Under the pieces are notes generated by a model that did not search any database, had not been told where the DNA came from, and worked only from the letters and a program-made list of their open reading frames with translations. 64,000 nucleotides of DNA from a candidate division CPR2 bacterium GW2011_GWC2_39_35 (GTDB taxonomy: Bacteria; Patescibacteriota; CPR2): assembly GCA_000995065.1 (NCBI GenBank), contig LBWX01000001.1, forward strand, positions 223,563 through 287,562, read 5' to 3'. Each line of letters begins with the position of its first letter. Positions within the stretch are counted from its first letter, which is position 1. Positions 1-64,000 of the stretch are shown here, in pieces. The position numbers were made by a program, and so were the translations under genes.

Positions 1-1030
1 TACTCCGCAAGACGAAGCGGCAGCCGAAAAACTGCGAAAGCTAAATAAACCATGCATACTTATAGTAAATAAGGTAGATAATCCGGAAATAGAGAAGGAG
101 TTGTCAGAGTTCTATTCATTGGGCCTTGGCGAACCGTATCCGGTTTCTGCTATTCACGGCAGAGGAATCGGGGACTTTTTAGATAAGCTAATAAAAGATC
201 TAAAATCAATTGCTGGCAAAAAAATCGAGATACCGGACGCTGATATTTCCATTGCCCTAGTGGGTAGGCCAAATGTAGGAAAATCATCCATTATTAACCA
301 GATATCGGGCCAAAAAAGGGCAATTGTATCAGACATTCCGGGAACAACCAGGGATATTAATATTATTTATGACCAGATTGATGACCTAAAAACAAAGATT
401 ATCGATACCGCCGGCATAAGAAGAAGAGGGAAGATAGGAACAGGAATAGAGAAATTTAGCGTTTTAAGGGCTTTTAAGGCGGTTGACAGCTCCGACACCA
501 CCCTTTTGATACTTGACGCCACAGAAGGCGTTGTAGCCCAGGATCTGCATATTGCCGGCTTTACCAAAGATCTGGGAAAGGGCCTAATCATTATTGTTAA
601 CAAATGGGACCTCATAGAAAAAGACGAAAAAACTATGGATAAATATCTAGCTATGCTTAGAAGCAAGTTCGATTTTGTTTATTTTGCTCCGGTGATATTT
701 GCCTCAGCCTTAACGGGTAAAAATATTGATAAAATTGGACCGCTAGTTAAGCATATTTTTGACGAACAGAATAAAAAGATCTCGACAAGTAAAATCAATT
801 CCCTTATTGAGAAATTGATCCTGAAAAGACCGCCGGGAATGAAAAGAGGAATCCGACCCAAGCTTTTTTACACCACGCAAACAGGTGTTAAGCCACCAAC
901 TTTTACTATTTTCTCGAACCACCCGGAAATGATACACTTTTCTTATATGAGATATTTAGAGAACAATTTTAGAGCCGAATTTGGTTTTGACGGCACACCG
1001 ATAAAGTTTATCTTAAAGGAGAGAGCTTAA
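1..1030 (+). CDS. der: GTPase Der/EngA (double-GTPase ribosome assembly factor), 5'-partial; gene continues upstream of window
   Basis: Frame from nt 2 reads ...LIVNKVDN (G4 of first G-domain), then second G-domain with P-loop GRPNVGKSS, DIPGTTRD, NKWD and a C-terminal KH-like tail; stop at 1030. Confidence 0.9.
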   Translation, partial: TPQDEAAAEKLRKLNKPCILIVNKVDNPEIEKELSEFYSLGLGEPYPVSAIHGRGIGDFLDKLIKDLKSIAGKKIEIPDADISIALVGRPNVGKSSIINQISGQKRAIVSDIPGTTRDINIIYDQIDDLKTKIIDTAGIRRRGKIGTGIEKFSVLRAFKAVDSSDTTLLILDATEGVVAQDLHIAGFTKDLGKGLIIIVNKWDLIEKDEKTMDKYLAMLRSKFDFVYFAPVIFASALTGKNIDKIGPLVKHIFDEQNKKISTSKINSLIEKLILKRPPGMKRGIRPKLFYTTQTGVKPPTFTIFSNHPEMIHFSYMRYLENNFRAEFGFDGTPIKFILKERA

Positions 1031-1584
1031 TGATTGTGTTAGTAGGCCTTGGAAATCCAGGCAGAAAATACGTGAATACAAGACATAATGTTGGTTTCCA
1101 ATTTTTAGATTATTTGGCCAGAGAGGAGCGAACTGACTTTGTTTTAAATAAATACTTTAACGCCGAGATTGCCAGAACCACCATTAAGGATCAGGATATC
1201 TTTATGGTTAAGCCTCAGTCATTTATGAACTTGTCCGGCGCCAGTGTTCAGGGAGTAATAAGCTACTTTCATGTGCCGGTTGATAAGGTTTGGGTAATTT
1301 ACGATGATGTCGACTTGGACCTTGAAACAATACGAGTGAGAAAAGAGGGCTCTTCTGGGGGGCACAAGGGTCTGCAATCTATTATTGATTGTCTTGGAAG
1401 CGCTGCCATTCCTAGGTTTAGAATTGGAGTTAAGACAAAAGCTTTGGAAAAAATTCCCACCGAGAAATATGTCCTTCAGAAATTTTCGCCGGAAGAACAA
1501 AGGACTATCGATAAGGTATTAGAAAAGACAAGAGAGCTTATTCTTAAAGCTCTAAAAGAGGGGATTGCGGACGTCAGCAAGTGA
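1030..1584 (+). CDS. pth: peptidyl-tRNA hydrolase
   Basis: MIVLVGLGNPG...NVGFQ N-terminal signature of Pth, 184 aa, start overlaps der stop (ATGA). Confidence 0.9.
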   Translation: MIVLVGLGNPGRKYVNTRHNVGFQFLDYLAREERTDFVLNKYFNAEIARTTIKDQDIFMVKPQSFMNLSGASVQGVISYFHVPVDKVWVIYDDVDLDLETIRVRKEGSSGGHKGLQSIIDCLGSAAIPRFRIGVKTKALEKIPTEKYVLQKFSPEEQRTIDKVLEKTRELILKALKEGIADVSK

Positions 1585-1686
1585 GATGGGTTAATTGGTT
1601 AATGGGTAAATAGGTGATAGGATATTTAAAGATTTTTTATATTTATAAAGCGATCTATGTATATAGCACAGAAATCAGAAACAAAG

Positions 1687-1716
1687 AAAAAACCCGACTT
1701 ACGCCGGGTTTTTTCC
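1687..1716 (+). terminator. rho-independent terminator downstream of pth (A-run/hairpin/T-run, potentially bidirectional)
   Basis: aaaaaacccgacttacgccgggtttttt: GC stem cccg/cggg flanked by A6 and T6. Confidence 0.6.
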
Positions 1717-2215
1717 GAGTTTGCAAAGGCCTCCCAAATTGCAACAACTGTCGGTTTGACTTGATCTGCCTCTAGTATAATACTAGGCAGACGTGTTGCT
1801 GGGAGAACATTACTAACGAGTGGCCTTAAGGAGGGTGGTTAAGGTCCCGCTCGTTAGTAGGGTTCTCCAAACAACTTTGACCCTTGAAACTTTTTAAAAG
1901 ATATCGGTTACTAATTAATCGACTAGTTATATTATCATATTTTTGTTTTCTTGTCAAGCACTTTTTTATTTACCAACCGTAACAACCGGTCGACGTAGCA
2001 TATTATCAAACTTTCGCTTTATTGTCAAGTGTTTTTTTAAAGCCCCGTTAAAAAAGGTCTTTTTTTAAATAGAAATTGAAAAATAGAATTGAAGTATCTA
2101 AGATTATATTCTTAGTTAGAAACCAGAACTTTCACAGCTACCGGATAGAGCACCATAACCAGCAAAACATCATAATTAGAAAACACTCAGTTCTGTTTTA
2201 AAAGAGTACACAAAA

Positions 2216-2262
2216 AAAATTGCCTTCTGTTCAAGTTAGACTTGTAACAGAAGGCAATCTAA
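2216..2262 (-). terminator. rho-independent terminator of the minus-strand 3973->2279 operon
   Basis: perfect 13-bp inverted repeat attgccttctgtt / aacagaaggcaat with 14-nt loop; on the minus strand it is followed by T8 (plus-strand a8 at ~2208-2215). Confidence 0.75.
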
Positions 2263-2278
2263 GCCCCGAGTAATCGAT

Positions 2279-2827
2279 TTAGAGCCTAGTAGTAACGCCT
2301 TCTAGCGTTTTCTTTAATCGCAATGCGTTATCCTCCAATTGGTGACACTCCATGATTTCTTGTTCAATCTCCGGGATAGCATTAGTAAGAACGGTGTTGC
2401 TTTGTTCAGCACTGTCTTTTCGTGCTTTGACGCGACTTCTTTGTTCTTGGACTTTTGCCGTAACAAGCAAATGATTTTTTTCCGCCATAAACTCGGCAAT
2501 AAACTGCTTCTTAAGAGCAGGCAAGGCCTTCTTTATGTCTAATATCTTTGCATTTGCATAGGCTTCGGCTTCATCCTCCAGCTTCCTAAGCATCTTAAGC
2601 TCGTTGTCTTCGGCGGCCCGCTTGAGCGTTTCTCGTGAACGATAGCGATTTATAACAACAACAAGCAGTACTATCACGATCGGAATTAAAAAGATCGCAA
2701 TATTTGTCGCCATCGCTTTTGTAGAAATAGCGGCTTCAGCGGCTTTTTGAGCAGTACCGGTATCAACCAAAACGGAAGACGGAACTGCGCCCAAAACGAA
2801 CCTTCTTAAATACTCTTTCATTTCCAA
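2279..2827 (-). CDS. hypothetical membrane-anchored coiled-coil protein (one predicted TM segment ~res 40-60, then heptad-like charged region)
   Basis: 182-aa ORF; hydrophobic IAIFLIPIVIVLLVVVI segment followed by K/E/A-rich region; co-oriented 10 nt downstream of the amidase/SLT gene. Confidence 0.5.
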   Translation of the reverse strand: MEMKEYLRRFVLGAVPSSVLVDTGTAQKAAEAAISTKAMATNIAIFLIPIVIVLLVVVINRYRSRETLKRAAEDNELKMLRKLEDEAEAYANAKILDIKKALPALKKQFIAEFMAEKNHLLVTAKVQEQRSRVKARKDSAEQSNTVLTNAIPEIEQEIMECHQLEDNALRLKKTLEGVTTRL

Positions 2828-2836
2828 ACACCCTTT

Positions 2837-3973
2837 CTAGTCCTTATTAGACATTTCTTCTGCAGATTCCTGAAGTGCGATCTTGATTTTGTGCACGTAT
2901 TGAAGCGTCTCCTTATAGGGAGGCACTTTGCCGTATTTAACAACGGCTCCCGGGCCAGCATTATAAGCAGCAAGTGCTAAACTTGAATAGCCGAAAGTTT
3001 CAACTTGCTCTGACAAATAGTTAGCAGCAGCATCAAGCTGGATATCCGGACTGTCTTTATAAGCTGACAAGTCATACTTATTCCCATTCGCGTCTTTCAT
3101 GTTCGCGAGTGTACTCGGCATAACTTGACCAAGACCTAATGCTCCTGATCGCGATCTTGCTTTATAATTCCAACTACTCTCCTTTGACACAAGTTGTTCG
3201 AGTAAAGCAGGGGAGACGCCATACCTAACAGCCTTCCTGTTTACTATCTCAGAATAATACTCGTTGTCCGTCTTTGTCTTTAGCTCCAGCAAATAAGTGT
3301 CAATGTCGTAGGCGTATGCCCAGAGCCGATACCAGGGAAAATTCCTAGCCGGATCTACTTTCCGCCCCTTTGGCCTCGCTGCACGACGATGACTTATCAC
3401 GTTACCTCTTGGAACATCATACTTTTGAGCAATCCACGCAGCACTCTTAATTTGTTCGTCAGTATATGGATCGTATCCGTTACCTAAATTAACAAATTCA
3501 ACACCTATAGTGCTAGTGTTATTAAAGCGCGAATTACTAACGTCACCTGCATGATTTGCTTTGTACCAAGGCGGAACAATGACATAGATCGTCCCATCTT
3601 TGTCGATAAGATAATTGCACGAGATCTTGCTTTCGGTCAGCCACTTTTGGGAGGATTTAAGATCGCCGGCAGTATGATGTAACATCATTCTGTCTGGAAC
3701 CTTCCGCCTCATCGCATTAAGATTGCCTGTCTGCCTGATTTCAACATTAAGTTTCTGCTGAAACCTCTTATTTACAGCCATCACAATCCGTGGCTCACGC
3801 ACCTTCTCTTCTGGACCTTGTGCAATATCAGTTATTCCAACCCGATCACCAACTTCTTTAAGCACATCTATTACTACTGAAGCGTCGATCATTGCACTAA
3901 ACCAGATACAAAGCACCAGGGCTACCAAAAGACACTTAAGCAGCTTTTCAGGTATATTCCTAATGTTTTTCAC
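2837..3973 (-). CDS. secreted bifunctional peptidoglycan hydrolase: N-terminal N-acetylmuramoyl-L-alanine amidase (amidase_2/PGRP-like) + C-terminal lytic transglycosylase (SLT) domain
   Basis: Signal/anchor LLKCLLVALVLCIWF; amidase_2-like HHTAG...CNYLIDKDGTIY...HAG...GVEFVN; SLT motifs ESSWNYKARSRSGALGLGQVMPST and AAYNAGPGAV; locally higher G+C than flanks. Confidence 0.7.
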   Translation of the reverse strand: MKNIRNIPEKLLKCLLVALVLCIWFSAMIDASVVIDVLKEVGDRVGITDIAQGPEEKVREPRIVMAVNKRFQQKLNVEIRQTGNLNAMRRKVPDRMMLHHTAGDLKSSQKWLTESKISCNYLIDKDGTIYVIVPPWYKANHAGDVSNSRFNNTSTIGVEFVNLGNGYDPYTDEQIKSAAWIAQKYDVPRGNVISHRRAARPKGRKVDPARNFPWYRLWAYAYDIDTYLLELKTKTDNEYYSEIVNRKAVRYGVSPALLEQLVSKESSWNYKARSRSGALGLGQVMPSTLANMKDANGNKYDLSAYKDSPDIQLDAAANYLSEQVETFGYSSLALAAYNAGPGAVVKYGKVPPYKETLQYVHKIKIALQESAEEMSNKD

Positions 3974-4362
3974 CTCCTCCTAATCACCAAAAAGAACTAT
4001 TTTACTTTTAATGTGCATGCTAGAACTATTTCCAGCAGCCGAAGCGACCTACTCGAGGTGAAGCCAGTAGGCCGTTTCGACGGCTCGAAGATTAAAAACA
4101 AAAAAGACCCGAGCGGGTCAAGTGGTGATACAAAAGAAAATTTGTACAAAAAAATGCGACCGGTTTCACCACTAGCTCCCCGTGACCATAAGGTGACCAA
4201 ATAATAGGTCACGGATCGAAGCTTCCGCTTTATCCTGCGGGATATTTGCATATCCGTAAGGGATAAAATAATTCTAATTTAAAGTTGTTAACACCGCTAT
4301 TTTAACATTTGGTTGTTTATGTGTCAATAGTTTTCCTGAACCATTTCCTGAACCATTCCTGA

Positions 4363-4506
4363 ACCACCCTCACTTTTTTGTCATCCCCGTGAATACTTAG
4401 GATCCAGAAGGCTTGGGGACATAGTGAGCTTCCCGGATTCCCGCCTGCTCGGGAATGACAACTAGCGTTACTTTTCTTGTTTTTTAAAAAGTGAGGGTGG
4501 TTCAGG
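4363..4506. repeat. G+C-rich ~100-nt palindromic element (copy A, minus orientation relative to copy B) nested inside a perfect 18-bp inverted repeat gaaccaccctcactttttt / aaaaagtgagggtggttc followed by T-run
   Basis: Reverse complement of ~4382-4480 aligns at roughly 80% with ~10015-10112 (gtcattcccg..gcgggaatcc..ggaagc..ccaagccttctggatcc..cacggggatgac); termini gtcat...atgac inverted. Confidence 0.7.
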
Positions 4507-4655
4507 GTTTTTTCTCGGTAATTCCTCACAACCCCCTCGTCACTCAGAGAAGTTCAGACGACGAAGCAATCTCTATTTGATTTGCAAACAGAATACGGCT
4601 ATAGACGTGAAGAGAGGGCCTTCGGTTGAAGACCCTCCTGGGGTAAGCGTTGCTG

Positions 4656-4853
4656 TTATTTCTTGTATGTTAGGTCCCATGCGTCTCGCATGGAAATAAA
4701 TCCGCCCTCACTTTCTACTTCCTTTTGAATTTTTATCGCCTCCCTATGACGATCCATTTCCTCCTTATCTCTTGCAGCCAGAGCGGCAAGAGAAAGATGT
4801 ATTACTACTGCAATCGCAGCAATAATTACGACGGCGTTCATCAGCTTTTTCAT
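4656..4853 (-). CDS. small single-pass membrane protein (65 aa from ATG with AGGGGGAA SD)
   Basis: MKKLMNAVVIIAAIAVVIHLSLAALAA then charged tail; SD agggggaa 6 nt upstream of ATG at 4853; ORF-track version starts further upstream. Confidence 0.45.
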   Translation of the reverse strand: MKKLMNAVVIIAAIAVVIHLSLAALAARDKEEMDRHREAIKIQKEVESEGGFISMRDAWDLTYKK

Positions 4854-5035
4854 AAAAGATTCCCCCTTGAAAGTTTGAGTTTTACAGTGAACGGCTGATT
4901 CGAACCTAATCCCCATTTATTAAATAACAGACAGCAACTTACCCTCTGTCTCTTAATGAGATGAAAATACACTACCACAAAAAACCAAATATGTCAATAC
5001 TATTTTAACCGAGCGATTTGTAATATATTGGTTTA

Positions 5036-6106
5036 ATGGATGACGAAGACCTAAAATATTGGCTTGCAATAGACAAAACTCAAATTATAGGGCCCAAGAG
5101 GATGCCAATATTGTTGGAATATTTTAAAGAAGTTAAAAACATATGGGAAGCACCGGAACAAGAACTCTTAAGGGTCGGTCTCAACAGGACTACTGCCAAA
5201 CTTTTTCTCGAAAAAAAGAGAACAATCTGTCCAGATAAACTGCTACCCATCTTAGAAAAATTAAAAGTAAAACCCATCACCCTTAATAATCCGGATTATC
5301 CCATTTTACTAAAACATATCCCTGATCCACCGATAGTTATCTATATTAGAGGGAATACTAATCTGAATGTAGAAGGAGTCGGCATTGTCGGCACCAGGAA
5401 AGCGACTAATTATGGCCATTCTATTGCCTTCGAATTTGCCAGAGAGATATCTAAATATGGCATATCTATAAACTCCGGCCTTGCCATCGGTATCGATTCC
5501 TACTCCCATAAAGGCGCCTTAGATTCTAAAGGCAGAACCATTGCCGTTCTAGGGTCGAGCATTGACCGCATCTACCCGGCGGTAAATTTCCAAATCGCTC
5601 AAAAAATTCTAGGACATGAGGGCTCCATTATTTCCGAATATCCGCCTGGCACTCCCGGAGGAAAATACCAGTTCGTGGGTAGAAATCGGATTATTGCCGG
5701 ACTCTCTAAGGGCGTTCTTGTAGTGGAAGCACCCGAAAAATCGGGCGCCTTAATTACCGCCGACTTCGCCCTGGAACAGGGAAGAGAAGTCTACGCTATT
5801 CCGGGAGATATTTTAAACAAAAATTCCATTGGACCCAATAATTTAATAAAAAATGGCGCCAAGATAGTTACCAAAGCTCTAGATATCTTGGAAGACTTTG
5901 ATATCAAAGAGAATGAAAAAGCATCGATAAACCTTTCCGAGCTAGAAGAGAGGATTTTAGAATGCTTAAACGAGCCCAAAGGCATTAACGAGATCGTCAA
6001 AGAATTGAGCTTGAATGTTACGGATATTGGATCTCAAATGACCCTTATGGAGCTTGACGGCTTAGTTACAAACCGAGGCGGCTCGATGTATTCCAAAAAT
6101 ATCTAG
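5036..6106 (+). CDS. dprA: DNA processing protein DprA (Smf)
   Basis: GIVGTRKATNYG, AIGIDSYSHKGAL, IAVLGSSIDRIYP, KSGALITA...EQGREVYAIPG Rossmann-fold DprA motifs; C-terminal wHTH-like extension. Confidence 0.9.
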   Translation: MDDEDLKYWLAIDKTQIIGPKRMPILLEYFKEVKNIWEAPEQELLRVGLNRTTAKLFLEKKRTICPDKLLPILEKLKVKPITLNNPDYPILLKHIPDPPIVIYIRGNTNLNVEGVGIVGTRKATNYGHSIAFEFAREISKYGISINSGLAIGIDSYSHKGALDSKGRTIAVLGSSIDRIYPAVNFQIAQKILGHEGSIISEYPPGTPGGKYQFVGRNRIIAGLSKGVLVVEAPEKSGALITADFALEQGREVYAIPGDILNKNSIGPNNLIKNGAKIVTKALDILEDFDIKENEKASINLSELEERILECLNEPKGINEIVKELSLNVTDIGSQMTLMELDGLVTNRGGSMYSKNI

Positions 6107-6152
6107 AACTAAGCCATTGTGTTAAAACCACTTTAGCTTTAATATTAAATTT

Positions 6153-6893
6153 ATGAAAATCAAATTTCTAGGAACAAGCTCTGCCTTGCCGCTACCAAGA
6201 ATTAACTGTCAAGGAAGACAAATTTGCCTGTCAAAAGACCCCAAAGATCAGCGGCTTAGATCGAGCCTTCTTATTGATAATCGAATACTCGTAGATTGCG
6301 GACCGGATGTTTACACGCAGCTTCTCCGCGCCGGCATGCCCGTTATCGAAGCAATTATTTTTACTCATAGACACGGCGACCATATAAATGGATTCAAGCT
6401 GAATTTTAAAGAACCGCAAACCGCAGAAGTAAAACTTTACGGACCAAAGGAAGTCTTTAAGCGAATTAGAAACGAATATAAGTTTAAGAATTCGGCCCAT
6501 ATATATAAGAATGGGGAAGCGTTGGATTTTGACGCCTTTACCGTAAATCCGCTAAAGATTGATCACGAGGGACTGGATAATTACGGTCTCCTAATATCAA
6601 CGAACAAAAGACTTTTTTACGCGCCGGACATCGAAGCAATCCCAAAAATAACGCTAGAAGTAATAAAAGAGGCCGATATCTTGGTTGTCGACGGTTCTAT
6701 ACTAAATGGGCCGCATTACGGACATATTGGAATCGACCGTCTCTTAGAGATAATAAAACCCTTAAATAAGGAAACTTACTTTACTCATATTGGCATAGGA
6801 AATCCACCTCACAAAGAGCTGGTTAAGTACGTAAAGGAGAAAGGTGGAGACAATTTTAACGTTGCCTTTGATGGCATGGAGCTAGAAATATGA
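6153..6893 (+). CDS. MBL-fold metallo-hydrolase (PhnP/RNase Z-like family)
   Basis: FTHRHGDH (HxHxDH) motif, later D and H ligands (HIGIG); 246 aa. Confidence 0.7.
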   Translation: MKIKFLGTSSALPLPRINCQGRQICLSKDPKDQRLRSSLLIDNRILVDCGPDVYTQLLRAGMPVIEAIIFTHRHGDHINGFKLNFKEPQTAEVKLYGPKEVFKRIRNEYKFKNSAHIYKNGEALDFDAFTVNPLKIDHEGLDNYGLLISTNKRLFYAPDIEAIPKITLEVIKEADILVVDGSILNGPHYGHIGIDRLLEIIKPLNKETYFTHIGIGNPPHKELVKYVKEKGGDNFNVAFDGMELEI

Positions 6894-7810
6894 TTCACTA
6901 TTATCCATTCAGGAAGGGCTACAAAAAACATCCTTATCTCGGAATTACTTATGCTGTTTCGGCAATGCTTGCCGGCTCTATTGCAACTGTGATTATAAAA
7001 TTCTTTAATCACATTCCCAGCCTCCAGATTACCGCTTATTGGCTTTTTATCGGCTCCTTAATTTCTTTAACACTTAACTATTTTAAAGATAGGGAAACGA
7101 AAGTGCTTAAAATTATCAAAAAAAAGCCGAGGTTGCTAATATTACAAACCGTAACTGCTACTTTATCAGCTTTTTTCTTTGTAAATGCCATAAGCCTCTT
7201 AAATCCATCGACTGCAATTTTCGTTTACTCAACAACATTTATTGTAGCCTGCACCTTAATCGGCAAATATTCGTTTGACGATAAATTATCAAAAATCCAA
7301 TATTTTTCCATGTTCGGAGCCTTAGCCGGCCTAACCATTATTACTAAAGATAATTTAGTCGTAAATTCCAACTCTGGATTTATCTCCATCTTTTTAGCCG
7401 CCATCTCGCTCAGTATTAGCGGTTCTATCGTAAAAAAGCATTTTACTCCCGAAGAAACCTTTTCTCTAAACTCACTTAGGAGCTTCTTGGGTGGCGGCTT
7501 CTTATTATTATTAGCTTTGCTCTTACAAGAACCGGTCTTTCCATCGATATCAGCACTCCCGTTATTTTTATTAGGTTTGATGCTCGCTAATGTGATTCAA
7601 TACTCATTTCAATACAAAGCTTATGATTTAGAAAAACTGGAAGTTGTTTCTATTATCGATTCAATGAGGCCTTTTATTGTGCTTATCTTAGCCTTCTTTT
7701 TTTTACAAATTATGCCTAAGGGAACCGAAATTCTAGGCGGAATTATCATGATTGTTTCCGCTTCTTTGTTAATCTTAGGTAATAAAAAACTTGACGAAAT
7801 CGAAAATTAA
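6890..7810 (+). CDS. EamA/DMT-family transporter (10 TM helices)
   Basis: two repeated 5-TM halves, ~300 aa polytopic membrane protein; start overlaps upstream stop (ATGA). Confidence 0.65.
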   Translation: MIHYYPFRKGYKKHPYLGITYAVSAMLAGSIATVIIKFFNHIPSLQITAYWLFIGSLISLTLNYFKDRETKVLKIIKKKPRLLILQTVTATLSAFFFVNAISLLNPSTAIFVYSTTFIVACTLIGKYSFDDKLSKIQYFSMFGALAGLTIITKDNLVVNSNSGFISIFLAAISLSISGSIVKKHFTPEETFSLNSLRSFLGGGFLLLLALLLQEPVFPSISALPLFLLGLMLANVIQYSFQYKAYDLEKLEVVSIIDSMRPFIVLILAFFFLQIMPKGTEILGGIIMIVSASLLILGNKKLDEIEN

Positions 7811-7825
7811 AATATCCTTATACTT

Positions 7826-9901
7826 ATGGCAAAGAACTTACTTATAGTAGAATCGCCTGCAAAGGCCAAGACAATTGAAAAATATTTAGGAAAAGATTAC
7901 CAAGTCAAAGCAAGTTTTGGGCATATTAGAGACCTGCCAAAATCAAAGCTAGGCATTGATATTCATGACAATTTTAAACCTGAGTATATTATTCCCAAAA
8001 AATCCCAAAAAACTGTTAATGAACTAAAAAAATCGGTGTCAGCAGCTAAAAAAGTATATTTAGCCACAGACTTGGACAGAGAAGGCGAGGCTATTTCTTG
8101 GCATATACTAAAAGCAACCGGGTTAGATCATAAATCAGATAAAGTAGATCGAATTACTTTTCACGAAATTACCAAAGATGCAATCCTAGACGCTTTGGCG
8201 CACCCAAGAAAAATAAATAAAGACTTAGTAGACGCCCAGCAAGCAAGGCGAGTCTTAGATAGACTCGTGGGCTACAAGTTAAGCCCGCTTTTGTGGTCTA
8301 AGATAAGAAGAGGCTTGTCGGCCGGTAGAGTTCAGTCAATCGCCTTAAAACTTATTATTGATAGGGAAAGAGAAATTGATAAATTTGTCCCAAAGGAATA
8401 TTGGTCAATCGATGCCATCCTAGAAAAGAAAAAGAAAGAGTTTAAAGCCAGTCTTATATCCAAAAATGAGAAGAAATTAGAGATACATAACGAGAGTGAA
8501 GCAAAAGGCATCTTAAAAGATTTAGAGAATGCGGATTATATAGTTCGAGATGTAATCAAAAAAGAAGTCAAAAGAAATCCTGTAGCACCTTTTATAACCA
8601 GCACCTTGCAGCAAGATGCCGGCCGAAAATTAGGTTTTTCGGCAAAAAAAACCATGATGCTTGCCCAGCAGCTTTATGAAGGAATCGATTTGGGTCCGGA
8701 AAGTCATGTCGGCCTTATTACTTATATGAGGACAGACAGCACCAGTCTATCTGACGCAGCAATTGCAAACATCAGAAAATTAATCGAGTCCAAATACGGA
8801 AAAGAATATGTGCCTTCAAAACCAAGAGTTTTTAAAAAAGCAAAAGCGGCTCAAGAAGCACATGAAGCCATCAGGCCAACTCATATAGAAAAGGAACCGG
8901 ATAAAGTAAAACAATACTTATCAAAAGATCAATATCGCCTCTATGCTCTTATTTGGAAAAGAGCACTAGCCTCACAAATGGAGAGCGCCGTCTTAGATCA
9001 AACTTCTATCGATATAAAAGCCAGTGACTATATCTTTAGAACCACTGGGTCTATCATAAAATTTCCGGGTTTTACCAAAGTTTACGAGGAAAGTAAAGCC
9101 AGGGAAGAGCAAGAAGAAAAGAATGTTCTCCCAGAACTAGACAAAGGAGAAAAATTAAAGCTAGTTTCTCTTACCCCAAATCAGCATTTTACTTTAGCCC
9201 CGCCAAGATATTCCGAAGCAAGTTTAATTAAAGTCCTAGAAGAAGAGGGAATCGGCCGGCCATCAACTTACGCTCCGACTTTAAGCACCTTGAAGGATAG
9301 AGGCTATATTGATGTTATAGACAGAAAACTTCATCCCAAAGAGATTGGTTTTATCGTAAACGATCTTTTAGTAGAAAACTTTTCTAATATCATAAACCTT
9401 TCCTTTACGGCCCAAATGGAAAAAGAGTTTGACGAAATTGCTGAAGGCGACGTCGCCTGGCAGGAAGTGATCAAGCATTTTTGGGATCCTTTTTCTAAGC
9501 AGCTAGAAGAAAAACAAGACACAATTAAAAAAGTAGAAATGCCGGTCCAGATGACCGATGAGATCTGTCCTGATAGCGGCCACCCAATGATAATAAAGCA
9601 GGGAAGATACGGCGAATTCATGGCGTGTTCGGGTTGGCCGGAATGTAAATTTACCAAGCCCTTAGTTAAAGACTTGGGTGTTAAATGTCCGGATTGCCAA
9701 GAAGGGGACATTATCGAGAGAAGAACTAAAAAGGGCCGGATTTTTTACGGCTGTTCTACATTTCCGAAATGTAAATTTGCTTCTTGGGATAAGCCAGCGA
9801 CTAAACCATGTCCGGACTGCGAGGGTTTAATGGTTGAAAAAGGAAAAACATTGCGCTGCATAAAATGCGGTCACGAAGAACAAAAAGAAGATAATAAATA
9901 G
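7826..9901 (+). CDS. topA: DNA topoisomerase I
   Basis: MAKNLLIVESPAKAKTIEKYLG...GHIRDL Toprim, active-site region GLITYMRTDS, C-terminal multiple Cys4 zinc ribbons (CPDSG..C, CPDC..C, CPDCEG..C). Confidence 0.95.
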   Translation: MAKNLLIVESPAKAKTIEKYLGKDYQVKASFGHIRDLPKSKLGIDIHDNFKPEYIIPKKSQKTVNELKKSVSAAKKVYLATDLDREGEAISWHILKATGLDHKSDKVDRITFHEITKDAILDALAHPRKINKDLVDAQQARRVLDRLVGYKLSPLLWSKIRRGLSAGRVQSIALKLIIDREREIDKFVPKEYWSIDAILEKKKKEFKASLISKNEKKLEIHNESEAKGILKDLENADYIVRDVIKKEVKRNPVAPFITSTLQQDAGRKLGFSAKKTMMLAQQLYEGIDLGPESHVGLITYMRTDSTSLSDAAIANIRKLIESKYGKEYVPSKPRVFKKAKAAQEAHEAIRPTHIEKEPDKVKQYLSKDQYRLYALIWKRALASQMESAVLDQTSIDIKASDYIFRTTGSIIKFPGFTKVYEESKAREEQEEKNVLPELDKGEKLKLVSLTPNQHFTLAPPRYSEASLIKVLEEEGIGRPSTYAPTLSTLKDRGYIDVIDRKLHPKEIGFIVNDLLVENFSNIINLSFTAQMEKEFDEIAEGDVAWQEVIKHFWDPFSKQLEEKQDTIKKVEMPVQMTDEICPDSGHPMIIKQGRYGEFMACSGWPECKFTKPLVKDLGVKCPDCQEGDIIERRTKKGRIFYGCSTFPKCKFASWDKPATKPCPDCEGLMVEKGKTLRCIKCGHEEQKEDNK

Positions 9902-9912
9902 CTTCACATCAA

Positions 9913-9947
9913 AAAAATCGCCACGCAAAACTTGATGGCGGTTTTTT
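9913..9947 (+). terminator. probable intrinsic terminator after topA
   Basis: aaaaaaatcgccacgcaaaacttgatggcggtttttt: stem cgcca/tggcg, T-run. Confidence 0.5.
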
Positions 9948-10014
9948 ATTTAGCCAAAAAAATCTGCCAAAAGATCTAAAACACCTACACTTTTTATAAA
10001 TATAAAAGAAGCTC

Positions 10015-10112
10015 CAGTTGTCATTCCCGCGGAGGCGGGAATCCAGGAAGCACGTTGCACTTCCAAGCCTTCTGGATCCCCGTCTTCACGGGGATGACGG
10101 AAAGTGGGGGTG
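10015..10112. repeat. G+C-rich palindromic element, copy B (inverted relative to copy A at 4382-4480)
   Basis: contains hairpins attcccgc-GGAG-gcgggaat and atccccgt-cttc-acggggat; termini gtcattcccg / cggggatgac inverted; generates spurious ORFs 9950..10141(-) and 10018..10239(+). Confidence 0.7.
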
Positions 10113-10126
10113 TTCCAAGCCAAAGA

Positions 10127-10155
10127 TGTTGACAAAGTCAAATCTTAATGCTATA
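10127..10155 (+). promoter_or_regulatory. sigma-70-type promoter (TTGACA-17-TATAAT) for the 10193..14341 operon
   Basis: ttgaca aagtcaaatcttaatgc tataat, ~40 nt upstream of the start codon. Confidence 0.65.
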
Positions 10156-10192
10156 ATTTACTTGTTTATTTTTAAGCCGCTTTGCAAGCGAG

Positions 10193-11212
10193 GTGAAAAT
10201 GTCTGCTACTACCAACAAAGAAGAATTAGATTTGAATAAATTAGCCAGAGAAACTTTAGAGCTTTTAAAGAAAGAGAGAAGCCGAGAAGTTCTCTCGCTT
10301 CGTTTTGGCTTAGAAGTGCCAAAAACAACCCTCGAAAAAATTGGCCAAAGGTATGGCATTACCAGAGAGAGAGTAAGACAAATCGAAAAGGCGGCTCTAA
10401 CCAGGTTGAAAAATAATAATCTGGACAATTCAAATTCTCATAAAGAACTTTTTGATACTATTAAAGACCGTGGCGTAATTTTGCATACCGAAATAGAAAA
10501 AGACTTCGGCGCGCATCAACTAAATGCAATTCGGTTGCTTTTAAATTTATCTAACGAAATCTTAGAGGTCATTGAGGACGACAAAAAACACTCAACATTT
10601 ATACATGCCCAATACTCTCTAAAAGAAATCGAGAGTCTAATTAAACACACTTTAGATATCTTAAAAGAAACCGAAGAAGCAATCCATATAAATAAATTAC
10701 ATCAGAAACTAAAAGACAAATCTCAAATTGATTTATCGGATAATTTAGTCGAGAAGTCATTAAAAATTAGCAAGGATATTATTATTGATGATAGCTATGT
10801 TGGTCTTTCCGTATGGCCGACTATTAATCCTAAGAGCATAAAAGATAAGACATACTACGTTTTAAAAAAGGAAGGTAAGCCTCTTCACTTTTCAGAAATT
10901 GCAAACCGAGTAAGAAGCCTTTCCCAAAAACCTATCACCAAACAGGCAGTACATAACGAACTCATCAGAGATAATCGATTTGTGCTTATTGGTAGGGGAA
11001 TTTACGCACTTTCAGAATGGGGATACAATTCCGGAACAGTTGGAGATATTATTTATGACATCCTTAAAAAAGAGGAAGTTCTCCATAAAAATGATATTAT
11101 AGAAAGAGTACTGGAAAGAAGAATTGTAAAAGAAACTACAATTATCTTAAACCTTCAAAACAAAAACAAATTCAAAAGAGTAGGCAAGGCTACCTACTCC
11201 GTAAAGGAGTAA
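10193..11212 (+). CDS. DNA-binding protein with N-terminal sigma-70 region-4-like HTH and C-terminal HARE-HTH-like winged helix (probable start ATG 10199 after GAGGTG SD)
   Basis: N-term LSLRFGL..TLEKIGQRYGITRERVRQIEKAALTRLKN resembles sigma-70 region 4.2; C-term HFSEIANRV...DNRFVLIGRGIYALSEWGY resembles HARE-HTH (RpoE-delta/ASXL type) ending motif. Confidence 0.55.
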   Translation: MKMSATTNKEELDLNKLARETLELLKKERSREVLSLRFGLEVPKTTLEKIGQRYGITRERVRQIEKAALTRLKNNNLDNSNSHKELFDTIKDRGVILHTEIEKDFGAHQLNAIRLLLNLSNEILEVIEDDKKHSTFIHAQYSLKEIESLIKHTLDILKETEEAIHINKLHQKLKDKSQIDLSDNLVEKSLKISKDIIIDDSYVGLSVWPTINPKSIKDKTYYVLKKEGKPLHFSEIANRVRSLSQKPITKQAVHNELIRDNRFVLIGRGIYALSEWGYNSGTVGDIIYDILKKEEVLHKNDIIERVLERRIVKETTIILNLQNKNKFKRVGKATYSVKE

Positions 11213-11215
11213 CAA

Positions 11216-14200
11216 ATGTCTTTAGAATTAATAGTATCAATCTTTCAGGGAATTTTTAGCGTTCTTGTTTTTGTATTTACTTATACCTGGTGGATAATCG
11301 CCGCCATTTTGGCCTGGGAAACTTACCAGAATTACCGGAAAAAGGGTTGGGTAGAAAACCTTGAACATATGCTGTTAAAAGTGGAAATACCTAAAAATAA
11401 CGATAAAGGCCCCGTAGCGGCCGAAATGATGTTTGCTTCACTTCATGGGATTTTAAAAGACAAAACCGAGCAGCAAAAAGAGGGAAGCATTCAAGAGCAC
11501 ATTTCGTTTGAGATTGTTGCCACCTTAAATTCAATCCAATTTTATATTTGGGTACCGGTACATCTAAGAGATTATTTAGAAGGCCAGCTTTATGCCCAGT
11601 ATCCCTCGGCAGAAATAACAGTCGTAGATGATTATTCAACGGATATCGATATTGATGACGACGGTATTGACGACTGCGTCGCTTCTACCGAACTCGTTCT
11701 AGAAAAAGAAGACCTGCTTCCTATAAAAACTTTTCAGAGCTTTGAAGTCGATCCACTAGCCGGCATCACCAGTGTTTTAAGTAAGCTTGACGATCCTAAA
11801 GAGCAGGTTTGGATTCAAATTCTTGCTAAGCCTCATGATAATTCTTGGCAAACGAGAGCCCAAGAATATACCGACAGCACAAGAACCGGAGGTTCGGGCG
11901 GACTTAGCATTGCTTCAATTATGGGATCCATTAAAAGAGCGCCGATTTCACTTCCAAAAACTTTAATTTCAATGGCCTTAAGAGCTCCTGAACCAGCTGC
12001 CCCGACTACTGCCCCAAAACTTTCGAAGCATGAAGAAGCCGAACTAACAGCCATAGACACTAAGGCTAATAAGCTTGGCTACGACGTCAAAATTAGAATA
12101 ATGTACCTCGCCAAAACGAAAGAAAAAGCGAAGTATCGCCTTCAAGCCGTGGTTGGCAGTTTTAAGCAGTTTAATACCACCCTAAATGGTTTCACTTCCA
12201 CCGGATTAAATGAAGGCAGGGGTCCTTTAGACGAATACCGGGCCCGCTATTTTGACGCTGGTTATCTTCTAAACATCGAGGAGCTAGCCAGCATTTATCA
12301 TCTTCCCCATATCTCCGTAGAGACTCCAAATATCAATTGGGTTTCTTCTAAAAAAGCTGAGCCACCGGCAACCTTACCCGTAGAAGGATCAGCTCCACCG
12401 GACGAACTAACTCTCTTTGCTCAGACAAACTTTAGAGGAGTTAGACAAAAATTTGGCATTAAGATGGATGATCGCCGAAGACATACCTATGTAATAGGTA
12501 AGTCCGGCGTCGGTAAATCGTGGCTTCTTGCCTTACTATCTATTTCGGATATTTACGCCGGTAAAGGCGTCTGTATTATTGATCCTCATGGTGATCTAGC
12601 CGAAAAGGTTATAACCTACGTTCCGGAACATCGCATCAAGGATGTTGTTTACTTTAATCCTTCCGACACCAATTTTCCAATTGGTTTTAATACTATGGAA
12701 TGCCCAAATCCGGACTTTAAAGAAACCATCGCCTCCGGATTCGTATCTATTTTTAAAAAGCAATTCGGGTATAGCTGGGGTCCAAGACTTGAATACGTTC
12801 TAAGATACACGATCTTGGCCCTTTTAGATACTCCGGAGACCACCATGCTTGGTGTTATAAGAATGCTTACCGAAAAAAACTTTAGACAAAAAGTCATTAA
12901 GAACATTAAAGACCCGGTCGTAAAAAACTTTTGGGAAAAAGAATATGCCACTTATAATGACAGGTTTGCCACAGAAGCAGTTGCTCCGATATTAAACAAG
13001 GTTGGTCAGTTTATTGCTTCTCCTCTTATAAGAAACATAGTAGGTCAACCAATAAGCACTTTTGATATCAGAGAAATTATGGATGAGGAAAAAATATTAA
13101 TCATTAATCTTTCTTCCGGAAGAATAGGGGAGGACAACTCAGCCTTGCTCGGTGCTATGATGATAACTAAGATTCAGCTCGCCGCCATGTCGAGAGCAGA
13201 TGTTTCAGAAGAAAAACGAAAAGATTTTTATCTATATGTCGACGAGTTCCAGAACTTCGCCACAGACTCCTTTGCTAAGATATTATCAGAAGCTAGAAAA
13301 TATCGCTTAAACTTAATTGTCGCCAACCAATACATTGCTCAGATGGATGAAACAGTTAGAGACGCTGTTTTTGGAAACGTTGGAACTCTAGTATCTTATA
13401 GAGTTGGTGCTAAAGACGCCACATTCTTAGAAAACGAGTTTAGCGGCATATTTGAGTCACATGACCTAATCAATCTAGATAATCAGCATATCTATCTAAA
13501 AATGCTTATTGATGGCGTTACCAGACAGCCATTTTCGGGCAAAATATTAAACCTGCCGGAAGCCAAACTCGACCTAACAACCCAAATTTTGCAAAACTCA
13601 AGAGAACAGTATACCAAGCCCAAAACCGAGGTCGAAGAAATGATTGCCAAACTAAGCACCCAAGGAGGGCAACCGCAAAACGAAGACGGCGAGGATATTA
13701 GAGAAGAGAGAAAAGATAATAGATACGACAACAGGCCAAACTACAACAACTCGAATAACCCTAAAAGGGATTTTACGCCGCCTGCTGTAAGCGCCGAGAA
13801 CAGAATAAAGAATGCTCCTTTAAATAGACAAACGCCAAGGGATAGAGTGGAACCAGGGCATAGCGACAAATACATTGCAAGAAGTAACCAAGAAAAACCA
13901 CCCATGAAACAACCCGTGAAACATTCGTCAAATTCTTATGTCAAAACAGATCATGCCAATAATATTCATCATGATAAAAGACCAATGGGCCAAAAAAATC
14001 CTAGTGATCGCTCCTCCAATGATCAAAGAAATCAAAAGAAATTAGATGAAGAAAATATCCGTAAAGCAATTAGGGAGGCTTTAAGTAAGAAAGAGCAGAC
14101 GTCAAACCATGAAAACCGCCAGACCGAGGTAAAGGTAAAACCTGCTCATGAGCATAAACAAACCACCGAAGACAAACCAAAACATGAATCACAAAACAAT

Positions 14201-14341
14201 AACAATAAGGTAATTACGCATGAAAACTTTAAGGATATTAATGTGATCCATCCTCATGAAAAAATAATCGTTGCCGGTAACAACGTCAAAAATCCTAAAG
14301 AGTTAAATCCCGGAGAAACAATAGTATTTAATGATAAATAA
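11216..14341 (+). CDS. membrane-anchored P-loop ATPase of the VirD4/TraD/TrwB (type IV coupling protein-like) family with ~330-aa N/Q/K/E/H-rich disordered C-terminal tail
   Basis: N-terminal hydrophobic segment; Walker A IGKSGVGKS followed by CIIDPHGDL (T4CP-like P-loop...DPxG arrangement); Walker B LYVDEFQNF; tail NRYDNRPNYNNSNNPKRD...HEHKQTTEDKPKHESQNNNNK; AAGGAG SD; 3-nt gap to upstream gene. Confidence 0.5.
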   Translation: MSLELIVSIFQGIFSVLVFVFTYTWWIIAAILAWETYQNYRKKGWVENLEHMLLKVEIPKNNDKGPVAAEMMFASLHGILKDKTEQQKEGSIQEHISFEIVATLNSIQFYIWVPVHLRDYLEGQLYAQYPSAEITVVDDYSTDIDIDDDGIDDCVASTELVLEKEDLLPIKTFQSFEVDPLAGITSVLSKLDDPKEQVWIQILAKPHDNSWQTRAQEYTDSTRTGGSGGLSIASIMGSIKRAPISLPKTLISMALRAPEPAAPTTAPKLSKHEEAELTAIDTKANKLGYDVKIRIMYLAKTKEKAKYRLQAVVGSFKQFNTTLNGFTSTGLNEGRGPLDEYRARYFDAGYLLNIEELASIYHLPHISVETPNINWVSSKKAEPPATLPVEGSAPPDELTLFAQTNFRGVRQKFGIKMDDRRRHTYVIGKSGVGKSWLLALLSISDIYAGKGVCIIDPHGDLAEKVITYVPEHRIKDVVYFNPSDTNFPIGFNTMECPNPDFKETIASGFVSIFKKQFGYSWGPRLEYVLRYTILALLDTPETTMLGVIRMLTEKNFRQKVIKNIKDPVVKNFWEKEYATYNDRFATEAVAPILNKVGQFIASPLIRNIVGQPISTFDIREIMDEEKILIINLSSGRIGEDNSALLGAMMITKIQLAAMSRADVSEEKRKDFYLYVDEFQNFATDSFAKILSEARKYRLNLIVANQYIAQMDETVRDAVFGNVGTLVSYRVGAKDATFLENEFSGIFESHDLINLDNQHIYLKMLIDGVTRQPFSGKILNLPEAKLDLTTQILQNSREQYTKPKTEVEEMIAKLSTQGGQPQNEDGEDIREERKDNRYDNRPNYNNSNNPKRDFTPPAVSAENRIKNAPLNRQTPRDRVEPGHSDKYIARSNQEKPPMKQPVKHSSNSYVKTDHANNIHHDKRPMGQKNPSDRSSNDQRNQKKLDEENIRKAIREALSKKEQTSNHENRQTEVKVKPAHEHKQTTEDKPKHESQNNNNKVITHENFKDINVIHPHEKIIVAGNNVKNPKELNPGETIVFNDK

Positions 14342-14804
14342 ATAATTAAAATAGGTCGGGGGAGTGACAGAGAACTAAAGGAATGTACGACCAGAAGTAA
14401 TCCATGGCTTATGTCGCACAATGTATCTTATGCGACACTGAGTAATTATCGAATTAGACGATAAGTAAGTCATCTATTTAAATACTAGAAATGGCCCTAT
14501 AAGCGTAAAATAGCCATTTTTACATCTTTTTAACTAGTATATTATTTGCAATCATGCCCTACATTAAACATGTCTCTGTTTTATTTTTAAAAATCCTTGA
14601 GTTGCTTAAAAATTTTCTTACTAATTTATCAAAATATTTTTAAGTCTTTACTTGCTTCTCTAGCCTACTAAAAATTATTTTTCACAAAAGAATTAATTAA
14701 CAGTAACAAGGGCTTTAATTATTAATAATTAAATATTTAAATTTAAATAGCACTCCACCCTTTTTTGTGAAACAGACACTGTTTCACAGGTTTAAAACCC
14801 AAAT

Positions 14805-15611
14805 TTATTTATAGAAGATTCTATTTTCTACTCTAAGGTCAATGTATTCGATGGTTCGATTTTCTTTTTTAACTTCTTTTAAAACCCGTCCCAAGCTTTC
14901 GATCTGACTTAAAGGATCTCTAGTAGTATCAAAAAATACCTGAAAATTGCCATCGGTTTTTATTTTAAGTTCTCTCTTAAATTCATTGGTAATATTTATT
15001 TCGACTATCTTGTATCCAGTTTGGGGGAAACTGGAATTTACTTTTTCGATAAATAGCATTAAATCCGGGGTACCTACCCTATCCCCCGGACGGAGCAGCA
15101 AATTGTTGCTATCAATTACATTTATGGCATTTTCTTTAGTCTTACCCATCTCCACTACTACACCTTCGCGATCAACAACATATTTTTCACCCATAGCTTG
15201 CCAATTAAATGCTATGTCTCTTAAGGAGGCTTTTATAGATATGTCTTTTTCTTTTGCCTCTTTTGTTACCGTAACTTCTTTTAATTCCGGCATATTACTT
15301 TTTAAATGTTTCTCGAGGCTGCTTTTCGAGATAAAATAATAGTTTTTTTTAAAAAAGCCTTTACTAAAATCAGATACTTGGCTCTTTAGCTGGATGGATT
15401 GCTCGTCGCTTAGGCCGGTTATCTTCACTTCTTTTACTTGAAAGGCGCTTGAAACGAAAAACCAATAAAACAAGGTGAGGCTGCCGATTACAAAAATTCT
15501 AAAAAGATAGGCCTTAAAAGGAATTTTCTTTTTATTTGAAAAACTTCTCTTGGTCGGCTTATGAAGTAACTGCCTTCGCCCAACTTGTCTTCTTTTTCTA
15601 TTTCTTCTCAT
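14805..15611 (-). CDS. ftsQ: cell division protein FtsQ/DivIB (POTRA domain)
   Basis: basic N-terminus, single TM, POTRA-like VKEVKITGLSDEQ region; last gene of dcw-type cluster. Confidence 0.65.
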   Translation of the reverse strand: MRRNRKRRQVGRRQLLHKPTKRSFSNKKKIPFKAYLFRIFVIGSLTLFYWFFVSSAFQVKEVKITGLSDEQSIQLKSQVSDFSKGFFKKNYYFISKSSLEKHLKSNMPELKEVTVTKEAKEKDISIKASLRDIAFNWQAMGEKYVVDREGVVVEMGKTKENAINVIDSNNLLLRPGDRVGTPDLMLFIEKVNSSFPQTGYKIVEINITNEFKRELKIKTDGNFQVFFDTTRDPLSQIESLGRVLKEVKKENRTIEYIDLRVENRIFYK

Positions 15612-16956
15612 TTATAGACTCTTTAATTCCCTTAGCTATCTTCCAAACGTCGCCGGCTCCCATTGTTACAATGACGTCATTTCTATTATTTAAGATGGCA
15701 TCGTCAATAATCTTATCAAAATCCTCTATGTGTTCAGCATTTCCACCCTCATTGTTAATTGCGTCTACCAGCATAGAAGCACTTACTTTATTTTTATCTT
15801 TCTCACTATCGCGCGACTCATATATGTTTGGAATAATGACTCTATCGACTGCCCTTAGAGCCTTAGAAAATTCTTTAATTAGAAGGGCGGTCCTAGAAAA
15901 CTGATGAGGCTGAAAAATACAGCAAATTTTTTTATTTGGATACATTTCCCTTAAAGCGCTGATCGTCGCTTCGATTTCTGTTGGATGATGACCATAATCA
16001 TCGTAAACAACGGGGTTGTCACTAATTTTATCAAGCCTTCTCTTAGCACCTTTAAAGTCCTTGAAGGCACTTTTTACAGATTCCACATTTATATTCAAAA
16101 ATTTAGATGCTGCAAAAACGGTAGCCGCATTAAAAGCATTATGCTTCCCGGATACTCCCAATTGAATGTCAGAGCTTTCCGCATCATGATTAATATTAAA
16201 TTTCACCCCCTTGTTATCTGATTTTACATTACCTAACTTGTAGTCGTTACTTATTCCAAAACCCACAAAAAAAACCTGACACTTGGCCCGCTCTGCGATA
16301 TGACGGCAAACTTCGGAGTCACCATTTATTACTAAAAAGCCATCTTTTTGAATCTGACCCACAAAGCTAGAAAAGGCCTCAATGATGTCGCCTAAATCCT
16401 TAAAATAATCCAGATGATCGGCTTCAACATTAGTGATGATGGCGCCAAAGGGTTTGATATCCAAGAAAGATCGGTTATATTCACAAGCTTCTGCCACAAA
16501 ATAATCTCCCTCACCCGATAAGTAACTCGTATTTAGACTTTGAATCTCTCCTCCAACCACAGCAATCGGATCTAAATCAGCCCTCTTTAAAACTAAAGCT
16601 ATTAAAGAAGAAGTTGTGGTTTTACCGTGGGTACCAGAAATTGCAATTCCCTTTTTAAGAGCCATTAGGTTTCCCAGAAGTTCTGACCTTTGAATAACTT
16701 TTTTATTCAACTTCTTGGCTTTTTCAAGTTCCGGATTACTAGCAGGAATTGCCGGCGTTACCACGACAACATCGACATCTTGAGGAAGATTCTCTTTGCT
16801 GTGCCCAATAAAAACCGTCGCTCCTTTATCTTTTAATTTTCTGACATTTCCCGACTCCTCCATATCAGAACCCGTAACCCTTTCGCCTCTATCTAGCATA
16901 ATATTAGCAAGAGGAGACATCCCGGAACCGCCAATTCCTATAAAATGATAGTTCAT
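15598..16956 (-). CDS. murC: UDP-N-acetylmuramate--L-alanine ligase
   Basis: MNYHFIGIGGSGMSPLA Rossmann start, GTHGKTTTSS P-loop, Mur ligase middle and C domains. Confidence 0.92.
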   Translation of the reverse strand: MNYHFIGIGGSGMSPLANIMLDRGERVTGSDMEESGNVRKLKDKGATVFIGHSKENLPQDVDVVVVTPAIPASNPELEKAKKLNKKVIQRSELLGNLMALKKGIAISGTHGKTTTSSLIALVLKRADLDPIAVVGGEIQSLNTSYLSGEGDYFVAEACEYNRSFLDIKPFGAIITNVEADHLDYFKDLGDIIEAFSSFVGQIQKDGFLVINGDSEVCRHIAERAKCQVFFVGFGISNDYKLGNVKSDNKGVKFNINHDAESSDIQLGVSGKHNAFNAATVFAASKFLNINVESVKSAFKDFKGAKRRLDKISDNPVVYDDYGHHPTEIEATISALREMYPNKKICCIFQPHQFSRTALLIKEFSKALRAVDRVIIPNIYESRDSEKDKNKVSASMLVDAINNEGGNAEHIEDFDKIIDDAILNNRNDVIVTMGAGDVWKIAKGIKESINEKK

Positions 16957-18140
16957 TTCTTTCTCCTGGACGCCTTGGTTATTTCTTTTTCTTCCTCTTC
17001 ATTATTTAATCTTGCATATTCCATTATAACTTCAGCCATCGATTCCGAAGCGTCTTCTTTTCCAAATTCTTTGCTTTTTTTAGCCAAGAAAGCTAGCTCG
17101 CCGGGCTTTTCGAAAATAAGCTTTATCTGTCTTATAAAGACATCTCTTGATAAATCATCCTCGGTTAAAGTATAAGCTGCTCCAAACCTTGTTACAATTT
17201 GAGCATTTCTAAACTGGTGAGCCGAACTGCTAACGCCAAGAGGTATTAAAAGCATTGGCTTTCCTATTGCCGAAGCTTCGGATATGAAATTCTGACCGGC
17301 TCTGCCTATTACCAAATCGCTAACCGCAAAAGCATCCCGAAGCTCATTTGACAAAAAACTAAAAACTTTATATTTATTTTTAAGATCATCTTCTAATTGG
17401 GATTTTAAATATAAAAGCCATGATATATCATTATCGCCACAAACGTGAATTATTTGAAAATCCTTTAATAATTCCGAAAGTGATTCGGCGATTAAAGAAT
17501 TAATAAAATGAGAACCTTGGCTCCCACCCACTATCAACAAAACCGGTTCTTTAATATTTAACTCAAAGACTTCTCTACCCTCCTTTAAGCTGCCTGTTAA
17601 CATCTCTTTTCTTATAGGATTGCCGGTATAAACCACTTTAGCTCGCGGCAAATCGTGATAATAATTTTCTGGATAAGAAACCATTATCCGAGATGCAAAT
17701 CGCGACAATATTCTATTGGCAAGCCCCAAAATGCTATCAGATTCGTGGATGATTATCGGATAATTTAAAGATGCCGCTGCAAAACCAATAGGCAGTCCGA
17801 CATAGCCGCCTTTTATAAAAACAAGATCGGGATCATATTCTTTAATAATGGCCCGACTCTCAAAAAAACCCTTTATAACCTTAAAAAAATCAATCAAATT
17901 CTTAAAAATTGTTGTCGGATCAACAATATTTAATAGCAGGTTGTTATGATATCGGCGAAATTTTCCAGCAGAGACAAAATGATAATTCAAACCAAGTTGT
18001 GGAATAACCTTTGTCTCCATCCCTTCGCTGGAACCAATATATATTATGTCTTTAACGCCTTTTTTTTCTAGTTCTTCTACTACCGCTAAAGTAGGATAAA
18101 TATGACCCCCAGTTCCCCCGCCAGCTACCAGAATTCGCAT
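16953..18140 (-). CDS. murG: UDP-GlcNAc:lipid I GlcNAc transferase MurG (GT28) with acidic/basic C-terminal extension
   Basis: MRILVAGGGTGGHIYP N-terminal motif; GT-B fold; C-terminal NNEEEEKEITKASRRKK tail. Confidence 0.9.
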   Translation of the reverse strand: MRILVAGGGTGGHIYPTLAVVEELEKKGVKDIIYIGSSEGMETKVIPQLGLNYHFVSAGKFRRYHNNLLLNIVDPTTIFKNLIDFFKVIKGFFESRAIIKEYDPDLVFIKGGYVGLPIGFAAASLNYPIIIHESDSILGLANRILSRFASRIMVSYPENYYHDLPRAKVVYTGNPIRKEMLTGSLKEGREVFELNIKEPVLLIVGGSQGSHFINSLIAESLSELLKDFQIIHVCGDNDISWLLYLKSQLEDDLKNKYKVFSFLSNELRDAFAVSDLVIGRAGQNFISEASAIGKPMLLIPLGVSSSAHQFRNAQIVTRFGAAYTLTEDDLSRDVFIRQIKLIFEKPGELAFLAKKSKEFGKEDASESMAEVIMEYARLNNEEEEKEITKASRRKK

Positions 18141-19272
18141 GAATAACCTCCTCTTTAGTATATTTGGAAATGTTTAGTAAAATACCGACTGCAAATAAAG
18201 AAAATAAAAGTGATGAACCGCCGAAACTAACAAAAATCAGAGGGACGCCGGTGAGCGGTAATATTGATACCATTGCTCCTATATTAATAAAGATTTGCAC
18301 TAAAAACCAGGTAGAAATCCCGACTGCAACGAATCTGGAGAAATCATCCGGAGCATTTTTTGCAATTTTGTACCCTCTGATAATTAAGACTAGGAACAAT
18401 CCCAGGATAAGAAGGGATCTTAAAAATCCTAATTCTTCGGCAATAATCGGAAAAATGGCATCCGTTGTAACTTCTGGAAGATAAAGAAATTTTTGCCTGC
18501 TTTGATTAAAACCAACGCCAAAAAGCCCCCCATTGCCAACCGCGATCAAGCTCTGAGTTATCTGATAGCCAAGTCCCGATGGATCTGCTTCGGGATTTAA
18601 GAAAACGGATAACCGAGCGAGACGATAGCTTTCTAGTTTAATAAGCCCCATAACGGCAAAGAAGCCACCAACCAAAAATGTCCCCAAGATTCTAAAATTG
18701 GCACCGGCAATAAAATAAATTACAAGCCCGGTTGCCGCAATGATTAAGGTTGTCGAAAGATTGGGCTGCATTAAAATTAGTACAGAAAGTGCCGCCAACA
18801 TCAACATAAAGGGCAGAATTACTTCAAAAGTATTAATCTTAGCTAATCTCTGCTCAAACCATAACGAAAGATAAACAATAAAAGCTACCTTGATAGCTTC
18901 TGCCGGCTGAAAAGAGATTATTCCAAAATCTAGCCACCTCTGAGCCCCACCAGCGACTCTACCGGTAACTAAGACCAAGATCAGTAGGAATACCGTTATA
19001 GCAAAGAATTTTGTACCAATTTTACGCCAATGAGGATAATCAATCCTGTAAGACAAGGCCCAACCAAAGATACCTAATGCCAATGATGCTACTTGATGGT
19101 AAAGAAATTTAGTTGTAGTTTCGCCTCCTGTTACCGCATAGCTTTTTACAACCGAAGCAGAAAAAACCATAACTAAGCCTACTAAACATAAAATAAAAAC
19201 CATTAAAGCTAAGATATAATCCGGCCGATGAGGTCGCGGCAATCTGGTTTGATAATTATTTCGATTGTTCAC
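18052..19272 (-). CDS. ftsW: SEDS-family peptidoglycan glycosyltransferase FtsW/RodA
   Basis: 10-TM protein, GGAQRWLDFGIISFQPAE SEDS signature; 3' end overlaps murG by 89 nt. Confidence 0.85.
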   Translation of the reverse strand: MNNRNNYQTRLPRPHRPDYILALMVFILCLVGLVMVFSASVVKSYAVTGGETTTKFLYHQVASLALGIFGWALSYRIDYPHWRKIGTKFFAITVFLLILVLVTGRVAGGAQRWLDFGIISFQPAEAIKVAFIVYLSLWFEQRLAKINTFEVILPFMLMLAALSVLILMQPNLSTTLIIAATGLVIYFIAGANFRILGTFLVGGFFAVMGLIKLESYRLARLSVFLNPEADPSGLGYQITQSLIAVGNGGLFGVGFNQSRQKFLYLPEVTTDAIFPIIAEELGFLRSLLILGLFLVLIIRGYKIAKNAPDDFSRFVAVGISTWFLVQIFINIGAMVSILPLTGVPLIFVSFGGSSLLFSLFAVGILLNISKYTKEEVIHANSGSWRGNWGSYLSYFSGSRRTRKKRR

Positions 19273-20351
19273 TATAGCTTACCTAATAAATTTAAGACGA
19301 TACCAAAAACTGCAGATATGGCCCCGATAACCCAGAATCTCATTGTTACCTTCGGTTCCGGCCATCCCTTGGCCTCTAAATGATGATGAATCGGAGCAGA
19401 AAGAAAAACTTTTTTACCAAAAAATTTTTTAGAGATTAGCTGGATGATAACCGAAAGAGTTTCAAAAACGAACACGCTAGCGATAATTGGCAAAAGAAAA
19501 ACGGTATCAGTAAGCATCGCCACCACACCTAAGGTTGCCCCCAGCGACACCGCCCCGGTATCCCCCATAAAAAATCTTGCCGGAAAAATATTAAACCAAG
19601 TATAAGAAAGTACCGCCCCCACAATAGACGCACAAAATGCCGCGATTCCATAATAACCTTGGAGTAAAGAGATGATAGAATAAGCCCCAAATGCCAATAT
19701 TAGTAAGCCTCCCGACAGACCATCTAGGCCATCGGTTATATTTACTGCATTTGCCGCCGAGACCACCACAAGTATAAACAACGGAATGTACCAATATTTA
19801 ATATTCACAACACCAATAATAGGAATATCAATAAAGGATCTGCCTAGCTTAAAATAAAACCAAAAAGCGCCTGCAAAACTGATGGCTAGAAGCCAGCCAA
19901 TTTTTACTTTCGCCTTGATTCCTGCAATTCCGGCGCCTAATCCTTTTATATTAATATAATCATCAATAAGCCCTAAAATGCCCACAGAAACTAGCGCAAA
20001 TAAGAGTAGCCAGGTCTGAGTCCTGTCAAAATTCGTCACCAACGTTATGATCGCAACAGGGATCCAAATTAAGATTCCAGCCATTGTTGGGATATGACGC
20101 TTGTGTTTGCTACTATGAAGACTCGAGTAAACCTCTGCATCTTCTTTCCCATTACTAATCCAAGTTGTAGTTCTGGCATTCTTCCACCACTTATTTTTAT
20201 ATGCAAAATAGGTAAAAAGCGGTGTTAGAGTCATTGATAAGGCAAACGTAATAAAAGCCGTCAAGCCCGCTCTTAAGAATTGCTGTAAGATAAATTGATC
20301 GATAAATAACATAACTTTTAAGATTTTACCCCATTTAACCCTTAATAACAA
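19272..20351 (-). CDS. mraY: phospho-N-acetylmuramoyl-pentapeptide transferase
   Basis: polytopic membrane protein with MraY motifs (NAVNITDGLDGL, DTGAVSLG-type Asp-rich loops). Confidence 0.88.
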   Translation of the reverse strand: MLLRVKWGKILKVMLFIDQFILQQFLRAGLTAFITFALSMTLTPLFTYFAYKNKWWKNARTTTWISNGKEDAEVYSSLHSSKHKRHIPTMAGILIWIPVAIITLVTNFDRTQTWLLLFALVSVGILGLIDDYINIKGLGAGIAGIKAKVKIGWLLAISFAGAFWFYFKLGRSFIDIPIIGVVNIKYWYIPLFILVVVSAANAVNITDGLDGLSGGLLILAFGAYSIISLLQGYYGIAAFCASIVGAVLSYTWFNIFPARFFMGDTGAVSLGATLGVVAMLTDTVFLLPIIASVFVFETLSVIIQLISKKFFGKKVFLSAPIHHHLEAKGWPEPKVTMRFWVIGAISAVFGIVLNLLGKL

Positions 20352-20370
20352 TGTCCTACCATATATTTTG

Positions 20371-22125
20371 TCACTTTTCGTCTGGTGGAATTTGATAATA
20401 CTTTAGCAGATTATCTGCAATATCGTGAAATACCGGAGCAGCAGTGGACTCCGCCCAGATAACGTCTTTGGGATTATCTATTTTAGCGAATATAACAAAC
20501 CTTGGATTTGAAGCCGGCGCAAAACCTACGAAAGAACCAATTGTCTTGCTTTGATCGTAACCACCGTTTTTGGGGTCTGGAACTTGAGCTGTTCCCGTTT
20601 TTCCCGCAGTTTTATATCCCTGAACTTTTGCCTGTTTTCCATGACCTTTTTCAACTGTACTTACCATCATAGTTGTCAAATTTCTAGAAGCTTCTTCAGA
20701 TATGACCCTCTTGATGGTTTCTGTTTGCTTTTTTAAATCTTTTTTGCCCTCTTTTACAAAAGAGTCAATTAGCCTTGGTCTTACTAGATTTCCCCCGTTA
20801 GCAACTGCTGACATCGCAGCCGTAATTTGAAGCGGCGTGACTGTAATTGCCTGGCCAAAACTCATCGAAGCATAGGCATGATCGTTAACGTCCTTGGGTT
20901 TACTAACATAACCTTCATCCTCGACACTAAGCTCGATCCCTGCCTTAGTGCCAAAACCAAATTTATTAGTAATATATTCGTAAAATGGTTCCTTGCCGAT
21001 CTTTTGCATAATATAAGTTGTGCCCAAATTTAAAGACTGCTCCAAGATATAGCTCATCGAAACAATGCCATGAGCTTTCTGATCCGAATTCATTATTTTA
21101 TGTCCGTCGATGACAATCTGACCCTTATCCTCAAATGTATCCTCCGGTTTAATTTTCCCGGAATCAAGTCCCGCCGCCATGGTGATTATCTTAAAAATTG
21201 AGCCAGGTTCATACTGCCTTAAAGTCTTATTATCAAAAAATCCATAATCAGTGATTTTCTGATAGTTATTTAAGTCTACATCCTCTTGTTTTAGCGCATA
21301 ATTAGCCATCGCTATAATTCCACCCGAATATGGATCCATAACAATAACACTGCCGCCATCAGCTTTATGGCTTTCCACGGCTTTCTTAAGCACTTCTTCC
21401 GTATTCGCTTGAATATTTTTATCAATTGTTAATACTAAATCATCACCATCCTTAGGACTCACTAAAACATTGTCGCCATTAGCGATTCTGACTCCCGTAG
21501 CATCGGTTTCTGCCTTTAATTTACCGGGGACACCCGATAGCTCTTTATCAAAATCTTGCTCCAAGCCATACTGCCCTTTTCCATCCATGTTAACAAATCC
21601 CAAAACCTGAGCTAAAAGTGACTTTTCCGGCCAAAAACGCCAAGATTCAGGCACCAAGACCAATCCGTAAACATCGAGCTTCCCTATTTTTTCAGATTCT
21701 TCGTCGGTAAGCTTATGTTTTAAGGGTACATAATGATCTGAATTCGATAGCATTTCTAATATCTTATCTTTAGGAATGCCGATTATTGGCGAGAGCTTTT
21801 CTGCGGCTTCTCCCAAATCCCCTTTTTTCTTAATTTCATTTGGCACCGCATACAACAAATCAAGAGTGTTATTCATAGCGACAACAGATTTTCCATCATC
21901 CGAATACTTGTCCTTTAGGTATATTTTACCTCTCTTGGCGGGAAGCTCGGATTGCCTATAGTATTGGTTTTTTGCTAAATCGGCATAGTGATCGTGTCTT
22001 AAAATTTGCAAGAAAAAAAGGCGACCTCCCAAAACAAACATCGCAAATATCGCCATTAATTTAAGCAAAGAGATTCGTCTTTTTATATTATGATTTCCAT
22101 AGCTTGACATCAATTTAGAGTTCAA
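20371..22125 (-). CDS. ftsI: peptidoglycan D,D-transpeptidase, class B PBP (FtsI/PBP2)
   Basis: N-terminal TM anchor + dimerisation domain; SxxK (GSIFK), SxN (SLN), KTG(T) (KTGTA) motifs. Confidence 0.85.
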   Translation of the reverse strand: MNSKLMSSYGNHNIKRRISLLKLMAIFAMFVLGGRLFFLQILRHDHYADLAKNQYYRQSELPAKRGKIYLKDKYSDDGKSVVAMNNTLDLLYAVPNEIKKKGDLGEAAEKLSPIIGIPKDKILEMLSNSDHYVPLKHKLTDEESEKIGKLDVYGLVLVPESWRFWPEKSLLAQVLGFVNMDGKGQYGLEQDFDKELSGVPGKLKAETDATGVRIANGDNVLVSPKDGDDLVLTIDKNIQANTEEVLKKAVESHKADGGSVIVMDPYSGGIIAMANYALKQEDVDLNNYQKITDYGFFDNKTLRQYEPGSIFKIITMAAGLDSGKIKPEDTFEDKGQIVIDGHKIMNSDQKAHGIVSMSYILEQSLNLGTTYIMQKIGKEPFYEYITNKFGFGTKAGIELSVEDEGYVSKPKDVNDHAYASMSFGQAITVTPLQITAAMSAVANGGNLVRPRLIDSFVKEGKKDLKKQTETIKRVISEEASRNLTTMMVSTVEKGHGKQAKVQGYKTAGKTGTAQVPDPKNGGYDQSKTIGSFVGFAPASNPRFVIFAKIDNPKDVIWAESTAAPVFHDIADNLLKYYQIPPDEK

Positions 22126-22131
22126 AACACA

Positions 22132-22464
22132 TTATTTAACCGCAACCGTAGAAGTCCAAGGAACATAGTTGATTTTCTTTACCGTCTCCAAGCTACTTGC
22201 AGTTGTGCTTCTTTGAATTTCGGTAATAGACTGGAGTCTGGCAACCTCTAATTCGAGCTTCTCGCTTTCTAGCTCTATTTCCGCCTTCTTCTTTTCTAGG
22301 GCCGCTAGATCATAACCCCTTACCGCCAAACGGCTAGACTGGGCTAAATATAAAAGAATTAGCACAACAACAATTGTTATAACCATAAATGACATGCTTA
22401 CTGGACCTAAGATCATGCTTTTTTGATACTGTTTGTTAATCTTGGGATTTCTCTTCGAATTCAA
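22132..22464 (-). CDS. ftsL: cell division protein FtsL (septum formation initiator-like; TM + coiled coil)
   Basis: 110 aa, single TM VITIVVVLILLYL then leucine-zipper-like ELESEKLELEVARLQ; position between mraZ and ftsI. Confidence 0.65.
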   Translation of the reverse strand: MNSKRNPKINKQYQKSMILGPVSMSFMVITIVVVLILLYLAQSSRLAVRGYDLAALEKKKAEIELESEKLELEVARLQSITEIQRSTTASSLETVKKINYVPWTSTVAVK

Positions 22465-22560
22465 TTCTGCTCCTAAATTTTTATTTTTGTTTTTCTCTAT
22501 GAAATAGAGTCCCTATATGAGGGACTCTATTATGGGACCTAAACCACCCTCCTGTAGCTT

Positions 22561-22735
22561 ATGTCTTCAAGCATCTAGCAGTCAGATTTGTTTTTGTTTT
22601 TATTTTTTCTTCGCCATTTGGGCGAATCTTGTGGTGGAAAGTTTTGTGAAAGAGGTGGATTTTATTAAAAGAGATGGATTTTAAATTTTGAGGTGCATAG
22701 GATCTGACTCCTGACTGCTAGATGTCTTAAGACAT
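22561..22735. repeat. ~175-nt element bounded by long imperfect inverted repeats (atgtcttcaagcatctagcagtcag ... ctgactgctagatgtcttaagacat) where rsmH is normally located
   Basis: 22/25 matching positions between left arm and reverse complement of right arm, including a perfect 14-bp block catctagcagtcag; loop contains GTGG-type direct repeats and a cgccatttgggcg hairpin. Confidence 0.55.
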
Positions 22736-22762
22736 ATATTTTCTATTTAATTGTCAAGGTTC

Positions 22763-23194
22763 TTATATACCTAAATTTCCTAAATGCTCTGCAATTTCGT
22801 TGCTTTCTTTCTCGGTTTCCGCTTTGTAAGCTCCCCACTTATCCTGGCTCCAGATTTCTATCCGATTAAACAAGCCAGCGACAACAACTTCTTTGACTAC
22901 GCCAGCATAATCTCTTAAATAAGCTGGTAAGATAATTCTACCTTGTTTATCAATATCTACTTCCATGGCTCCGGCTAACATCAGTCTAGAAAATGCCCTA
23001 GCGCTAGCTTGGCTAATTGGTAACTCGCTTAACCTTTCGGCCAGTTTTTGCCATTCGTCTTTTGTATAAAGAAACAAACAGCTATCCAAACCTCTCGTTA
23101 CCACTGCCCCACCAGCAAGACTTGCCCTGAACTTAGAAGGAACCGCGAGTCGTCCCTTGTCATCTATATTATGCTGATATTCTCCGATAAACAT
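22763..23194 (-). CDS. mraZ: transcriptional regulator MraZ
   Basis: MFIGEYQHNIDDKGRLAVPSKFR and second DxxxR repeat (DKQGRIILPAYLR). Confidence 0.92.
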   Translation of the reverse strand: MFIGEYQHNIDDKGRLAVPSKFRASLAGGAVVTRGLDSCLFLYTKDEWQKLAERLSELPISQASARAFSRLMLAGAMEVDIDKQGRIILPAYLRDYAGVVKEVVVAGLFNRIEIWSQDKWGAYKAETEKESNEIAEHLGNLGI

Positions 23195-23231
23195 TTATCC
23201 CCTTTTCAGGCAGGTTATCCACTATTTTCTA

Positions 23232-23257
23232 CCACTTATCCCCACTTCCTACCACTT
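23232..23257 (-). promoter_or_regulatory. putative MraZ operator: three direct repeats AAGTGG (coding-strand sense) with exact 10-bp periodicity, 38-63 nt upstream of mraZ
   Basis: plus-strand CCACTT at 23232, 23242, 23252 (further CCAC(T) copies at 23219 and 23272); matches the architecture of MraZ boxes (direct GTGG-type repeats) described in E. coli and Mollicutes. Confidence 0.5.
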
Positions 23258-23569
23258 GAAACCATTATATACCACAAGCCCTCCCCCGGTCAACACTTTT
23301 TAATAAAAAACTTTTAAAAGATACTTAAATCTTTTGGAAAAATAAACAGCAACCGCTATACGTGATAACGATTGCTTAATGAATAATAAGCGTTGGCATT
23401 TATGTTGCTTGATCAAACTCTGATTCGGTAATCTCAGAAAGGAATCAAGAATAATGAATTAAGAGAGAATGAAGAATAAGAGAATATAGCAATAACTAGT
23501 TTTAAATTCTTAACACTTAATTCTAGACTCTTAATTCTTTATTCTATGGCTTTGTCGTATCTGCCAAAC

Positions 23570-24982
23570 TTAACAAAACTTCTCCCCTAAATATTCTTTG
23601 AGGCTCCCAATCCCCACTCTATCTTGCTTCATTGTATCTCTATCCCTTACAGTCACAGCATTATCTTTAAGAGTGTTAAAATCTATTGTCACACAATACG
23701 GGGTGCCGATTTCATCTTGTCTTCTATATCTTTTGCCGATGCTCTGGGTTTCATCGTAATCGCACATATAACTGGTTTTTAGCAGATCAAAAACTTCTTT
23801 AGCTTTAGAAATCAGGTCTTCATTTTTAGAAAGTGGTAGGATTGCAATCTTGTATGGCGCCAATTCTTTTGGTAGCTTTAAAACGGTCCTTATTTCGATC
23901 TTATCACCAGACCCAATCTCTTCTTCCTCATATGCCGATAGCAAAGCCACTAACATGGTTCTCTCAACCCCAAAAGTTGGTTCGATAACATGGGGAATAA
24001 ATTTCTGATTTGTCACTGGATCTACATACACTATATCTTCACCAGAAGCCTTTTCGTGATGACTTAGGTCATAATCGGTTCTATAAGCAAGCCCCCACAA
24101 TTCTTTGGTTCCAAATGGGTATTTAAATTCAACATCGATTGTTCTTTTTGAATAATGAGCTCTCTTCTCGGCTGGAATCTCATGAAGATAAATATCTTCA
24201 TCCTTAAGACCAATGGCTTTAGCAAATCTTTGCATCTCCTTTAGCCAGAACTCGAAACTCTTTTCCCAATCCTTGGGATTTATAAAATATTCGATTTCCA
24301 TCTGCTCAAATTCTCTGGTTCTAAAAACAAAATTACCAGGCGTCACCTCATTCCTAAAAGCCTTGCCAATCTGTCCAATTCCGAATGGTATTCTTTTTCT
24401 GGTAGAAGCTAAAACATTTTTAAAATTAACAAAAATTCCCTGAGCTGTCTCCGGTCTTAAATAAGCCGCCGATTTAGTATCCTCGACAACCCCAATATAT
24501 GTTTTAAACATGAGACCAAATGACCTGGCATCCGTCCAGTTTATAGATTTGCAATTGGGACAAGCAATCTTATCCTTTTGGATAATTCTAGATATTTCCT
24601 CTAAGGATTTTCCCTCTACGTCCTCCCCAGTTGTGTCTTCAACAAGATGATCTGCCCTGAAACGAAGCTTGCAATTTAAACAATCAACCAAGGCATCTGC
24701 AAAGCCGCCAACGTGACCAGAAGCCTCCCAAACTTTAGGATTTAAAATAATAGCGCTATCAAGACCAACCATGTCCATTCTTTCCTGAACAAAGTGCTGC
24801 CACCATAGCTTTTTGATATTATTTTTAAGCTCAATACCCAAAGGCCCAAAATCCCATGTATTAGCAAAGCCGCCATAAATTTCTGACGATGGATATATAA
24901 AGCCTCTTTGCTTTGCAAGGGATTGAATTTTCTCCATCGTCACTTTTTCTGTTTTTTCCATGAGAACTCCTTTAAAAATCAA
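23570..24982 (-). CDS. glyQS: glycyl-tRNA synthetase, dimeric class II (GlyQS-type)
   Basis: IQSLAKQRGFIYPSSEIYGGFANTWDFGPLG N-terminal signature; class II motifs; anticodon-binding C-terminal domain; true start probably the internal MEK... Confidence 0.9.
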   Translation of the reverse strand: MIFKGVLMEKTEKVTMEKIQSLAKQRGFIYPSSEIYGGFANTWDFGPLGIELKNNIKKLWWQHFVQERMDMVGLDSAIILNPKVWEASGHVGGFADALVDCLNCKLRFRADHLVEDTTGEDVEGKSLEEISRIIQKDKIACPNCKSINWTDARSFGLMFKTYIGVVEDTKSAAYLRPETAQGIFVNFKNVLASTRKRIPFGIGQIGKAFRNEVTPGNFVFRTREFEQMEIEYFINPKDWEKSFEFWLKEMQRFAKAIGLKDEDIYLHEIPAEKRAHYSKRTIDVEFKYPFGTKELWGLAYRTDYDLSHHEKASGEDIVYVDPVTNQKFIPHVIEPTFGVERTMLVALLSAYEEEEIGSGDKIEIRTVLKLPKELAPYKIAILPLSKNEDLISKAKEVFDLLKTSYMCDYDETQSIGKRYRRQDEIGTPYCVTIDFNTLKDNAVTVRDRDTMKQDRVGIGSLKEYLGEKFC

Positions 24983-25358
24983 AAAAATCGGTATTTCTTA
25001 ACTCTTCAAACGCTTCTTCATCTAATTTTCCTAGGCTAACTAGATATTCCAAATCTTGAACAAAATCTTTATACAACGCATGGAATAGCTCCAGGTTTTC
25101 TTCTTTTATCACCGAAAAGGCCCTAAAGTTTTCAGAAACCCATTCCTCGACTTCCCTTTCAGTCATCATCTTGCCTTCTGTCTTAGAAGGGTTATTTAGC
25201 ATTCTGTCTGGCACGTCGCAACCCCAAAATTCGTAATCCTCAACATTCCAAGCTAGTTCGCTTTTTCCTGTCGGATACTTTTTTTTCCAAGCATCTTGGC
25301 GCTTTGACTTTTCCTTTTGCATGTGCCTTATTTTACTCTTTTTTAGCTTCCAGGTCAA
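24972..25358 (-). CDS. hypothetical protein inserted between recO and glyQS
   Basis: 128-aa ORF, basic N-terminus, no recognisable motif; start overlaps... 3' end overlaps glyQS start by 11 nt. Confidence 0.35.
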   Translation of the reverse strand: MTWKLKKSKIRHMQKEKSKRQDAWKKKYPTGKSELAWNVEDYEFWGCDVPDRMLNNPSKTEGKMMTEREVEEWVSENFRAFSVIKEENLELFHALYKDFVQDLEYLVSLGKLDEEAFEELRNTDFFDF

Positions 25359-26098
25359 TTTATAATATTTACTTTGGCAATAAATTGCTTAGATTTTAAA
25401 GACCGATGAAGTATCTTTTCGATGTACGATTCATTAAATTTTTTAATTTCCATAAGCAGTTCGTCCAAATTGGAAACCTTTATGATAATGTCTTGATCAA
25501 ATCTAAGCATCATTCTCATAAGCTTAATAGCATTATCACTTACGGCATATGCTTCTGGATCTTTTCTAAAACAATCGTGGCACAAAACCCCTCCAAAATT
25601 CTTGCTTAGGCTGCATTTTCCAGGATCTAAAGATTCATGGCAATTAACGCAAGACTCCAGTTCCGGGCCAAAGCCAAGTTTTGAGAAGATTCTAATTTCA
25701 AAGATACTTAATGCTAATTCGGGACTTATTTTAAGACCGTTTAAAGCCTTAATAAATTCTCTATAAACCGCAGGGTTTGGCTCCCTATCGGGAATAATCT
25801 TATCTAAAATCTCTGCCAGATAATAAGCCTTGCCCAACTTTCCTAAATCTTCTCGTAAAAACAAAAATCTTTCCTTTGTTTCTGCCGAACACAAAGTGTC
25901 AAAGTTCTTCCCCTCTGCAAACATAAAATTATTTAAATAAAAAAGATCGAGGCTGCCAGCCATTTTGCTCTTAATTTTTCTAGCTCCTTTGGAAATCACG
26001 GTTATTTTACCTTTTGCAGGAGTAAAAACTTTAAGAAGTAAATCTGCTTCTTTAAAGCTGGATCTTTTTATAATAATTCCTTCTGTTTTATACGTCAC
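25355..26098 (-). CDS. recO: DNA repair protein RecO
   Basis: N-terminal OB-fold (GIIIKRSSFKEADLLLKVFT), Cys4 zinc motif CVNC...C..C; recO-glyS linkage as in era-recO-glyQS clusters. Confidence 0.85.
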   Translation of the reverse strand: MTYKTEGIIIKRSSFKEADLLLKVFTPAKGKITVISKGARKIKSKMAGSLDLFYLNNFMFAEGKNFDTLCSAETKERFLFLREDLGKLGKAYYLAEILDKIIPDREPNPAVYREFIKALNGLKISPELALSIFEIRIFSKLGFGPELESCVNCHESLDPGKCSLSKNFGGVLCHDCFRKDPEAYAVSDNAIKLMRMMLRFDQDIIIKVSNLDELLMEIKKFNESYIEKILHRSLKSKQFIAKVNIIN

Positions 26099-26486
26099 TT
26101 AGAGGAAGAACCTTTCTTATCTTTTCTACGACCTCGTCGGGAGTGTGCCTGGATTTAATCAGATAATCTCTAACGCCAAGGGCATAAATAAGCTCCTGAT
26201 TCATGTCGATCTTAGCTTCTCCGAGATTTGTGAGCATGATTACCGGAATCGATCTATAATCCGGAATCTTTTTCATTTCCTTTAAGACTTCGAAACCATT
26301 TACATCCGGCATCAGTATGTCTAAAAGAATTAAATCTGGTACTAATTTCCCCTTCAACTTCTCTAGAGCTTCCTTACCGGAATGAGCTAATTCTACTCTG
26401 TAGCCCTCCATTTCCAATTTGGTCTCATACATCTCCACCAAAATGATATCATCTTCGACTAATAAAACTGTTTGTTTCTTTGACAT
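26088..26486 (-). CDS. single-domain response regulator (CheY-like receiver only), start at ATG 26486 after GAGGAGG
   Basis: MSKKQTVLLVEDD...LDILMPDVNGFEVLKEMK...IPVIMLTN; receiver D/D/K positions present; no output domain; ORF-track N-terminal extension overlaps the kinase and is not credible. Confidence 0.8.
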   Translation of the reverse strand: MSKKQTVLLVEDDIILVEMYETKLEMEGYRVELAHSGKEALEKLKGKLVPDLILLDILMPDVNGFEVLKEMKKIPDYRSIPVIMLTNLGEAKIDMNQELIYALGVRDYLIKSRHTPDEVVEKIRKVLPLSDV

Positions 26487-26502
26487 TATGCCTCCTCTAA
26501 AA

Positions 26503-28515
26503 TTAATTATATAATGGCAAGGTAAAAGTAAAATTCGAACCCTTGCCTTTTTCGCTTTCGGCCCAGACTTTTCCTCCCTGCGTTTCAACCAGACTCTTAG
26601 TGATATAGAGTCCCAAACCCGAACCGCCGGCCTTAACACTAAGCTCATTTTGAATTCTACTAAACTTTTTGAATAATTTATCCATATCAAATTCCGAAAT
26701 TCCGACTCCCTGATCCTTTATACTTACCTCCGCCATCCCCTCATCATTTATTTTTACATCAACTCTTACTTTCGATCCGGCTTGACTATACTTAATAGCG
26801 TTACCAATAAGATTATATAGGATTTGTTTAAGCCGGTCAGCATCCGCCGAAACATTAGAAAAATTCTGAGGAATGTAAACTCTCACCCTAATATTTTTTG
26901 AGAGACTCTTTATGGTAAGTTCATCTATAACTTCCTGAAGCACTCTATTTAAAGAAATAGGTTTAATAGTTACAGATACCTTTTCAGTCTCGATCCTATT
27001 AATAACTAAAAGATCTTCGACAAGCAAAACCATTCTTTCTGTACTTTGGTAAACTCGATTTAAAAAATGAAGCTGTTTTGCTTCCAAGTCTCCAACATCA
27101 CCCTTAATAATCATCGAGAGAAACCCTTTAATGGCCGTTAATGGAGTACGAAGCTCATGAGAAACAATCGAGGTAAAATCTTTTTTCAGTTGATCGACTT
27201 CTTTTAGCTTCGTAATATCTCTTACGGTTATTATAATAAGCGACTCGCGCTCTATTTCTTTTTTAAGAACAGATAACGACACCTGTCCCCAAAACTCGCT
27301 ATTGTCTTTTCTTTTAAGAACAATTTCTATAGTCTCACTCTGATAATTTTTCTTCTCAATTTTTTGTAAGGCTTCGGAAATTGGACAATTTTTACAAATA
27401 CCCTTACTATCAACTTCAAGCCCGACATAACAATGAAAATCTTTTCCAAGCATTTCTTCTTCTTTATAGCCTACCATCTTTTCTAGGGCCGGGTTAGCAG
27501 CCAGTATTTTCCTGGTAGTTTTATTCACCACCAACACCCCATCACCGGTATGGTCAAAAACCGCTTGCCACTTTTCTTTTTCGAGCAATGCCTCTTTTTT
27601 CTGATTTTCAATATCAGTTACGTCTCTAAAATTGCTGGTGACACCAATAATTTTATTGCCGCGTTTAATTGGCGACAATCTAGTCTGTAGCGTTCTTGTT
27701 TCTTTAGAAAGCTTAAGACTAGAAAAATACTCTTGAGTTTTGCCGGTCTCAACCACTTTCGAAAAAACTTCATTCGGGTCTCTTTGTGAATCAACGCGTT
27801 GATTAAAATGTGCGCTTTGATTACTTAAGTAGTCTTTTCTAATTAATCCCCTGATATCCTTTTTCATTCCTAATATCCGCTCTGCCGCTTTATTATAATC
27901 AATTACCTTCCCTCCTATATCAAATAAAATCAGCCCGTCCTCGATAGCATCTTGAACCGTCTCCAGCTTTAATTTCTCGGACCTTATTTTTCGAATTAGT
28001 TTTTGGTTATTAATTGCAAAAGCTATTTGAGAAGCAAGGAGGGATAAGATATAAATTTGTTTGGCATTAAAAAGATTTTTGCCGTCACCGTAAATAGTTA
28101 GAACACCAACTAATTCGTCATTAATAATCATTGGCGCCGAAGCCATCGAAACAACATTTTCTTTTTCCAATTCTTTTTTCATTGATAGCGGCATGTCCTC
28201 TAATTCATGAATGTTGCTAGCCATCATTACCTTCTTATTGGAGATTGCTTTCAAAATAGGGCTGCTCTTAATCGAATTAAATGGCAACTCATGCAAACTA
28301 TCTTTAGAAAAACCGCTTACCGCCATCTTCTGTGAAATCCCGCTTTCAAAAAAAATAACACTGCTTTTTTTGACTCCCGTAAGCTTAGTTATTTTGTCTA
28401 CCGAAAGCCTTAAAATTTCATCAACGCTATAACCAAAAACATTAATCTTAGTACTCTCTTGAATTAAAAGATCTACTTCTTCTCTGGTTAGATCGGGGGT
28501 TTTAGTTCTTGTCAT
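26503..28515 (-). CDS. cytoplasmic sensor histidine kinase (GAF + PAS domains, HisKA, HATPase_c); no TM segment
   Basis: H-box SHELRTPLTAIKGF, N-box/G-boxes ...NLIGNAIKYS..., GLGLYITKSLVETQGGKVWAESEKGKGSNFTF; N-terminal GAF-like and PAS-like regions. Confidence 0.85.
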   Translation of the reverse strand: MTRTKTPDLTREEVDLLIQESTKINVFGYSVDEILRLSVDKITKLTGVKKSSVIFFESGISQKMAVSGFSKDSLHELPFNSIKSSPILKAISNKKVMMASNIHELEDMPLSMKKELEKENVVSMASAPMIINDELVGVLTIYGDGKNLFNAKQIYILSLLASQIAFAINNQKLIRKIRSEKLKLETVQDAIEDGLILFDIGGKVIDYNKAAERILGMKKDIRGLIRKDYLSNQSAHFNQRVDSQRDPNEVFSKVVETGKTQEYFSSLKLSKETRTLQTRLSPIKRGNKIIGVTSNFRDVTDIENQKKEALLEKEKWQAVFDHTGDGVLVVNKTTRKILAANPALEKMVGYKEEEMLGKDFHCYVGLEVDSKGICKNCPISEALQKIEKKNYQSETIEIVLKRKDNSEFWGQVSLSVLKKEIERESLIIITVRDITKLKEVDQLKKDFTSIVSHELRTPLTAIKGFLSMIIKGDVGDLEAKQLHFLNRVYQSTERMVLLVEDLLVINRIETEKVSVTIKPISLNRVLQEVIDELTIKSLSKNIRVRVYIPQNFSNVSADADRLKQILYNLIGNAIKYSQAGSKVRVDVKINDEGMAEVSIKDQGVGISEFDMDKLFKKFSRIQNELSVKAGGSGLGLYITKSLVETQGGKVWAESEKGKGSNFTFTLPLYN

Positions 28516-28756
28516 GTCCCTAAACTACTCTAACTAGCCCAAAAATTCAATCATAAGCAAGATAACAGAAATGAATATTGGACAATAATTAGACTTCCGG
28601 CTTAATTATAAAGCTAGCCAAACAATCCATTTTTTAATTTTTATTTGTAATTTTGAGTTTTGACTTTTGAGTTTTGAATTGGTTAGATAGTAAGTAATGC
28701 TTTATGAATATTAAAAAGATCATTAATAGATTTTTAAACAGAGGGTAAAATAAAAT

Positions 28757-29422
28757 ATGTTCCCGCTTCGTGACAATATTCCATCTCGAAAACTTCCGTT
28801 TGTAACCATAGGAATAATCTTAATAAATATAGCCGTATTTGTTTATGAACTTTCTCTGGGTAATTTGGGATTAGAAGAATTTGTTCTTTTGTACGGATTA
28901 GTACCAGGCAACGTTGATTTTAATAACACGGAGACGCTTTACCCTTTTATTTCAAGCGCCTTCTTGCATGGCGGCTGGCTTCATATTATTTCCAATATGT
29001 GGTTTTTATGGGTATTTGGAGACAATGTCGAAGATTATTTTGGACATTTTAGTTTTCTTTTTTTCTACATCCTGTCCGGCATTGCGGCTGCTATTGCCCA
29101 ATACATAATCGATCCTACATCAACAATTCCGATGATTGGAGCATCCGGCGCAGTAGCCGGAGTTCTTGGAAGTTATCTGTTACTGTTTCCGCGTTCCAAA
29201 GTCCTTACCTTGGTATTTATCTTTATATTTATTACCGCAATAGAAATTCCCGCCCCTATCATGCTGGGTCTTTGGTTCGCGCTCCAGGTTTTAAGCGGAA
29301 TTGCATCACTCGACACCGGCCTAGTTGTAGGAGGTCTCATTGCCTATTGGGCACACATTGCCGGCTTTATTTACGGCCTAGTTATAGCAGCGATAAGTAA
29401 ATTTTCAAACCCTAAAGTTTAA
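28757..29422 (+). CDS. rhomboid-family intramembrane serine protease
   Basis: FLHGGWLHIISNMWFLWVFG, catalytic GASGAVAG (GxSG) and downstream AHIAGF His. Confidence 0.85.
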   Translation: MFPLRDNIPSRKLPFVTIGIILINIAVFVYELSLGNLGLEEFVLLYGLVPGNVDFNNTETLYPFISSAFLHGGWLHIISNMWFLWVFGDNVEDYFGHFSFLFFYILSGIAAAIAQYIIDPTSTIPMIGASGAVAGVLGSYLLLFPRSKVLTLVFIFIFITAIEIPAPIMLGLWFALQVLSGIASLDTGLVVGGLIAYWAHIAGFIYGLVIAAISKFSNPKV

Positions 29423-29491
29423 CCTCTCATACACAAGTTTTTTATAGAAATAACTAGTTTTAATGAACCTCAGGCTCGCTATACTTTTTTT

Positions 29492-29863
29492 ATGACAATA
29501 AGAAAAAAAGCAAAAAATTTAAATGAAAAAGAAAAGGAAATTTTAAAAAAAGACCGAGAAAATGATTGGGAGCTATACCGGACATCAGGAGGCCAAGAGA
29601 TTCTTGAAGACTTAGAAAATCCCGAAGTAGACATCAATCTATATGCTGACGATCTCGATGCCGGCTGGAAATACGATGTAGAAACTGGTGAAGAAACGAT
29701 ATCAGGCACCGTACTTACTCCGGATAAAGACCAAATAGACGAAATTGGAAAAGGCATTGGCCTGACATACGACGTCGACGAAGAGCTAGATGCAGATAAA
29801 AAAATTAAATGGAAAGAGGCTCAGAGGTGGGAACCCCCAGAGCCGGAAAAGGAGGACAGATAG
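29492..29863 (+). CDS. acidic hypothetical protein translationally coupled to the downstream S2P gene
   Basis: 123 aa, D/E-rich; its stop TAG overlaps the GTG start of the next gene (TAGTG) which is preceded by AAGGAGG. Confidence 0.45.
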   Translation: MTIRKKAKNLNEKEKEILKKDRENDWELYRTSGGQEILEDLENPEVDINLYADDLDAGWKYDVETGEETISGTVLTPDKDQIDEIGKGIGLTYDVDEELDADKKIKWKEAQRWEPPEPEKEDR

Positions 29864-30981
29864 TGTTTCTAACAGGAGCTTTTAAAATTGCTAGAATCTT
29901 TGGAATTGATATTGAGATTGATTACTCCTGGCTTATAATATTTTCTCTTGTTACCTGGACCCTCTCAACCGGTTTTTATCCGATAAATTTCCCGGAGCTT
30001 TCTCTTAATACAAACATTATTCTAGGCACCGTTACTTCCATTGTTTTTTTTGCCTCCGTTATTTTTCATGAATTAGCCCATTCCTTAGTCGCAAAAATAA
30101 ACGGCCTAGAAATTCATAAAATTACGTTGTTTTTGTTCGGTGGTGCCTCGCAAATTGCCGAGGAGCCTCAAACTGCTAAAGTAGAGTTTAAAATGGCGGC
30201 TGCCGGCCCTTTATCAAGCCTTTTTCTAGCTGTTTTATTCTGGGTTGTCTCTTCTTCTTTTGCTAATTTATTACCGATTTATCGCCTTCCCCTATTATTT
30301 CTTGCCGAGATAAACTTAATTCTTGCCATATTTAATTTAGTGCCTGGATTTCCAATGGATGGCGGCCGGATACTTAGATCTATTATTTGGCATATTACAA
30401 AAGATTTCTACAAAAGCACTCGGATTGCCGCAGCCGGAGGCAAAATAGTCGCCTTTGGCCTCATCGCCTGGGGAGCTTCCAGAATTATTTTGGTTGGCGA
30501 CATTTCCGGAACTTGGATGATTCTTATTGGCTTTTTCTTAAATCAAGCGGCCTCCTCCTCTCTCCAACAACTTAAAATAAAACAAGTCCTTCAAAAAATT
30601 GAAGTCAAAGAATTGATGGAAAATCCGATCTCTATTCCCTCTGGATCCCCAATTTCAGAAGGAATAAGAGATTATGTCACAAAGTTTAAAACTGACAATT
30701 TTCCCGTAACTAAGAATAATCAAGTAATTGGTATCGTTGACTTAAATGATGCCAAGTCTGTTCCCGAAGATAAATGGGATGAAACTACTATCGATAAAAT
30801 AATGAAGCCCATCGATAGCTCTTATGTGGTAAGCGAAGAAGATAAGGCATTAAAAGCACTTTCTATAATGGATGCCAAGCATATAAGTAAAGTACCGGTC
30901 ATAAATAAGTTAAATAAATTTGTCGGACTTATAACCGATCAGGGATTAGATTATTATTTGACTCTCGAGCTTAAACCATAA
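29863..30981 (+). CDS. site-2 protease (M50 family zinc metalloprotease) with C-terminal CBS-domain pair
   Basis: HELAHSLVA (HExxH), NLVPGFPMDGGRIL (LDG-type motif), C-terminal CBS-like repeats; start assigned to GTG 29863 (in frame with the ORF-track 29809 start, AAGGAGG 7 nt upstream). Confidence 0.8.
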   Translation: MFLTGAFKIARIFGIDIEIDYSWLIIFSLVTWTLSTGFYPINFPELSLNTNIILGTVTSIVFFASVIFHELAHSLVAKINGLEIHKITLFLFGGASQIAEEPQTAKVEFKMAAAGPLSSLFLAVLFWVVSSSFANLLPIYRLPLLFLAEINLILAIFNLVPGFPMDGGRILRSIIWHITKDFYKSTRIAAAGGKIVAFGLIAWGASRIILVGDISGTWMILIGFFLNQAASSSLQQLKIKQVLQKIEVKELMENPISIPSGSPISEGIRDYVTKFKTDNFPVTKNNQVIGIVDLNDAKSVPEDKWDETTIDKIMKPIDSSYVVSEEDKALKALSIMDAKHISKVPVINKLNKFVGLITDQGLDYYLTLELKP

Positions 30982-30989
30982 GAATTCAC

Positions 30990-31018
30990 TTGAATTATTT
31001 TTCCCAACTACCTATAAT
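30990..31018 (+). promoter_or_regulatory. sigma-70-like promoter (TTGAAT-17-TATAAT) in front of second response regulator
   Basis: ttgaat tatttttcccaactacc tataat. Confidence 0.5.
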
Positions 31019-31024
31019 TTAGCT

Positions 31025-31426
31025 ATGATCAAAGTGTTAATTATAGAAGACGATACAGCTCTTGCCAAACTTTATGAAACCAAATTTACAAAGGAAGGTT
31101 TTACGGTTTTTATTGCAAATGACGGTCCATCCGGCGTAAGACTTTCAAAAGAAAATGCACCCGATATTATACTCTTAGATGTCATGCTTCCCCTAATGAA
31201 CGGCTTCCAGGTCCTAAAAAAAATCAGAAAGAATAAAGACACTAAAAAAATTCCCGTCATTATCTTAACGAATTATGGCGAAATGGATAACGTTACTGAG
31301 GGTTTTTTACAAGGCGCAACCGAGTTTATGGTAAAGGTAGAACACACACCTGAGGAAGTAGTAGATACTGTCACCCAGATTCTAGAAACAAATGGCAGTA
31401 TTGTAGGCGAAGCTTTTAAATCCTAA
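31025..31426 (+). CDS. single-domain response regulator (CheY-like), paralogue of 26088..26486
   Basis: MIKVLIIEDD...ILLDVMLPLMNGFQVLKKIRK...IPVIILTN...HTPEEVV; shares HTPEEVV and LTN.GE segments with the other receiver. Confidence 0.8.
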   Translation: MIKVLIIEDDTALAKLYETKFTKEGFTVFIANDGPSGVRLSKENAPDIILLDVMLPLMNGFQVLKKIRKNKDTKKIPVIILTNYGEMDNVTEGFLQGATEFMVKVEHTPEEVVDTVTQILETNGSIVGEAFKS

Positions 31427-31430
31427 GATA

Positions 31431-31625
31431 TTACTCTTTTTCCTCCGCCATGCCACACTGCCCTTCTTCCATCTGCTCTCCTTCCTCGATGATCCCTTTA
31501 ACCGTTTGACCGCCAACATGGCCTGCTTCTTCGGTGGTCCATTCCTCATGAGGCTTCTTTTCTAGCCCTTCCTTTATTTCAATGTCTTCAGCAATTCTTT
31601 TGGAAACATTTTTTTCTTTTTGCAT
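31431..31625 (-). CDS. small acidic hypothetical protein (64 aa)
   Basis: ATG preceded by GGAG 7 nt upstream; E/G-rich; 90 nt downstream of MBL gene, same strand. Confidence 0.3.
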   Translation of the reverse strand: MQKEKNVSKRIAEDIEIKEGLEKKPHEEWTTEEAGHVGGQTVKGIIEEGEQMEEGQCGMAEEKE

Positions 31626-31716
31626 ATAAACACTCCTCTCTCTTAGTAACTTTACTTTAATTAAAACTTTTAGAGGGTAATTTTAAAACCTCAAATCTTA
31701 CAAAATTTCCAAAATC

Positions 31717-32319
31717 TTACCTTGTAAATTCGTCAATCCACCGAATTTCATCTCTTAGAGTTGTCTGATCTCCGTGACCCGGATAAATCACTGTTTGAGG
31801 CAAGAGTTTTAAAAGACTTTTTAAAGAAATAATCATTTCTCTATGATCAGAAAAAGGCAAATCAGTTCTACCGCAGGTTCCCTTAAATAATGTATCTCCC
31901 GAAAAAAGATTGTCGCCAAATAAAAAACATACCGACCCTTTAGTATGCCCGGGCGTTTTAATTACTTTTCCGCTAAAACCATCAATCTTAACAGTATCTG
32001 TAAGATCATAATCCGGTTTTGGCGGTTCGGGAATAGAAATACCAAGAACTTCCCCATGCTCTTTCGCCACCCGATATTCATCGAGAGCCTCATTCTGAAG
32101 ATAAATCGGCACCTTAAGCTTTGCTTTTAAATCCTGCAGGGCTCCAATATGGTCAAAATGGCCGTGAGTTAAAAGAATAGCTTTGGGAAATACTCCGTTA
32201 AGCGTTGCGATTATCCTCTCGGCCTCATCTCCCGGATCAATAATTAAAGCAGCGTTTTCTTTTATAAGTAAATAACAGTTTGTCCTCAAGGGACCAACTT
32301 TAAGGGTTTTGATCTGCAT
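31717..32319 (-). CDS. MBL-fold metallo-hydrolase (glyoxalase II-like)
   Basis: LTHGHFDHIGAL (HxHxDH), later GHT, D, H ligands. Confidence 0.75.
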   Translation of the reverse strand: MQIKTLKVGPLRTNCYLLIKENAALIIDPGDEAERIIATLNGVFPKAILLTHGHFDHIGALQDLKAKLKVPIYLQNEALDEYRVAKEHGEVLGISIPEPPKPDYDLTDTVKIDGFSGKVIKTPGHTKGSVCFLFGDNLFSGDTLFKGTCGRTDLPFSDHREMIISLKSLLKLLPQTVIYPGHGDQTTLRDEIRWIDEFTR

Positions 32320-32328
32320 GAGATTATT

Positions 32329-32583
32329 TTAACAATTTAATTCCTCTTCCTCAACATCTTCCACCTGTGCCGTGTATGTTTCGCATTCCGCTATTTTAGA
32401 AGCGCCGGTATGAATATGAACATAAATATGTTTGGCAACACAATGAGGATTTGTACCATCTCTGTTATTATATTCACAATCTGTAGCCGAACAGCCTATA
32501 TCGACTCTCTCCTCCATCAATTTTTCACCCCCTCCCTTTTTAATAAAAATAAAAGAAGCGCCGATAGAAATCAACAGCGCCAT
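32329..32583 (-). CDS. small secreted Cys/His-rich protein (signal peptide + ~60-aa mature part)
   Basis: MALLISIGASFIFIK hydrophobic N-term; 5 Cys and HIYVHIHTG; start chosen at internal ATG to avoid overlap with upstream gene. Confidence 0.3.
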   Translation of the reverse strand: MALLISIGASFIFIKKGGGEKLMEERVDIGCSATDCEYNNRDGTNPHCVAKHIYVHIHTGASKIAECETYTAQVEDVEEEELNC

Positions 32584-32597
32584 AAAAAAATTTCTTC

Positions 32598-32978
32598 TTA
32601 TTTTGCAAAAAATATTGAGTAAATAGCAAAACCAATACCAGGAAGTCCGACCACAAGAAAAAATAGCCAAAAGCTTTTTTTAGTAAAAAAAGCGAGAATA
32701 TGCCCGATAGAAACAATGATTCCCAATATTATTATTCCCAAAAAAGAAAAATACACTTTGCTTGAGAGGTTTTTCGCAAAGTTATTTAAGGCCCATAAGA
32801 AGCCGGAAGACATAAAAACCGGTAATAAATAATTAACAACCATACTAATAAGGCTTCTGGTCTCAACGTCTTTTGTGTTTATTTCGCTCGAAAACTCATT
32901 GGTTTCTACGAGTTCGCCGCTTTTTCCAAACATCTGAAGGTCTTTTTTAGTTTGCGGATCTAAATCGAATTCTCCCAT
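32598..32978 (-). CDS. hypothetical membrane protein (2-3 TM)
   Basis: 126 aa, C-terminal hydrophobic helices. Confidence 0.4.
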   Translation of the reverse strand: MGEFDLDPQTKKDLQMFGKSGELVETNEFSSEINTKDVETRSLISMVVNYLLPVFMSSGFLWALNNFAKNLSSKVYFSFLGIIILGIIVSIGHILAFFTKKSFWLFFLVVGLPGIGFAIYSIFFAK

Positions 32979-33039
32979 AGCCCAATTTTAGCATACATTA
33001 ACCCTTGCAACAAAAAATTTCAAACGCCTATGTAAAAAC

Positions 33040-33513
33040 CTATTTTAGATCTTCTAACGATAATTCTTCAATCTTATCCTTAAGCCATTTGCGCGTCTTG
33101 TCAGCTTTTTCCTTAGCCTCTTTCACCAAAGTGAACCTCTCGTCCTCTTCCTCCTCCGACAATTCCTTTAAAATAGACCAATTACGATAATTTAAGGCCT
33201 CTAGCAAATAGGCTTCATATATTACTCTTAGAGCCTCATTATTACTAAAGACCCCGGCCTCAATAACCGCTTCAAAAGCTTCATTGAGATCATAAGAAAT
33301 ACTCTCTACGTTATCAATCAACTCTCCTCCTAAAGCCTCCAGCATCCCGCTTAATGTAGCCAGTAGCTCTTTTGAGGTATTTGCAAAACTTACAAATTTA
33401 TTTAAAATCTCTTCATTTGGCGCTAGCTCGCCATGAATTTGATAATTATTTAGAACAGCAGTTTCGACAACAATCATCTCATTTATCTTTGAGATCACTT
33501 TCGATTCATTCAT
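33040..33513 (-). CDS. hypothetical acidic alpha-helical protein
   Basis: 157-aa ORF with plausible spacing; no motif recognised. Confidence 0.4.
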   Translation of the reverse strand: MNESKVISKINEMIVVETAVLNNYQIHGELAPNEEILNKFVSFANTSKELLATLSGMLEALGGELIDNVESISYDLNEAFEAVIEAGVFSNNEALRVIYEAYLLEALNYRNWSILKELSEEEEDERFTLVKEAKEKADKTRKWLKDKIEELSLEDLK

Positions 33514-33623
33514 ACGGCTTTACTCCCTAATATCTAAATAAATTATCATTTCCTAGAAAAAATTAAATCAGCCAAAATCACAACCTGGCTTCGTAATCAT
33601 TAAATGAGAAATTATTATAGAAT

Positions 33624-34808
33624 TTAAGTTAAAGCCTTGAGCTTTTCTTTCTTTAAGTACATAGCTTTGGCAAAAGAAGCTTCGTAACCATCCGCATTAT
33701 GTTTTATCGAAAAAATCTTTTCTACCCTGTCTCTAGGCAACTCCGACGCAATCCGCTTTGCTCTTGGATAATATTTAGCAACCCGATCGATATATTTAAC
33801 CTGCGATTCGGTAACTTCGAGATCATTTTCATCAAGCCTCAGATCATCAACTGGCACCAAAACTCCGGAACCATTTACTACTTCGGTTAAAGCACCGAGA
33901 GAAGGCGCCATCACAGGCGTTCCGCAAGCCATAGACTCAATCGCCACCAGCCCAAATGGCTCGGCCCACAAATTTGTCATCAAAGTAGCCTCTGCATTCT
34001 GAAAAAGCTGCACTTTTTCTTCAAATGACACCAGACCCAAGACTTCATCCTTTGGCCCCAAATTATCCTTTATAAATTTATCAAAATAATCTTTTTCGTG
34101 CTTTTCGGCAATTTTTCCGGCCATTTTGATTGGCATATCCAGTTTATGAGCTACTTCCAAGGCAATATGAGCGCCTTTTTCCATGCAAAACCGTCCTAGC
34201 CACAAAAGATAATCCCCTGTTTTGTTTGGATCAATTGAATAGAGACCGGTATCCAAGGCATTATAAACTGTTCCTAAATGCTGGCCTTTTTCAATATAAG
34301 GAGTAAAACGTTTTGCCTCGTCATGGCTGATGCTTACGCAAAAATGTCCATTATCAGTTAACGTCTCAACCAATCCCACAAGATGATCTTTCGGCGGATA
34401 ATGAAGGGTCTGGATAACCGGAATATCACCGGTATCAATAAGCTCAACCGGATCCAACACAATATCTGCTTTAAACAAGAAACGTGAGTGATTTTGCCGC
34501 ATTACCTGAGCATGAACCGCTAACGTATGATCCCAAATGACATCCGGGTTTTCGGCAATTGCCATCTTATAAGCTAAGGCATTAGCCTGTTTTTCTGTTT
34601 CAAAAGAGACGCTTTGACCAATTGCTCCCTCTGCTGTTGGAACTAGCTTAGCCGAAGTTTGAGAATCACCTGAGGCAAAAAGATAAACATCATGACCCCT
34701 TTTGACTAACTCTTCCGTAGCCAGAGAAACTACCAACTCAATACCGCCATACTTTTGGTTTTTACCCAAAATCGGTATTACTGTCGGAGCGATTACGCAA
34801 ATTTTCAT
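33624..34808 (-). CDS. GT4-family glycosyltransferase (GT-B fold)
   Basis: EPFGLVAIESMACGTPVMAPSLGALTEVV (E-x7-E GT4 motif). Confidence 0.8.
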   Translation of the reverse strand: MKICVIAPTVIPILGKNQKYGGIELVVSLATEELVKRGHDVYLFASGDSQTSAKLVPTAEGAIGQSVSFETEKQANALAYKMAIAENPDVIWDHTLAVHAQVMRQNHSRFLFKADIVLDPVELIDTGDIPVIQTLHYPPKDHLVGLVETLTDNGHFCVSISHDEAKRFTPYIEKGQHLGTVYNALDTGLYSIDPNKTGDYLLWLGRFCMEKGAHIALEVAHKLDMPIKMAGKIAEKHEKDYFDKFIKDNLGPKDEVLGLVSFEEKVQLFQNAEATLMTNLWAEPFGLVAIESMACGTPVMAPSLGALTEVVNGSGVLVPVDDLRLDENDLEVTESQVKYIDRVAKYYPRAKRIASELPRDRVEKIFSIKHNADGYEASFAKAMYLKKEKLKALT

Positions 34809-34901
34809 AAGTCCTCTTTATTAGTGGACTAATTATAGCTCTTAAGTTATTTTTTTGCAAAGGGAAAAAATGGGCCCCTACCTAATTTATAATAATAAAT
34901 G

Positions 34902-34929
34902 TTGACACTAGAACAATCGTTCTATAATA
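34902..34929 (+). promoter_or_regulatory. lexA promoter with Cheo-type SOS box GAAC-N4-GTTC between -35 and -10
   Basis: TTGACA (34902-34907) ctaGAACAATCGTTCta TATAAT (34924-34929); box 34911-34922 matches CGAACnnnnGTTC consensus of Gram-positive-type LexA. Confidence 0.7.
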
Positions 34930-34936
34930 TTAACTT

Positions 34937-35515
34937 ATGCAAGAGATATATGAGCAAAGGAAAAGACTCCTCAATAAATTTTATGATGAAAATAAGCGCC
35001 TGCCTAGCTATTCAGAAATGCTTAGCTTATTCTCTTTAAAGTCCAAAAATACTATTGCCTACTTAATCCAAAAACTGATAGATGACGGATTTCTTGAGAA
35101 GGACCAAAAAGGGCGACTTATTCCTAAAAAACTATTTTCCGGCATTAAGCTATTGGGAACGGTAGAAGCCGGCTTCCCTACCCCCGCCGAAGAAGAGCTG
35201 GCTGATACCATTACTTTGGACCAATATTTAATAACCAAAAGAGAAGCCACTTTTCTTTTAAAAGTTTCCGGCGAGTCTATGACTGGCGCCGGAATTTGCC
35301 CGGGCGACTTGGTTTTAATAGAAAGAGGCCGGACTCCAAAACATGGCGACGTGGTGGTAGCTGAGGTTGATGATGAATGGACAATAAAAACTTTTGAGAA
35401 ATTGGGCGGACATATTATTTTAGTCCCCGCAAACCCCAAATTCAAAACCATTGTCCCCAAAGAAAGCCTAAATATCGCCGGAGTAGTCGTAGCAGTGGTA
35501 AGAAAATACCATTAG
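34937..35515 (+). CDS. lexA: LexA repressor (wHTH + S24 peptidase)
   Basis: N-terminal wHTH; Ala-Gly cleavage site VEAGFP; catalytic Ser in VSGESM and Lys in TIKTF. Confidence 0.85.
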   Translation: MQEIYEQRKRLLNKFYDENKRLPSYSEMLSLFSLKSKNTIAYLIQKLIDDGFLEKDQKGRLIPKKLFSGIKLLGTVEAGFPTPAEEELADTITLDQYLITKREATFLLKVSGESMTGAGICPGDLVLIERGRTPKHGDVVVAEVDDEWTIKTFEKLGGHIILVPANPKFKTIVPKESLNIAGVVVAVVRKYH

Positions 35516-35524
35516 AAGTTAAAA

Positions 35525-36847
35525 ATGTCTTGGCAGAAGGATAATGAACAACAATTTTACTCAGGCTCGGCAATCATCCATCTGGATGCAGATTCTTTCT
35601 TTGCCTCATGCGAACAAGCTATCCATCCGGAATACAGAGGCAAACCGGTTATTACCGGCAAAGAGAGAGGTATTGTTTCGGCAGCTAGTTATGAAGCAAA
35701 GAGACTGGGAATCGGCCGCGGCACTCCCCTCTTTGAGGTTAGAAAGATCTGCCCCAACGCCATAATTGTCCCATCAGATTATGAGACTTACAGCCTCTTT
35801 TCTAAAAGGATTTTTACCATCATGCGCCGCTTCAGTCCTATTATTGAGGAATATTCAATAGACGAAGCCTTTGCCGATATCTCGGGTTTAAGGCGCCCCC
35901 TAAACATGTCTTACCCTCAAATTGCTCTCCGGATAAAAGAAACTGTCGAAAAAGAGCTTGGAATTACCGTTTCTGTAGGCCTTGCCCCCACCAAAGTTCT
36001 AGCTAAAGTCGGCTCCAAATGGAATAAACCATCAGGTCTCACCATAATCTCCAAAGAAGATATCCGTCTTTACTTAGAAAATTTACCAGTAGAAAAGGTT
36101 TGGGGTATCGGACCCCAAACCACCAAACATCTAAATAAACACGGTATTAAAACGGCTCTCGAATTTGTTAAAACCCCCTACCCTTGGATCAAGGCAAATC
36201 TTACCAAACCCCATGTCGAAATCTGGCTGGAACTTCGAGGCGAAAGCGTGTACCCGGTAAGCTCAGAGCTAAAGGAAGATTACTCGTCCGTTAGTAAATT
36301 TAAAACATTTACTCCCCCATCTAAAGACAGAAACTTTATATTCTCCCAGCTTTCTAAAAACCTAGAAAACGCCTTTATAAAAGCCCGTCGCCACAACCTT
36401 GCCACCCAAAAAATAGTAGCCATTTTAAGAACCCAAGAATTTAAACATGCTTCCTTAGAAGCAAAGCTTAACAGACCCACTTCTTTCCCAAACGAAGCCA
36501 TTCCGATGGTCAAAAAAATGTTTGAACAAATTTATTATTCAGGGACTCTTTACCGAGCTACAGGAATCATCTTATTAAGCCTTGAAGAAAATAATTCTAC
36601 TCAACTTACTCTCTTTGAGGACCCGTTAAAGTTTGGGAAGATCGAAAAATTATATGCCTCTATCGATGAACTAGCGACTCGCTATGGCAAACACACCATT
36701 TTTCTAGGGTCTAGTTATTATGCTAATAATCTCAAATCCCACCTAAGCGAACGTGGCGACATTCCCGATACTCAAAAAACTAGGATCGGGCAAGTTAACG
36801 AACGTAAGTTTTTGAACTTACCAATATTTATGAATAAATTAGATTAA
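35525..36847 (+). CDS. dinB: Y-family translesion DNA polymerase (DinB/UmuC-like)
   Basis: IIHLDADSFFASCE, SIDEAFADIS catalytic motifs; palm/fingers/thumb/little-finger length (440 aa); 10 nt after lexA. Confidence 0.85.
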   Translation: MSWQKDNEQQFYSGSAIIHLDADSFFASCEQAIHPEYRGKPVITGKERGIVSAASYEAKRLGIGRGTPLFEVRKICPNAIIVPSDYETYSLFSKRIFTIMRRFSPIIEEYSIDEAFADISGLRRPLNMSYPQIALRIKETVEKELGITVSVGLAPTKVLAKVGSKWNKPSGLTIISKEDIRLYLENLPVEKVWGIGPQTTKHLNKHGIKTALEFVKTPYPWIKANLTKPHVEIWLELRGESVYPVSSELKEDYSSVSKFKTFTPPSKDRNFIFSQLSKNLENAFIKARRHNLATQKIVAILRTQEFKHASLEAKLNRPTSFPNEAIPMVKKMFEQIYYSGTLYRATGIILLSLEENNSTQLTLFEDPLKFGKIEKLYASIDELATRYGKHTIFLGSSYYANNLKSHLSERGDIPDTQKTRIGQVNERKFLNLPIFMNKLD

Positions 36848-37004
36848 AAAATAAAACCGTTCAGGTACACGTTGATAAACTAAACCCCCAACTAATACTC
36901 AAAATCGGATTAGCACGTAATGCTCGCTCTTTTTAGAATTTTAATGGACTCTAGACGAATTTTAAAATCAAGATCATTGCTGCATCGAAACACTTGAAAA
37001 ATAA

Positions 37005-37682
37005 TTACTTTTTGTTTACAAACATCCCTGCAAATAGGTTGATAAATCCAATGGTCATTAGAATCTGAGACAACACTACCAGACTATCATACCTAACAGC
37101 AACCATTAAGGGGCCTGATACACTAATCATAAAGAAAGCCGTCCCCATAAAAAAATAATGGCTCCTTTCGCGTTTTGGTGCCTTAAGACCGGTACTAAAA
37201 AAGATGAAGCTGGTTGGTACCCACATCATAAGAGCGCCTATGTAGAGCGTCCAGGAAGATACGGGATTTAGATTCCAATATATAATTCCGGCATCATTTA
37301 GCAGTGGCCTCGGCAACATAAAAATATTAAGCATGATGCTCAAAAAAGTAATAATTAGAAGCGCAACAAAAGGGATTTTTGGATTGATCTTTGGATATTT
37401 CATTACAAAGGGAATCTTGATGCCAAAAGAAAAGCTTAAATAAAGAAAGGCATCGCCTATAATCTTAAGCCAACTAAACAAAAAGGGATTTTGGTTATAA
37501 AACAAGATAGCTACAGTAAATACTAAATACGAAGAGGTTAAGATTAAAATAGTCGGCAAAAAAATATTAACAATTTTATTTTCAGGATCTTTCTTTTTGG
37601 CGCTCCTAAGCTTGTAATAAAAAACCCCGAGAATAACCGTGTCTATTAAAAAAACTAATCCGGAAAATGAAAACATTTTCAT
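37005..37682 (-). CDS. hypothetical polytopic membrane protein (operonic with ABC transporter)
   Basis: 6 predicted TM segments; 4-nt overlap with upstream permease. Confidence 0.45.
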   Translation of the reverse strand: MKMFSFSGLVFLIDTVILGVFYYKLRSAKKKDPENKIVNIFLPTILILTSSYLVFTVAILFYNQNPFLFSWLKIIGDAFLYLSFSFGIKIPFVMKYPKINPKIPFVALLIITFLSIMLNIFMLPRPLLNDAGIIYWNLNPVSSWTLYIGALMMWVPTSFIFFSTGLKAPKRERSHYFFMGTAFFMISVSGPLMVAVRYDSLVVLSQILMTIGFINLFAGMFVNKK

Positions 37683-38488
37683 ACCGCAATGTCTCTCTTA
37701 GTAAACCAGAACAGCCCGAGTAAAGTGAATAACAGCGCCGTTCCTAAAAATACTGGATAAGCCAGCTTATCGATTTGGGTATGCACTAACGCTCCGGTAG
37801 CATTGTAATAATAAAAGAAAGAAGCGTAATGCAAATCTTTTAAATTATCCTTTAAGTTCGCCACAATATTTAAGACATACATTAAAATGAGTATTCCGCC
37901 GGTTAAAAAGTAAACTTTACCTTTATCCGAAAAAATGCTGGCAAAAAAAGAAGCGATACTAAGAACGGCCAGGCCGAAAATAAAGCTTAAGAAAGATGCC
38001 ACAAAGTATGAATTTAAGTTATAGTCTATTCCAAAAAACGCAGCAATCGGAACAATCGAGATAATCGGAATTACCGAAAAAATAAGCATCCCAAAAACTC
38101 CTGCCAAATATTTGCCAAAAAATATCTTAGCCCTCGAAACCGGCTGAGAAAGCACAATTTCTATTGTTCCTTTTTCAATTTCACCGGCAATTGCCGTTCC
38201 GGGCAAAGAGCAAGCTAAAATTACCGCCATTATAGGCCAAATGAAGCTAAAAAACTCTGTAGCTATAAATCCCTCTAAACTAGAAAGCATCGTCTGGACG
38301 CTATCAACGCCAAAAGCCTTCATCATCGATTCCGGATAGGCTTCCATCGCCTGAATTAATTGTTCAGAAGATTTTTGAATTGATGGAAACAGAGCCACAT
38401 ACATTAATGCAAAACCAACTGCGGAGACCGCAAAAGCCGTTATTGCTATTCTTTTATTTTTAATTGTTCGCCAGAGAATTGGAAACAT
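37679..38488 (-). CDS. ABC-2-type transporter permease
   Basis: 6-TM protein directly downstream of ABC ATPase with overlap. Confidence 0.6.
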   Translation of the reverse strand: MFPILWRTIKNKRIAITAFAVSAVGFALMYVALFPSIQKSSEQLIQAMEAYPESMMKAFGVDSVQTMLSSLEGFIATEFFSFIWPIMAVILACSLPGTAIAGEIEKGTIEIVLSQPVSRAKIFFGKYLAGVFGMLIFSVIPIISIVPIAAFFGIDYNLNSYFVASFLSFIFGLAVLSIASFFASIFSDKGKVYFLTGGILILMYVLNIVANLKDNLKDLHYASFFYYYNATGALVHTQIDKLAYPVFLGTALLFTLLGLFWFTKRDIAV

Positions 38489-39365
38489 TTTCTTTCCTTT
38501 CGTAATATTCTAAGAAAATATCTTCTAAACTTGCATGATTTATTTCGACGTCTTTAACCTCATATTTAGAGATCTCTCTTAAAATCTGATTAATATCCCC
38601 TTTTACGTTTAAGACGAGACCGCCTGGTACTTCTTTTTGTATGCTTATACCATCACCCTTAAAGCTACTTTTACTAAATTTACCGGCAAAAGATACATTT
38701 ACAACATGAATCTTTTTGCCTTTTAAGTTTTGGATGTTTTCGGTGGTAATCATCTTCCCTTGTTTAATAATGCCAACTCGACTGCAAACTCTTTCTACCT
38801 CCGCCAAATTATGAGAAGACATAAAAACCGTTCGGCCCTTTTCGCTAAAGCTCTTTATAACATCATAAACGGCGTTTTGAAGCAGCGGATCTAGAGCTGT
38901 TGTCGGCTCATCAAGGATTAAAACCTCGGGTTCCGACATAAAAGCTAAAATTAAACCCAACTTTTGTTTATTTCCCGAGGAAAGATTTTTTACTTTAATC
39001 TTAGGATTATAATCAAAATCCTTTGCAAGTTTCAATAGACTTTTTGATTTACCTCTAATATTTTGGATAAACTCAAAATGCTCTTCTCCGGTCCAGTTTT
39101 CGTAAAGCCGAACATCACCAGAGAGATAACCAATTTTACCTTTTAACTCTTCGGAATTTGCCTGCGTATCAAGCTCTAAGACAGAAATGTTGCCGGCCGT
39201 TGGCCGCACAAAATCCATAATACAACGTATAGTGGTAGTTTTGCCGGCGCCGTTTGGCCCTAGAAAACCAAAAACCTCGCCCTTCTCTACATCAAAACAG
39301 ATGCCTTGAACCGCCTTTGTATTCCCATAATGCTTCTCTAAATTTTTAACTTCTATAACTGCCAT
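38460..39365 (-). CDS. ABC transporter ATP-binding protein
   Basis: Walker A GPNGAGKTTT, signature-like LSSGNKQK, Walker B VLILDEPT, H-loop. Confidence 0.88.
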   Translation of the reverse strand: MAVIEVKNLEKHYGNTKAVQGICFDVEKGEVFGFLGPNGAGKTTTIRCIMDFVRPTAGNISVLELDTQANSEELKGKIGYLSGDVRLYENWTGEEHFEFIQNIRGKSKSLLKLAKDFDYNPKIKVKNLSSGNKQKLGLILAFMSEPEVLILDEPTTALDPLLQNAVYDVIKSFSEKGRTVFMSSHNLAEVERVCSRVGIIKQGKMITTENIQNLKGKKIHVVNVSFAGKFSKSSFKGDGISIQKEVPGGLVLNVKGDINQILREISKYEVKDVEINHASLEDIFLEYYERKENVSNSLANN

Positions 39366-39549
39366 CGATCCCTCTTTTATCGTTTTTGTTACTTAAACAT
39401 TTTTTCACCTTTTTTAAAAAAAGTCAAAAAGATAAAAAGATAAAGAATTGCATAATTTGGCTTATGCTTGCCAAAAATTGTTATTTTGAATATAATTGTC
39501 ACAAACCTTGGCTGCCAGCCTTTTAAAAATAAGATCGGGAGGGATTAGA

Positions 39550-39843
39550 ATGGTAAAATTTAAAACTGGTAGTTCCTCAATACCACGAGGCGTAGAAATA
39601 ACAGTGAGCGATATTACCGAAAGCATCAAACTTTTTAACGGCACAATGTACTTATCAAAAACAGATGCTCTCATTTTGTTGGCAATATATGCAGCATTAA
39701 ATATTGATAATATGGAGAGCTTTACTAAGGCCGTAGAAATCATAAAAGATGCAAAGACTAAGAGAAAACAAATTCCCGCAAAAGCGCTAAAACTCCTAGC
39801 AAATAGTATTACCACCAAAATCAAGAGACAAAAAACCGCTTGA
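39550..39843 (+). CDS. hypothetical basic protein (97 aa)
   Basis: GGGAGGGA SD 5 nt before ATG 39550; ends inside a perfect bidirectional terminator; antisense ORF 39462..39851 judged spurious. Confidence 0.5.
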   Translation: MVKFKTGSSSIPRGVEITVSDITESIKLFNGTMYLSKTDALILLAIYAALNIDNMESFTKAVEIIKDAKTKRKQIPAKALKLLANSITTKIKRQKTA

Positions 39844-39860
39844 AATACCAAGCGGTTTTT
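39829..39860. terminator. bidirectional rho-independent terminator
   Basis: aaaaaccgcttg-aaatacc-aagcggttttt, perfect 7-bp GC-rich stem flanked by A5 and T5. Confidence 0.8.
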
Positions 39861-39876
39861 CTCTTTTATCTATCTA

Positions 39877-40452
39877 TTAACAATCTTTCTTTTTTGCAAT
39901 TTCCGAGAGGACTTTTTCTATTTTTTGATGTAAGTCCGCTAAGGTTCCATCATTCACAATTTCATAATCAGCCATGGCGATTGATTCAGATATTATTTGT
40001 GCATTGGGATTTAAATTAACCATTTCCACCTCTTCTTGAGCCTTAAACTTTTCGAATGTTACATCATCACCCAACCTACCGCGTGCCTTAAGCCTCTTAT
40101 AACGAATCTCTATCGGAGCTAAAACTGCGATAATAAAACCACCTTTTTTCTTAACTGCATCAACTTCGTGAGGATTTCTTAGGCCGCTAACCACTAATTT
40201 GTTAGCCTCTTCTTCAAGCGCAAGCCTGGCCAGATAATCAGCCCCGTGCTCTGCTCTTAAAAAATTAGCAGTTGATCTTTCCAAATCTCTATCTATTGTA
40301 CCAAGCTGATGCTCCATAATATAAAACCTAAGCAAATCTCCGGTAGCAACATGAACAAAACCATGCTCCTCTACTAAAAAGGCAGATACAGTATCCTTAC
40401 CACTAGACAACTCGCCTGTTATTCCGATAATAACATCGTAAAGATCTTTCAT
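39877..40452 (-). CDS. P-loop nucleoside/nucleotide kinase-family protein (dephospho-CoA kinase / dNMP kinase-like)
   Basis: N-terminal GITGELSSGKDTV P-loop resembling CoaE-type GxTGxxGSGKST; ~190 aa. Confidence 0.45.
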   Translation of the reverse strand: MKDLYDVIIGITGELSSGKDTVSAFLVEEHGFVHVATGDLLRFYIMEHQLGTIDRDLERSTANFLRAEHGADYLARLALEEEANKLVVSGLRNPHEVDAVKKKGGFIIAVLAPIEIRYKRLKARGRLGDDVTFEKFKAQEEVEMVNLNPNAQIISESIAMADYEIVNDGTLADLHQKIEKVLSEIAKKKDC

Positions 40453-40453
40453 T

Positions 40454-40882
40454 CTACTTACCTTTCATCTTTTTATACACTTCTATTGCCTCCAAGGTTG
40501 TTTGATTAACATTTTCCGGAAGGTCATTGATATTAAACCAGCCAATCTCATCAATTTTATGTGGTTCCATATTGGTAGGCTTGCCATTTACAATCTCTGC
40601 CAGATAATTAAATCCAATCCAATGCTGTCCCTCATTTTTTATAATGTGATCACTATAACCTAAGAAATCTAGAATTTCAATTTCGATTCCAAGCTCTTCT
40701 TTAGCTTCCCTCTTTATGGCATCCTCAACCCTTTCATTAAACTCAACTTCTCCTCCCGGTTTCTGCCAAAACCCGACTTCATTTTTCGAGCTTGCCCCTC
40801 TTTTAAGTAAAAGTGTTTCGTTTTTATCGTTTACGATGAGCGGACCGCAACCGACCCCAATATAATCTTTCCCTGCCTTCAT
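40454..40882 (-). CDS. NUDIX hydrolase
   Basis: Nudix box GGEVEFNERVEDAIKREAKEELGI (Gx5Ex7REUxEExGU). Confidence 0.85.
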   Translation of the reverse strand: MKAGKDYIGVGCGPLIVNDKNETLLLKRGASSKNEVGFWQKPGGEVEFNERVEDAIKREAKEELGIEIEILDFLGYSDHIIKNEGQHWIGFNYLAEIVNGKPTNMEPHKIDEIGWFNINDLPENVNQTTLEAIEVYKKMKGK

Positions 40883-40884
40883 TA

Positions 40885-41244
40885 TTATTCTTCCCTCTTT
40901 TTGTAAGTCGTTTCATGAGGATCTAAAATTAGCGGATAGACATCCAAGGCGATCTCCTCATAAGGGTGAACTTTATTTATCGCCCTTATTACTTTATCCA
41001 AATTTTTTTTAAAGCAAACTGTTTCGATTCTTTCTTCCGCTACTTCTTCCAGCCTCCCCACCTCGCCGATTGATGGATTGGCGCCCTTAAGAGGAAGAAA
41101 TCTACCGGTACCTTTAACCGAAAAACTGCAATACTTATAATTACCAATTAGTCCTGCACCCGCCTTGCCCATAGCTTCTCTAACCACATTGGCATGCGTT
41201 TCTGGAACAAAAACAACTATTTTAACGGCTTCATCTGAATTCAT
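40885..41244 (-). CDS. small PII/CutA-like alpha/beta protein resembling the NIF3 (YqfO) insert domain (recalled from memory, not verified)
   Basis: VVFVPETHANVVREAMGKAGAG.IGNY..CSF...HPYEE pattern resembles the NIF3 (YqfO) inserted domain. Confidence 0.3.
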   Translation of the reverse strand: MNSDEAVKIVVFVPETHANVVREAMGKAGAGLIGNYKYCSFSVKGTGRFLPLKGANPSIGEVGRLEEVAEERIETVCFKKNLDKVIRAINKVHPYEEIALDVYPLILDPHETTYKKREE

Positions 41245-41325
41245 GCACTCATGTTAACAAAAAATGCCCAAATGGGCAATTTTGTTTATCTTGGATAGGT
41301 TTTTGCTATATCACTTCTACTATTT

Positions 41326-41694
41326 CTACACCTTTTTGCTTTTGATCAGCAGCTCATACAAAATAGCTGGAATTTTTCGAGACTTGTTAATCACTGCGTG
41401 AGGAATTTGAGACGGAATTATAAATAAGTATAGTTCTCCTTGCGGATTCATTTCTTCTTCGTGCTTTTGGCCTTGATCATCCAGCCAAATAAATCTTAAA
41501 TTTTCACCAAGGCCAATAAATGCTTCCTTTCTAGGATGCTTATGATTGCCTCCAAATTGCTGTGGCGGAAAGTATGTAATATATTTCTCGCGAACCTCAA
41601 AATCGTCTGGTAATTCAATTGTTCCTAAATCTAATACCCAAAGTCCGTTTTCTTTTTTGTAAGCAGGTTGAATGTGCGTTCTTGTTATAGCCAT
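41326..41694 (-). CDS. cupin-domain protein
   Basis: cupin motif 1 GGNHKHPRKEAFIGLG and motif 2 PSQIPHAVIN; start at MAITRTH. Confidence 0.6.
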   Translation of the reverse strand: MAITRTHIQPAYKKENGLWVLDLGTIELPDDFEVREKYITYFPPQQFGGNHKHPRKEAFIGLGENLRFIWLDDQGQKHEEEMNPQGELYLFIIPSQIPHAVINKSRKIPAILYELLIKSKKV

Positions 41695-41778
41695 GGATTT
41701 ATTATAACAAGAATTTACTGCAAACAAAAAATACTCCGTCTAATTGTATATTTAGCGACATTAATATAAACTGGCAAT

Positions 41779-42636
41779 ATGCAAAAAGAATTTGCAATAA
41801 AAGAAAAGTGGATAGATGTAAATGGATACAATATCCATTATTTTGTTGTTGGCAAAGGAAAGCCGTTGGTGTGCCTTCATGGAACTGGCCAAGCCTCAGC
41901 CTGGATAACATTTAAGAATGTACTTAAAGAATTTCCTGGCAATTTTCAGGTTATTGCTCTAGATTGGCCTGGCTATGGAAAAAGCAGCCAAATTTATATT
42001 CCTCATACAGTCGAATTCTTTATAAAAATTTTGGAAACATTTGTAAAGAAACTAGATTTAGAAAAATTTTCGCTTGTCGGACACTCAATGGGTGGAGCAA
42101 TTACCATCGGCTTTACGCTAAAATTTCCAGAAAAAGTAGAAAAATTAGTCCTTGTGGATAGTTATGGACTGGGAAATAAATTGAATAGACATCTATTAAT
42201 GGCACTTGGCCTTAAATTGCCAATGGCTTATGATGTTGGATGGCATTTAATGAGTAAAAATAATTTCGTATCAAAAAGCCTTATCCGCGCATCACTCGTA
42301 AATAAAGAGGCTGCAACCGATGAATATGTTAAAGAAATTCAAGAAGCAATGAAGGATAATAAACTAAGAGATGCCTGCAAATTATGGGCTAAGGAAGAAA
42401 TAAGGCTACATGGCACTACTACAAACTATTCAGGACAGCTATCTAAACTAAAACTTCCCATTTTCTTCCTTCATGGACGCAAAGATCGGCTTTTCCCCGT
42501 AAAGTGGTCTCAAAATGCTCATCAAAATCTTCCTAATTCGAAAATCAAGGTTTTTGAAAATACTGGGCATATAACACTAACCGATAGACCATCAGAAGCC
42601 AACCATCTTATCTTAAACTTTTTGTTAGATAAATAA
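41779..42636 (+). CDS. alpha/beta-fold hydrolase
   Basis: nucleophile elbow LVGHSMGG, HGxxD and C-terminal His (ENTGH). Confidence 0.8.
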   Translation: MQKEFAIKEKWIDVNGYNIHYFVVGKGKPLVCLHGTGQASAWITFKNVLKEFPGNFQVIALDWPGYGKSSQIYIPHTVEFFIKILETFVKKLDLEKFSLVGHSMGGAITIGFTLKFPEKVEKLVLVDSYGLGNKLNRHLLMALGLKLPMAYDVGWHLMSKNNFVSKSLIRASLVNKEAATDEYVKEIQEAMKDNKLRDACKLWAKEEIRLHGTTTNYSGQLSKLKLPIFFLHGRKDRLFPVKWSQNAHQNLPNSKIKVFENTGHITLTDRPSEANHLILNFLLDK

Positions 42637-42641
42637 TTAGA

Positions 42642-43052
42642 TTAAATTCCTTTTTTATAACCCAAATATAAGAATAGAATAATTATTAAATCAATTACAA
42701 TTATAGCAGTGCCTGGATAACCAAACTCCGGAAATAAAGTATTTACCAAAAAACCAATCATAGTTGTTGTTACCAAAACAATAATCGAATGTAACCAAGC
42801 ATTCTTAAAATTACGTAAAACTCTTACCCCAAAGATAACTTGCAGAATACCAATAGCGAACGTTGTCACATCATTTATAGTAAAGCTTAATAATATATTA
42901 AAAGGAACCTCTGATCCCGACAATTTACTCTGGGCTAACAGAACATAAAGAAAAGCAACAAAAATTGTTAAAGCTCCGAGTAATATCTCTAGAACCCCAG
43001 CTAGTGCAAGGTAACCATTATTTTTTTGATCAAAAGTCTTTTCTTCTACCAT
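42642..43052 (-). CDS. hypothetical membrane protein (4 TM)
   Basis: 136 aa hydrophobic. Confidence 0.4.
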   Translation of the reverse strand: MVEEKTFDQKNNGYLALAGVLEILLGALTIFVAFLYVLLAQSKLSGSEVPFNILLSFTINDVTTFAIGILQVIFGVRVLRNFKNAWLHSIIVLVTTTMIGFLVNTLFPEFGYPGTAIIVIDLIIILFLYLGYKKGI

Positions 43053-43151
43053 TTCAACCTCTTTCTGTGCCTATTATATATTTATTATCACGAAAAATTA
43101 ATTATTGTTGTAGGTCCAATTTGAATTGTAAGCCATAAGAAATCCTTTACC

Positions 43152-43559
43152 TTACCTCGACAATAAAGCATGTATAGCGCCAGTCACAAGTTCGATGGAT
43201 TCGGGATTTTGCCCGGTAATAACACGCTCATCAACTGCAAGATGTGGCTCACGAAGTCCAGATGATTCAAATATTGCCCCTTGCTCGATAAGTTTTGATT
43301 CCAAAAGAAACGGCATATCTTGATAATGTGGTGTGGCTTTTTCTTCGGCATTCGTAAAACTATTTATTCTTTTGCCGCTAACAAGAAAATTGCCATTTTT
43401 ATCTTTGGCCCCCACAAATGCCGCTGGACCATGACACACGGCAGCCAAAATACCTCCTTCAGCATATGTTTTTGACATTATATTTTCCAAAGTTTCATTA
43501 TTTGATTTATTCATAGTGAAATTATACAATTTTTTTCTGAAAATGGAAGCTACTCCCAA
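43152..43559 (-). pseudogene. N-terminally truncated DJ-1/PfpI-family (class I glutamine amidotransferase-like) gene remnant
   Basis: retains GGILAAVCHGP nucleophile-elbow motif and C-terminal half, but only ~50 residues precede the Cys (normally ~100); 5' end overlaps gpt. Confidence 0.5.
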
Positions 43560-43975
43560 GGGAAAACAGGTAGAACCTCGACTTCCTTAAGATAAAAATC
43601 GGGTTTTATTTCCGAAATTGACATAACATAGAAACAAACCGTTTTCACATTTGCGCCTTTATTAAGGAGATAATCTTCGGCTACCTTCAAGCTCCTACCG
43701 GTCTCAAGCATATCTTCCACTAGTAAAATGTTTTTGTTATTAAAATCTTCTTTTATCTCACTCATCACTTTTCTTTCTTCGCCAACTTTTTTAACCGTAA
43801 GGCAATACATATCCTTTACCTTTAAAGATTTTGATAGCAACCGCGCCGGCACCAAACCGCCTCTAACAATTCCAACAATAATATCGGGTGTAAAATCGAT
43901 TTTTTGAGAGAGAGTATTTAATTCTTCTTCAAATTCCTGCCAAGTCATATGATTATTATAACAAACTTTGGGCAT
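43550..43975 (-). CDS. gpt: xanthine-guanine phosphoribosyltransferase-like (type I PRTase)
   Basis: TWQEFEEEL..IIVGIVRGGLVPARLL and PRPP-binding ILLVEDMLETGRSL, C-terminal VFPWE; gpt-like arrangement recalled from memory. Confidence 0.7.
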   Translation of the reverse strand: MPKVCYNNHMTWQEFEEELNTLSQKIDFTPDIIVGIVRGGLVPARLLSKSLKVKDMYCLTVKKVGEERKVMSEIKEDFNNKNILLVEDMLETGRSLKVAEDYLLNKGANVKTVCFYVMSISEIKPDFYLKEVEVLPVFPWE

Positions 43976-44516
43976 TAGGGTAACGCTTCACCCCGTAAAC
44001 CCATTTGTGCTTATTTCTTAAAATCAAGGCTTTTCTTAAATACTCAAAAATGCGTTGAAGGTTTAGAGATTTTTTAATGATATTAAGCCGGATAGCGATA
44101 GGGAGTTGATAAATCTTTAGTAAAGGGATTTTTTCATCTTTCATCCACTTTACAACTATAGGATTTCGACTAACAACATATAAATTTCTCTTTCTTTCCT
44201 TAATCGAATTTAAGGCAGTTTTAAACAAATCAAGACCTATCCCCTGATCTCGATACTCTTCTTTGACAAATAGAATCTTTACTTCCGTCCAATCCTGCCA
44301 AAAATCTTTATTTACAACAACGCCGATGAATTTACCCTCTATTTCAGCTACCCAAACTTCCTTAAATCTTTTAAGATCTTTTTTTGTATAAGCGATAATG
44401 CCCGGCAAGGATCTAATTTCTCTTATCAAAAGCTCTGCTTCTTTGTCGGTTAAAGATCTTTTGGTTGTTTGATAGCTGAGATTATTCTTCATGAAAATAA
44501 CACCCGTATTTGGCAT
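43956..44516 (-). CDS. GNAT-family N-acetyltransferase
   Basis: acetyl-CoA motif RDQGIGLDLF (Q/RxxGxG/A) in ~180-aa protein. Confidence 0.6.
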   Translation of the reverse strand: MPNTGVIFMKNNLSYQTTKRSLTDKEAELLIREIRSLPGIIAYTKKDLKRFKEVWVAEIEGKFIGVVVNKDFWQDWTEVKILFVKEEYRDQGIGLDLFKTALNSIKERKRNLYVVSRNPIVVKWMKDEKIPLLKIYQLPIAIRLNIIKKSLNLQRIFEYLRKALILRNKHKWVYGVKRYPNAQSLL

Positions 44517-44671
44517 AATATTTAACGTATTCCATTTCCCTGAAATAGCTTTAGTTTTTCTAGTTTAATTTTATGAAACATTTGTTGTTCTCCAAAGTTA
44601 AAATTTCTAACCTAAATTTATCTTTTCAATTAGACCCAGGACTTTTTTATTATGACTACGTGTTACAAATA

Positions 44672-45040
44672 TTATTTAAAATCTAACTGATAATCAGGTA
44701 TGCCCAAACCAGCTCCGTGTTGCTTTGCTTCTTCATACTGTTGTTTGTCTTTTCTATCGATTAAAAAAACCTCATCTCTAAAGATCACGTAATGATAATC
44801 TTCATTTCTATAATCCGCATACCAAGCGTGATCAGGGTCAAGAGAATCTTTAATTTGCTCTGCAATTTTTTCGGCATCGCTTTCAGGCACTTCAACTAGA
44901 TACATTGTCCATTGTGAAACCCAAGGAGTTTTGTGTCTCTCTGTCACTTGAGAAGTCTCAGTAGATATAACCTTTACTTTATTTAGAACCTCTTTACTTA
45001 CAAGAGATTCTTCAATAATCGTTCCTTGAAAATTTATCAT
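44672..45040 (-). CDS. hypothetical protein
   Basis: 122-aa ORF, no motif recognised. Confidence 0.35.
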   Translation of the reverse strand: MINFQGTIIEESLVSKEVLNKVKVISTETSQVTERHKTPWVSQWTMYLVEVPESDAEKIAEQIKDSLDPDHAWYADYRNEDYHYVIFRDEVFLIDRKDKQQYEEAKQHGAGLGIPDYQLDFK

Positions 45041-45093
45041 AATACCCCTTTCCCATCTATAATTAAACCAAATAAAAGAAAAGCAATTTGAGC

Positions 45094-45543
45094 CTATTCC
45101 CAGCGATATTCGGAGAAGAAAATTTTATTTTTGTAATTTTCTAAAGCAACTCTTACATTTTCTACTGTATTTTCCGGTAGGTCATCAAGGGGAAACCAAG
45201 ATAGATCACTGCATTTTTGCGGCTCCATTATTTTCGGTTCTCCTTGCCAATTGTCAGCTGTTAGATAAAAATCAACAAATTCATAGCTACTTATATGATG
45301 AACAACATGTACCACTTTTAAATCTTCGGATTTAATTTCTAATCCCGCTTCTTCTTTGGCTTCTCTTGCCATTGCCTCTGCAACAGTTTCATTACCGTCA
45401 AGATGTCCGGCAACTAAGCTATATTCACCATCTTTCCAGCCGGCATTAGCCCTTCTAAGAAGCAAGATTTGATTACCCTTGAGCAGTATTAGATAAACTG
45501 CTCCGCGTAATGTAAATTTCTGTTTTGACATTACTATCTCCAT
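45094..45543 (-). CDS. NUDIX hydrolase
   Basis: Nudix box GHLDGNETVAEAMAREAKEEAGLEI. Confidence 0.85.
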   Translation of the reverse strand: MEIVMSKQKFTLRGAVYLILLKGNQILLLRRANAGWKDGEYSLVAGHLDGNETVAEAMAREAKEEAGLEIKSEDLKVVHVVHHISSYEFVDFYLTADNWQGEPKIMEPQKCSDLSWFPLDDLPENTVENVRVALENYKNKIFFSEYRWE

Positions 45544-45560
45544 TCTTCAACATTTTTCCT

Positions 45561-45965
45561 TTAAATAATCGCTAACTTCTTTAAAAGCCTGATACTCGGC
45601 TCATTATGATTATATTTGCCTATTTCATCTGCCGACAGCCAAATAATTTCTTTTGCATCATCGCCCGGTTTTGCTTCTCCGCTTTGGTAATCAGCCAGAA
45701 ATCTAAGAAATATTAGCTGGGTTGGCACTCCTTTATAGTTTAAAATATCAGAGTCAAAGTCAAAAGGTTGAACATTGGTTATTTCCAAATTAGTTTCTTC
45801 TTTAATTTCTCTTTTTACTGCTTCTGTTAAATCTTCACTGGTGTCTAGTCCACCGCCAGGAATATGTAAAGTGTTTGGATATGCTCCACCTTCTTTATTT
45901 TGCTTGATAAAGAGATATTTATCATCTTTTTTAATTAAAGCGCTTACAATTATTCTTTGGTTCAC
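45561..45965 (-). CDS. NUDIX hydrolase
   Basis: Nudix box GGGLDTSEDLTEAVKREIKEETNLEI. Confidence 0.85.
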   Translation of the reverse strand: MNQRIIVSALIKKDDKYLFIKQNKEGGAYPNTLHIPGGGLDTSEDLTEAVKREIKEETNLEITNVQPFDFDSDILNYKGVPTQLIFLRFLADYQSGEAKPGDDAKEIIWLSADEIGKYNHNEPSIRLLKKLAII

Positions 45966-45974
45966 TTTACTTAT

Positions 45975-46565
45975 TCACCTCTCAACCTTCACCACTCCCC
46001 CATGTCCGGGGATTATCCAGTCGGCAAGTTCTAGAATTTTTTTGCGACTCCCTTCTAAGGCTTCCGGATTGCTGATATACGGATCATCAACGGGGGTAAA
46101 ATCTTCATACCACCAAAGGTCGCCGGCAACACACACCACACCTTTATCCGTATCAACAAGCAATGAAGCATGCTGGTCTTCTTGCCCGTGGCCCGGAGTG
46201 GCAATTCTCTTAACGCCCGGAGCAATTCCCAATTCTTTACTTTCGTCAAAACGGTGTTCGTCCGCTTTATGAAAACCTACACCATCAATTACCGTGGCAT
46301 TCTTAAAGAAAGGGATGTCTCTTGTGTGGTCTAAATGCTCATGGGTTGTAAATACGTGGGTTATGTCATCCGGGGTTAAATTGAACTTCTTTAAAGCTTG
46401 CACATACAGATCTGTTGACTTATGGGTTCCCGGATCAACAACAATATTAAATTCGCCCGATCTTACCAAAGTAGTGGTTGAGGCGTATTTGTGCAATTCT
46501 TCACTTACCTCTTGGTTGTAGCCTTTAATTAAAATGTCTACTTGCGCCATATTTAATCTCCCCAT
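45975..46565 (-). CDS. MBL-fold metallo-hydrolase
   Basis: FTTHEHLDHTRD (HxHxDH), later PGHG. Confidence 0.75.
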   Translation of the reverse strand: MGRLNMAQVDILIKGYNQEVSEELHKYASTTTLVRSGEFNIVVDPGTHKSTDLYVQALKKFNLTPDDITHVFTTHEHLDHTRDIPFFKNATVIDGVGFHKADEHRFDESKELGIAPGVKRIATPGHGQEDQHASLLVDTDKGVVCVAGDLWWYEDFTPVDDPYISNPEALEGSRKKILELADWIIPGHGGVVKVER

Positions 46566-46678
46566 TTAATACTGCCTACCCCCTCCTGTAACGATTATGA
46601 GTTTATCTTTTAGTAACACAGTAATCTCTTTTTTTATCTCCGATAATTATAATATTTTCAGCCGAAAACAAGAGATAT

Positions 46679-47275
46679 TTACAAGCCTACCTCTTCGACT
46701 ATTCCTTTCATGGAATTCAGGCAGATTTCAATAAATTTTTCCAATGGCATATTTAGACCTTCTGGGTTTTGGCACATAGCCACTTCGTCCCTTCTGGTGC
46801 CGGCGGCAAAGCTTGGCTGCTTTAGGAAACGTTTTGTTACTGATGATAGTTTGACGTCCTCTAATTTTTTGGAAGGCAAAATAAGGGCAACGGCAACAAT
46901 AAGTCCGGTAAGGCTATCGCAGCAAAAAATTGACCAATCGGCTTTAGAATCGAGCGGCTCATTAGTGTATCTGGCAGCATGGGCTTTGATAATGCTTATC
47001 ACAGCTTCCGGAGCCCCAAGGCCATATTTCTCCAGAGCTTCTTTAGTCTTATAAGGGTGTTCATCCTTAAATTCCCCGGCATAGTCAATGTCGTGTAAAA
47101 GTCCGGCCAAAAGCCAATCTTCCCTTGGGGGCTCATTTGTGTCTAACAAGCCATTGGATTCAAAATAATCATACAATCCACCCATACAGGCTTCTACCGC
47201 CAAAGAATGGTTTAAAATATTAGGCTCCAATTGTTCTTTTAAAACCTGAAGATAATTTTGACGATTGTATGCCAT
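46679..47275 (-). CDS. HD-domain phosphohydrolase
   Basis: H...HSLAV and LLHDIDY (HD motif). Confidence 0.7.
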   Translation of the reverse strand: MAYNRQNYLQVLKEQLEPNILNHSLAVEACMGGLYDYFESNGLLDTNEPPREDWLLAGLLHDIDYAGEFKDEHPYKTKEALEKYGLGAPEAVISIIKAHAARYTNEPLDSKADWSIFCCDSLTGLIVAVALILPSKKLEDVKLSSVTKRFLKQPSFAAGTRRDEVAMCQNPEGLNMPLEKFIEICLNSMKGIVEEVGL

Positions 47276-47842
47276 ATTTTCTCCTAATTATAATTGCATC
47301 AGCTGTGCCTTATTATAGCATAAATCTCATTTTATGATTTTTAAATCAAATAAATCTAGACCAAAAAAACGTACGATCATGAGCTTTTGCACTGGATATT
47401 AACCCCTAATACCTTTAAACTACAAAGAAATTATCTATAATGTTAACAAATACCCCACGATCGTGGAGTATTTTTAATGAAAAAACAGAAGTACTTTTCT
47501 TAAGCTGTCACTTGGAACCTTACCCTCACACCCCCAAAAGAATAAAAATGCCTCAAAGGGCATTTCAATTTTTCTTGGCTGCCTAAATGCACTTTCTTTC
47601 GAACTCTTTTTGGAGTGGGTTGATAGGATAAGGAAGGTGTATAAACAGCTGAATTAAGTATCACTAAATAAAAAGCGCCCAGACAAGACCATTGATTGAG
47701 ATATGATTCCTCAATATAGTCCCATCTGGGCACACTTGCATGCTGAGTATATTCTTGCTATTTCGCCTCGATTAAATCTCAAGACTATTTCTATAAAGTC
47801 GCTCCCAGAAAATCCAACAGATATGTCATCAAGGTAATACCG

Positions 47843-48256
47843 TTACAGCCCGAGTTCCTTTGCACCATTCTCTAAAGCTTTGCTTCCTATTTCTCCGGGA
47901 AGCCCAGCGAAAGAAAAGATGTAGACACCAGCCCTCACAACTCTAATAGCTGTGGTCACTGAGTCTAAGGCAGGACTATTGATGATCCGGTAAGCATCGG
48001 GATGATGCGTAAGCAGAAAAGCAACGTCTCGCACGGCCTCGTAATACCTCTCGGCGGCAACCAAAGTAACTTCGCCTATAAGCCCAGAGTACAGAGGCAG
48101 CTTTATCCTTGCGCTTTCCTCGGTGAAAACGCCTACATAACCGCCTTTATACATCGGGTCGTTAAGCTCCTCGATCGCTTTTAACAGTGATTTGAAAAGC
48201 GTTTCAATAACCACTCCAAGGTCATTATTCCCGACCGTATCCGATAGCTTTTTCAA
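47843..48256 (-). CDS. hypothetical protein in G+C-richer islet
   Basis: 137-aa ORF overlapping proB-like gene by 32 nt; no motif recognised. Confidence 0.35.
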   Translation of the reverse strand: MKKLSDTVGNNDLGVVIETLFKSLLKAIEELNDPMYKGGYVGVFTEESARIKLPLYSGLIGEVTLVAAERYYEAVRDVAFLLTHHPDAYRIINSPALDSVTTAIRVVRAGVYIFSFAGLPGEIGSKALENGAKELGL

Positions 48257-49067
48257 TTAAGTTCACCTCCTCTTGACAATAGAATTCTGTTCCGTAATGT
48301 GCTCCATTAAGAAGCAGGCCTGTAATCAAACCTGGCTTATTAATATTTAAGACGTATGCCTTTCTCTCGCCTGGTTTTGCTGAAACAAAGTCCCAACAAT
48401 ACCTTACTTTTGTCACCATTCCGCCCGTTCCAACTGCGCTGCAATCTCCAGTAGCAATGCAACGGATTTCATCTGAAAGTTCACGAACGTATGGGATCAG
48501 CTTTGCATCTGGATTGCCGTTGGGGTTATCTGTATGCAAGCCATCCACATTAGTGAATAAAGCCAGGGTACCAGCATCAATTGCTTCAGCAATCATGTAT
48601 GCCGTGTGATCGTTGCCATTGAGTTTTTCCTCAGCCTCTAATTCTTCACTCGCGACAAAATCGTTGTAGTTGAAAATCGGTATAGCGCCCATCGACCATG
48701 TCTCGAATACTGAGTCTCGAATGTCTGCCATGGCTTTAGCGGTTTTAAAGTTATCCTCGGTTACTAGGCCTTGAATAACCAATGTATTACCAAAGTGCTT
48801 TTGATAGATATTCATCAGCTTGCACTGGCCGACACCTGAAAGTACTCGTCTTTTAACTTGATCGCTAGGGATGCCCCATAAACCGACGATTTCAGCACCT
48901 ATTGATAATGCGCCAGAAGTGACAATTGCCACTCTGTAACCATTTTGCGACAGGTTCTTTACATCTTCTACGATATGGGAAATAACGTCTTCATTCACTC
49001 CTCCGGGATCAGTCAGGCCTTCGCTGCCGAATTTTAAGACAATCCTCTTATTCTTATTGCCGTTCAA
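48225..49067 (-). CDS. proB: glutamate 5-kinase-like amino-acid kinase (short form, no PUA domain)
   Basis: VGQCKLMNIYQKHF, PIFNYNDFVASEE, NGNDHTAYMIAEAIDAGTLALFTNVDGLHTDNP, GTGGMVTK; matches ProB family motifs recalled from memory. Confidence 0.65.
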   Translation of the reverse strand: MNGNKNKRIVLKFGSEGLTDPGGVNEDVISHIVEDVKNLSQNGYRVAIVTSGALSIGAEIVGLWGIPSDQVKRRVLSGVGQCKLMNIYQKHFGNTLVIQGLVTEDNFKTAKAMADIRDSVFETWSMGAIPIFNYNDFVASEELEAEEKLNGNDHTAYMIAEAIDAGTLALFTNVDGLHTDNPNGNPDAKLIPYVRELSDEIRCIATGDCSAVGTGGMVTKVRYCWDFVSAKPGERKAYVLNINKPGLITGLLLNGAHYGTEFYCQEEVNLIEKAIGYGRE

Positions 49068-49320
49068 TTATTACCCCTCCCATAACAAGAATATTTTTTA
49101 TAATGACAAGCTGCCTTCAAACGCTTAAAGGCAATTTGCCATTATAAAGCAGGGGCATTTTTTAAGGAACTGTTGACTGCTAATCATACCATAATTTTGT
49201 TGATTTGGCGAGGTTTTTGCGGAATTTTGAGTAACTGACTAAAGCCAAGAGTTCGAATCCCGTTTACCTTAACAACCATTTGAGGGTGAATTGCCTGTTT
49301 TTAAAGAAATTAATCGAACT

Positions 49321-49582
49321 CAAAAAAAGACCCATTTCAAGGTCTTTCTATATTTCAGCCGGGGTGCGTCCCTTTTAGCTGGGGAGGAGGCCGGCCTTCG
49401 GCCGATCACCCGTAGGGCGAGATTCTCACCGCAGCTCACTGCTTTTAGCTATATTATCCGAATGTTTATCAAATTCTAAGCGCTTTAGGTATCACCATTG
49501 TCATCTTGAACGTTTATCTCGGGGGTCTCACCCTCCATCCCCAAAGAAAATAAATACACCCTCTCGGGTGTCTTCATTTTCT
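49321..49582 (-). ncRNA. candidate structured G+C-rich RNA co-oriented with and immediately 3' of tRNA-Gln, ending at an intrinsic terminator
   Basis: Minus-strand read-out contains long-range pairing GGGGATGGAGG...CCTCCTCCCC, hairpins acaccc-gagag-ggtgt and ggcc-gaa-ggcc, and terminator agacc-ttgaaatg-ggtct-TTTTTTT (plus 49321-49347); G+C well above flanking DNA; no protein ORF. Confidence 0.35.
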
Positions 49583-49657
49583 TGGCTGGGGTGGTAGGAC
49601 TCGAACCTACGAATGGCGGCTCCAAAAACCGCTGCCTTACCACTTGGCTACACCCCA
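49583..49657 (-). tRNA. tRNA-Gln (anticodon UUG)
   Basis: minus-strand sequence TGGGGTG-TA-GCC..GGC-A-GCGGT-TTTTGGA-GCCGC-CATTC-GTAGG-TTCGAGT-CCTAC-CACCCCA-G-CCA; 7-bp acceptor with U1:A72, G73 discriminator (Gln identity), anticodon loop uU-UUG-GA, encoded CCA. Confidence 0.9.
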
Positions 49658-50344
49658 TTAAATATTTTTACTAATTCCTTTTATCCAGCCAGCAATCTGT
49701 CGATTAAAATTTGTACTCTTACTGACACACACTCTTATCAATCCATAATAATTTTTATTTATGTGCCTATTTGTCTTTGGCCGATGCCTTTTAAAAATCG
49801 TTTTTTCGAATTCTTCGATCGGAATATTAAGTTCGTTAGACCAATATTCTAAAGCTTTGACTTCATCAGCTGACTCATGAATATGTAATCTGCATTTTAT
49901 ATCTTTTGGTGAAATATCGCAAATTTTGGTTAGCCACATTAGAAACACTTTTAACATATCCGGATCGGAATTCCCAAAGAAAACTCTCTCGGAAACATTG
50001 TATTCTTTTTGTTTTGCGCCTTCAGCCCAATAAAGACAAACACCTATAAGCCAAAGCTCTCTTTTGCTTAAATTTCCAATTTCTTTCTGGGATCTCTCCA
50101 TGATTTCATTTGTTAACTTTATTCTTTTGTGTTTTATAGTTTCAATCGCTTTAAGATGCGCTTGCTTTCTTTTTTGGGTTAGTTTTTGTTTTTGTTTGTC
50201 AGCTAATCCAATATCTCTCAACCATAACGATAAGGACGATTTAGCAACCGGAACTTCAGCCAAGATTTCATTATAAGAATATCCTTGCTGTCTTAATTTT
50301 ATCGCTTGTAATCTTTCCTCGGTTTTAGAAATCATTTGAACCAC
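49658..50344 (-). CDS. HTH-domain protein of unknown function (possible degenerate LAGLIDADG-like/homing-endonuclease-like C-terminal part, weak)
   Basis: N-terminal HTH GYSYNEILAEVPVAKSSLSLWLRD (sigma-r4/transposase-OrfA-like); downstream LIGVCLYWAEGAK segment; stop codon abuts the 5' end of tRNA-Gln. Confidence 0.4.
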   Translation of the reverse strand: MVQMISKTEERLQAIKLRQQGYSYNEILAEVPVAKSSLSLWLRDIGLADKQKQKLTQKRKQAHLKAIETIKHKRIKLTNEIMERSQKEIGNLSKRELWLIGVCLYWAEGAKQKEYNVSERVFFGNSDPDMLKVFLMWLTKICDISPKDIKCRLHIHESADEVKALEYWSNELNIPIEEFEKTIFKRHRPKTNRHINKNYYGLIRVCVSKSTNFNRQIAGWIKGISKNI

Positions 50345-50424
50345 ATTTATCTATATAAGATTATAATATTTATGGTTCATAGCTGTCAATCCTTTTAGCT
50401 TTTTATGCTAACAGCTTGTCTATT

Positions 50425-51747
50425 TTAAAACAAAACATTGATTTTGGCAATATTTTCTTTCTTGGCAGGAAACTTGCTCATTAGCATTAGCTCATCTCGA
50501 ATAAGTCTTGGGGTCAAAAAGTATTTCGAAACGATCTGCTTTCCGGCCCTCCCCATCTTTAAGCGAAGATGAGTATCTTCTAAGATCATGGCCATTCTCT
50601 TTGCGCATTCCATCGGCGAGTCAACCAAGCATCCGTTCTTGCCGTCAACAATTTGCAGTCTGATTCCTCCAACATTTCCGCCTATAACCGGCGTTTCTTT
50701 AAACATTGCCTCCGAAACCGTAAGCCCAAATCCCTCTTTAATGGATTTTTGCAAAATAATTTGCGATATGGTTTGAAAAGCATTAACTTGCTCCTCTGTT
50801 AGATCCTTAAGAATTTTTATATCCTTTTCTGTCTTAACATAATCCTTTAACTGCCTATAAATTGCCATGCCCTCAGGATCATCCGAAGCCGCCGAACCAA
50901 CTAAAGCTAGCTGAAGTTCTGGTATCCTTTTTTTAGTTATAATATAGGCCTTAATGACTCCTAGAGGATCTTTCCAGAGATCAAAGCGCGAGACCTGAGT
51001 TACAAGAGGCCGTCTGGTATCAACCCCCAATTTTTCAACAATTTTTCTTGCTCTAAGCTCGTCCATTTTTTTATTTTTTGGTGTTAAGGGATCGATAGCC
51101 GGAGGGATAACAAACCTTTTTTTGATTGGTAAGTCTCCAGGGATAAATTCCTTTAGAGAGAAAATACCGGCATCATACTCGTCTAAAAATCTTTTTAGGT
51201 AATCCCAAACAGCTTTGTTATTTGGGCTGACATGGATATGGCAGCGCCAAATAGCATTAAAATCCTTGCCGTCATAAAAGTGCGGTATTGCTAAAGGCTG
51301 AGGATCATGGAAAAAGACAAAATCCCATTGCTCTTTTTTCGCTTTTAATAAGTGCGCATTGTAAGCATTAACTCTTTCGTATAATTTCCTAGATTCCGAG
51401 TTTAAAACTATTTTGCCATTTCCCTGAAGCGCGTTATGCATGCCTTTAGTAATATCAAAGAATTCTTTTCCCGCCTCAATAACCTGCCAAGAGACATCTA
51501 AGCCCAAGTCGTGAAGCAATGGGACCTCGGAGCGCAGAATTTCGGCAACCCCTCCCCCGTTTGAGGTTGAATTAATATGAAGAATCCGAGCGCCTTTTAG
51601 GGGCTTTGCAAGCTCAATTAATTCCGAATAAAGCTCATCGGAAATAAGCCCCTTATAACTTCTTATGGATTTCGGATAGACCCTCACTTTTCGCATAGCT
51701 AGATATTCCCTCATATTTACGTTATAGGGCAAATGCTTACGTGTCAA
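50425..51747 (-). CDS. treT: GT4 glycosyltransferase of the trehalose synthase (TreT)-like family
   Basis: LAKPLKGARILHINSTSNGGGVAEILRSEVPLLHDLGLDVSWQVI...HNALQGN N-terminal region, which I recall as highly similar to archaeal/bacterial TreT; C-terminal GT4 E-x7-E region (EGFGLTVSEAMFKETPVIGGNVGG); likely start at internal ATG (~51714). Confidence 0.65.
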   Translation of the reverse strand: MTRKHLPYNVNMREYLAMRKVRVYPKSIRSYKGLISDELYSELIELAKPLKGARILHINSTSNGGGVAEILRSEVPLLHDLGLDVSWQVIEAGKEFFDITKGMHNALQGNGKIVLNSESRKLYERVNAYNAHLLKAKKEQWDFVFFHDPQPLAIPHFYDGKDFNAIWRCHIHVSPNNKAVWDYLKRFLDEYDAGIFSLKEFIPGDLPIKKRFVIPPAIDPLTPKNKKMDELRARKIVEKLGVDTRRPLVTQVSRFDLWKDPLGVIKAYIITKKRIPELQLALVGSAASDDPEGMAIYRQLKDYVKTEKDIKILKDLTEEQVNAFQTISQIILQKSIKEGFGLTVSEAMFKETPVIGGNVGGIRLQIVDGKNGCLVDSPMECAKRMAMILEDTHLRLKMGRAGKQIVSKYFLTPRLIRDELMLMSKFPAKKENIAKINVLF

Positions 51748-51906
51748 GAATCAACTCTAACACAACCGAAACCGACGAATGAAGAATTAGGAATTAAGTA
51801 TTAAGTGTTTGGAATATTGAATATAGAATAAAGTGCGAGAGTTGCTAAATTTTTTTGTTCTGTATTCCTATGCTTTATTCTTTATACATTATTCTTGATT
51901 CTGTTT

Positions 51907-53343
51907 TTAACCCTTGATTTTCTTCCACCTTACCCCCTTAGAGGTGTCTTCCAGCTCTATTCCGTGACGCAATAGCTCATCTCTGATCCTATCCGCTGTT
52001 TCCCAATCTTTTCTCCTTCTTGCATCTTCTCTTTCTAGGATCAGCTCGTCTAAGAATTCCGGCAAATCCTTGGAAGAAGGTCTTATCTTATCTAATCTTA
52101 GCTGCAAAACCTCATCCAAGTCGTACAGAAATGCCAGAATTGATTCCGACTGAGTTGTGTTAAGCTGAGTAAAAATTTTATTCACTTCTTTTATAAGCCC
52201 AAATATTTTTGACAAAGCAAGCGGCGTATTAAAATCATCATCCATCGACTGAATAAAATCTTCTCTCGTTTTAAGCGTTATTCCGCTAACATCTAAATTA
52301 TTAGGCTTGTCAGAGTCTACCAACTGTAATCTAGCCATAAAATCGTGCAATCCTTCAATCGAATTCTGACTTTCTTCAAACATTTTTTCATTAAAATCTA
52401 TTGTAGATCGATAGTGAGATTTTAATATCGCATATCTTATCACTTCCGGATCATGTTTTTGAAGTAATTCTCTTACTGTTGTAAAATTTCCTTTTGATTT
52501 ACTCATCTTTTCGCCACCAATATTGACCAAATTATAAAGCACCCAGTAATTAGCCATTGGCTTTCCAGTATAGGCCTCTGATTGAGCTTTCTCGTCTTCG
52601 TTGTGAGGAAAAATATTGTCTATTCCTCCACCGTGGATATCAAAAGTATCCCCAAGGTACTTGTAACTCATAACCGAACATTCGATATGCCAACCGGGGT
52701 AACCCAAACTCCAGGGGCTTTCCCATTTTAAAATGTGTTCTGGCTCTGCCTTTATCCACAAAGCAAAATCGGCCGGGTTTTGCTTCTCTTCTCGTATCTC
52801 GACTCTTGCTCCCGCTTCCATCTCTTCTAGTTTCCTGCCGGATAATTTGCCGTAATCCTTAAACTTTGCGACATCAAAATAGACCGATCCGTTAACCTCG
52901 TAAGCATACTTTTTTTGAATTAAAACTTTAACAAACTCTATTATCTCTTCTATGTGCTGACTGGGACGAGGAGCGATAGTTGCATCTTTTACCTGAAGCG
53001 CCCTAAAGTCCTCATAATAAGCATTAATATACTGATCGACTAACTCCATTGGATCGACTTTAGTTTCTTTGGCTCTCTTTTCGATCTTGTCTTCCCCCTC
53101 ATCTGCGTCGTCCGTTAAATGTCCGACATCCGTAAAATTCTGCACATAAGTAACTGCGTAGCCTCGCCATTCTAAATAACGCCTGATAACGTCCATCGAA
53201 ACATAACCTTTGGCATGACCTAAATGCGAATAATCGTAAACCGTTGGACCGCACACATACATCTTAATCTTCGTATCCTCAATCGGTTTAAATTCTTCCT
53301 TTGTCTTAGAAAGCGTATTGTAGATTTTCATGCCATTCTCCAT
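51907..53343 (-). CDS. cysS: cysteinyl-tRNA synthetase
   Basis: class I HIGH (HLGHA) and KMSKS (KMSKSKGN) motifs, CysRS-type Zn-binding Cys (YVCGPT...); likely start MKIYNTLS. Confidence 0.92.
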   Translation of the reverse strand: MENGMKIYNTLSKTKEEFKPIEDTKIKMYVCGPTVYDYSHLGHAKGYVSMDVIRRYLEWRGYAVTYVQNFTDVGHLTDDADEGEDKIEKRAKETKVDPMELVDQYINAYYEDFRALQVKDATIAPRPSQHIEEIIEFVKVLIQKKYAYEVNGSVYFDVAKFKDYGKLSGRKLEEMEAGARVEIREEKQNPADFALWIKAEPEHILKWESPWSLGYPGWHIECSVMSYKYLGDTFDIHGGGIDNIFPHNEDEKAQSEAYTGKPMANYWVLYNLVNIGGEKMSKSKGNFTTVRELLQKHDPEVIRYAILKSHYRSTIDFNEKMFEESQNSIEGLHDFMARLQLVDSDKPNNLDVSGITLKTREDFIQSMDDDFNTPLALSKIFGLIKEVNKIFTQLNTTQSESILAFLYDLDEVLQLRLDKIRPSSKDLPEFLDELILEREDARRRKDWETADRIRDELLRHGIELEDTSKGVRWKKIKG

Positions 53344-53460
53344 TTATTATAAATTTAAAAACTGCTCTCCTTTAAAAAACAAAATACAATCTTTTTAAGA
53401 GTTACAAATTTAGTAGTTTTTGTCAATGTAAAAAGTAATCCCTAAAGCTATATTTAAAAC

Positions 53461-55584
53461 ATGAGAAAAAAGAAAGGAATCTTAAAAAAGGGAAATGTGT
53501 TTTATGACTCGCTACTAAGTTATTCGCATAACAAACGCTCTTTTACTGTTTATGGCCCACGTTCTTATGCAGATATTCTAATAAGGTCATTTTATGATTT
53601 TTCCCAAATGCTTAAAAAAATATTTTATAGTGTTTTATTCTTGTTCGGTTCCCTAGTTTTGGGGGGCACTATTTTATTCGGTTCAATTTTCTTCATTTAT
53701 TATAAATTTCTACCAACTCCAGCTTTAGCTGATCTCAGAAACATCCAGGCCAAAGGAGCAAGTATTTATGATAGGAATGGAGTGCTATTATACGATCTCC
53801 AAGATGGTGCCGAACATAAAAGGATGAAACTGTCAGAAGTGCCGGATACCCTCATTAAAGCGACCTTGGCAGTTGAAGACAAAGATTTTTACAACCATCG
53901 CGGCTTTGATCCAAGAGGAATCACGAGAGCAGCCTTAAATAACTTTACAAATAATGACAATATCCAGGGCGGATCTACTATTACTCAACAGCTAGTTAAA
54001 AATACGATTGTTGGCAACGAAGTAAGTATAAACAGAAAAATTAAAGAACTGGCCTTAGCCGTTAAAATTGATCGGGATTATGAAAAAAATGATGTTCTAG
54101 AAGCCTATCTAAATGATGTCTTTTACGGAAATAATTCGTGGGGTATTTCGGAAGCATCCGATCATTATTTTAACAAAACCCCCGCGGAGCTAACACTGTC
54201 AGAATCAGCCCTAATTGCCAGTTTGCCGACGGCTCCCACCAGATATTCTCCGTTATCTAGCATTGAGATAGCAAAAGAAAGGCAATCCGAGGCCTTAAAT
54301 CGAATGGTTAATCTTAATTATATAACCCCCGAAGAAGCCGAAAAAGCCGAAAAAGAACCAATTATTTTCAGCAACTTTCAAAACGAGATTAAAGCACCTC
54401 ATTTTGTAATGAAAGTTCTGGATATGATTGCCGATGAATTTGGTGAAGAAGAAATCACTAGAGAAGGGTTTAAAATTTATACAACCCTAGACTTAGCAAA
54501 ACAAGAAGCCGCCGAGGACATCCTAGCACGCCAAGTTAAAAGCTTAGCCAACCAAAATGTTTCTAACGGCGCTTTAGTGTCTATGGATCCAAAAACCGGC
54601 GAAATACTCTCTTATGTGGGCGGCGCCAATTGGTTTGATGACTTGAATTATGGCAAAGTCAATAATGCTGAAGCCAAGAATCAACCCGGATCCGCCATCA
54701 AACCGTTTGTCTATCTAAAAGCTTTCCAGACCGGAATGACAACCGGCACGGTTTTACATGATAAATCAACTGATTTTGGAGGCGGATATAAACCCAGAAA
54801 CTATGACGGAAAATTTAGAGGCAACGTACTGCCAAGAAGAGCCCTATCAAACTCTCTAAACATTCCGGCCGTAGAAGTATTAAAAAAAGTTGGAGTAGAA
54901 TCAGCTCTAGATACCCTAAGAAGTTTTGGAATAAATACCCTTGCCGATCCAACAAACTATGGTCTATCTCTAGTTCTTGGAGGCGGCGACGTAAAACTAA
55001 CCGAACTTGTTTTTGCGTACAGCGTCCTCGCTAATAATGGGGTAAAACAAGATCCAAACTTTGTAATCAGAATTGAAAATTCCAGAGGAGAAATTGTAAA
55101 GAATAGGAAAGATACTGTGCCTCAAAAAGTAATCGAACCGGAATATGCTTATTTAATTACCAATATCCTTTCTGACAATAACGCCAGAATCGAGATTTTT
55201 GGCCCGAATAGCCCCTTAAAATTATCCAGACCGGCCGCTGCTAAAACCGGAACAACCGATGATTACAAAGATTGCTGGACTATTGGATTTACTCCGGAAC
55301 TTGTAACCGGCGTTTGGATCGGCAATCCCAATAATGCCAAAATGGGCGGAGTAGCCGGAGCCATGGGTGCTGCGCCTATTTGGCATGATTTCATGGAAGC
55401 TGCCTTAAAAAATACTCCGCCCAGCAATTTTGAGATACCGGCCAATATTGTCTCGTTAAACATCTGTTTGGACGGCAAGAAAGCCGCTACCGGTGGAATT
55501 CAGGAAGTTTTTATTAAGGGAACTGAGCCAACGGCCGCCTGTAATATTTTAAAAAATAACAATAATCCCAAAAAAGCTCCTTAA
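53461..55584 (+). CDS. class A penicillin-binding protein (bifunctional glycosyltransferase GT51 / transpeptidase, PBP1A-type)
   Basis: GT51 motifs EDKDFYNHRGFD and GGSTITQQLVKN; TP motifs SAIKP (SxxK), SLN, KTGTT; N-terminal TM anchor. Confidence 0.9.
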   Translation: MRKKKGILKKGNVFYDSLLSYSHNKRSFTVYGPRSYADILIRSFYDFSQMLKKIFYSVLFLFGSLVLGGTILFGSIFFIYYKFLPTPALADLRNIQAKGASIYDRNGVLLYDLQDGAEHKRMKLSEVPDTLIKATLAVEDKDFYNHRGFDPRGITRAALNNFTNNDNIQGGSTITQQLVKNTIVGNEVSINRKIKELALAVKIDRDYEKNDVLEAYLNDVFYGNNSWGISEASDHYFNKTPAELTLSESALIASLPTAPTRYSPLSSIEIAKERQSEALNRMVNLNYITPEEAEKAEKEPIIFSNFQNEIKAPHFVMKVLDMIADEFGEEEITREGFKIYTTLDLAKQEAAEDILARQVKSLANQNVSNGALVSMDPKTGEILSYVGGANWFDDLNYGKVNNAEAKNQPGSAIKPFVYLKAFQTGMTTGTVLHDKSTDFGGGYKPRNYDGKFRGNVLPRRALSNSLNIPAVEVLKKVGVESALDTLRSFGINTLADPTNYGLSLVLGGGDVKLTELVFAYSVLANNGVKQDPNFVIRIENSRGEIVKNRKDTVPQKVIEPEYAYLITNILSDNNARIEIFGPNSPLKLSRPAAAKTGTTDDYKDCWTIGFTPELVTGVWIGNPNNAKMGGVAGAMGAAPIWHDFMEAALKNTPPSNFEIPANIVSLNICLDGKKAATGGIQEVFIKGTEPTAACNILKNNNNPKKAP

Positions 55585-55646
55585 AAAACTATAGAGACTT
55601 TAAAGACAGAGTTTTGATTATGACTATAACAATAAATACGCTCGAG

Positions 55647-56243
55647 CTAAACCTCTACCCGACCCTCTAAGGCTCTTGAGACCGTTAGCTGATCGGCATA
55701 TTCTAAGTCTGCTCCCATCGGCAGGCCAGAAGCAAGCCTTGTAACTCTTATCCCTAAAGGCAAAATCAATTTTTGCAGATATAAAGCCGTGGCCTCGCCC
55801 TCAAGATTGGGATTAGTGGCAATTATGACTTCCACGACCCCCCGATCCAGACGCTTCATAAGATGACCGATAGTTAAATCTTCCGGACCCATACCTTCAA
55901 TTGGAGAAATCACGCCGTTTAAGACATGATACTGGCCCCTAAATTGCCCTGTATTCTCGATCGCCAAGATGTCTAAAGGTTCTTCAACAACACAAATGAG
56001 ATTTTGGTCACGCCTTAGATCGTCGCAAATTTGGCAAGAATCACTATCGGTTAAACTACAACAAGAAGAGCAGCTATTGATGCCTTCAGTTATCCTTAGG
56101 ACTGCCTCGCCAAGTAGTCTCACATTGTCTTTGCTTTCCTTTAGCAAATAAAAGGCCAGACGTCCCGCAGTTTTTGGGCCAACACCCGGAAGTTTTGACA
56201 GTTCGTCAATTAAATTTTGTACAGATTTTGGTATAACTTGCAT
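55647..56243 (-). CDS. recR: recombination protein RecR
   Basis: HhH LPGVGPKTAGRLAFYLL, Cys4 zinc finger CSSCCSLTDSDSCQIC, Toprim domain. Confidence 0.92.
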   Translation of the reverse strand: MQVIPKSVQNLIDELSKLPGVGPKTAGRLAFYLLKESKDNVRLLGEAVLRITEGINSCSSCCSLTDSDSCQICDDLRRDQNLICVVEEPLDILAIENTGQFRGQYHVLNGVISPIEGMGPEDLTIGHLMKRLDRGVVEVIIATNPNLEGEATALYLQKLILPLGIRVTRLASGLPMGADLEYADQLTVSRALEGRVEV

Positions 56244-56564
56244 TTAAAAAATGTTCTTAAAACTTAAGTATATCGACTCAAAGAATTTCTCCCCTGCAAG
56301 GACAAAGTAAGAAACTATGAGCATAAGAGTTACAAAGGAAATCTTAACTAACTTATTGCCTCGGACAAATCCCTTAAAAGATCCTCGGCCTTCTTCATGG
56401 TATAAGTAATTCCAGACTGCGTAAAGAATAACAAAGAATATAACACACACCGGAATTAAGTAAAGCACCAAAACCAAGATAGCCCCGAAAGAGTTAAGAA
56501 CAATATTAACAAGACCAAGCAGAAAGTTTACTAAAAAATCAAAAAACTTCGGAATCGATTTCAT
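56244..56564 (-). CDS. small membrane protein (2 TM), hypothetical
   Basis: 106 aa, between ybaB and recR, no gap to recR. Confidence 0.4.
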   Translation of the reverse strand: MKSIPKFFDFLVNFLLGLVNIVLNSFGAILVLVLYLIPVCVIFFVILYAVWNYLYHEEGRGSFKGFVRGNKLVKISFVTLMLIVSYFVLAGEKFFESIYLSFKNIF

Positions 56565-56581
56565 ATGTATCCTCTTTTAAA

Positions 56582-56854
56582 CTAAAAGCCTAAACCCATT
56601 CCTTTTGCAATATTGGCTGCAATTTGCTGAGACTTTGTCACGGCCTGCTCTAAGGCCGACTTGATCTCTCTTTCTAGTTTCTCTAAGTTATTAACATCAA
56701 TTTGAGCTTTATCAATATTTACAGACTGAACTTTTTGCTCGCCATTTATAACTATATTAACAGCACCGGCATTAACTTCTACCACTTCCGCTCTTAATTT
56801 TTTCTGAAGTTCCTTAGCTTTTTTTACTAAATCGTACTTGTCTTTTAAGCTCAT
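56582..56854 (-). CDS. ybaB: nucleoid-associated protein YbaB/EbfC
   Basis: ~90-aa helical protein with C-terminal GMGLGF, conserved dnaX-ybaB-recR context. Confidence 0.75.
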   Translation of the reverse strand: MSLKDKYDLVKKAKELQKKLRAEVVEVNAGAVNIVINGEQKVQSVNIDKAQIDVNNLEKLEREIKSALEQAVTKSQQIAANIAKGMGLGF

Positions 56855-56908
56855 CGTCTCTCCTTATGGTTAATATGAAATTCTTGTTCTGATTATAGCA
56901 AAAGAGAA

Positions 56909-59224
56909 CTATCTTGTATACAGAGTGGCCTTAATTCCCTTATCTTTATTTTCCTCAAAAACCACTCTCTTATTCCAATTACTTAAAATGTCTTTTAGGG
57001 ATGGATCTTCCTCTCCCCTTCTTCCGATTATCCAAATTCTATTTCCAGAGTTTAACATGTTTCCTTTTTTTACCATGTAATCCTCGGGCCTGTCCCAAAA
57101 GAGAGATGATTCTCCATAACCGCTCGCCTTTTCATAAATAAGCTTTATTTCTTTGTCCCCAAAATAGTAGGTAGAATTTAAAAAAGTATAAAGACTTTCA
57201 GAAAAAACGACGTCACCCTCCTTTTTTTCGACAATTACTCTTTTATAAAGCTCATCCATGGGGATATCCATTTCTTTATGCATAAAATTAATCCCTATCG
57301 AAAAAACAATTAGAAACCCCAACCCAGACACCAATCTTAACTTTTTATCTGACACACTAGAAACAGCGCTTCCCCAAATAATTAACAATGCAACCCCAGA
57401 AAAAACAAAATAGCGATTCTCATACACCGGAACCACAAATAAGGAGAACAAAAACACAATCACCATTGGCAAATAGGCATAAATAAACATCAAAAAAGCC
57501 TCTTTAAATGGCTTTTTAAAGAATAAGAAAGTCGTAATTAAAACTAAGAAAATCCCTAAGACCCCGTAGATAAAATTAATATTGGATTCGTTGCCTACAA
57601 AACTATTAAAAGTTGCAAAACCTAAAACGCTTTTGGGAATAGTTTCAATAGTCATCCATTCCGGCAAGATCCAATAGTCGGATTTTATATGCTGAAACTG
57701 ACGCAAAACGACAGAAAACCAGGGCCCGTAAAAAATTATAATTATCAAATTAACTATAATCCATTTAAAATTGTAAATGCTTAATTTACCAATAAATCCT
57801 TTTATGCCAGGTTTCGATGAATAAGCTAATACTATAAACCAATGAACAATAATAGCCAAAAAAGCATAATATTGGGTATAAACAGCTAAAATCATGGCAA
57901 TAAGATAAGCCAAAAGAAAATTATCATTTTTATCTTTAACGTAGCAAAACAAAAAATATGTCCCGAGAGTCACTAAAAAAGCAACCAAACCGTACATCCG
58001 CGCTTCTTGCCCAGAATGAATCATTAAAGGCGAAAATGCAGCAAACAAGGAGGACCAAAAAGCAGCTCTTTTATTAAATATCTTTTGAACCAGAATGTAT
58101 ACCAAATAGATTGTTCCAATCGAAACAACAAGAGACAAACCCCTTATGGCCAGAATGGATCCCCCAAATAGAAAGGTCCAAAGTTTTACCACCATGTAAT
58201 AAAAAGGAGGATGAACATCCCGCGCCGTTCTCAGAATTATATCTTCTAAGTTAAAATGAGATAGCCACAGCGTATAACCTTCGTCATGAGAGACACCGGA
58301 ACCAATCTTATATAATCGTAAAAATAAACCGATTAGAACCGGATAAATCCAGCTATTTAGATAGACTTTTTTACGACTGATAACTTCATCTTTTAAGCTC
58401 TTCTTATTATAATAACCTCTAAAAAGCTTCCATTGAATTTCTATGATTTCAAAAAACGATTTAAATACATCTTTTACAGTGATGTTTGAGTCTTTCTCTT
58501 CATCATTCCAGTCCACCGGAACCTCAACAATCGAGAAACCGTATTTTTTAGCAATTACTAAAACCTCAGTATCAAAGCCAAATCCCGGCAGGGTAACCAG
58601 AGGAAAAATTGTATCCGCTGCTTTTTTTGAAAATATTTTAAATCCGCAACGACTATCCGTAAAACATTGACCCAGCAGCACAGTAAAAGCCAAATTTCCT
58701 CCCCGAGAAATAAATTGCCTTACCCGGCCTTGTTTTAGTCCGGCAGTATAGCTCCTGGCATGACCATAAATTAAAACGTCAATCACGTCCTTTGAGGCTC
58801 TAAAAAAAGACGGAAACCATTTTTTTGTCGGCACATTCAGATTATCCGTATATCTCGAGCCGATAACAATATCGTACTCGCGAACATATTTTAAAAGCTT
58901 ATCTACTTGGTTAAAATTTGTCGAATTATCGGCATCCATAAACATTTTAAAATCGCCCTTCGACTTGTAAATACCAGACTTGACTGCCGAACCCTTACCG
59001 CCTTTTCCGGGAGGATCAACGAAGACCTCAAATCTCGAAATTTTATTTTTTTTAGAGTTGGCGATTTTTACGGAACCATCGGAAGAGTGGCCATCCACAT
59101 AAATAATTTCGACATTGTAAGGTAACTTCGGAACATGCTTTATAATGTCATCAATTGTTTTCCCTAGCTCTACGGCCTGATTTTTACCAGGAATCACCAC
59201 TGATAGAAGTTCTTTTCGAACCAC
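56909..59224 (-). CDS. fusion protein: N-terminal GT2 polyprenol-phosphate sugar synthase (DPM1/GtrB-like) + GT-C-fold polytopic glycosyltransferase (PMT/ArnT-like) + C-terminal soluble domain
   Basis: GT2: VIPGKNQ, YVDGHSSDGS, FMDADNS, IGSRY; membrane part: first-loop HDEGY (DE motif), HPPFYYMVV (hPPl-type) and >10 TM helices. Confidence 0.7.
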   Translation of the reverse strand: MVRKELLSVVIPGKNQAVELGKTIDDIIKHVPKLPYNVEIIYVDGHSSDGSVKIANSKKNKISRFEVFVDPPGKGGKGSAVKSGIYKSKGDFKMFMDADNSTNFNQVDKLLKYVREYDIVIGSRYTDNLNVPTKKWFPSFFRASKDVIDVLIYGHARSYTAGLKQGRVRQFISRGGNLAFTVLLGQCFTDSRCGFKIFSKKAADTIFPLVTLPGFGFDTEVLVIAKKYGFSIVEVPVDWNDEEKDSNITVKDVFKSFFEIIEIQWKLFRGYYNKKSLKDEVISRKKVYLNSWIYPVLIGLFLRLYKIGSGVSHDEGYTLWLSHFNLEDIILRTARDVHPPFYYMVVKLWTFLFGGSILAIRGLSLVVSIGTIYLVYILVQKIFNKRAAFWSSLFAAFSPLMIHSGQEARMYGLVAFLVTLGTYFLFCYVKDKNDNFLLAYLIAMILAVYTQYYAFLAIIVHWFIVLAYSSKPGIKGFIGKLSIYNFKWIIVNLIIIIFYGPWFSVVLRQFQHIKSDYWILPEWMTIETIPKSVLGFATFNSFVGNESNINFIYGVLGIFLVLITTFLFFKKPFKEAFLMFIYAYLPMVIVFLFSLFVVPVYENRYFVFSGVALLIIWGSAVSSVSDKKLRLVSGLGFLIVFSIGINFMHKEMDIPMDELYKRVIVEKKEGDVVFSESLYTFLNSTYYFGDKEIKLIYEKASGYGESSLFWDRPEDYMVKKGNMLNSGNRIWIIGRRGEEDPSLKDILSNWNKRVVFEENKDKGIKATLYTR

Positions 59225-59227
59225 TCG

Positions 59228-60760
59228 CTAGCTCCCTTTTACAGTGTAAATGTTAAATAAAACTCTCTTAGAATATGGGGAAACATACCACCCCACGTCG
59301 CCACCTGGAAACTTTTCTTGGATTTTGGCTAGATACGGCTTGTCTGCTTCTGAAAAAACAAAAGTATTCTTATTAGAACTTAGTTTCAATTCCGGCAAGG
59401 AATTTAAAGAGACTTCTTTCATTTCTTTTGTCTCGAGTGCCTTAATAATATTACTTCTATCATTTTGCCAATAATATTTCGAGCTTTCATTGGGCAATCC
59501 ATTCAAAAATTGTGTCGCCGCCACCAAATCTTCGTTAAAAACTTGATAAACCTCAGGACTTCCTCGCCAAGCCCAAAAATATTTTTCTATATTGAATATA
59601 GCCGTCGTTGTCATCAGCCCCGCAAAGACGATCGCAGCTAAAGCTTTTGCCAATTTATTAAACGGAAATATCTTAGCCCAACTTGCAAGCGTCCAATCTA
59701 TTGCGAGTCCCGAAAAAATAAAAACAAAAGGAATGGCGCCAACGGCCTTAAAAACATAAAGATAATTATGAGAAAAAGCTGCCGGCATGAGGCTGGCAAA
59801 AAAACCTAAAATCAAGAATTGGTATTTAGTGCTATGAAAATATTTTAAAGCAATAATAAAACCGGATAAAAAGGATATGCCAACAAACGGATCCAATAAC
59901 GGTTCGTCTTTTAAATTAGTATGCCAGATAGCCGGCGTCTCAATATTAAATAGAAGCAAACTCTTAAAAACATTTTTAGCTAAGTTTATCGGCCCAGGCC
60001 AAAAAGAAAAAGCTATTTCCGGATGCCAGATCAAATATATAACCCCCGGAAGCATAAAGCTCATAACCAAGATCTCAAAAACAAATATTTCTTTCTCATA
60101 TTTTTTGAGTATTTTTGGCTTCTTATAAAAAGCATAAATAAAAATCGGTAAAAATAAAACGGGAATAAGCCAAAAAACTAAGCTCGAGTAAAAACCTAAC
60201 CCAACCAAAACCCCTAAGACAGCGAAATAAGATTTCCTTTTTTCCCTAAAAGCTAAGGAACCGAAAATCATCATAAGTAAAAATAACACCGGGATTATAT
60301 TGGCGTGGACAATAGACCTTGATACTAGTATCGGCCAAAAAGAGAATGCTGCTAAAAAAGATGCAACTAAAGCAATTCTCTGATTAAACCAAAGCCGGCC
60401 TAATAAATAGATAAGAAAAACCGTGAGAACACCTAAGATGGCTGAAAAAAACCTCAAGGCCATCAAATGGTTACCACCAAACAAATGACTAAAACCAAGA
60501 ACTCCCGCCCTAAATAGCATGTCAGGACCTATCTTAAAGCGATCTATCGACTGAAGGATCAATACCGCTTCGTCATTGTAAAGTCCGGGCGGTACCGAAT
60601 TTAAATCTATAAAACGGATAAAAATAGATGCGAGCAATATTGCAGAGAAAGTAAGTTCATGTTTGTAGGATTTTAAGAAAGCTAAAATAACGGGCCATAA
60701 CCCTATTTTAAACTTAATCCATATAATCTTTAATTTAGTTTTTATTTTGTAAATGCCCAT
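59228..60760 (-). CDS. GT-C-fold glycosyltransferase (ArnT/PMT-like, GT39/GT83 type)
   Basis: first periplasmic loop GLYNDEAVLI (DE motif), 12-13 TM helices, C-terminal soluble domain. Confidence 0.65.
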   Translation of the reverse strand: MGIYKIKTKLKIIWIKFKIGLWPVILAFLKSYKHELTFSAILLASIFIRFIDLNSVPPGLYNDEAVLILQSIDRFKIGPDMLFRAGVLGFSHLFGGNHLMALRFFSAILGVLTVFLIYLLGRLWFNQRIALVASFLAAFSFWPILVSRSIVHANIIPVLFLLMMIFGSLAFREKRKSYFAVLGVLVGLGFYSSLVFWLIPVLFLPIFIYAFYKKPKILKKYEKEIFVFEILVMSFMLPGVIYLIWHPEIAFSFWPGPINLAKNVFKSLLLFNIETPAIWHTNLKDEPLLDPFVGISFLSGFIIALKYFHSTKYQFLILGFFASLMPAAFSHNYLYVFKAVGAIPFVFIFSGLAIDWTLASWAKIFPFNKLAKALAAIVFAGLMTTTAIFNIEKYFWAWRGSPEVYQVFNEDLVAATQFLNGLPNESSKYYWQNDRSNIIKALETKEMKEVSLNSLPELKLSSNKNTFVFSEADKPYLAKIQEKFPGGDVGWYVSPYSKRVLFNIYTVKGS

Positions 60761-61221
60761 TTTTTGTAAAGGTTAAAGTTCCATACCATGCCAAAACCAA
60801 TCCCCCAGCATTTGGCAAAATTGTTTAATACAAATGAATAATTAAAAAAATTTGATAACCCGATTGATGATACTGCTTCATATGCCAAGTTGCCCGGAAA
60901 AATCCAGATTCTAGTTAAAAAATAAATAACCAATGTTTGAATACCATATACCCCAATAACAGTAACTAATAAAAACCTTACAATCTGACTAATTTTATAT
61001 TTACCGTCGCTCGCGTTAAAAGTCCAATTTTTATTGAAGTAAAAACTGTTGGCCATTGCAATACTTCCGGAAATCATGGAGGCAACATAAGGCGTTAAAA
61101 TTAAAATATTTATTGCCAAGTTATAGAATAAGATGTCTATAAAGGTGCTAGTTATCCCAACAACCGAAAATCTGCCCACTTCCTTTTTTGTCTTGCCGTC
61201 ACCAAAGGGCCTTAAAGTCAT
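60742..61221 (-). CDS. GtrA-family small membrane protein (polyprenol-phosphate-sugar flippase-like)
   Basis: 4 TM helices, FYFNKNWTF motif typical of GtrA-like proteins. Confidence 0.65.
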   Translation of the reverse strand: MTLRPFGDGKTKKEVGRFSVVGITSTFIDILFYNLAINILILTPYVASMISGSIAMANSFYFNKNWTFNASDGKYKISQIVRFLLVTVIGVYGIQTLVIYFLTRIWIFPGNLAYEAVSSIGLSNFFNYSFVLNNFAKCWGIGFGMVWNFNLYKKWAFTK

Positions 61222-61277
61222 TTAAGAAGATATCCTTTACTCATTAACTATCTTTTATATTATCAGAGATGTCATTA

Positions 61278-62639
61278 TTACGCACGTTTCTTTTCAAGAT
61301 TTTTAAAAGCCATCTGATCAGCCACGAAATAAAGTTCCACCTCACCCGTTGGTCCATTTCGATGTTTTCTAATTAGAATCTCGGCGATATTCTTTTTTTC
61401 CGTCTCCTTATTATAGACGGCATCTCTATAAACAAATAATACAACATCGGCGTCTTGCTCAATCGATCCGGATTCCCTTAGATCTGATAATTGTGGCCGC
61501 TTGTCGGGTCGATTTTCAAGCTGTCTTGAAAGCTGGGATAAAGCCACTACCGGAACATTTAATTCTCTAGCAAGACCCTTCAAGGACCTTGATATCTCAG
61601 AAATTTCCTGAACTCGATTGTCCGGATTTCGTCCCGTCATAAGCTGCAAATAGTCAACAATAACAAGCCCCAAACCGTGTTCTCTCTGAAGCCTTCTCGC
61701 TTTTGCTCTCATCTCCAAAACCGTAACTCCCGGTGAATCATCAATATAGAGCGGGGCTTCCGATAAAGTAGCCATTGCATGACCAATCTTTGGAAAATCA
61801 TCGTCATTTAGATTGCCCGTGCGGAGTTTCCAAGAATCAATTCCGGCTTCCGAACAGAGCAACCTATCCACAAGTTGCTCCTTTGACATTTCTAAGGAAA
61901 AAACACCAACCGGAATTCCTTCTTTTGAGGCGACGTGCTGAGCGATATTCATAGCAAGAGAGGTTTTACCCATCGATGGTCTACCGCCAATAATAATCAA
62001 ATCTGATGCTTGCAAACCAGCAAGCTTATTATCTAGTTCTTTATACCCGGTTGGTACACCTCTCAAGCTATCCTTATCCTTATGTAGCTGGTCTAACTTC
62101 TCAAAAGTATCAGTAAGAACAGACTTAATAGATAAAAAAGTTTGTTTATGATGCTTTTGGGAAACTGAAAACAAATTTTGTTCAGCTTTGTCTAAAATTT
62201 GATCCACATCGCTATCTTCGTCAGCAGTAAAAGCAATGATGTTTCCGGCTGCATCGATAAGGCGCCGTAAAATGGCTTTATCGGCTACAATCTTGGCATA
62301 GTTTTCTATATGCGCCGAGGAAATGACCGCACCGGCGAGACCGGCCAGATAAGAAGAACCGCCTATATTTTCCAACTCTCCTTTTCCACTTAGCCTGTTT
62401 GATAAAGTAATAAGATCAATTGGCTCTCTTTTTTCAAAAAGTTCCAACATGGCCCCGTAAATTTTTTCGTGCGTTCCTTTATAAAAATCTTCGGCTGCTA
62501 AGATATCGACAATCTTAATGATGGCATCTTTATCAATTAAGAGACATCCTAAAACCGAAACTTCAGCTTCAACATTTTGAGGCGGAATCTCTCTTAACCC
62601 CTCCACTTTATCCGGTTTTTTTCTTTGATTCTCTGCCAT
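61278..62639 (-). CDS. dnaB: replicative DNA helicase DnaB
   Basis: N-terminal DnaB domain, Walker A GGRPSMGKTS, H2-H4 motifs, RecA-like fold. Confidence 0.92.
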   Translation of the reverse strand: MAENQRKKPDKVEGLREIPPQNVEAEVSVLGCLLIDKDAIIKIVDILAAEDFYKGTHEKIYGAMLELFEKREPIDLITLSNRLSGKGELENIGGSSYLAGLAGAVISSAHIENYAKIVADKAILRRLIDAAGNIIAFTADEDSDVDQILDKAEQNLFSVSQKHHKQTFLSIKSVLTDTFEKLDQLHKDKDSLRGVPTGYKELDNKLAGLQASDLIIIGGRPSMGKTSLAMNIAQHVASKEGIPVGVFSLEMSKEQLVDRLLCSEAGIDSWKLRTGNLNDDDFPKIGHAMATLSEAPLYIDDSPGVTVLEMRAKARRLQREHGLGLVIVDYLQLMTGRNPDNRVQEISEISRSLKGLARELNVPVVALSQLSRQLENRPDKRPQLSDLRESGSIEQDADVVLFVYRDAVYNKETEKKNIAEILIRKHRNGPTGEVELYFVADQMAFKNLEKKRA

Positions 62640-64000
62640 TATCCTACTATTTCGCCTCCAAAAATTTCAATTGATTTAGCTACGATGTCCGATTTTTTAT
62701 CTTCTTCCTTTTTCATTTTTTCGCCTTTTTTTAGAACACATTTTACCCTAAGCGGCTCGCCATAAACTTTTGCAATTGCTTTTTCCAAGATCATTTTATT
62801 TTTAACGTCTTCAATTCTTTCTTTATGAAATTGGTAAAGAAAAGCGAGTACTAGGACTCCCTTATCTATTTCCGGATCAGCTGCTTTTAAGAAAGCGTGA
62901 ACAGAGTGATTTGAAGATTTAATCTCCAAAAGAAGCTCTTCCCACTTGTTGGAACCCGTATCCGTTATCATTTCTTTGGATGACTTTTCGGACACTTTCT
63001 TTTCTATTATCCCCTCGTATATTTGACCGCGTATTGACATCCCGATTTTGACTAAGGCAATCTCTAAAGGTAATTGCGGCAGGGACGAGAGCTTACTTTG
63101 TTTTTCTACATTAGCAAGAATTTCCAATATGTCAATTAGTTCCCTTTCTGAGGTTGCATTCGAAACTTTTTCTAAGTACTCTTTAGGGATTTTTTCACTC
63201 TCCCTCCTTGCTAGCTTAAATAGAAAAACTTCCCTTAAAAACTCTAAAAGATTTTTTACAAATTGATTAACGTCACCGCCCCTCAAGACTAAGTCATTAA
63301 TTATATCTAATGGCTCTTTCGTTTTACCCTTTGCCATAAGTAAGGCAACATTGAATATTTGCTCTAAATCGGCCCGTCCAATAATAGATTTTATTTCCAT
63401 TTCAGTAATTTTTTTAGCGTTAAATGAGGAAACCTGATCAAGAAGAGAGATAGCATCTCTTAAACCGCCACTGGCTTCGACAGCAATCATTTCTAAGGCT
63501 TTTAATTCGTATTCAAATCCTTCTTTTTTAGAGATATCTTCCAAACGAGCTGTAATAAGCTTAGTGTTTATTCTTTCAAAATCAAATCTCTGACATCTGG
63601 AAATTATGGTATCGGGAACTTTGTGGATTTCGGTTGTCGCTAAAACAAAAATGGCGTGAGCTGGCGGCTCTTCCAAGGTCTTTAGAAGCGCATTAAAGGC
63701 TTCTTTGGTAAGCATATGGACTTCGTCTATTATAAAAACTTTGTATTTAGCTTGGTTCGGCGCAAATTTTATTTTATCTCTTAGATCCCTAATCTCATCA
63801 ATGCCCCTGTTAGACGCCGCGTCAATCTCTATCATATCGATGGCCTTGCCGTCAATAAAAGACTTGCACATCACGCATTTATTGCAAGCCTCACCCTTTT
63901 TTATGTCCTTACAATTAATGGTTTTGGCAAAGATTCTGGCAATCGAAGTTTTACCCACCCCTCTTGGGCCCGTAAAAAGATAGGCATGAGAAATTTGCCC
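62639..64000 (-). CDS. dnaX: DNA polymerase III subunit gamma/tau, 5'-partial (N-terminus beyond window end)
   Basis: minus-strand translation at window end reads ...ISHAYLFTGPRGVGKTSIARIFAK.. then Zn module C..C..C, box VII DEVHML, SRC-like region; stop overlaps dnaB start. Confidence 0.9.
   Translation of the reverse strand, partial: GQISHAYLFTGPRGVGKTSIARIFAKTINCKDIKKGEACNKCVMCKSFIDGKAIDMIEIDAASNRGIDEIRDLRDKIKFAPNQAKYKVFIIDEVHMLTKEAFNALLKTLEEPPAHAIFVLATTEIHKVPDTIISRCQRFDFERINTKLITARLEDISKKEGFEYELKALEMIAVEASGGLRDAISLLDQVSSFNAKKITEMEIKSIIGRADLEQIFNVALLMAKGKTKEPLDIINDLVLRGGDVNQFVKNLLEFLREVFLFKLARRESEKIPKEYLEKVSNATSERELIDILEILANVEKQSKLSSLPQLPLEIALVKIGMSIRGQIYEGIIEKKVSEKSSKEMITDTGSNKWEELLLEIKSSNHSVHAFLKAADPEIDKGVLVLAFLYQFHKERIEDVKNKMILEKAIAKVYGEPLRVKCVLKKGEKMKKEEDKKSDIVAKSIEIFGGEIVG

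Follow-up and report, generated by a model that had tools for sequence, protein, structure and literature searches.

What is a gene pair encoding a murein hydrolase and a small membrane protein doing between pth and dprA in a CPR2 bacterium? An earlier note, made from the letters of the DNA, had taken the pair either for the remnant of a prophage lysis module or for an effector aimed at the wall of a partner cell. We analyzed the cassette within the window, i.e., the whole 64-kb stretch of DNA that contains it (all positions refer to this stretch), and we favor, with moderate confidence, the reading that it is a chromosomal, c-di-GMP-regulated cell-wall hydrolase operon. Our full-text literature searches indicate that hardly anything has been published on c-di-GMP signaling or on regulation by riboswitches in the Candidate Phyla Radiation (CPR), and such an operon would offer a testable regulatory handle on the control of dangerous wall-cutting enzymes in ultra-small bacteria.

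The hydrolase and its membrane partner

Both minus-strand ORFs of the pair proved real, a 378-aa hydrolase followed by a 182-aa partner. The hydrolase ORF (3973..2837, minus strand) opens with a GTG codon behind AGGAGGAGG. Its N terminus carries the signal or anchor that had been noticed before (residues 7 to 39), in the form of one strongly hydrophobic segment, LLKCLLVALVLCIWFSAMI, with a Kyte-Doolittle 19-residue mean of 2.52. The domains named at first sight both exceeded their Pfam cut-offs, namely, Amidase_2 (PF01510, residues 92 to 209, E=3.9e-23, 82.7 bits versus 26) and SLT (PF01464, family 1 lytic transglycosylases, residues 244 to 350, E=9.7e-22, 77.2 bits versus 21.3), and every motif quoted for them was present, with the catalytic residues intact. 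Alignment to AmpDh2 (4bj4) showed that the zinc-ligand and catalytic residues are kept (His of LHHT, Glu of GVEFVN, His of ISH, and Lys and Asp of RKVDP), and alignment to Slt70-type enzymes did the same for the catalytic Glu-Ser, GLGQVMP, and AYNAGPG; in an alignment of 16 SLT domains, KESSW, GLGQVMP, and AYNAGPG were invariant columns. More generally, the hydrolase aligns in domain folds and catalytic residues with AmpDh2 and AmiD on the amidase side and with Slt70, MltC, and EtgA on the SLT side. The protein is predicted to be an exported or membrane-anchored bifunctional peptidoglycan hydrolase which, because it joins an amidase to a lytic transglycosylase, could attack murein at its peptide stems as well as at its glycan strands.

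Compared with other modular murein hydrolases, this one fuses Amidase_2 and SLT directly. Neither a word-indexed search of 5.8 billion proteins nor a full HMMER search of 1.84 billion representative proteins gave any full-length relative of the fusion besides the identical protein, and no orthologue was found. Matches comprising two aligned stretches proved to be SLT tandems or Amidase_2 tandems, with the exception of P0145, the sole Amidase_2 plus SLT combination among the domain-checked proteins, which has a PG_binding_1 domain between the two. The nearest SLT domains (53 to 59% identity) belong to proteins with a PcsB/CwlO-type coiled coil. In contrast to the CwlO/PcsB type, the hydrolase here has no coiled-coil domain, the long helix resides in a separate membrane protein, and ftsEX is not adjacent: no ABC-type FtsE or FtsX genes were found within 10 kb.

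The partner ORF (2827..2279, minus strand) gives 182 aa from a TTG codon; the ATG at 2821 (180 aa) is the likelier start, and gene callers give 171 or 180 aa. A stretch of ∼40 residues at the N terminus precedes a single transmembrane (TM) segment (residues ∼39 to 60; Kyte-Doolittle 19-residue mean, 3.06), then NRYRSR and a continuous helix of ∼115 residues. AlphaFold modeled the partner as one helix spanning residues 21 to 179 (∼160 residues, mean pLDDT of 84), otherwise featureless, which bears out the one TM helix and long helical region described previously. A protein search found no homologues of the partner, no PHROG family matched at E<=0.01, and the Pfam and NCBIfam matches were all subthreshold and at the level of architecture (e.g., PspB, 20.8 bits versus 51.7). 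The pair ends at a terminator (2212..2258, minus strand) whose strong 13-bp stem had been spotted before and whose arms we located at 2258..2246 and 2231..2219, with 5 additional inner pairs and a run of eight T; its folding energy is -28.4 kcal/mol (z=-6.5). Hydrolase and partner form a single transcription unit.

We then evaluated the composition of the cassette. Its 1.7 kb have a GC content of 0.434, compared to 0.381 +/- 0.023 across all such stretches (top 2%), and rank first in the window for tetranucleotide distance (z of about 4, top 0.3%). Per gene, GC is 0.432 for the hydrolase and 0.436 for the partner, versus 0.383 +/- 0.034, and synonymous-codon typicality is low for both (z of -1.7 and -1.9, respectively); GC3 equals that of the adjoining der, pth, and dprA. 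From these figures, the cassette is indeed G+C richer, as first observed, in a moderate way, and its composition is atypical within the window.

A putative c-di-GMP-II riboswitch upstream of the hydrolase

The noncoding flanks (1585-2278 and 3974-4655) total about 1.38 kb, in line with the ∼1.3 kb of structured DNA reported before. Genuine elements lie within them, namely, a riboswitch leader, a conserved structured RNA, and an inverted repeat accompanied by direct repeats. The riboswitch, located inside this structured DNA, had been missed before. It appears as a full-length match to the c-di-GMP-II aptamer (RF01786; 4235..4149, minus strand; model positions 1-84 of 84), and its 71.1 bits (E=5e-14) place it in the class, the gathering cut-off being 53.5. 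P1, P2, P3, and the pseudoknot-forming strands are all present. Two relatives scored 56.7 bits (L007) and 68.1 bits (L020) against the same model.

Comparison of five CPR2-type copies supported the P1-P2-P3 helices through compensatory changes. Overall, 80.7% of cells were paired and 7 pairs showed double changes, values reached by 0/500 shuffles, and slid controls paired 24 to 41%. The signal is strongest in P3 (double changes in 5/8 pairs, 95% of cells paired); P2 is invariant and P1 keeps its inner 4 pairs only. The pseudoknot strands, UCACC in the P3 loop and GGUGA in the 3' strand, are complementary and invariant in the five copies, so no internal covariation can be read there; relative to the Rfam consensus GCAC:GUGC, both sides have changed to UCAC:GUGA, a variant also common in other phyla.

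Upstream of the aptamer, we found a promoter-like site (4299..4327, minus strand) composed of TTGACA, a spacer of 17 nt, and TG-n-TAAAAT, i.e., 11/12 matches with an extended -10. The other four CPR2-type leaders likewise have a TTGACA -35 hexamer in front of them, in most cases followed by a TG-extended -10. Three direct copies of GGTTCAGGAA (4332..4366, minus strand; spacing of 11 to 12 nt) end 5 nt upstream of the -35 hexamer; perfect copies occur nowhere else in the window, and we infer that they may be a transcription factor site. Downstream of the aptamer, an attenuator terminator (4096..4119, minus strand) consists of the hairpin GACCC-GCUC-GGGUC followed by UUUUUUGUUUUU. The promoter thus lies 64 nt upstream of the aptamer, the terminator 30 nt downstream, and the hydrolase start 176 nt downstream. 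This layout of a 5' leader with an expression platform recurs in four other organisms, where hairpin and U-tract elements are found 14 to 41 nt past the aptamer. The positions of promoter and terminator match those expected of a transcriptional riboswitch.

A sigma-70-type promoter (4327..4299) would therefore drive a leader with the c-di-GMP-II aptamer and an intrinsic terminator (4119..4096), and read-through transcripts would encode hydrolase and partner. Judging from these sequence features, the putative riboswitch very probably controls the hydrolase operon in cis. Alternatively, aptamer and terminator could make up a short RNA of their own (sRNA or c-di-GMP sponge), with the hydrolase expressed independently; 120 nt separate the terminator from the hydrolase start codon, and the terminator is predicted in both modeled states. 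We give this alternative very little credence, as that 120-nt gap between attenuator and start codon contains no other minus-strand promoter-like site and the order aptamer-terminator-gene recurs in five organisms.

c-di-GMP-II riboswitches (RF01786) were first described in Clostridia. Like members of that class, the aptamer of the window is full length, scores above the gathering cut-off, and belongs to a 5' leader that includes an intrinsic terminator, but its host is a member of CPR2/Patescibacteria and its target is a peptidoglycan hydrolase, not a pilus or an adhesin. A parallel exists in the ydaO/c-di-AMP riboswitch, which precedes genes for cell-wall hydrolases (Rpf-type and NlpC/P60) in Actinomycetota and Bacillota and gates these secreted enzymes, typically by terminating transcription when the ligand is bound. 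Both are cyclic-dinucleotide leaders before murein hydrolases, whereas ligand, aptamer fold, and enzyme families differ.

A conserved slot with differing genes

We then looked into the same position in related genomes. Synteny was derived via homologue look-ups, a single-query DprA search of genome contigs having given no match. In the nearest relative, CPR2 GWC1_39_9, whose DprA is just 48% identical, a riboswitch (56.7 bits) occupies the same position between pth and dprA. The gene order there is HK, RR, aspS, scpAB, rluB, S11, der, and pth, then the riboswitch cassette, then dprA, topA, and sigma. In a distant Patescibacterium, der-pth-dprA is uninterrupted and lacks the riboswitch. The possibility that relatives carry the cassette in the same der-pth-dprA context, which the earlier note had set against acquisition, therefore largely holds, for the nearest CPR2 relative and not for the distant Patescibacterium.

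The cassette of GWC1_39_9 consists of the riboswitch, a secreted 271-aa protein, and a 179-aa protein with a TM segment and a charged tail. At its catalytic motif, the 271-aa protein aligns with both SLT of Pfam (E=0.022) and EtgA, a lytic transglycosylase (PDB 8urn, E=0.083); hhalign of the SLT profile against it also aligned the catalytic motif at a nonsignificant E=0.28, for which reason we call the protein probably SLT-like and go no further. In L133, a riboswitch of like type is followed by a 68-aa TM/charged protein and then by a secreted SLT protein (21.6 bits versus 21.3). No orthology was detectable among the hydrolases of the three organisms (BLASTP of the window against the relative's proteins gave nothing significant). 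The partners of the window and of GWC1_39_9 share only a 16-residue TM stretch (BLASTP, E=0.002), and the latter has two hydrophobic segments versus one, so that partner role and topology may differ between species.

A class II aptamer is thus kept across CPR2 species at a fixed slot, before murein hydrolases that are wholly different between species. The switch at the same slot in the relative, the absence of phage genes, the odd composition, and the lack of a fusion orthologue together indicate that locus and switch are ancestral in CPR2 and that the genes behind the switch either change rapidly or have been replaced.

These data also bear on the idea of a degraded, horizontally acquired prophage lysis module made of an endolysin and a holin or spanin. 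Phage holin-endolysin/spanin cassettes do place a murein hydrolase beside a small membrane protein, as here; PHROG matches at the domain level point to endolysins and lytic tail proteins, SPbeta-like phages carry SLT domains at 45.6% identity, and the composition of the cassette is atypical. Yet the neighbors are housekeeping genes only (der, pth, dprA, topA, a sigma factor, the dcw cluster, tRNA synthetases, and the like), and the search for phage genes that the earlier note had called for found none in the 64-kb window and its flanks, nor any integrase or transposase. The PHROG and phage tblastn matches are single-domain, no phage record covers >=80% of the hydrolase, and no phage or viral contig has a full-length relative of it. 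The partner, presented as holin- or spanin-like, lies outside all holin and spanin families searched, and no lipoprotein o-spanin gene is present. Unlike in phage lysis cassettes, the hydrolase gene comes first and bears its own strongly hydrophobic signal, and the slot holds a riboswitch-led cassette in a relative as distant as 48% DprA identity. Prophages of the phiCD119-like group do have class I c-di-GMP riboswitches in their lysis module (PMC3649979), a precedent for such control in a phage setting; the riboswitch of the window differs in being class II and in a slot conserved across species. A prophage origin, already largely refuted by context, searches, and synteny, is hardly credible.

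Direction of the switch and role of the enzyme

We propose that binding of c-di-GMP would lock the pseudoknot strand and P1/P2, thereby freeing a downstream complementary strand and letting the terminator form, so that the hydrolase would be made when c-di-GMP is low (OFF switch). In the window, the strand in question could be GUAUCACCACU (4121..4131, minus strand), which is complementary to the invariant aptamer segment AGUGGUGAAAC (4173..4163). This anti-pseudoknot pairing corresponds to the inverted repeat I6 (11 nt, 91% complementary); its 8-bp helix AGUGGUGA:UCACCACU was present in every ligand-free fold, and the 8- to 11-nt strand sits 2 nt upstream of the terminator.

As a test of OFF logic, transcripts were cut before the 3' half of the terminator and pairing of its 5' half with aptamer nucleotides was evaluated. 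Such pairing was found in L020 (P=0.93, shuffle fraction of 0.003), L007 (P=0.85, 0.02), L129 (P=0.83, 0.09), and L133 (P=0.62, 0.18); the antiterminator signal of the window leader (0.33 to 0.39) was no better than that of shuffles (fraction of 0.45 to 0.5). At equilibrium, the terminator probability of L129 rose from 0.00 in the free state to 0.99 with the aptamer enforced, and the window terminator formed in both modeled states, equilibrium folding showing no switch. Aptamer formation hindered the terminator in 0/5 leaders.

The opposite direction, in which c-di-GMP would promote read-through or translation and the hydrolase would be made at high c-di-GMP, has a precedent: in Clostridioides difficile, all four class II members that were tested proved to be positively controlled ON switches (PMC3649979), in contrast to the logic predicted for the window. 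The window terminator is also predicted in the ligand-free equilibrium fold. Moreover, when the aptamer is enforced, a pairing becomes possible between AUCACCA (4129..4123) and UGGUGAU (3989..3983), the latter immediately preceding the Shine-Dalgarno sequence, and this leaves room for a translational layer. Against an ON switch, the folded aptamer neither overlaps nor destabilizes the terminator in any of the five leaders, three to four relatives show ligand-free antiterminator pairings, and the terminator makes no second use of the P1 3' strand, in contrast to ON-type designs of Chloroflexota, Bacillota, and other Patescibacteria. We dropped an ON design based on such reuse for the window because no complementary strand exists downstream. 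We regard ON control as possible but doubtful; the comparison of five modeled leaders tends to favor OFF logic, which would make this a candidate OFF-type class II switch.

We also looked for a source of the ligand. No GGDEF, EAL, or HD-GYP genes were found within the roughly 84 kb inspected (including motif scans of the window), and the sole HD-domain protein is without the GYP motif. Full-text literature searches returned no report of c-di-GMP riboswitches in CPR2 or Patescibacteria. If the genomes are without diguanylate cyclases, the origin of the ligand becomes an interesting question in itself. It is conceivable, and in our view quite improbable, that CPR2 runs a small c-di-GMP-II regulon without diguanylate cyclases of its own, reading the c-di-GMP of a host or neighbor; its members may be the murein hydrolase cassette, an RNase III-like gene, and a small protein of unknown function with a phosphoesterase. 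If true, this would amount to cross-species second-messenger sensing by an ultra-small symbiont, with wall cutting timed to partner contact, and to a fixed riboswitch "socket" before rapidly exchanged effector genes. Apart from this reading, the riboswitch yields a short list of regulon genes that are likely linked to a lifestyle switch of these uncultured organisms.

Finally, we considered whose wall is cut. The hydrolase would be a Sec-exported or N-terminally anchored zinc N-acetylmuramoyl-L-alanine amidase (AmpD/T7-lysozyme fold) combined with a family 1 lytic transglycosylase. The partner would be a single-pass membrane protein, its long helical rod predicted to be cytoplasmic by the positive-inside rule, that may tether or regulate the hydrolase. 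The window encodes FtsQ, MurC, MurG, FtsW, MraY, PBP2, and a class A PBP; the cell thus makes its own wall and needs autolysins too. The enzyme may mainly remodel or split that wall, an assignment we hold to be evenly balanced. Many CPR bacteria are episymbionts, and the hydrolase could instead act, after release or while displayed, on the murein of a host or partner bacterium, as a means of attaching, of feeding on fragments of wall, or of releasing DNA; c-di-GMP would then couple wall cutting to a lifestyle switch. Several features agree with such an effector: the fusion has no orthologue in 1.84 billion representative proteins and the partner is an ORFan, the genes in the conserved slot are wholly different from one species to another, the cassette stands out in composition from the rest of the window, and it adjoins dprA, a DNA-uptake gene. 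We nevertheless find the effector role unlikely, considering that Pfam, PHROG, and NCBIfam searches revealed no secretion-system, toxin-delivery, or immunity signature and that the organism's own murein machinery entails a need for autolysins. Odd composition and absent orthologues are as compatible with a conflict or effector gene as they are with an autolysin.

The fused hydrolase and its membrane partner

The first gene of the operon (3973..2837, minus strand) encodes 378 aa from a GTG start, with AGGAGGAGG ahead of it. Two domains score far over the curated Pfam cut-offs, Amidase_2 at residues 92 to 209 (E = 3.9e-23) and SLT at residues 244 to 350 (E = 9.7e-22). Alignment with the periplasmic amidase AmpDh2 showed that the zinc and catalytic positions are retained (LHHT, GVEFVN, ISH, and RKVDP); alignment with Slt70-type enzymes likewise showed retention of the catalytic Glu-Ser, GLGQVMP, and AYNAGPG, which are invariant columns among 16 aligned SLT domains. 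Because the N-terminus contains a single stretch of strong hydrophobicity, LLKCLLVALVLCIWFSAMI, which may be cleaved between IDA and S and shows no lipobox on inspection, the hydrolase is predicted to be exported or N-terminally anchored; a phage SAR signal was ruled out, the segment being too hydrophobic. We predict that the exported protein can cleave the peptide stems of murein as well as its glycan strands.

No other protein matched both domains with E < 1e-30, either among 5.8 billion proteins searched by word index or in a full HMMER search of 1.84 billion representatives. Two-stretch matches were rejected as fusion relatives, being in reality tandem SLT or tandem amidase proteins, with the one exception of protein P0145, which combines Amidase_2, PG_binding_1, and SLT. 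The identical hydrolase occurs on seventeen contigs, with the same neighbors in all, and has been annotated in MAGs of candidate division CPR2 whose sample sources include groundwater.

The partner ORF (2827..2279, minus strand) has 182 aa from a TTG; the ATG at 2821, behind AAAGGGUG, is more likely to be the start, and the protein has 171 or 180 aa in public gene calls. The protein has one TM helix (∼residues 39 to 60) followed by NRYRSR, and AlphaFold models residues 21 to 179 as a single helix (mean pLDDT, 84), a rod that would be cytoplasmic according to the positive-inside rule. A homologue search showed the partner to be an ORFan, and family searches including PHROG returned no match to any holin or spanin family. 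The operon ends at a terminator with a 13-bp stem (2258..2212, minus strand; −28.4 kcal/mol, z = −6.5). The ORFs, domains, motifs, TM partner, and 13-bp terminator described in an earlier note from the sequence alone were thus all recovered.

Riboswitch leader and switch logic

The DNA upstream of the pair had been described as structured and noncoding; the structure is real, but a c-di-GMP-II riboswitch within it had been overlooked. The aptamer (4235..4149, minus strand) matches the full Rfam model at 71.1 bits (E = 5e-14; gathering score, 53.5) and is an ordinary member of this known class. A near-consensus promoter (4327..4299, minus strand; TTGACA, 17 nt, TG-n-TAAAAT) lies 64 nt upstream of the aptamer, and a terminator consisting of a GC-rich hairpin and a U-tract (4119..4096, minus strand) lies 30 nt downstream. 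Given this layout, and since there is no further minus-strand promoter-like site up to the hydrolase start codon at 3973, the upstream noncoding DNA is the operon's leader. The novelty resides in its association with these regulated genes, this host lineage, and a probable OFF logic; in full-text literature searches, no paper connected c-di-GMP riboswitches with CPR or Patescibacteria.

Folding showed that the window terminator forms at equilibrium both with and without enforcement of the aptamer, and the window alone therefore does not reveal the switch logic. Two nucleotides upstream of this terminator, the strand GUAUCACCACU (4131..4121) is complementary over 8 to 11 nt to the invariant pseudoknot strand AGUGGUGAAAC. 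We compared the window leader with those of L007 (contig of the nearest relative, CPR2 GW2011_GWC1_39_9) and of three further CPR2-type copies found by scanning for the invariant 3′ strand as a pattern, on L020 (bacterium CG2_30_37_16) and contigs L129 and L133. Each transcript was cut just before the 3′ half of its terminator, and pairing of the 5′ half to aptamer nucleotides (GCUAGUGGUGAAAC strand and/or P1/P2 5′ strand) was computed. The pairing probability was 0.85 in L007 (proportion of shuffled sequences reaching that value, 0.02), 0.93 in L020 (0.003), 0.83 in L129 (0.09), 0.62 in L133 (0.18), and 0.39 in the window (0.45). The L129 leader switches at equilibrium, from a terminator probability of 0.00 when free to 0.99 with the aptamer enforced, and the folded aptamer interfered with the terminator in none of the five leaders. 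On balance, these models lean toward an OFF switch, in which the ligand would lock the aptamer, free the downstream strand, and let the terminator form. In contrast, the classical ON design, whose terminator takes in the 3′ strand of P1, is seen in other phyla and other Patescibacteria, and the C. difficile class II c-di-GMP switches that were tested are ON (PMC3649979).

The leader and the DNA immediately upstream of its promoter have other features. Three perfect direct repeats of GGTTCAGGAA (4332-4366; 11- to 12-nt spacing), which have no other perfect copy in the window, abut the −35 element of the riboswitch promoter and may bind a regulator; one arm of a 21-nt perfect inverted repeat (4358-4378/4486-4506; 107-nt spacer) overlaps with them. 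A UUAACAAYUU element just after the promoter is common to four of the five leaders (window ∼4292-4270, minus strand; L007 ∼9945-9925; L020 ∼6228-6245; and L129). Between the attenuator and the hydrolase start codon, a stable hairpin (4038-4081, minus strand) has a loop containing CACCUC, complementary to GAGGUG (Shine-Dalgarno end plus GTG start), and may provide an extra translational layer; no such hairpin was seen in L007.

History of the pth-dprA slot

The nearest DprA, that of L007, is only 48% identical. L007 is nevertheless collinear with the window on one side (HK, RR, aspS, scpA, scpB, rluB, S11 peptidase, der, and pth) and on the other (dprA, topA, sigma factor, and TraG-like ATPase), and its pth-dprA interval likewise holds two minus-strand genes, preceded by a c-di-GMP-II riboswitch (56.7 bits) with its own terminator. 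The product of the first gene is a secreted protein of 271 aa. Its C-terminus (WRESSG...GVTQIN) aligns, at the catalytic motif, with SLT (Pfam E = 0.022) and the lytic transglycosylase EtgA (E = 0.083), the match to the SLT profile built here not being significant (E = 0.28), and we regard the protein as a probable rather than a certain divergent lytic transglycosylase. The second gene product, of 179 aa, is a membrane protein whose helical tail is charged; it shares with the window partner the TM stretch alone, at the same position (E = 0.002). In a more distant Patescibacterium, der, pth, and dprA are adjacent, without cassette or riboswitch. A riboswitch-led cassette in the same slot of so divergent a relative speaks against recent acquisition, largely in the terms that the earlier note had set for its own proposal; judged by this synteny, both the locus and its RNA switch are older than the divergence of the two CPR2 species.

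The proposal of a prophage lysis remnant found nothing in its support: the window and its flanks contain no phage, integrase, or transposase genes and hold the dcw cluster, PBPs, tRNA synthetases, dnaB, dnaX, recO, and recR. PHROG and phage tblastn matches to the hydrolase were single-domain only, none covering 80% or more, and no relative encoded by viral contigs was found. As a precedent for control of "lysis" genes, the class I c-di-GMP riboswitch in phiCD119-type lysis modules comes closest (PMC3649979).

The cassette is indeed G+C-richer, as first noticed (1.7 kb at 0.434 versus 0.381 ± 0.023, top 2%), and is the window's most atypical stretch in tetranucleotide usage (z about 4). The gap is smaller per gene (0.432 and 0.436 versus 0.383 ± 0.034), GC3 equals that of der, pth, and dprA, and the two genes lie toward the lower end of synonymous-codon typicality (z = −1.7 and −1.9). 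The L007 cassette is also mildly atypical (GC, top 9%; tetranucleotides, top 6%). Since the coding content is species specific and compositionally odd, its replacement or very fast divergence behind a conserved switch is likely.

Other elements surround the cassette. Between it and pth lies a highly structured RNA candidate of ∼200 nt (1685-1880, minus strand; MFE −84.4, z = −8.5), with TTGACA/TG-extended promoters (2028..2000 and 1957..1929) and its own terminator (1716..1685). It matches no Rfam family, its apical loop CCACCCUCCUU resembles the anti-Shine-Dalgarno sequence, and it is 88% identical to its L007 counterpart (7922-8170, minus strand), a level to be set against that of DprA. Upstream of the riboswitch promoter, a small ORF (4656-4916, minus strand; 86 aa, 65 aa in public gene calls) encodes one TM helix and a charged tail, of no family, with the architecture of a 68-aa protein on L133. 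Just downstream of dprA, an MBL-fold gene (6153-6893, plus strand) has a precomputed match to Pfam Anti-Pycsar_Apyc1, a cyclic-nucleotide phosphodiesterase family; this gene and the following EamA gene are missing from the corresponding L007 position.

Other riboswitch copies and operon function

Compensatory changes affect five of the eight P3 pairs among the five aptamers, and none of 500 shuffles reached the observed covariation, slid controls being far lower; covariation thus supports the Rfam structure in the CPR2-type copies. The riboswitch of L020 (68.1 bits), L128, and L132 precedes a small unknown protein and then a calcineurin-like metallophosphoesterase (L020 6288-7510, plus strand), and that of L129 and L130 precedes an RNase III-like gene (L129 852-1907, plus strand), which hints at a small c-di-GMP regulon. 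On L133, it is followed by the 68-aa TM/charged protein and next by a secreted protein with an SLT domain (21.6 bits; cut-off, 21.3). The association of riboswitch, lytic transglycosylase, and small TM/charged protein hence recurs in three organisms, the L007 member probably, and sequence comparison detected no orthology among their hydrolases or partners.

We predict that a leader sensing c-di-GMP governs joint expression of the hydrolase and the membrane rod protein, and gene content indicates that the host cell makes its own murein. We infer a tightly gated autolysin for wall remodeling or cell separation: the hydrolase would be made when c-di-GMP is low, and the partner would tether or regulate it. 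A wall-cutting effector against a partner cell, the other proposal of the earlier note, would fit the ORFan status, the gene turnover between species, and the odd composition of the cassette, and we consider it unlikely. Functionally, the operon most resembles the arrangement in which a c-di-AMP (ydaO) riboswitch stands ahead of cell wall hydrolases. The ∼84 kb inspected contained no enzyme making or degrading c-di-GMP.

Saccharibacteria and other Patescibacteria carry a c-di-GMP-II-clan RNA with an enlarged P3 region (contigs L054, ∼minus-strand index 7799; L091, 5715-5809, plus strand; and L127, 3314-3412, minus strand). With 30.7 bits against the GAG variant and 26.6 bits against c-di-GMP-II, it stays under the Rfam cut-offs and is possibly a variant not yet described. 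A terminator reuses its 3′ strand ACCGGUCAC, an ON design, and on L091 and L127 the RNA lies upstream of secreted proteins of 700 to 840 aa with DxDxDG-type repeats.

Follow-up and report, generated by a model that had tools for sequence, protein, structure and literature searches.

Hairpin repeats of the dRS3/NTS type were first seen in Neisseria and are known across many bacterial phyla (PMC11893778). The Neisseria Transformation Sequence (NTS), defined in 2025 in Nat Commun as CGTCATTCCCGCGMAVGCGGGAATCYRG, includes the dRS3 repeat in its classical form, ATTCCC-N8-GGGAAT, and the same work defined a degenerate "Ssn-related motif" (SRM) (PMC11893778). SsnA, a small single-domain GIY-YIG nuclease (cd10448), binds and cuts the NTS hairpin in single-stranded DNA only and on one strand, with a nick site just 5' of the hairpin stem, whereas it does not act on the RNA form of the hairpin (PMC11893778). 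Cleavage depends on the three nucleotides that precede the palindrome on its 5' side, binding on the cytosine that follows it on the 3' side, and in N. meningitidis the activity of SsnA restricts transformation by incoming ssDNA (PMC11893778). In many phyla ssn genes are commonly flanked by SRMs; where a genome has over 200 SRMs, ssn is present in 81% of cases, which makes this a statistical association and not an absolute one (PMC11893778). That the repeat is spread by the Ssn nuclease in a RAYT-like manner was put forward by the same authors as a suggestion (PMC11893778).

Other described repeats share parts of this design. Neisserial intergenic mosaic elements (NIMEs) consist of RS segments bracketed by dRS3, and dRS3 also serves as a target of phage or IS110-type integration. 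Correia elements come with duplicated TA target sites and bear promoters as well as IHF sites. The DNA analyzed here, 64 kb from a bacterium of the CPR2 lineage (Patescibacteria) and referred to throughout as the window, holds two inverted copies (A and B) of a G+C-rich palindromic element that resembles each of these systems to a different degree. As in NIMEs, a short spacer separates inverted dRS3-type hairpins in the manner of mosaic intergenic repeats, but the spacer is unrelated and genome-specific and the elements do not form arrays. With REP/REPIN and RAYT systems and BIMEs they have in common hairpin units with a conserved asymmetric 5' head, inverted doublets that form one long hairpin, an extragenic location and apparent copying as doublets; they differ in the sequence of the head and in the partner, which for SRMs is the GIY-YIG protein Ssn in place of a Y1 HUH transposase, and transposition by the Ssn/SRM pair is so far a suggestion. 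Correia/NEMIS elements and the palindromic elements of Rickettsia and Wolbachia are likewise small palindromic intergenic repeats with spurious ORFs, which can alter the transcription of neighboring genes; unlike Correia elements, those of the window have no duplication, and the adjoining promoters are native and lie outside the element.

The closest likeness is to the NTS/SRM family, including dRS3 of Neisseria. It extends to the 27-28-nt sequence (two window units are 2 mismatches away from the Neisseria consensus), to the 8-bp G+C-rich stem with a 4-nt loop (the stems in the window measure 8, 8, and 7 bp), to the flanks (5' YGTC and 3' C(C/T)RG), and to an intergenic location, often as inverted pairs, in many phyla. 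The window case differs in its host, a CPR2 bacterium, and in its low density: about 76 kb contain two doublets, whereas the genomes of the defining study are far richer in repeats (PMC11893778), which counts against an assignment to this family. It also differs in the lack of an ssn gene within the 64-kb window and in the placement of the doublet inside a palindrome of 135-142 nt with outer arms of 14-21 bp, an arrangement not described for the family. On balance, we regard it as likely from the sequence comparisons that the cores of both copies are convergent dRS3/NTS-type (SRM) hairpin doublets, which would represent fixed, non-autonomous relics of an Ssn-like spread. The original prediction of a REP-like repeat family was therefore right in kind, its units belonging to the published dRS3/NTS/SRM family.

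The two cores, of about 80 nt each, lie in inverted orientation at 4380-4459 (-) in copy A and 10020-10098 (+) in copy B. The reverse complement of the former is 82% identical to the latter (67 of 82 columns), in line with the inverted similarity of some 80% that had first been noticed, and the blocks listed at that time (GTCATTCCCG, GGCGGGAATCC, CCAAGCCTTCTGGATCC, and CACGGGGATGAC) are all present in both copies. Three further features proposed by the original prediction were recovered as well: the mutually inverted ends (gtcat...atgac), which read GTCATYCCCG...CGGGRATGAC in both cores; the elevated G+C content, which amounts to 56-61% in the cores vs. 38% in the whole window; and the spurious ORFs, which cross both copies. 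One of these ORFs, a 61-aa "gene" over copy B, has entered public annotations (JGI and NCBI records). Those running through copy B occupy 9950-10141 (-) and 10018-10239 (+) of the window and 12125-12310 of locus L001, and their peptides include SFPRRRES...LDPRLHGDD and WIPASAGMT. A duplicated gene fragment was excluded as the source of the similarity between A and B.

Both copies stand alone in their surroundings. Within the 64-kb window the 17-mer CCAAGCCTTCTGGATCC occurs in copies A and B only (0.13 occurrences expected by chance), and their hairpin patterns match no other site in the 64 kb, with a chance expectation of none. Neither the window nor some 12 kb of additional flank contains a further SRM copy; the notion that only two copies exist thus holds for this stretch and its flanks, but not for the family across bacteria. 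The component features are collected in Table 1.

Table 1. Features of the two composite elements and of the promoters next to them (positions refer to the window unless another locus is named).
Feature	Position	Strand	Remarks
Sigma-70 promoter TTGACA-17-TAAAAT (neighbor, outside the element)	4299-4327	-	11 of 12 hexamer matches, plus TG
12-nt tandem repeat TTTCCTGAACCA, 3 copies	4332-4366		TRF score 63; overlaps the end of the copy A outer arm
Copy A outer arm CCTGAACCACCCTCACTTTTT	4358-4378		21 nt, 100% complementary to 4486-4506; homologous to copy B arm 10101-10114
Copy A decayed SRM unit GTCATCCCCGTGAATACTTAGGATCCA	4380-4406	+	GTCAT and 5' half of the stem kept, 3' half gone; no ATCCCCG..CGGGGAT match
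Copy A inter-unit spacer, with block CCAAGCCTTC common to copy B	4407-4432		A and B spacers 76% alike; 17-mer in A and B only
Copy A intact NTS/SRM hairpin unit TGTCATTCCCGAGCAGGCGGGAATCCGG	4433-4460	-	2 mismatches to the 28-nt NTS consensus; 7-bp stem
Copy A degenerate extra arm AACTAGCGTTACTTTT	4460-4475		Within the 26-nt inner spacer; homologous copy B stretch 9994-10019
Copy A outer arm AAAAAGTGAGGGTGGTTCAGG	4486-4506		GTTTTTT comes next on the plus strand
Copy B diverged outer arm AACACCTACACTTT	9980-9993		86% complementary (12 of 14) to 10101-10114; aligns with the copy A arm
Copy B NTS/SRM hairpin unit TGTCATTCCCGCGGAGGCGGGAATCCAG	10019-10046	+	2 mismatches to the NTS consensus; perfect 8-bp stem
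Copy B inter-unit spacer	10047-10071		Aligns with the copy A spacer
Copy B SRM hairpin unit CGTCATCCCCGTGAAGACGGGGATCCAG	10072-10099	-	Exact degenerate SRM match (0.12 expected); perfect 8-bp stem
Copy B diverged outer arm AAAGTGGGGGTGTT	10101-10114		Pairs with 9980-9993
Promoter TTGACA-17-TATAAT of the sigma-r4/HARE-HTH gene (neighbor, outside the element)	10129-10157	+	12 of 12 hexamer matches, plus TG
Promoter TTGACA-17-TGcTATAAT in CPR2 genera	Window 10129-10157; L127 about 9942-9970; L129 about 9944-9972		

Each core is composed of two hairpin units of 27-28 nt in convergent arrangement, with the GTCAT ends facing outward. Two strong 8-bp hairpins had been predicted for each copy; this is correct for copy B, in which both stems are perfect (ATTCCCGC/GCGGGAAT and ATCCCCGT/ACGGGGAT), but not for copy A, which combines one 7-bp stem with a decayed unit. 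The intact unit of copy A and the first unit of copy B each carry 2 mismatches to the NTS consensus, where no such match is expected by chance, and thereby exceed by one the cut-off of 1 mismatch applied in the defining study (PMC11893778). All three intact units possess the flanks that set the orientation of the motif, with YGTC 5' of the palindrome and C immediately 3' of it. Two of the three nevertheless fail the narrow SRM regular expression (PMC11893778) because their loops read GGAG and AGCAG. The third, at 10072-10099, is a stem variant with two compensatory pairs: the C-G variant that it shows at stem pair 6:21 is found in 27 of 121 family units, and its ATCCCC/GGGGAT stem is a common compensated variant in the family. 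Altogether, four units are present in the 64 kb of the window vs. 0-0.12 expected.

An exact scan for GTCATTCCCGC-N3-8-GCGGGAATCC over one genome per species gave at least 120 loci. The matches listed come from Bacteroidota, Alpha-, Beta-, Gamma-, and Deltaproteobacteria, Chloroflexota, Planctomycetota, and Nitrospirota, and further from Elusimicrobia, several CPR groups, and Neisseria lactamica. Among the listed loci, 72 of 86 neighboring unit pairs display the convergent arrangement of the window, with spacers mostly of 6-94 nt. Stem pairs covary across 121 distinct units, in contrast to the lack of compensatory variation that would have refuted the original prediction: 95.5% of cells are paired, six of the eight stem pairs are changed on both sides, and such changes on both sides occur in 59 cells as opposed to 9.7 in shuffles, while controls in which the stem is slid collapse. 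Ssn-like GIY-YIG ORFs lie immediately next to SRMs in three loci (L042, L093, and L135). The last of these, on metagenome contig Ga0172381_10015153, illustrates the association of ssn with SRMs; its Ssn-like GIY-YIG gene at 111-620 is preceded upstream by an SRM doublet and by arrays of degenerate GGGAATGAC half-sites. The spacers of doublets resemble each other more when they come from one genome (0.80) than when the genomes differ (0.54), which is weak but consistent support from sequence likeness for a copying of whole doublets, as in REPINs.

Stable folds and compensatory changes could also be the mark of a small structured regulatory RNA gene or of a cis-regulatory RNA, and one of the copies does lie near a riboswitch-controlled operon. 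We consider this scarcely plausible, since neither copy has an Rfam match over it at E-values up to 1, no promoter points into the elements, and the promoters nearby point away from them. In addition, the doublets are reverse-complement symmetric, so that both strands fold alike, the same 27-nt unit recurs in unrelated phyla and contexts, and the documented partner SsnA acts on ssDNA and not on the RNA form (PMC11893778). The proposal of a structured or regulatory RNA, which was part of the original prediction, is thus not supported.

The doublets are embedded in a larger structure. The perfect inverted repeat seen around copy A is genuine and measures 21 bp, not 18 bp as first stated; it is moreover not peculiar to that copy, for copy B carries a diverged version in which 12 of 14 positions are complementary. 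The alignment of A and B extends across one arm, the A-rich inner spacer of 26 nt, and the arm on the other side, and the similarity of the flanks has a p-value of about 4e-4 per flank when compared to random window segments. The repeated unit is accordingly a nested palindrome of 142 nt in copy A and 135 nt in copy B, 76% identical overall, in the order outer arm, A-rich spacer, doublet, outer arm; its two inverted copies are found in intergenic DNA that is absent from relatives. DNA folds of these composites reach z-scores of -3.4 to -6.2. Copy A had been explained as an element inserted into the loop of a terminator hairpin. Since copy B has the same outer arms and inner spacer, the arms are part of the repeated unit and not the halves of a split terminator; at copy A, the "loop" is 107 nt long and the T-run is antisense to the neighboring genes only, which does not correspond to an intrinsic terminator.

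Two smaller repeats accompany copy A. A degenerate third arm at 4460-4475 adjoins the core; it shares 75% identity with 4362-4377 and can pair with 4487-4502 at 75% of positions, so that the core of copy A is flanked by imperfect direct arm repeats in addition to the inverted arms. The tandem repeat at 4332-4366 fills the gap between the copy A composite and the -35 box at 4327, and the 9-nt CCTGAACCA at the heart of this tandem repeat is also the tip of the 21-bp outer inverted repeat; it could be a product of slippage or a set of protein-binding sites.

The outer arms are not a trait of the family, as a flanking inverted repeat of at least 10 nt was present in only 4 of 63 doublets elsewhere, and among the collections searched the composite was found only in this genome. 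When the window was searched for another outer arm, the matches were all weak, with 2 mismatches; a 32-nt match of 81% at 32529-32562 is A/T-rich, has no partner arm, and was judged to be due to chance. A metagenome scan for the subfamily spacer (GGGAATCC-N15-25-AAGCCTTCTGGATCC), a pattern that does match the window and loci L001-L004, produced 0 matches in a collection that evidently lacks the host genome. The core with its immediate flanks (AGTT...AAAGTG) was matched by 4 metagenome contigs, none with outer arms and hence at chance level, and a viral scan with the 17-mer yielded one match, in coding sequence, likewise attributed to chance. A protein search with the concatenated translations of the element in all frames, intended to find copies annotated as ORFs, gave 0 matches and was uninformative.

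Regarding mobility, searches for GIY-YIG by regular expression, tblastn, and a small HMM found nothing in the window, and the 64 kb together with some 12 kb of flank contain no ssn/GIY-YIG gene; no Y1_Tnp or other transposase was present among the Pfam matches of the genes called in the window and the same flanks. No insertion polymorphism was seen either: eight assemblies over the copy A spacer are identical, both sites equal the window sequence in every other assembly that contains them, and the 5.5-kb segment bracketed by the two composites was not observed in inverted arrangement in any assembly. Because every assembly compared is identical across the copies that it contains, the composites appear to be fixed, with no sign of recent or current mobility. 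The Logan contigs L004 and L005, from two independent short-read assemblies, end at window positions 4483 (in copy A) and 10047 (in copy B), and one Logan contig spans exactly from copy to copy, whereas the longer assemblies compared are identical across the copies; these breaks are likely an assembly effect of the repeat or hairpin, or of k-mers shared with the SRMs of other community members. The bracketed segment itself comprises genes for a 65-aa ORF, dprA, an MBL-fold protein (Apyc1-like), an EamA transporter, and topA.

Two kinds of transposition known from other small repeats can be set against these observations. A classical MITE, derived from a DDE-type IS and moved by cut-and-paste with either GTCATYCCCG or the 21-bp arms as terminal inverted repeats, would account for the presence of such repeats at both levels and for small, intergenic elements in two copies; a relative even harbors an rve_3 integrase fragment in the same intergenic spacer. 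We nevertheless hold this option, which was part of the original prediction, to be very unlikely. Target-site duplications are lacking at both copies in the window and, for lengths of 1-8 nt, were seen in 0-2 of 65 doublets elsewhere at any length, near the permuted expectation. The window and its flanks contain no transposase, the composite with outer arms is missing from the collections searched, and each of the "inverted repeats" forms a hairpin whose stem pairs covary, as is expected for ssDNA recognition. As an observation in its own right, the rve_3 fragment occupies 9594-9794 of L131, a CPR2 relative, in the topA/HARE-HTH spacer that holds copy B in the window, which suggests that this spacer is a recurrent landing site for insertions.

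REP elements have a GTAG-type head. A REP/REPIN mobilized by RAYT, an IS200/IS605-like Y1 transposase, would fit the architecture, in which a pair of inverted hairpin units around a short spacer folds as one long hairpin, and the likeness of the spacers suggests whole-doublet copying. This origin is highly improbable all the same: the called genes of the window and flanks lack a Y1_Tnp domain, the conserved 5' sequence is GTC(A/T) and not of the GTAG type, and the gene that is tied to the motif both statistically and physically encodes a GIY-YIG nuclease. A further reading, in which the nested palindrome of 135-142 nt, with its 21-bp outer arms, degenerate third arm, and SRM doublet, is a distinct composite mobile unit of the CPR that is copied whole by an Ssn-type ssDNA nuclease, seems unlikely to us.

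Both composites share the same orientation relative to transcription and are located after the end of a gene and 14-52 nt before a near-consensus promoter. On the side of copy A, the promoter at 4299-4327 (-) drives a c-di-GMP-II riboswitch (4149-4235) together with an amidase/SLT gene. The aptamer scores 71 bits on the minus strand against a gathering score of 53.5; downstream of it follow a terminator-like hairpin with a T-run at 4106-4119 (-) and then the gene at 2837-3973 (-), which encodes an Amidase_2 and SLT peptidoglycan hydrolase. Copy B is indeed situated upstream of the -35 box of the sigma-r4/HARE-HTH gene, as had been stated, yet the distance is not 15 nt: its core ends 30 nt before the box and its outer arm 14 nt before. 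In CPR2 relatives with 55-60% protein identity, synteny is kept and the topA-HARE-HTH spacer is 64-74 nt long, with the same promoter and no element. The element-free relatives retain the same TTGACA-17-TATAAT promoter, hence the sigma-r4/HARE-HTH promoter is native, and the element as a carrier of the promoter is ruled out. Across CPR2 genera this promoter, with its extended -10 region (TTGACA-17-TGcTATAAT), is conserved nearly base for base, while the protein is only 58-60% identical.

From this placement it could be supposed that the composites work chiefly on RNA, by terminating or insulating transcription between co-directional genes or, as 3' hairpins, by stabilizing the upstream mRNA. 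E. coli REPs stabilize upstream mRNA, the position and shared orientation of both copies agree with such a role, the RNA folds of the composites in the sense direction are very stable (roughly -57 to -63 kcal/mol, with z-scores between -5.9 and -7.9), and there is no canonical terminator between the 65-aa gene and copy A. An RNA-level role nonetheless appears unlikely as the main function. T-runs follow the hairpin on the antisense strand only and are missing from the transcribed strand, topA already has a hairpin and T-run of its own at about 9917-9948, and the CPR2 relatives manage with their short spacer in the absence of the element. The same orientation of just two copies has a 50% probability by chance, and the conserved asymmetric flanks of the family are determinants of an ssDNA nuclease, not features of a terminator.

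Returning to the dRS3/NTS-type doublets, the following scenario could reconcile these findings. The two composites would have been copied as whole units by an Ssn-like kind of spread, and would now adjoin native promoters without supplying them. Decay would be ongoing but slow, visible in copy A in one of its units and in copy B in its outer arms. An effect on transcripts, which no observation calls for, would be a by-product of the RNA hairpin formed at the 3' side of the upstream gene, and may concern the stability of the upstream mRNA or read-through.

In summary, the occurrence described here is an ordinary new case of a known hairpin family, in CPR2, and neither a new RNA nor a split terminator. 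It is a modest extension of the published SRM family into the CPR2 lineage, the hairpin being nearly the same as in Neisseria, and the elements account for G+C-rich islands, for spurious ORFs of the SFPRRRES and IPASAGMT kind, and for apparent "terminators" in a CPR2 genome. If the composite were a mobile unit, it would provide direct genomic evidence for an Ssn/SRM transposition system analogous to RAYT/REPIN, and might have a role in limiting the transformation-driven replacement of the 5.5-kb dprA-topA segment. The outer palindrome provides a modest starting point for studying the copying of such repeats. CPR bacteria are thought to depend heavily on DNA uptake; if the host genome contains ssn, they would be a natural place to test the control of incoming ssDNA by Ssn and SRMs.

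What the first reader, a model, noticed from the sequence alone, without database searches (positions are those of the whole stretch)
10015..14341. Operon of a sigma-r4/HARE-HTH fusion protein and a membrane-anchored VirD4/TraD-like ATPase with a long disordered tail, next to dprA-topA
Seen in sequence:
- A canonical TTGACA-17-TATAAT promoter (10127-10155) sits immediately after a G+C-rich palindromic repeat.
- It drives two genes separated by 3 nt.
- Gene 1 (10193/10199-11212) starts with a sigma-70 region 4.2-like HTH (LSLRFGL...ITRERVRQIEKAALTRLKN) and ends with a HARE-HTH-like winged helix (DNRFVLIGRGIYALSEWGY).
- Gene 2 (1041 aa) has an N-terminal membrane anchor and an ~330-aa domain of unknown function.
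- It then has a P-loop NTPase whose Walker A (IGKSGVGKS), the immediately following CIIDPHGDL, and Walker B (LYVDEFQNF) match the layout of type IV coupling proteins / TrwB_AAD_bind.
- It ends in an ~330-aa low-complexity N/Q/K/H-rich tail.

Inference:
- I do not know of this domain combination as a described family: a region-4 HTH at the N-terminus instead of the C-terminus, joined to a HARE-HTH.
- No other T4SS genes are nearby.
- The pair sits in a DNA-processing neighbourhood (dprA ... topA), so a role in DNA uptake, export or transformation-linked DNA handling is plausible.
- A novel regulator-motor pair is an alternative reading.
Basis: partly seen in the sequence, partly recalled or inferred. 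Interest (0 to 1): 0.72.

Follow-up and report, generated by a model that had tools for sequence, protein, structure and literature searches.

The report
Conserved Patescibacterial DNA-binder plus orphan pump operon
This is a two-gene operon conserved across the ultra-small Patescibacteria (CPR): a DNA/RNA-polymerase-binding protein whose relative is essential in a cultivated species, and a membrane ATPase that combines parts of the two motor proteins of type IV secretion; neither has a known job.

Summary
A perfect TTGACA-17-TATAAT promoter (10129-10157) drives two translationally coupled genes in a candidate division CPR2 chromosome.

- **Gene 1 (10199-11212):** a sigma-70 region 4 HTH followed by four winged helices, the third a HARE-HTH.
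- **Gene 2 (11216-14341):** a membrane anchor, the "unknown" domain, a TrwB/TraD-like ATPase and a ~226-aa disordered tail. The tail is shorter than the ~330 aa reported.
- **The unknown domain:** it is Pfam DUF8128, and its predicted fold matches the N-terminal domain of VirB4.

This is not a mobile element. The pair lies between dprA-topA and the dcw cluster in several lineages. Gene 1 sits directly upstream of gene 2 in 42 of 74 assessable species loci, and the two proteins co-vary in evolutionary rate.

About 40% of gene-1 homologues carry a perfect consensus promoter, against ~0.7% of neighbouring genes.

Published Tn-seq in Southlakia epibionticum scores the gene-1 homologue as essential and the gene-2 homologue as dispensable. 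A separate, essential FtsK exists there.

G-like jumbo phages place the only non-CPR homologue found next to VirB4-like and VirB6-like genes.

Best reading: an orphan coupling-type translocase paired with an abundant DNA/RNAP-binding partner. The function is inferred, not shown.

The parts
10018..10112 (.). G+C-rich palindromic ~95-bp repeat element just upstream of the promoter. A second copy lies at ~4350-4460 on the opposite strand.
   Evidence: Sequence. Second copy found with 2 mismatches in a 20-mer, none expected by chance. The two copies are 83% identical. RNA fold -55.8 kcal/mol, z = -4.9. No Rfam match.
10129..10157 (+). Perfect sigma-70-type promoter: TTGACA, 17 nt, TG-extended TATAAT.
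   Evidence: 12/12 match. Only 12/12 site with a 17-nt spacer in the window. A perfect promoter is conserved upstream of gene-1 homologues in 16 of 41 loci and >=11/12 in 30 of 41. Among 1,022 genes of the same loci 21 have one, and 14 of those 21 are gene 1 itself.
10199..11212 (+). Gene 1, 337 aa: sigma-70 region 4 HTH followed by four tandem winged helices, the third a HARE-HTH.
10274..10411 (+). Sigma-70 region 4 (4.1 and 4.2) of gene 1, aa 26-71. Recognition helix TRERVRQIEK.
10835..11020 (+). HARE-HTH winged helix of gene 1 (aa 213-274). It is followed by a fourth winged helix, aa ~281-335, encoded at 11039-11203.
11204..11218 (+). Translational-coupling junction: AAGGAG inside the last codons of gene 1, stop TAA, 3-nt gap, ATG of gene 2.
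   Evidence: Sequence. Gaps of 1-3 nt in L001, L002 and L004.
11216..14341 (+). Gene 2, 1041 aa: membrane anchor, VirB4-N-domain-like DUF8128, T4CP-like P-loop ATPase and a disordered tail.
11222..11323 (+). N-terminal hydrophobic membrane anchor (aa 3-36), followed by RKK.
   Evidence: Kyte-Doolittle windows above 1.6 occur only at aa 1-35, apart from one window at aa 437 that begins just after the Walker A motif.
11348..12415 (+). DUF8128 (PF26449) domain, aa ~45-400, with the fold of the VirB4/TrwK N-terminal domain.
12428..13660 (+). P-loop ATPase of the FtsK-HerA superfamily, T4CP (TrwB/TraD) type, aa ~405-815. Walker A at 12497-12520, Walker B at 13232-13246.
   Evidence: TrwB_AAD_bind E 9.8e-11, DUF87 E 3e-6, TraG-D_C E 5e-5. 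SXT_TraD E 8e-13. TrwB E 2.4e-6 and DotL E 0.009 among solved structures. The motifs are nearly invariant.
13661..14338 (+). Variable, low-complexity C-terminal tail (aa 816-1041; N/K/E/P/R-rich, net charge +7, 12 His). It holds a conserved short helix (aa ~941-957) and C-terminal motifs ...IHPHEKI... and ...NPGETIVF.
   Evidence: Conservation profile. Motif alignments. Composition. C-terminal motif survey. Tails are longer where gene 1 is adjacent.
14342..14804 (.). A+T-rich 463-nt non-coding spacer between the convergent ends of gene 2 and ftsQ. It contains several short hairpins.
   Evidence: Sequence. No ORF of 60 aa or more. No Rfam match.

Best explanation
The locus is a vertically inherited core operon of Patescibacteria, not a mobile element.

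**Gene 1**
- It is a multi-HTH protein that binds DNA, RNA polymerase, or both. A copy of the primary sigma factor's region 4, with its -35-reading helix intact, is joined to four winged helices, one of the RNAP-delta (HARE) type.
- It is transcribed from a perfect consensus promoter. I infer from this that it is made in large amounts, or that it regulates itself by competing with sigma at its own TTGACA.
- It has a role of its own, because its relative is essential.

**Gene 2**
- It is translated in step with gene 1. It is a membrane-anchored ring ATPase of the type IV coupling-protein kind.
- Unlike canonical VirD4/TraD, it keeps a VirB4-type N-terminal domain. In the R388 machine that domain docks VirB4 onto VirB3/VirB8 in the inner-membrane complex.

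**Proposed mechanism (inferred)**
- Gene 2 is the coupling ATPase missing from the Patescibacterial T4SS-like apparatus, whose gene clusters lack one.
- It docks through its VirB4-like domain and pumps a polymer, most probably DNA.
- Gene 1 acts as its DNA-recognition or loading partner, in the manner of TraM with TraD. It may be engaged through the long tail and its conserved C-terminal peptide.
- This activity is dispensable in laboratory co-culture.

**Shown:** operon anatomy, domain identities and folds, conservation, co-variation, promoter conservation, and the published Tn-seq phenotypes.

**Inferred:** hexamer formation, the substrate, docking to the T4SS, the gene 1-gene 2 contact, and autoregulation.
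For: **Operon**
- Perfect promoter, Shine-Dalgarno sequences and a 3-nt gap.

**Gene 1**
- Domain hits. Confident model of region 4 plus four winged helices.
- Region 4, the HARE domain and the fourth winged helix are basic.

**Gene 2**
- T4CP profiles and TrwB.
- Intact, conserved Walker motifs.
- The N-domain and the ATPase occur as separate adjacent genes in 13 loci, so they are distinct modules.

**Coupling of the two genes**
- Gene 1 is directly upstream in 42 of 74 assessable species loci. These include Parcubacteria-type loci whose other neighbours differ.
- The distance matrices correlate at r 0.90-0.91. Partial Mantel r is 0.74-0.84 (p <= 0.0005) given topA, mraY or murG, while gene 1 against the control given gene 2 is about 0.
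- Every gene-1-linked protein has a tail of at least 72 aa, median 143 against 63.5.

**Promoter**
- 16 of 41 homologues have a perfect promoter, against a background of ~0.7%.

**T4SS link**
- In phage G and G-like contigs the homologue follows a VirB4-like gene and a VirB6-like (TrbL_4) gene, with a Replic_Relax gene nearby in the two G-like contigs.
- Patescibacterial T4SS clusters lack a coupling protein (PMC10633639).
- VirD4-like T4CP homologues occur in 2,918 of 3,035 genomes, only 148 of them near virB4 (PMC12102498).

**Tn-seq (PMC10633639 Table S1)**
- SEML1_0294 is called essential at all time points.
- SEML1_0293 is called non-essential, with normalised reads falling 5817, 2940, 1372.
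Against: - No T4SS genes lie in this 64-kb window. More than 97% of Patescibacterial T4CP-like genes are far from virB4.
- T4CP-like genes are found in more genomes (2,918) than VirB4 (2,417). Some organisms may therefore have gene 2 without a T4SS.
- The Southlakia T4SS is essential but the gene-2 homologue is not.
- Relaxases are rare: 109 in 3,035 genomes. Classical conjugative DNA processing is therefore unlikely.
- The gene-1 homologue is essential and the gene-2 homologue is not, so the main job of gene 1 is independent of gene 2.
- In Microgenomates, Dojkabacteria, Peregrinibacteria and some Saccharibacteria, gene 2 has no adjacent gene 1.
- No gene 1-gene 2 fusion was seen. The one apparent fusion was a masking artefact.
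- Mirror-tree correlations and the tail-length comparison are not corrected for phylogeny beyond one control gene.
- No complex prediction could be run.
- Orthology to SEML1_0293/0294 rests on domain coordinates and synteny, not on an alignment.
Confidence: 0.4

Rival explanations
1. The two genes are co-transcribed but functionally independent. Gene 1 is an essential general transcription factor or RNAP accessory subunit of Patescibacteria, a sigma-region-4/delta hybrid. Gene 2 does something unrelated, and their adjacency is inherited synteny.
For: - The gene-1 homologue is essential and the gene-2 homologue is dispensable.
- Both modules of gene 1 are known RNAP-binding modules: region 4, and the HARE domain of delta.
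- Gene 2 occurs without an adjacent gene 1 in 32 of 74 loci.
- A perfect promoter fits an abundant housekeeping factor.
Against: - Adjacency persists in Parcubacteria-type loci whose other neighbours differ.
- The 1-3-nt gaps with an embedded Shine-Dalgarno sequence suggest stoichiometric co-expression.
- The evolutionary distances of gene 1 track those of gene 2 and not those of the housekeeping neighbours.
Confidence: 0.25
2. Gene 2 is the cytoplasmic motor for DNA uptake (natural transformation), working with ComEC and DprA in place of ComFA. Gene 1 marks or handles the incoming DNA.
For: - dprA lies 4 kb upstream in the window and upstream in many Saccharibacteria, including Southlakia.
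- Patescibacteria are naturally competent, and competence genes are dispensable, as the gene-2 homologue is.
- There is a weak Walker-A-region hit to the archaeal DNA-import ATPase CedD, E 3.9e-5.
Against: - dprA-topA adjacency is widespread in bacteria (my own knowledge), and it is absent around gene 2 in other CPR lineages.
- Whether ComFA is absent was not tested.
- The phage G homologue sits in a T4SS-like module, not a competence-like one.
Confidence: 0.12
3. Gene 1 is essential because it restrains gene 2, either as an autorepressor of the very strong promoter or as a direct inhibitor. Loss of gene 1 would make the membrane ATPase toxic, in the manner of a regulator-effector or antitoxin-toxin pair.
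For: - The upstream gene is essential and the downstream gene dispensable.
- The perfect promoter carries a -35 hexamer that the region 4 of gene 1 is predicted to read.
- The two genes are tightly coupled.
Against: - Insertions in gene 1 should often be polar on gene 2, which would relieve any toxicity.
- Gene 2 exists without an adjacent gene 1 in many lineages.
- Near-universal vertical inheritance and strong conservation are unlike toxin-antitoxin modules.
Confidence: 0.08
4. Gene 2 is a chromosome-segregation or dimer-resolution translocase acting at the septum, as FtsK/SpoIIIE do, with gene 1 as a trans-acting sequence reader analogous to the FtsK gamma domain.
For: - Gene 2 converges on the end of the dcw cluster here and in L001, L002 and L004.
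- A Xer-type recombinase converges on gene 2 in 8 Microgenomates loci, and ruvCAB or ruvX are adjacent in others.
- Winged helices directing FtsK-like pumps have precedents (my own knowledge).
Against: - Southlakia has a separate, complete and essential FtsK, SEML1_0096, with the FtsK_SpoIIIE, gamma and 4TM domains.
- Gene 2 has no FtsK_SpoIIIE or gamma-domain hit.
Confidence: 0.05
5. The pair is a remnant of an integrated conjugative element or prophage.
For: - T4CP-type ATPase.
- A homologue exists in jumbo phage G, PHROG 5156.
- A repeat element lies next to the promoter.
Against: - The flanks are housekeeping genes: dprA, topA and the dcw cluster.
- The same position is kept in distant genomes.
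- The published T4CP count covers about 96% of Patescibacterial genomes.
- There is no integrase, relaxase or T4SS gene in the window.
- No match was found in viral contigs.
Confidence: 0.02

Closest known systems
Type IV coupling proteins TrwB (R388), TraD (F, SXT) and VirD4
   Same: - N-terminal membrane anchor.
- P-loop NBD that scores with TrwB_AAD_bind, TraG-D_C and SXT_TraD. TrwB is the best solved relative.
- Long variable C-terminal tail with a conserved terminal peptide, as in F TraD, whose tail binds TraM (my own knowledge).
   Different: - A ~355-aa VirB4-N-domain-like module lies between the anchor and the NBD.
- It is encoded in a housekeeping neighbourhood without T4SS or relaxase genes.
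- It is vertically inherited across a phylum.
VirB4/TrwK/TraC, the signature T4SS ATPase
   Same: - The overall order is the same: an N-terminal domain of the same fold followed by an FtsK-HerA-type ATPase.
- A membrane anchor is fused in front, as in the VirB3-VirB4 fusions of some systems (PMC12102498).
   Different: - No sequence-level match to VirB4-specific models or to TrwK. The ATPase is closer to T4CPs.
- It is not clustered with VirB3, VirB6 or VirB8.
Bacillus jumbo phage G gp156, with gp155 and gp153 (PHROG 5156)
   Same: - Full-length homologue: 25.5% identity, 92% coverage, E 1e-50, and it carries PF26449.
- It is called 'TraD-like' in PMC12484599.
   Different: - In the phage it directly follows a VirB4-like (TraC-like) gene and a TrbL_4 (VirB6-like) gene, with Replic_Relax nearby in the G-like contigs.
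- It has no gene-1 homologue upstream and no long tail (825 aa).
SEML1_0294 / SEML1_0293 of Ca. Southlakia epibionticum ML1 (Wang et al. 2023)
   Same: - Same two architectures: PF04545 + PF05066, and PF10412/PF12696/PF01935 at matching coordinates.
- They are adjacent and downstream of dprA...topA.
   Different: - Different class (Saccharimonadia, against CPR2 here).
- Orthology is inferred from architecture and synteny; the sequences were not aligned here.
- In that paper the first ~360 aa of SEML1_0293 were left without a domain assignment.
RNA polymerase delta subunit (RpoE) of Firmicutes
   Different: - No acidic C-terminal tail.
- Twice the size.
- It has a sigma region 4 and three further winged helices.
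Region 4 of primary sigma factors (RpoD/SigA)
   Same: 51% identical to region 4 of a CPR RpoD, with the TRER(I/V)RQIE helix intact.
   Different: No regions 1.2, 2 or 3, so it cannot act as a sigma factor. The region 4 is at the N-terminus.
F-plasmid TraM-TraD (DNA-binding accessory protein plus coupling protein)
   Same: Functional analogy only: a DNA-binding protein encoded with a coupling ATPase whose C-terminal tail could be the docking site (my own knowledge).
   Different: TraM is a ribbon-helix-helix tetramer with no homology to gene 1. No oriT or relaxase is present here.

Membership tests
Type IV coupling protein (VirD4/TraD/TrwB) | N-terminal transmembrane anchor | tested here: met
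   The hydrophobic stretch at aa 3-36 followed by RKK is the only membrane-anchor candidate; one further window scores high at aa 437, just after the Walker A motif.
Type IV coupling protein (VirD4/TraD/TrwB) | P-loop NBD homologous to TrwB, with Walker A and B | tested here: met
   TrwB_AAD_bind 41.6 bits against a cut-off of 20.5; TraG-D_C 23.6 against 22. TrwB E 2.4e-6. Motifs conserved.
Type IV coupling protein (VirD4/TraD/TrwB) | All-alpha domain inserted between Walker A and B | tested here: inconclusive
   About 240 aa lie between the motifs, and the TrwB alignment spans them with gaps. No structure was predicted for this part.
Type IV coupling protein (VirD4/TraD/TrwB) | NBD follows the membrane anchor directly (canonical architecture) | tested here: not met
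   A ~355-aa VirB4-N-domain-like module intervenes.
Type IV coupling protein (VirD4/TraD/TrwB) | Encoded with T4SS (mating-pair formation) genes or a relaxase | tested here: not met
   None in the 64-kb window. Only 148 of 5,713 Patescibacterial T4CP-like genes are near virB4. The feature is met for the phage G homologue.
Type IV coupling protein (VirD4/TraD/TrwB) | Required for substrate transfer through a T4SS | not testable with these tools
   Needs genetics. The published Tn-seq shows only that it is dispensable for growth.
VirB4/TraC ATPase | VirB4-type N-terminal domain | tested here: met
VirB4/TraC ATPase | ATPase domain matching VirB4-specific profiles (CagE_TrbE_VirB, P-loop_TraG/AAA_10) | tested here: not met
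   No such Pfam or NCBIfam hit at E <= 1. No TrwK sequence hit.
FtsK/SpoIIIE | FtsK_SpoIIIE motor domain, gamma winged helix and 4TM N-terminus | tested here: not met
   No hits. Southlakia carries a separate, complete FtsK.
HerA | HerA central ATPase domain with an N-terminal HAS barrel and a NurA partner | tested here: not met
   Only a weak DUF87 hit, E 3e-6. The N-domain is VirB4-like. No NurA-like neighbour was seen.
Pfam DUF8128 (PF26449) | Match to the family model | tested here: met
   Precomputed on the 100%-identical database protein P0121 and on all listed homologues; named DUF8128. The model is absent from the local Pfam copy.
Sigma-70 family sigma factor | Region 2 (core binding, -10 recognition) in addition to region 4 | tested here: not met
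   Only region 4 matches. The rest folds as winged helices.
RNA polymerase delta subunit (RpoE) | HARE-HTH N-terminal domain | tested here: met
RNA polymerase delta subunit (RpoE) | Acidic, disordered C-terminal half; small size (my own knowledge) | tested here: not met
   337 aa, fully folded at pLDDT 91 apart from the first 7 residues, net charge +9.
Known anti-phage defence systems (PADLOC) | Full-length match to a system component, with its partner genes present | tested here: not met
   Only domain-level hits: the region 4 of MzaA, and the ATPase cores of mad8 and HerA. No partner genes are present.

The most novel reading that the evidence does not exclude
Gene 2 represents a third, previously unrecognised branch of T4SS-type motors: a VirB4-N-domain plus VirD4-type ATPase hybrid that may be close to the ancestor of coupling proteins. 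In Patescibacteria it would have been domesticated as a chromosomal, phylum-wide DNA pump. Gene 1 would be a new class of essential bacterial factor, a free-standing sigma region 4 joined to delta-like winged helices, that reads -35-like sequences and physically links promoters or RNAP-bound DNA to that membrane pump. The pair would mediate DNA exchange or scavenging between the epibiont and its host.
Probability: 0.15. Interest if true: 0.85.

Novelty: new variant of a known kind. Interest (0 to 1): 0.62.

Why it matters
Patescibacteria are a large share of bacterial diversity, and most of their conserved, lineage-enriched genes have no function assigned.

- **A pair with experimental handles.** In the one genetically tractable species, both inferred homologues are listed as core, Patescibacteria-enriched families. 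One is essential and the other costs fitness only slowly.
- **A structural hypothesis for the missing coupling protein.** If the 'unknown' domain really is a VirB4 docking domain, that would explain how an orphan coupling-type ATPase could plug into the essential T4SS-like machine, whose clusters lack a coupling protein.
- **A possible evolutionary intermediate.** The architecture sits between VirB4 and VirD4.
- **Direct tests for gene 1.** Its near-intact sigma region 4 and its conserved perfect promoter suggest clear experiments: autoregulation, binding to the RNAP beta-flap, and genome-wide occupancy of -35 elements. These could reveal a new general transcription or nucleoid factor.

Tried and rejected
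1. **FtsK replacement.** Rejected. Southlakia has a complete, essential FtsK, and gene 2 has no FtsK domains.
2. **Integrated element or prophage.** Rejected. The flanks are housekeeping genes with conserved synteny, the window has no T4SS, relaxase or integrase, and viral contigs gave no hit.
3. **Gene 1-gene 2 fusion in L008.** An apparent Rosetta-stone fusion turned out to be a run of masked N.
4. **Sequence-level link between DUF8128 and VirB4.** Not found. A profile search of PDB sequences hits only TrwB and DotL through the ATPase. The link is by fold only.
6. **Enrichment of TTGACA in the window**, as possible gene-1 sites. None: 32 found against 28 expected.
7. **Rfam on 9850-14850.** Only a sub-threshold chance hit.
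8. **Defence-system membership.** Only domain-level PADLOC hits.
9. **AlphaFold-database fold search.** That library was unavailable.
10. **Literature.** No paper mentions DUF8128, and none was found on a region 4 + HARE-HTH protein in Patescibacteria.
11. **Link between C-terminal motifs and gene-1 adjacency.** The strict PG[EDQ]xVxF motif is enriched where gene 1 is adjacent (9 of 38 against 1 of 29, p 0.03). Looser versions also occur without gene 1, so this is not decisive.
12. **Dependence on dprA-topA.** Gene 2 lies in quite different DNA-metabolism contexts in other lineages.

Full report
**1. What is in the sequence**

The window is a chromosome segment of a candidate division CPR2 bacterium. 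Both proteins are 100% identical to database entries from CPR2 genomes.

- topA ends at 9901.
- A ~95-bp G+C-rich palindrome follows at about 10018-10112. As RNA it folds at -55.8 kcal/mol, z = -4.9. A second copy, 83% identical, lies upstream of dprA on the other strand.
- Next comes a perfect, TG-extended promoter, TTGACA-17-TATAAT, at 10129-10157.
- Gene 1 most probably starts at the ATG at 10199, 5 nt after a GAGG. It ends at 11212.
- Its last codons contain AAGGAG. Gene 2 starts 3 nt after the stop, at 11216, and ends at 14341.
- A 463-nt A+T-rich spacer then separates gene 2 from the convergent ftsQ-murC-murG-ftsW-mraY-ftsI cluster.

**2. Gene 1**

- Pfam gives Sigma70_r4 (E 2.4e-15, aa 26-71) and HARE-HTH (E 2.7e-7, aa 213-274), both above threshold.
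- NCBIfam models of RpoD, RpoS and MzaA match only through their region 4. The RNAP delta model scores 40.2 bits against a cut-off of 42.
- AlphaFold2 with 47 homologues gives a confident model (pLDDT 91, pTM 0.76). It shows region 4 followed by four winged helices at aa 79-136, 141-203, 214-271 (the HARE domain) and 281-335.
- The recognition helix TRERVRQIEK is invariant in the family. Region 4 is 51% identical to that of a Daviesbacteria RpoD.
- From my own knowledge of sigma-70/-35 complexes, these are the residues that read TTGACA.
- Region 4, the HARE domain and the fourth winged helix are basic. The first two winged helices are acidic.
- Gene 1 is not a sigma factor, because it has no region 2. 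It is not a delta subunit, because it has no acidic tail.

**3. Gene 2**

- A single hydrophobic stretch (aa 3-36) is followed by RKK, which places the rest of the protein in the cytoplasm.
- Foldseek independently ranks 14 TrwK chains first, at E about 4e-6 and probability 1.0. There is no sequence-level signal.
- The query lacks a P-loop, so I infer that the match is to the N-terminal domain of VirB4. The residue alignment was not shown.
- The ATPase (aa ~405-815) is of the coupling-protein type: TrwB_AAD_bind, TraG-D_C, SXT_TraD, TrwB and DotL all match. Its Walker motifs are conserved.
- Beyond aa ~815 conservation collapses.
- The tail nevertheless keeps a short helix of the type (V/I)DxEELKKIIQK and C-terminal motifs...IHPHEKI... 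and a terminal (P)G(E/D/Q)x(V/I)xF.
- In 13 Parcubacteria-type loci the anchor plus DUF8128 (431-528 aa) and the ATPase plus tail (526-732 aa) are separate adjacent genes. They are cut exactly at the linker.
- An exhaustive search finds 2,205 clusters carrying DUF8128. Many are 410-550 aa long, which is consistent with split forms, although some may be fragments.

**4. Conservation and context**

- Each protein has more than 7,800 database homologues.
- In L001, L002 and L004 the pair has the same order, 1-3-nt gaps and the same convergent dcw cluster. topA lies upstream in L001 and L002, with dprA beside it in L001.
- Among 83 non-redundant loci (79 from species-representative genomes, 4 from protein look-ups), gene 1 is directly upstream of gene 2 in 42. 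It is absent there in 32, and 9 could not be assessed.
- Adjacency holds in Saccharibacteria, CPR2 relatives, Nomurabacteria and Parcubacteria-type loci. In the last group no other neighbour is shared.
- Gene 2 stands without an adjacent gene 1 in several lineages:
  - Microgenomates: nrdJ, pduO, a small ORF, gene 2, then a convergent Xer recombinase in 8 loci.
  - Dojkabacteria-like loci: gene 2, yebC, ruvC, ruvA, ruvB.
  - Peregrinibacteria: rplI, ruvX, gene 2.
- Pairwise distances of gene 1 and gene 2 correlate at r 0.90-0.91. The partial Mantel r given topA, mraY or murG is 0.74-0.84 (p <= 0.0005). Gene 1 against the control, given gene 2, is about 0.
- Tails are longer where gene 1 is adjacent: median 143 against 63.5 aa. 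That comparison is not phylogenetically independent.

**5. The promoter is a conserved feature**

- Within 200 nt upstream of gene-1 homologues, 16 of 41 loci have a 12/12 consensus promoter and 30 of 41 have at least 11/12.
- Among 1,022 genes in the same loci, 21 have a perfect promoter, and 14 of those are gene 1 itself. The background is about 0.7%.
- This suggests very high expression, selection on the -35 hexamer as a site for gene 1's own region 4, or both. Both readings are inference.

**6. Published experiments**

In Ca. Southlakia epibionticum ML1 (PMC10633639, Tables S1 and S2):

- SEML1_0294 carries PF04545 and PF05066. SEML1_0293 carries PF10412, PF12696 and PF01935 at matching coordinates. 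The two are adjacent and downstream of dprA...topA.
- Both are flagged as core and Patescibacteria-enriched.
- 0294 is called essential at all time points.
- 0293 is called non-essential, but its normalised reads fall 5817, 2940, 1372.
- A complete FtsK (SEML1_0096) is essential.
- The essential T4SS cluster lacks recognisable coupling and relaxase proteins.

PMC12102498 reports:

- VirD4-like T4CP homologues in 2,918 of 3,035 Patescibacterial genomes, only 148 of the 5,713 genes being near virB4.
- VirB4 in 2,417 genomes.
- Only 109 relaxases.
- The remark that exaptation of the T4CP cannot be ruled out.

That count averages about two per genome, so it may not be limited to the gene-2 family. 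I inferred orthology of the Southlakia genes from architecture and synteny, not from an alignment.

**7. A relative inside a T4SS-like module**

- PHROG 5156 matches gene 2 over aa 91-819 (E 5.8e-87).
- Its type member is Bacillus jumbo phage G gp156: 25.5% identity, 92% coverage, E 1e-50.
- In phage G and two G-like contigs the gene follows a VirB4-like gene (DUF87 + P-loop_TraG) and a TrbL_4 (VirB6-like) gene. Replic_Relax lies nearby in the two G-like contigs.
- PMC12484599 calls the phage pair TraC-like and TraD-like, of unknown function.
- Beyond about 28 G-like relatives, the next-best hits to gp156 are Patescibacterial, among those that are labelled.

**8. Most likely mechanism**

- Family membership implies that gene 2 forms a membrane-anchored ring that uses ATP to move a polymer.
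- It combines a T4CP-type motor with the domain that docks VirB4 onto VirB3/VirB8. It takes the coupling-protein position in the phage module. The Patescibacterial T4SS lacks such a protein.
- Together these make an orphan coupling ATPase for that apparatus the best-supported reading.
- From my own knowledge, VirD4 is dispensable for T-pilus biogenesis in Agrobacterium. Dispensability of gene 2 is therefore compatible, if the essential T4SS role is pilus-mediated.
- Gene 1 is a DNA/RNAP-binding protein with an essential role of its own.
- Conserved co-translation, co-variation and the tail association suggest that it also serves gene 2, plausibly as the element that presents DNA.
- I put this at 0.4. 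The rivals and their probabilities are listed separately.

**9. Comparison and novelty**

- Gene 2 works like a T4CP but fails two canonical membership features: its architecture and its genomic association. It shares the N-domain fold and domain order with VirB4, but not VirB4's ATPase signature.
- It is best filed as a new variant, a VirB4-N/T4CP hybrid equivalent to the DUF8128 family.
- Gene 1 is a catalogued but uncharacterised architecture.
- I found no earlier description of these points: the fold assignment of DUF8128, the split-gene forms, the conserved pairing and co-variation with gene 1, the conserved perfect promoter, and the phage G module as context.
- Already known: the widespread T4CP-like genes encoded away from virB4, and the Tn-seq phenotypes.

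**10. Limits**

- No complex prediction, no ATPase-domain structure and no phylogeny were possible.
- The AlphaFold-database fold library was unavailable.
- The co-variation and tail statistics are only partly controlled for shared ancestry.

Noticed in passing
window 10018-10112 (+) and ~4350-4460 (-): A ~95-bp G+C-rich palindromic element occurs twice in an otherwise A+T-rich window, each time in an intergenic region upstream of an operon (gene 1 and dprA). The copies are 83% identical, fold very stably, and have no Rfam match. It looks like a MITE/REP-type repeat.
   Followed up: partly
L057-L059, L067, L069, L072, L073, L075, L076, L079, L082-L084 (for example L057 9857-11242 and 11259-12899): In Parcubacteria-type genomes gene 2 is split into two adjacent ORFs, anchor+DUF8128 and ATPase+tail. 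They are cut at the EPPxNLP / FAETNFRG linker and usually form a three-gene operon with gene 1.
   Followed up: partly
L085 (Bacillus phage G, record 87772-93336), L086, L087: G-like jumbo phages carry a conserved T4SS-like module: TrbL_4 (VirB6-like), a VirB4-like ATPase and the DUF8128 ATPase, with a Replic_Relax gene and a metallopeptidase nearby in L086 and L087. In L086 a complete sigma factor gene follows directly.
   Followed up: partly
L055, L061, L064, L066, L070, L074, L080, L081 (for example L055 12617-13480, - strand): In Microgenomates a Xer-type tyrosine recombinase converges on the gene-2 homologue in 8 loci. A small acidic ORF of 131-154 aa with no Pfam hit sits immediately upstream in place of gene 1, after nrdJ and pduO.
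   Followed up: partly
L040, L045, L049 (for example L040 9881-16495); L050 and L052: In Dojkabacteria-like loci the gene-2 homologue heads a same-strand run: gene 2, yebC, ruvC, ruvA, ruvB. In Peregrinibacteria it directly follows ruvX.
   Followed up: partly
window 14342-14804: An unusually long (463 nt) A+T-rich non-coding spacer lies between the convergent ends of gene 2 and ftsQ. It has several short hairpins and no ORF of 60 aa or more.
   Followed up: no
window 49658-50344 (-), promoter region ~50345-50425: The only other gene in the window with a 12/12 consensus promoter (16- or 18-nt spacer) within 200 nt upstream is a 228-aa ORF with no Pfam hit, next to tRNA-Gln (49583-49657).
   Followed up: no
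L036-L038 (for example L037 6737-12811): Some Saccharibacteria keep dprA, topA and gene 2 followed by Cas9, as in Southlakia, but have no gene 1 between topA and gene 2. This is notable because the Southlakia homologue of gene 1 is essential.
   Followed up: no
L008 8423-8839: A run of masked N in the stored genome record makes gene 1 and gene 2 look like a single fused ORF. This is an artefact to beware of in automated fusion searches.
   Followed up: yes
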